Positions 1-7,478 are shown, numbered from the stretch's first letter. The stretch: 7,478 bases of DNA from Candidatus Nanopusillus sp. (GCA_046533775.1 JAWDOO010000014.1:1-7478); one strand, 5' to 3'. Notes: generated by a model from the letters alone, not told the origin. Program-made: numbers and translations.

Positions 1-39
1 GAACAAGAAATTTTAAAGAAATTGGGAATTGAAGTGTAA
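1..39 (+). CDS. 3' end of an unidentified upstream gene (partial; start lies left of the window)
   Basis: Frame 1 is open from nt 1 and reads EQEILKKLGIEV, then TAA at 37-39. The last A of the stop is the first base of the pheT ATG (TAATG, 37-41), matching the tight coupling seen elsewhere in the window. Twelve codons are too few to assign a product. Confidence 0.35.
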   Translation, partial: EQEILKKLGIEV

Positions 40-1697
40 TGGTTGTTTTAGATGTATCTTTAAATGAATTATATAAACTATTAAATAAAAATTTATCTGA
101 AGAAGAATTAAATGAATATTTATTAAATATAAAATGCGAATTAGATGAAATTGAAGGAAATAATGCAAAAATTGAAGTAAAAGATTTTAATAGAATTGAT
201 TTATATAGTTTATCCGGAATTGCAAGAGAATTAAGGGGAATATTAAATATTGAAAAAGGTATCCCAAAATTTGAAATAAAAGATTCTAATTACGATTTAA
301 TTGTTGATAAAGAAATATTGAATGTAAGACCATATATTGTTGGTGCAGTTGTTAAAAATGTAAAATTAAATGAAGATAGATTAAAAGATTTAATACAATT
401 ACAAGAAAAAATATCACAATCTTTTGGAAGAAATAGACAAAAAGTTGCAATTGGAACACATAATTTTGATCTAATTAAATTTCCTGTTTATTATAAATTA
501 ACGGATCCTGAAACAAGATTTATTCCTTTGGGATTTGATAAAGAATTATCTTTTAAAGAAATTTTAGAAAATACAGAAGCTGGTAAAAAATATTCATATA
601 TACTAAATAAATATAATAAATATCCAATATTAATTGATTCGAATAATAATATTATTTCATTTCCACCAATAATAAATTCTAATAAAATTGGAAGATTGGA
701 TATTAATACAAAGAATATTTTTATAGATGTTTCTGGTACAGATTTAGAAAAAATATTATTAGCATTAAATGTAATTGTATTAACATTAAAAGATTTTGGA
801 GGAGAAATATATTCAATTAATATAATATATCCAGATAAAAAAATTAAAACACCAGAATTAAAAGTTATTAAAAAGGAAATGGATCTAAATAAAATTAAAA
901 AATATTTGGGAATAGAAATAGATAATAATAAAATTGTTGAATATTTAAATAGAAAAAGAATGAATGCAAAAATTGAAAATAATAAATTAATTGTTGAATA
1001 TTTAAATTATAGAGATGATATATTATCTGAATATGATATAATTGAAGAAATATTAATTTCTTATGGATATAATAATTTAAAACCGAAAGAAATTAAAATA
1101 TATACAAAGGGAGAATTAAGTAAGGAGAGAAAAATTATGAATAATATAAGAAAGATAATGGTTAATATGGGATGTATAGAAATATACACTCCAATATTAT
1201 CTAATAAGGATATAAATAATTTATTAAATGAAGATAAGGAAATTATTGAATTAATAAATCCGGCATCATCATCTTATAATTCAATTAGAGTATATTTATT
1301 ATCATCTTTCTTACAATTATTATCTGAAAATAATGAATTAAAATTCCCTGCAAAAATATTTGAACTAAATAGAGTTTCATATATTAAAAATAATAAAATT
1401 ATTGAAGATTTAGATTTATTATATATTTATTCTGATTATGAAGTTTCTGTAAATGATTCATTAAGAGTATTGAAAAGATTATTTAAAGAATTAAGAATTG
1501 ATTTTGATATAAAAAATTCGAATCATAAATTTTTAATAGATGGAAGACAAGGAAATATACTTGTAAATAATGAAAATATGGGATGGATTGGGGAAATTGA
1601 TCCAAATATATTAGAAAAATTGAGTATAAAATATCCATTAACTGGTTTTGAAATAGGTATAAAAGAATTAATAAAATATATTAAATATGATATCTGA
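39..1697 (+). CDS. pheT: Phenylalanine--tRNA ligase beta subunit, archaeal/eukaryotic type
   Basis: The 552-aa ORF has the length and motif order of archaeal PheRS beta. Motifs seen: DFNRIDLYSLSGIAREL (cf. DRPDLLS.EGIAR), VRPYIVGAVV, LQEKISQSFGRNRQKVAIGTHNFD (B3/4 editing-domain signature LQEK....GR.R..VAIG.H), ISFPPIINS, FIDVSGTD, YRDDIL..YDIIEEILISYGYNN (B5 region), NPASSSYNSIR, PAKIFELNRV and FLIDGRQGNI..GWIGEIDP. The consensus is recalled from memory. The stop is TGA at 1695-1697. Confidence 0.93.
   Translation: MVVLDVSLNELYKLLNKNLSEEELNEYLLNIKCELDEIEGNNAKIEVKDFNRIDLYSLSGIARELRGILNIEKGIPKFEIKDSNYDLIVDKEILNVRPYIVGAVVKNVKLNEDRLKDLIQLQEKISQSFGRNRQKVAIGTHNFDLIKFPVYYKLTDPETRFIPLGFDKELSFKEILENTEAGKKYSYILNKYNKYPILIDSNNNIISFPPIINSNKIGRLDINTKNIFIDVSGTDLEKILLALNVIVLTLKDFGGEIYSINIIYPDKKIKTPELKVIKKEMDLNKIKKYLGIEIDNNKIVEYLNRKRMNAKIENNKLIVEYLNYRDDILSEYDIIEEILISYGYNNLKPKEIKIYTKGELSKERKIMNNIRKIMVNMGCIEIYTPILSNKDINNLLNEDKEIIELINPASSSYNSIRVYLLSSFLQLLSENNELKFPAKIFELNRVSYIKNNKIIEDLDLLYIYSDYEVSVNDSLRVLKRLFKELRIDFDIKNSNHKFLIDGRQGNILVNNENMGWIGEIDPNILEKLSIKYPLTGFEIGIKELIKYIKYDI
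933..1007 (+). repeat. Perfect 18-nt in-frame direct repeat (attgttgaatatttaaat) at 933-950 and 990-1007 inside pheT
   Basis: Read directly from the sequence. The two copies start 57 nt (19 codons) apart and each encodes IVEYLN, within ..NNKIVEYLNRKRMNAKIENNKLIVEYLNYRDD.. Confidence 0.6.
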
Positions 1698-3087
1698 AAT
1701 AGAATATAAAGTATTATCTATATTAAATAATAATTGGAAAAATTTAGATGAGATTTCAAATGAATTAAATATTGATAAATATAAGGTATTAAGAACTTTA
1801 GGATTTTTAAAGGAAAAGGGATTAATAGAATTAAGAGAAGAAAAAATAAAAAAATATGAATTAACAGAAATTGGAAAAAAATATTTAAAGGAAGGATTAC
1901 CTGAAAGAAGATTATTAAATTTATTAAAAGAAAAGAAAGAAATAAATTTGGAAGAATTAAATAAATATTTTGATAAAGATGAATTATCCTTTTCTTTAGG
2001 ATTTTTAAGAAAAAATGGAGCAATAAAGATTGAAAATGGAAAGGTAATATATATTAAAGATATAGAAACATATGAAAGATATTTAGAAAATATTGATGAA
2101 AATACAATAAAATTATTTAAAGGAAGAAAAGGAATTATTGAAGAAAAAGAAGAAACAATTTATTATGCAAAAATAAATGATAAAGGAAAAGAAATATTAA
2201 AAAATTATAAACCAGAAGAATATATTGAAAAATATACAAAAGAAGTTATTGATAAAAAGATATATAAAAATAAGAAATTCAGACCTTATGATATAAGGAT
2301 AAATATTGAAGAAGAAAATATTGGAAGGTATAATCCATATTTAGAATTTTTAGATAAAATAAGAGAAGAATTAATATCAATGGGATTTAAAGAAATGGAT
2401 AAATATAGTATAATATTATCACATTTTTGGGATTTAGATTGTTTATTTATACCACAAGATCATCCTGCAGGAGATATTTCAATAATGGATGCATTTTATA
2501 TTAAAAATATACAATATATAGAAGATTTTCCAAAAGATTTATTTGAAAATGTTAAAAATACACAATTAAAATATTTTAAAATATTTGATGAAAATATTTC
2601 AAAAAGATCTATGTTAATATCTCATGATACTGCTATATCTGCAAGAACATTATTAAATGCCGAAAAACCTGGTAAATATTTTTTAATAGAAAAAGTATTT
2701 AGATATGATACAATTGATGCAAAACATTTTATTGAATTTAATCAACTTGAAGGAATTGTTTTAGATGATAATTTAACATTTTTAGATTTATTAGGAATAT
2801 TAAAAGAATTGGTATTAAATGTTGTAAAAGCGAAAAATATAAAATTCTATCCAGCATATTTTCCATTTACAGAACCTTCGGTTGAAGTATATGCCGAACA
2901 TCCAAAATTGGGATGGATTGAAGTTGGAGGTGCAGGTGTATTTAGGGAAGAACTATTAAAACAATTTAATATAAATTATCCAGTACTGGCCTGGGGTCTT
3001 GGTGTTGATAGACTTGCAACAATATATTTGAATATTAATGATATAAGGGAATTACATACTAGAAATATTAAAAAATTACAAGAATAA
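1687..3087 (+). CDS. pheS: Phenylalanine--tRNA ligase alpha subunit, archaeal/eukaryotic type
   Basis: The 466-aa ORF has an N-terminal helix-rich region typical of archaeal/eukaryotic alpha subunits (..YELTEIGKKYLKEGLPERRLLNLL..). The class II catalytic core carries motif 2 (VFRYDTIDAKHFIEFNQLEG) and motif 3 (GAGVFREELL...AWGLGVDRL). The ATG at 1687 lies inside the pheT 3' end (ATGATATCTGA), giving an 11-nt overlap. Confidence 0.95.
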   Translation: MISEIEYKVLSILNNNWKNLDEISNELNIDKYKVLRTLGFLKEKGLIELREEKIKKYELTEIGKKYLKEGLPERRLLNLLKEKKEINLEELNKYFDKDELSFSLGFLRKNGAIKIENGKVIYIKDIETYERYLENIDENTIKLFKGRKGIIEEKEETIYYAKINDKGKEILKNYKPEEYIEKYTKEVIDKKIYKNKKFRPYDIRINIEEENIGRYNPYLEFLDKIREELISMGFKEMDKYSIILSHFWDLDCLFIPQDHPAGDISIMDAFYIKNIQYIEDFPKDLFENVKNTQLKYFKIFDENISKRSMLISHDTAISARTLLNAEKPGKYFLIEKVFRYDTIDAKHFIEFNQLEGIVLDDNLTFLDLLGILKELVLNVVKAKNIKFYPAYFPFTEPSVEVYAEHPKLGWIEVGGAGVFREELLKQFNINYPVLAWGLGVDRLATIYLNINDIRELHTRNIKKLQE

Positions 3088-3097
3088 ATATCTTTTT

Positions 3098-3844
3098 ATG
3101 GATAATAATTTTAATGATATAATATTGAATTTTTCAAAAGATTTAATTGAAAAAGTTGATGGATTGGTAAAATCAATTGTTTTATTTGGATCATATGCAG
3201 AAAATAAAGAAACTGAAAAATCAGATATAGATTTATTAATAATAATAGATGATATATATGCAAATGATTTAAATATAACAGTTCCATTTTATTTTGATAA
3301 TTTAAATAAATTATTAGCAGATGAAAAATATAAAAAAATCCATGTAACAACATTAACATTATCAAAATTTTGGGAAATGATACTAAATGGGGATCCATTA
3401 GTTTTAGATATATTAAGAAAGGGTGAAGCAATAATAGATCCTGCAGGAATCTTTGGTTCCCTTAAAAAAATGCTAGAAAATGGACTGATAAAAACTTCAC
3501 CAGAATATTTAGAAATAATGAAAAAAAGAGCTGAAGAAGGGATAAATTATGCTAATTTAATGTTAATAAAGGCTTTTGAAAGTCTATATAATTCAGTTGT
3601 AACAATTTCTCAATATTATTTAATTAAAAATAATATAAATATATATAGTCCAGAAGATATATTGAATAAATTTGAAGAATTAAAAAGAAAAAGAAAAATT
3701 TCTACTGAAATTTATAATTATTATAAGGAAGTTTATGAATATATGAAGAAAATAGAGCATAGAGAAATTAAAAATATTGATCTGGATTTATTAAAAGAAT
3801 TTTTAGAAGAATTTGAAAAATATAAAGAAAAATTAAATATTTAA
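3098..3844 (+). CDS. Pol-beta-superfamily (minimal) nucleotidyltransferase fused to a C-terminal all-helical, HEPN-like domain; substrate unknown
   Basis: Residues 25-52 read KSIVLFGSYAENKETEKSDIDLLIIIDD. This is the canonical G-S ... D-x-D nucleotidyltransferase signature (G31-S32, D43/D45; nt 3188-3232), preceded by a hydrophobic strand. The C-terminal ~130 aa are predicted helical from K/E/L periodicity. No R-x(4-6)-H HEPN RNase motif is present. Confidence 0.75.
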   Translation: MDNNFNDIILNFSKDLIEKVDGLVKSIVLFGSYAENKETEKSDIDLLIIIDDIYANDLNITVPFYFDNLNKLLADEKYKKIHVTTLTLSKFWEMILNGDPLVLDILRKGEAIIDPAGIFGSLKKMLENGLIKTSPEYLEIMKKRAEEGINYANLMLIKAFESLYNSVVTISQYYLIKNNINIYSPEDILNKFEELKRKRKISTEIYNYYKEVYEYMKKIEHREIKNIDLDLLKEFLEEFEKYKEKLNI

Positions 3845-3845
3845 A

Positions 3846-4562
3846 ATGGAATATAAATTAATTGGACATGGTGCAGAAGCAAAGATATATTTAATTGAAA
3901 GTGATAAAAAAGAGAATGATAGATATATATTTGAACTTAATAAAGATTTTTTAAATAAATTAGAAATTGATTCTGAAGAATTTAAAATTGAAAATGATAA
4001 AAATAAAATAGTATTAAAATATAGATATAAGAAAAAATATAGAAATGAATTAATTGATAAAGAATTTAGAAAATATAGAACTAGAATTGAAGCAAAAATA
4101 TTAGAAAAATTATATAATTATATTAATGTACCTAGATTATTATATAAAAATGAGGAAAATGGAATTATTGTAATGGAATATATTGAAGGATATAATTTAG
4201 CAAAATATTTAGAAAAATTAAATTATGAAGAAATATTATATAATATAGGAAAATATATAGGATTAATCCATAAAAATAAAATTGTCCATGGAGATTTAAC
4301 TACTGGAAATATGATATATAATAATGGAAAAATATATTTTATTGATTTTGGATTAAGTTTCTTTTCTAATAGAATAGAAGATTATGCTGTAGATTTACAT
4401 TTATTTAAAGAATTATTTGAATCAAATCATTGGAGAATTTCTGATAAATTTTCTTTAATATTAGAAGGATATAAAGATAGTTTTCCAGAAAAATATGAAG
4501 AAGTTTTTCATAGATTAAAGATTGTAGAATCTAGGGGTAGATATAAATCAATATTATTTTAG
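3846..4562 (+). CDS. bud32: KEOPS complex kinase/ATPase Bud32 (Kae1-associated kinase), stand-alone form
   Basis: Motifs seen: a glycine-loop equivalent LIGHGAEAKIY, VLKYRYKKKYRNELIDKEFRKYRTRIEAKIL (cf. K.R..K.YR...LD..l...Rt..Ea), the catalytic loop HGDLTTGNM (res 148-156), IDFGLS (DFG, res 166-171), EDYAVDLHLFKE and a C-terminal VESRGRY tail. Each is characteristic of archaeal Bud32. The stop is TAG at 4560-4562. Confidence 0.9.
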   Translation: MEYKLIGHGAEAKIYLIESDKKENDRYIFELNKDFLNKLEIDSEEFKIENDKNKIVLKYRYKKKYRNELIDKEFRKYRTRIEAKILEKLYNYINVPRLLYKNEENGIIVMEYIEGYNLAKYLEKLNYEEILYNIGKYIGLIHKNKIVHGDLTTGNMIYNNGKIYFIDFGLSFFSNRIEDYAVDLHLFKELFESNHWRISDKFSLILEGYKDSFPEKYEEVFHRLKIVESRGRYKSILF

Positions 4563-4580
4563 ATTATTGATTACCAACAT

Positions 4581-4604
4581 TATTTAAAAATAACTTAAAT
4601 ATAC
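4581..4604 (+). promoter_or_regulatory. Candidate archaeal TATA-box region for the zinc-ribbon/Rpp30-like gene pair
   Basis: This lies in the only substantial intergenic spacer of the window (4563-4623). It holds two TATA-like elements, TTTAAAAATAA (4583-4593) and CTTAAATATA (4594-4603). The second is centred about 25 nt upstream of the ATG at 4624, which would fit a leaderless or near-leaderless transcript. TATA-like words are common by chance at this base composition. Confidence 0.3.
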
Positions 4605-4623
4605 CAAAAATTCTTAATACCAT

Positions 4624-4806
4624 ATGGCAACATACATATGCCCAAGCTGTCATTCAACAAATATAGTACCATTATTTGCAAAAGATAATAGTTGGGTATG
4701 TTTAGATTGTGGATATCAGGGCCCTGCACAGTTAATAAATAAAGATCTAGAATATTTTTGGAACGAATATGAAAAAATTGAAAATATAAATAAGGTTAAG
4801 AAATAA
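4624..4806 (+). CDS. Small zinc-ribbon protein (60 aa), function unknown
   Basis: The protein has C6-x2-C9 ... C26-x2-C29 (ICPSCH ... WVCLDCGY), a four-Cys zinc-ribbon pattern, followed by an acidic helical tail (DLEYFWNEYEKIENINKVKK). The first ~120 nt are visibly less AT-biased than the surroundings, consistent with constrained coding. It sits after the promoter-like spacer and 9 nt upstream of the next gene. Confidence 0.6.
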   Translation: MATYICPSCHSTNIVPLFAKDNSWVCLDCGYQGPAQLINKDLEYFWNEYEKIENINKVKK

Positions 4807-4815
4807 ATATTTTTT

Positions 4816-5538
4816 ATGTATGATTTCTGTTTACCAGATAATAATGAAGAAGAATTAGCAAGTGAATATTATAAAAATAAGATAAAAAATGTTGTTTTTT
4901 GTTATGAAGTTTTTGATAAAAGTGATTTAAGATATTTTAAATTAAATAATATATTATATTATAAGAAATTAAATATATTTTATTGTGCATTAATAAATAA
5001 TGAAGATTTTAAAAAATCTTTAGAAATTGCAAATGAATTATTCTACTCTGATAAATATTATAACGATTTAGTATTTATTATTGGAAGAGATTTAAATTAT
5101 AATGATAAAATTTTAAGTAAATATTTTTTAAATGGAATATTTGATCCAATTAAATATGATAAAAAATATATTTTTAGAGGAATAAATTATGTAAATATTA
5201 AAAGAATAAAAGAAAATAATTTATCAATTCTTTTTTCAATGAAGAATTTGATTAATGATATAGAAAAATTTTATACAACTAAAAAATTCTTGGAATTTGC
5301 TCAAAAGAAATATTTAAATATTCTTATAGGATCCTTTGCAGAAAATAAAAATGAAGTTCCAAATAGATATCATATATATTCTTTTTATAAAGTCTTAGGA
5401 ATTTATTATAGTTTAAATTATTTAAATAAAATATTTAGAGAACAAATAATTAGAATAAGATTGGCAAAGAGAAAAGATTATTTTACAAAAGGATTTTATA
5501 TAATCTCTTATCCATATCAAGATTGTAGAGAATATTAA
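4816..5538 (+). CDS. Divergent RNase P protein component 3 (Rpp30/Rnp3)-like, PHP/TIM-barrel family
   Basis: The 240-aa ORF is collinear at motif level with archaeal Rpp30 sequences as I recall them. MYDFCLP corresponds to the N-terminal f.D....p. NGIFDPI..(x9)..GINYVNIKRIKENNLSILFSMKNLIN corresponds to vDilS.P......GIDHVLA+la..n.VAiE.nf..LL. FLEFAQKKYLNILIGSFAENKNEV.NRYHI..F.KVLG corresponds to l+lak+y.vp.viSsdA....e.R.P.DL......lG. Several normally conserved positions are replaced (GIDH becomes GINY). The call is tentative. Confidence 0.5.
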   Translation: MYDFCLPDNNEEELASEYYKNKIKNVVFCYEVFDKSDLRYFKLNNILYYKKLNIFYCALINNEDFKKSLEIANELFYSDKYYNDLVFIIGRDLNYNDKILSKYFLNGIFDPIKYDKKYIFRGINYVNIKRIKENNLSILFSMKNLINDIEKFYTTKKFLEFAQKKYLNILIGSFAENKNEVPNRYHIYSFYKVLGIYYSLNYLNKIFREQIIRIRLAKRKDYFTKGFYIISYPYQDCREY

Positions 5539-7478
5539 GGCGGCCAGGGATTTTCGGATCCTGTATAAATTGAAGGCATTACACCATTTGGAGGATATGC
5601 TCTAGCAACAACCCATTCAACATATTGGTATGATTCGGCTCCACCAGTTCCTGCACCAATTTCTAATGTTGGATATTGATAAGGATTATAATTTAAATTA
5701 TAATAAGTATATCCATTATTATTTATATTATATGTATCTAATAATGTTAAAGGAGCCCATTCTTGATTAGAATTATATATATAATATCCAGTTTGAGTAT
5801 AAGATGTATTAATAAACATATATGAATAAACTGTTCCACCAGAAGTTGGGAAAGATGTTTGATTTAATATACTATTTGTTACTGCAGATTTTAGATATGT
5901 TGCTGGACCACCAGGCCAATATTCAAATTGTACAAATGTAGATAAATTAGATGCAGGCGCACAACCTCCATCAGTAGATCCAATACTAGTTAAATATAAT
6001 TGATTATTTGTATTTCCAAATAATGCTATTACATTTTCATCTGCACTTTGAGTGTAATACCAAGCTTCCTCAACAATTAAAGGCATTTCTGGAATATTTC
6101 CATTATTTTGAGGTAAAATATAAGTACCTTCACATCCTTGATTGTTTATCATTTCAATACCATTTGAAGTTATTGTTGGAGAAAAAGATCCAGAATATAT
6201 ATATCCTGTCCAACTATCAAATGTATTATTAAAATATCCATATGCTATAAATGTATAATTTCCATTATCATATCCTGAAATTACTTGAGGAGAAGCACCA
6301 ACATAAGGATAATATTGTGAATAATAATTTGTACTATAATTTCCAATTGCCATATAAATTGTAACATTACCATTAGCAGGAATTCCGTTGGGTATATTTA
6401 TCCACCATACATCACAATATGTATTTCCATAATTTAATTGTCCTTCATACCATGAATAAAATAATTGCCCATTATTTGGATTAAAGAACATTACATTTTG
6501 TCCATTTGGATTTATTTGATTAAATAATGTTGCATTATTTATATATGCAAAATTATTACCAATATTAATTGTTCCATTACATATTGCAATATCTTGTTGG
6601 AAAGGTTCTGGAGTTGGAATATTTTGATTATTATATAATGTTATTGGAACATAATATTGTATTGGTAAATTATTAATTGGTGTACATATTTCATTACCCA
6701 AAGATTCTAAACAAAAATATAAATCATCATTATTATATTGATAATATCCAACAATTTGCTGACCTGGATAAATTAAATAACTATTAGAAGATATATTAAA
6801 AGTATTTCCAAATGATGGTATATTATAATTATCATAATATATCTTATTTAAATTAATTGGACATATATCATTATTAATTATATTTACTGATATAATATTA
6901 TTATTCAATTGAGCATTTGATATATTTAAAAGGTTTACAGAAATTCCATTTAACATTTTTTGAACACTTAGAGATTTTATTTCTCCATTAATACATTCAT
7001 AATTATTTAAATATTGAAAAATCACATTTCCTTCCAAATTATATAAATTATTTAAATAATTATCATTTATAGTAAAAATATTTTGTGGATAAAATATAAC
7101 ATAATATGGTAAATTACCAGTTCCTTCAAATTGATTATTAAAATATGGATTATATACTTCATATCCATTAAATATACAGTATCCAATATTAGAAGAACTT
7201 ATAGAATAATTATTTATTATTTCAAATGCTACAAAATTATTTGCTGCATATGAAGGTAAGAAATTATAAACATCATCTATTATAATTACATGTGTTGAAT
7301 TAAAATAATTTGGGACTTGTATAATATTATATGAACAATTATAATAAACAGTAAATGGGATTAATGTAGATTCATACAAATTTAATATATTTTCAAATAA
7401 ATCATTTCCATATAATAATTTATATATTTCTCCATATTGTGGGAAAGTATTTGAATAAAATTGAAATTCTTTATCTAA
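5535..7478 (-). CDS. Large Asn/Tyr-rich, Lys/Arg-depleted, Cys-containing putative extracellular/surface protein (5' end outside the window)
   Basis: The long minus-strand ORF ends at TAA (complement of 5535-5537). The ORF track starts it at a TTG (7377-7379). I translated the 33 in-frame codons from 7380 to 7478 and found no stop (..LDKEFQFYSNTFPQYGEIYKLLYGNDLFENILN-LYESTL..), so the gene continues beyond the window. By my count the 614 listed residues contain 100 Asn, 72 Tyr, 10 Cys, 4 Lys, 1 Arg and 1 His. Confidence 0.85.
   Translation of the reverse strand, partial: LDKEFQFYSNTFPQYGEIYKLLYGNDLFENILNLYESTLIPFTVYYNCSYNIIQVPNYFNSTHVIIIDDVYNFLPSYAANNFVAFEIINNYSISSSNIGYCIFNGYEVYNPYFNNQFEGTGNLPYYVIFYPQNIFTINDNYLNNLYNLEGNVIFQYLNNYECINGEIKSLSVQKMLNGISVNLLNISNAQLNNNIISVNIINNDICPINLNKIYYDNYNIPSFGNTFNISSNSYLIYPGQQIVGYYQYNNDDLYFCLESLGNEICTPINNLPIQYYVPITLYNNQNIPTPEPFQQDIAICNGTINIGNNFAYINNATLFNQINPNGQNVMFFNPNNGQLFYSWYEGQLNYGNTYCDVWWINIPNGIPANGNVTIYMAIGNYSTNYYSQYYPYVGASPQVISGYDNGNYTFIAYGYFNNTFDSWTGYIYSGSFSPTITSNGIEMINNQGCEGTYILPQNNGNIPEMPLIVEEAWYYTQSADENVIALFGNTNNQLYLTSIGSTDGGCAPASNLSTFVQFEYWPGGPATYLKSAVTNSILNQTSFPTSGGTVYSYMFINTSYTQTGYYIYNSNQEWAPLTLLDTYNINNNGYTYYNLNYNPYQYPTLEIGAGTGGAESYQYVEWVVARAYPPNGVMPSIYTGSENPWPP
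5580..6659 (-). other. DUF2341-like plus ConA/LamG-like beta-sandwich region of the large protein (residues ~241-600 of the listed ORF)
   Basis: Four stretches match the DUF2341 consensus as I recall it. They are YYVPITLYNNQNIPTPEPFQQDIAI (cf. yr.pItI.n......l.nfqv.i.l), NGQNVMFFNPNNGQLFYSWYEG (cf. dg.DiRF.d.dg..L.ywiE), CDVWWINIPNGIPANGNVTIYMAIGN (cf. a.vWVkvp.i.a.g..tIymYYGN) and the terminal YVEWVVARAYPPNGVMPS (cf. vDwvrvRky..peP). Not verified by any search. Confidence 0.5.

Follow-up and report, generated by a model that had tools for sequence, protein, structure and literature searches.

A 7,478-nucleotide stretch of Candidatus Nanopusillus sp. DNA (hereafter the window) carries on its minus strand a gene whose product, exported and about 675 aa long, belongs to a very small, parasitic nanoarchaeon of hot springs, of the Nanopusillus/Nanobsidianus type; on balance we take this protein to be a variable host-glycan-binding adhesin exported via its N-terminal helix. 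From its start the protein comprises a basic leader and hydrophobic helix, an Asn/Tyr-rich domain some 270 aa long, a DUF2341 domain, a ConA-like lectin-fold sandwich and a tail with the motif YPPNGVMPS. Divergence and cassette replacement are concentrated, within sharp limits, in the lectin half. To our knowledge, no attachment protein of nanoarchaeal or other DPANN ectoparasites has been identified experimentally, and how they find specific hosts is an open question. The locus offers a concrete attachment candidate, its exported lectin-fold head being the sole sharp difference between 95%-identical genomes. The features referred to below are the following, with residues counted over the 647 codons inside the window:

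4816..5538, plus strand: convergent 240-aa neighbour, given for context and outside the system; the 3' ends overlap by 4 nt
5535..7478, minus strand: surface-protein coding region; frame open to the window end, 5' end cut by the window edge
5538..5603, minus strand: conserved C-terminal tail, residues 626-647, with YPPNGVMPS; no hydrophobic anchor, low-confidence model
5604..6272, minus strand: predicted ConA-like (L-type-lectin-like) beta-sandwich, residues 403-625, hypervariable cassette (Foldseek, DNA identity, dN)
6273..6656, minus strand: divergent DUF2341 beta-sandwich, residues 275-402, beginning YYVPITLYNNQNIPTPEPFQQDIAICNG (weak Pfam match, homologues, AlphaFold)
6657..7478, minus strand: lineage-specific N-terminal domain, residues 1-274 of 647, with orthologues as its sole relatives

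Reading frame and composition

The frame runs from a stop codon at 5535-5537 through 647 stop-free codons up to base 7478. The initial annotation gave a length of 614 aa, counted from an internal TTG of a mechanical ORF list that is not the true start; its counts over those 614 residues were exact (100 Asn, 16.3%; 72 Tyr, 11.7%; 10 Cys), and the neighbouring proteins (n=6) have 9.1% Asn and 7.2% Tyr by composition count. It had missed a depletion of Lys and Arg, which together make up 7 of the 647 residues (1.1%) as compared with 15.5% in the neighbours, and had correctly stated that there is no C-terminal anchor, there being no hydrophobic segment along the 647 aa. In family alignments, conservation reaches at least 90% for eight of the 10 Cys, six of them in the N-terminal half and two in DUF2341. 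We observed 14 N-x-S/T sequons in the surface protein against about 13 expected from its Asn and Ser/Thr content, so that sequon density is uninformative beyond composition. The region encoding the DUF2341 and lectin domains (together, the module) has a raised GC content of 0.29-0.31, with the rise confined to codon positions 1 and 2. This higher GC was rejected as a sign of foreign origin, since GC3 stays at 5-8% and the rise is an amino-acid effect. A Pfam search of the convergent 240-aa neighbour gave no match; its syntenic counterpart in N. acidilobi bears the annotation RNase P subunit p30 (Nps_01555).

N-terminus, export and anchoring

Just the first 27 codons of the gene are missing from the window. 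In orthologues from Nanopusillus, Nanobsidianus and strain YN1 they read MARSQLYLYTIVVLLLILFYFVSNLDL, that is, MARSQ followed by a hydrophobic helix, and the LDKEFQFYS of the window aligns at orthologue residue 28; the N-terminus is taken in this way from orthologues at most 86% identical rather than read from the window, an exact-sequence look-up with the 240-aa neighbour having found no record that would extend the contig. All 30 full-length orthologues that begin MARSQ or MVRSQ have at least 17 hydrophobic residues behind this start, a pattern that we read as an export or anchor signal. The need for such an element, raised when the gene was first annotated, is borne out, since the orthologue-derived N-terminus consists of a short basic leader and then a hydrophobic helix. 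The upstream gene (605 aa) overlaps the start of the surface-protein gene by 11 nt in two species and is probably co-expressed with it, and its product has the same kind of N-terminus together with a weak Laminin_G_3 match (E 1e-3).

A possible reading of this N-terminus, which we hold only tentatively, assigns the protein to a type IV pilus: its class III signal would be cut by prepilin peptidase between MARS and Q, and it would join the pilus, within it or on its outside and along with its upstream partner, as a large minor pilin or tip adhesin. Orthologues start MARS-QLYLYTIVVLLLILFYFV, and the surface and upstream genes alike encode a 3-4-residue leader in which Arg occupies -2 and a small residue -1, with a hydrophobic stretch of about 20 residues behind it; this fits the class III-type pattern, but the region lies off-window and Ser at -1 is non-canonical. 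Ser at this position reportedly falls outside the FlaFind rule, which counts against a pilus component. Neither orthologue P0001 nor the upstream protein matched the TIGR02537, Pilin_N or UpsA models, and no pilus-assembly gene (ATPase, TadC or peptidase) adjoins the orthologue loci among annotated neighbours. On the other side, true pilin-domain paralogues occur in the same genomes (see below), PibD can cleave leaders of just 3-4 aa (PMC4307647), Methanococcus pilus loci include two large DUF2341 proteins that are predicted tip adhesins (PMC4858521), and Nanoarchaeota with two T4P systems plus an archaellum have been described (PMC6142677). A pilus component would refine the anchoring step of the adhesin reading and does not contradict the function.

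Domain architecture

Asn, Tyr and Ile are abundant in the N-terminal domain, where 6 Cys are conserved; identity over it is 82-94% for close orthologues and 61% for YN1. The domain had been described as matching nothing recognisable, and this held: searches against Pfam, NCBIfam, PDB and PHROG gave no match, a homologue search with the N-terminal half returned 5 orthologue fragments and nothing else, and the AlphaFold pLDDT of the domain is 36.6.

The conserved module begins at residue 275, which is residue 242 in the earlier numbering and agrees with the boundary of about 241 proposed there. We matched PF10102 to residues 326-383 (6330-6503; profile positions 2-55 of 84) with 12.8 bits (E 0.17), below the gathering cut-off of 23.4 bits. 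Homologue P0030, which has the same N-terminal half and architecture and an 80% identical DUF2341 segment, scores 26.4 bits and is above the cut-off. DUF2341 was found at E<=1e-3 (best 1.4e-14) in 21 of the 37 distant homologues, defined as those aligning over most or all of the module, and P0151, P0155, P0183, P0210, P0228 and P0249, checked individually, are above the PF10102 cut-off at the aligned position. AlphaFold models the region as all-beta with a pLDDT of about 67-87. The DUF2341 assignment of the initial annotation is therefore upheld through homologues above the cut-off and not through the protein's own sub-threshold score, and the profile matches support residues 275-402 as a divergent DUF2341 domain.

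Residues 403-625 are predicted to fold as a ConA-like two-sheet jelly-roll, as supported by the AlphaFold model (overall pLDDT 74.8, with most 10-residue blocks in the lectin domain at 74-94) and its structural matches. With Foldseek, the L-type lectins VIP36 and ERGIC-53 were the best matches (E 3e-7, probability 1.0, target TM-score 0.55-0.63); there were 105 PDB structural matches at E<=1e-3, and the best 50 of the 105 are all L-type lectins (VIP36, ERGIC-53, Emp46p, legume), with target TM-scores mostly 0.5-0.63. Sequence identity to real lectins is about 10%. The surface protein had no match to Laminin_G_3 or a related Pfam profile, nor did 36 of the 37 distant homologues; one distant homologue is named "LamG-like jellyroll fold domain-containing protein" at NCBI. 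A PDB sequence search returned a chance-level match alone (E 0.07) and an NCBIfam search of the surface protein no match. What stands of the earlier ConA/LamG call is the predicted-structure match to L-type lectins; its Pfam Laminin_G side does not. The cassette is flanked by the conserved motifs YDNG and RAYPPNG. In the tail, module residues P355, P356 and P361 are invariant even in 30%-identical homologues, and pLDDT is below 50 at module residues 355-373.

Variability of the lectin cassette

Outside 5601-6400, DNA identity to three syntenic genomes is 92-98% over 7.4 kb; at 5601-6400, the lectin cassette, it falls to 72-86%, or to 39-54% where another cassette class has been substituted. 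The cassette has a dN of 0.15-0.17 against 0.014-0.028 in the neighbours (6-10 times higher), dS is raised too, and dN/dS is 0.38-0.63 against 0.06-0.17; the ratio stays below 1, which counts against an adhesin. There are at least 10 cassette classes. A non-alignable cassette (16-22% identity) is present in 8 of 31 orthologues, and that of the window shares 79-80% identity with paralogues and a median of 67% with orthologues, and so is no more distant from the former than from the latter. The variation sits in loops and indel hot spots, the variable loops being module residues 150-160, 171-177, 202-208, 219-232, 247-254 and 336-341, with the beta-strand cores conserved; indels and whole-cassette swaps are part of it alongside substitutions. 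Among the Nanobdella paralogues, three dispersed copies share 97-100% DNA identity through their first ~450 nt, after which it drops to about 40-50% in the cassette.

Two candidate sources of this variation were rejected. As a DGR target the cassette would show an A-specific bias, and mismatches involving A (40% and 31%) showed none against an A content of 36%; no RT or template repeat was found among annotated neighbours. Recent gene conversion within N. acidilobi 7A was discarded as the best paralogue match to its cassette has 83% DNA identity.

Paralogues and viral relatives

The DUF2341 and lectin domains form a module that recurs within a genome, the several genes that carry it differing in their export or anchor N-terminus. 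In a genome of 0.6 Mb it is found in at least 6 genes, the family occupies about 2.5% of such a genome, and the module is fused variously to UpsA-like pilin N-termini, to Sec signals or to the surface gene's own N-domain. Paralogues P0083 and Nanobdella L038 score above the TIGR02537 cut-off and are UpsA-like (E 1e-18), other paralogues have Sec-type signals, and five Nanobdella homologues were found in all. The pilin-domain paralogues have K/R-S at the equivalent cleavage site, for example MKS before ISPII. We found no pilus genes near the paralogues; each lies alone with housekeeping genes around it.

A 1551-aa protein of Sulfolobus virus SMV1 (CDF81337) has a signal peptide, is 35% identical over 97% of the module, belongs to the same cassette class as the window protein and carries the tail motif as PPNNVMPSI. 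The profile phrog_7548 matches the module (E 2e-19), and other crenarchaeal virus proteins match it structurally. The whole two-domain module is homologous in SMV1 CDF81337/phrog_7548 and in proteins of SBRV1, SBFV3, SEV1 and SPV2 and TTV1 TPX labelled "DUF2341" or "putative lectin"; the viral proteins differ in having other flanking domains and are annotated "conserved archaeal viral protein". An IMG/VR scan with family motifs yielded no relatives.

Proposed function

Host attachment had been offered as speculation in the initial annotation; it is still an inference, now strengthened by the pilin-fused paralogues, the hypervariable cassette and the virus homologue. Since genomes that are nearly identical elsewhere diverge sharply in its outermost domain, the protein is a good candidate for a host-recognition molecule. 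The N-terminal helix would hold it at the cell surface, either as a membrane anchor or as a pilin-like subunit after cleavage between R-S and Q, and an acid-adapted, probably N-glycosylated stalk would present the lectin head. Variable loops of the head may bind glycans or glycoproteins of the crenarchaeal host S-layer, and recombination with paralogous cassettes, together with fast amino-acid change, would retune binding specificity. Several reports are in line with this proposal: DUF2341 proteins in archaea are predicted pilus adhesins (PMC4858521), nanoarchaeal "hypothetical external" proteins show a high density of non-synonymous SNPs (PMC6142677), the surface of the host Acidilobus binds ConA (PMC4935971) and, in the accessible part of the report, lectin-like surface proteins of Nanobdella are proposed for host recognition (10.1101/2023.10.27.564410).

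We consider it unlikely that the protein instead builds or protects the nanoarchaeon's own envelope, for example as a coat associated with the S-layer, and that its variability reflects escape from viruses or other surface threats rather than host binding. The surface-type composition and many sequons would suit a coat, as would the lectin-fold domains also predicted within the putative Nanobdella S-layer protein; hypervariable loops and raised dS fit balancing or any arms-race selection, and the homologous modules in viruses could be mimicry or capture. However, the S-layer prediction for N. acidilobi falls on another gene (Nps760, the orthologue being Nps_01545/01550), the protein is without a C-terminal anchor or known S-layer motif, and in many paralogues the module is fused to pilin N-domains, which extend away from the cell instead of forming a lattice.

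The ConA-like fold also serves non-lectin functions, and its superfamily includes glycoside hydrolases. An enzymatic role for the domain, as a jelly roll of glucanase or glycanase type that trims host surface glycans to open a contact site, nevertheless appears improbable. An invariant Glu-Glu pair lies on the conserved strand PLIVEEAWY, but the SMV1 homologue has VIASWWY in its place; the top structural matches, among the matches listed, are all non-catalytic L-type lectins and not hydrolases; no glycoside-hydrolase family was matched in Pfam or NCBIfam; and active sites are not usually replaced as whole cassettes. A Sulfolobales virus does hydrolyse glycans through its virion, an activity attributed to a protein of unrelated fold (PMC12042106).

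The orthologue in N. acidilobi 7A (Nps_01545/01550) has a 1-nt frameshift in the deposited genome, is annotated as two genes and was undetected by proteomics, and both points also weigh against the adhesin; however, the proteomics covered only a third of the proteome, and a protein with 7 Lys+Arg among 647 residues is near-invisible to trypsin-based work, so that "not detected" is weak evidence. A decaying or non-functional remnant with an odd composition due to AT-rich drift, a reading that these two observations would favour, was already disfavoured and is scarcely credible, given a frame intact over 647 codons, at least 30 full-length orthologues from many samples, a dN/dS of 0.2-0.6 (well below 1), conserved beta-strand cores and Cys, and a Lys/Arg depletion opposite to the AT-drift effect seen in the neighbours.

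Beyond the variable glycan-binding adhesin, we advance as a conjecture that host recognition in Nanopusillaceae may be combinatorial, with constant export and stalk modules recombined with at least 10 classes of lectin head from a pool shared with the viruses of the hosts, so that the cassette at a locus would decide to which host glycan pattern the parasite can attach. The constant modules would be UpsA-like pilins, Sec-exported multi-module proteins and the surface gene's own N-domain. If true, host range in a DPANN archaeon would for the first time have a molecular determinant, and parasite and virus would draw on one receptor-binding toolkit.

Comparison with known systems

One known parallel is the group of large archaeal DUF2341 secreted proteins, represented by arCOG03508 from the Epd type IV pilus locus of Methanococcus, a predicted tip adhesin (PMC4858521) required for transformation (PMC10133366). 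These proteins resemble the surface protein in being large, in having DUF2341 followed by a jelly-roll, an N-terminal export signal and two large adjoining genes, and in their predicted adhesion. The surface protein differs in that its DUF2341 is below the Pfam cut-off, it is not in a pilus locus, its 270-aa N-domain is unique, and its lectin half is an exchangeable hypervariable cassette of a multigene family. With L-type lectins (VIP36, ERGIC-53, Emp46p, plant) residues 403-625 share the predicted fold (Foldseek probability 1.0), but at ~10% identity, with no sequence-family match and in another cellular context, the likeness is one of predicted fold alone.

In Nanobdella aerobiophila, MJ1_0179 and the lectin domains in MJ1_0160/0076/0691 are proposed host-recognition factors according to the accessible part of the report (10.1101/2023.10.27.564410). 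As described there, these proteins are similar to ours in coming from Nanopusillaceae relatives, in being ConA-like by structure prediction only, in having an N-terminal helix and in the role proposed. DUF2341, a cassette structure, a paralogue family and viral homologues are not described for them in that part of the report (10.1101/2023.10.27.564410).

The variable pilin region of UpsA, from the Ups pili of Sulfolobales, recognises S-layer N-glycans species-specifically (PMC7064770). Our family resembles it through the paralogues with a UpsA-like N-domain (E 1e-18) and, in concept, through a variable surface region that would read the glycan patterns of a Sulfolobales-type envelope; the surface protein's own N-terminus is not detectably UpsA-like, and what varies in the protein is a lectin domain of its own, 220 aa long, rather than a pilin loop.

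Reading frame and gene neighborhood

The analysis supported the reading of the minus-strand surface-protein gene at 5535-7478 (hereafter the target) as an archaeal DUF2341/ConA-like surface protein with a unique N-terminal domain and an exchangeable hypervariable lectin cassette; the initial annotation had interpreted it as a surface-type DUF2341/lectin-like protein. The genes of the window, whose G+C content is ~20%, are:

39-1697, plus strand, PheRS beta
1687-3087, plus strand, PheRS alpha
3098-3844, plus strand, nucleotidyltransferase
3846-4562, plus strand, RIO/Bud32-type kinase
4624-4806, plus strand, zinc ribbon, 60 aa
4816-5538, plus strand, 240-aa ORF
5535-7478, minus strand (the only gene on it), target, stop codon 5535-5537

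The target frame runs on without a stop for 647 codons until it reaches base 7478, so that the window edge truncates the gene at its 5' end; the TTG start of the 614-aa ORF from the mechanical ORF list was rejected as the true start. The earlier observation of a large, compositionally extreme minus-strand gene was confirmed, the counts reported for the 614-aa ORF (100 Asn, 72 Tyr and 10 Cys) being exact; the neighboring proteins (n=6) contain 9.1% Asn and 7.2% Tyr. Composition departs most strongly in a feature absent from that annotation, a depletion of Lys and Arg (7 of 647 residues, 1.1%, vs 15.5% in the neighbors). Eight of the 10 Cys are conserved at ≥90% in family alignments, and no hydrophobic segment was found across the 647 aa. 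G+C rises in the 3' half of the gene through codon positions 1 and 2, with GC3 still at 5-8%, and thus reflects an amino-acid effect.

A search of 5.8 billion proteins with the target yielded 307 matches, all named ones belonging to hot-spring nanoarchaea (Nanopusillus, Nanobsidianus or the unclassified Nanoarchaeota archaeon strain YN1). Thirty full-length orthologues (628-703 aa) start with M[AV]RSQLYLY and a hydrophobic run (e.g. MARSQLYLYTIVVLLLILFYFVSNLDL), followed by LDKEFQFYS, which are exactly the first residues of the target sequence in the window, so that 27 codons are missing from it. As read from the orthologues, these encode a basic leader of 4 residues and then a hydrophobic helix, whose Kyte-Doolittle mean over 19 residues is 1.7-1.8, and the secretion signal or TM segment whose absence the initial annotation would have counted against its reading is therefore present in the orthologues.

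In a JGI contig and the complete YN1 genome, gene order is conserved: SecF (opposite strand) is followed by a gene of 601-605 aa and by the target, after which come the 240-aa, 60-aa and kinase genes in convergent orientation. The 601-605-aa gene, located just past the window end at 7478, overlaps the target start by 11 nt (6194-8011 in the JGI contig locus; 6206-8011 in the YN1 locus), and the two therefore probably form one operon. Its product has an N-terminus of the target type (MRSFNYLVEIILVISLILIFL, MRS followed by hydrophobic residues) and a weak Laminin_G_3 match (E 1e-3, residues 290-400); it is 91-93% conserved in comparisons of close genomes, which showed no hypervariable part. PheRS beta and alpha also overlap by 11 nt (window 1687-1697). 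The 240-aa ORF had no Pfam match, and the N. acidilobi orthologue in synteny with it bears the annotation RNase P/MRP subunit p30 (Nps_01555, arCOG00307); its 3' end overlaps that of the target by 4 nt, with no intergenic terminator between them. YN1 carries an MFS transporter gene and a 219-aa gene between the kinase and nucleotidyltransferase genes (L002 11690-13823), both missing from the window junction at 3844-3846. The nucleotidyltransferase of N. acidilobi 7A is annotated as two genes (Nps_01570/01575), and tblastn matched only 146 of 248 aa.

Domain assignment

The initial annotation had placed a DUF2341 domain followed by a ConA-like beta-sandwich in the C-terminal half and had recognized nothing in the N-terminal half; all three points were supported. 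On the target alone, the Pfam DUF2341 profile remained below threshold (12.8 bits vs a cut-off of 23.4, residues 326-383), and NCBIfam and PDB sequence searches returned nothing. The DUF2341 identity is supported by homology: P0030, a protein with the same N-terminal half and a DUF2341 segment 80% identical, clears the Pfam cut-off with 26.4 bits. An exhaustive HMMER search of residues 275-647 (hereafter the module) against 1.84 billion representatives yielded 364 relatives, of which 107 reached E≤1e-10. Among the 37 distant homologues aligning over most or all of the module, 21 had DUF2341 at E≤1e-3, and all six homologues checked individually exceeded the cut-off at the aligned position. Names of distant relatives include "DUF2341 domain-containing protein" (Conexivisphaera) and "LamG-like jellyroll fold domain-containing protein" (Micrarchaeia).

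AlphaFold2 predicted two all-beta domains for the module (80-sequence alignment, mean pLDDT 74.8). Searching the PDB with this model using Foldseek gave 105 matches at E≤1e-3, of which the best 50 were all L-type lectins (VIP36, ERGIC-53, Emp46p and legume lectins) with E-values of 3e-7 to 2e-5, probability 1.0, target TM-scores mostly of 0.5-0.63 and ~10% identity. The predicted structure thus supports a ConA-like fold; any sugar binding by it is putative. Residues 1-274 (the N-half) had no match in family, PDB or PHROG searches, their only relatives were orthologues, and AlphaFold failed on them (pLDDT 36.6); this half, with 6 conserved Cys, is a lineage-specific domain. The tail motif YPPNGVMPS (window 5538-5603; module residues 355-363) sits in a low-confidence part of the model. 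Its residues P355, P356 and P361 do not vary even in homologues of only 27% identity, and in multi-module proteins it stands before the next domain; its role could be that of a linker, of a processing site or of a recombination anchor.

Hypervariability of the lectin half

The main new result is the bounded hypervariability of the lectin half. Over its full length, the window was aligned with its syntenic counterparts in the genomes of Nst1, N. stetteri AB-777_F03 and N. acidilobi 7A, and DNA identity was computed in 200-nt windows. Outside 5601-6400, identity was 92-98% in nearly all of them, two dipping to 90% against 7A. Within 5601-6200 it fell to 72-86% against Nst1 and AB-777_F03 (90-91% at 6201-6400) and to 39-54% against 7A (75% at 6201-6400).

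Nei-Gojobori estimates for the lectin segment and the neighboring genes
Measure: lectin segment; neighboring genes
dN: 0.15-0.17; 0.014-0.028
dS: 0.27-0.44; 0.11-0.30 (mostly 0.11-0.24)
dN/dS: 0.38-0.63; 0.06-0.17

The elevated dS is a sign of older alleles that have recombined and not only of faster amino-acid change. Among the 31 full-length orthologues sharing the N-half, which is 82-94% identical save in YN1 (61%), identity of the lectin segment is 56-79% in 23 and 16-22% in the other 8, where the segment has been replaced. Segments from YDNG to [AS]YPPNG (hereafter the cassette) fall into at least 10 classes, that of the window being the commonest (115 members). The window cassette is as close to those of paralogues with Sec, pilin or MRLQSE N-termini (79-80%) as to those of its own orthologues (maximum 80%, median 67%); unlike the cassette, the DUF2341 segment tracks orthology. 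Within the class, variation and indels gather in ~7 loop segments and the strands are conserved. Mutagenesis by a DGR was rejected as the source of variation because the mismatch spectrum had no adenine bias.

Three dispersed pilin-type paralogues of Nanobdella aerobiophila MJ1 (L038, L040 and L046) share 97-100% DNA identity over the first ~450 nt, dropping to ~40-50% in the cassette, which looks like a constant 5' region kept by gene conversion with differing 3' cassettes. The orthologue of the cultured strain 7A, whose cassette class differs from that of the window, is frameshifted by 1 nt at codon 481/482, within ...ATGGGTTTATAA... (L026 6500-6580, ~274.7 kb); this might reflect genuine inactivation, phase variation or an error in sequencing. 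The published table splits it into Nps_01545 and Nps_01550, the latter matching Nst1_194 and not the syntenic Nst1 gene. It was undetected in N. acidilobi proteomics, which covered only a third of proteins and in which the S-layer protein likewise escaped detection because it lacks tryptic sites, a shortage that applies to the target protein too.

Module family and viral homologues

Many proteins with N-termini unrelated to that of the target carry the DUF2341+lectin unit at 70-80% identity. Their N-termini comprise pilin-type starts (MKSISPIIATIL...), Sec-type signals (MKLLKIFIFGL...YSQG) that lead straight into one or two modules, MRLQSE-type starts, and others. Pilin-type members pass TIGR02537 (archaellin/type IV pilin N-terminal domain) and are similar to UpsA, the pilin of Sulfolobales Ups pili, along almost all of its length (E 1e-18); since the score lies below the equivalog cut-off, they are similar to UpsA and not members. 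A genome scan for the module found 52 loci, in every case in Nanopusillaceae, including at least six genes in N. acidilobi 7A (~15 kb, ~2.5% of the 606-kb genome), at least five loci with substantial matches in YN1 and five in Nanobdella. Module genes stand singly amid housekeeping genes and not in pilus operons. At 522-535 kb of N. acidilobi 7A (L009), three consecutive Sec-signal genes (Nps_03070, 03075 and 03080) each have two modules of different classes; two of the products are 1052 and 1215 aa, and the two complete genes of the locus have identical N-termini over the first 35 residues, those compared.

Five literature analogies support the inferred steps of the proposed host-recognition mechanism: a pilus-tip adhesin role is predicted for DUF2341 proteins (PMC4858521), S-layer glycans are recognized by Ups pili in a species-specific way (PMC7064770), ConA binds the surface of the Acidilobus host (PMC4935971), surface-exposed hypothetical proteins of Nanoarchaeota have an excess of non-synonymous SNPs (PMC6142677), and lectin-like proteins are proposed as Nanobdella host-recognition factors (10.1101/2023.10.27.564410).

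The lectin cassette is common to paralogues and viruses of the host lineage. Against predicted viral structures, Foldseek gave matches across both domains of the module in proteins of crenarchaeal viruses from hot springs, namely an unnamed 1311-aa protein (33% identity, E 2e-21), an SBRV1 DUF2341 protein, an SEV1 signal-peptide protein, TTV1 TPX, an SPV2 structural protein and an SBFV3 "putative lectin"; the module also matched phrog_7548 (E 2e-19). Sequence comparison placed a 35% identical module at residues 302-633 of an SMV1 protein of 1551 aa that has a signal peptide; this module has a cassette of the same class as that of the window and the tail PPN-VMPSI (PPNNVMPSI).
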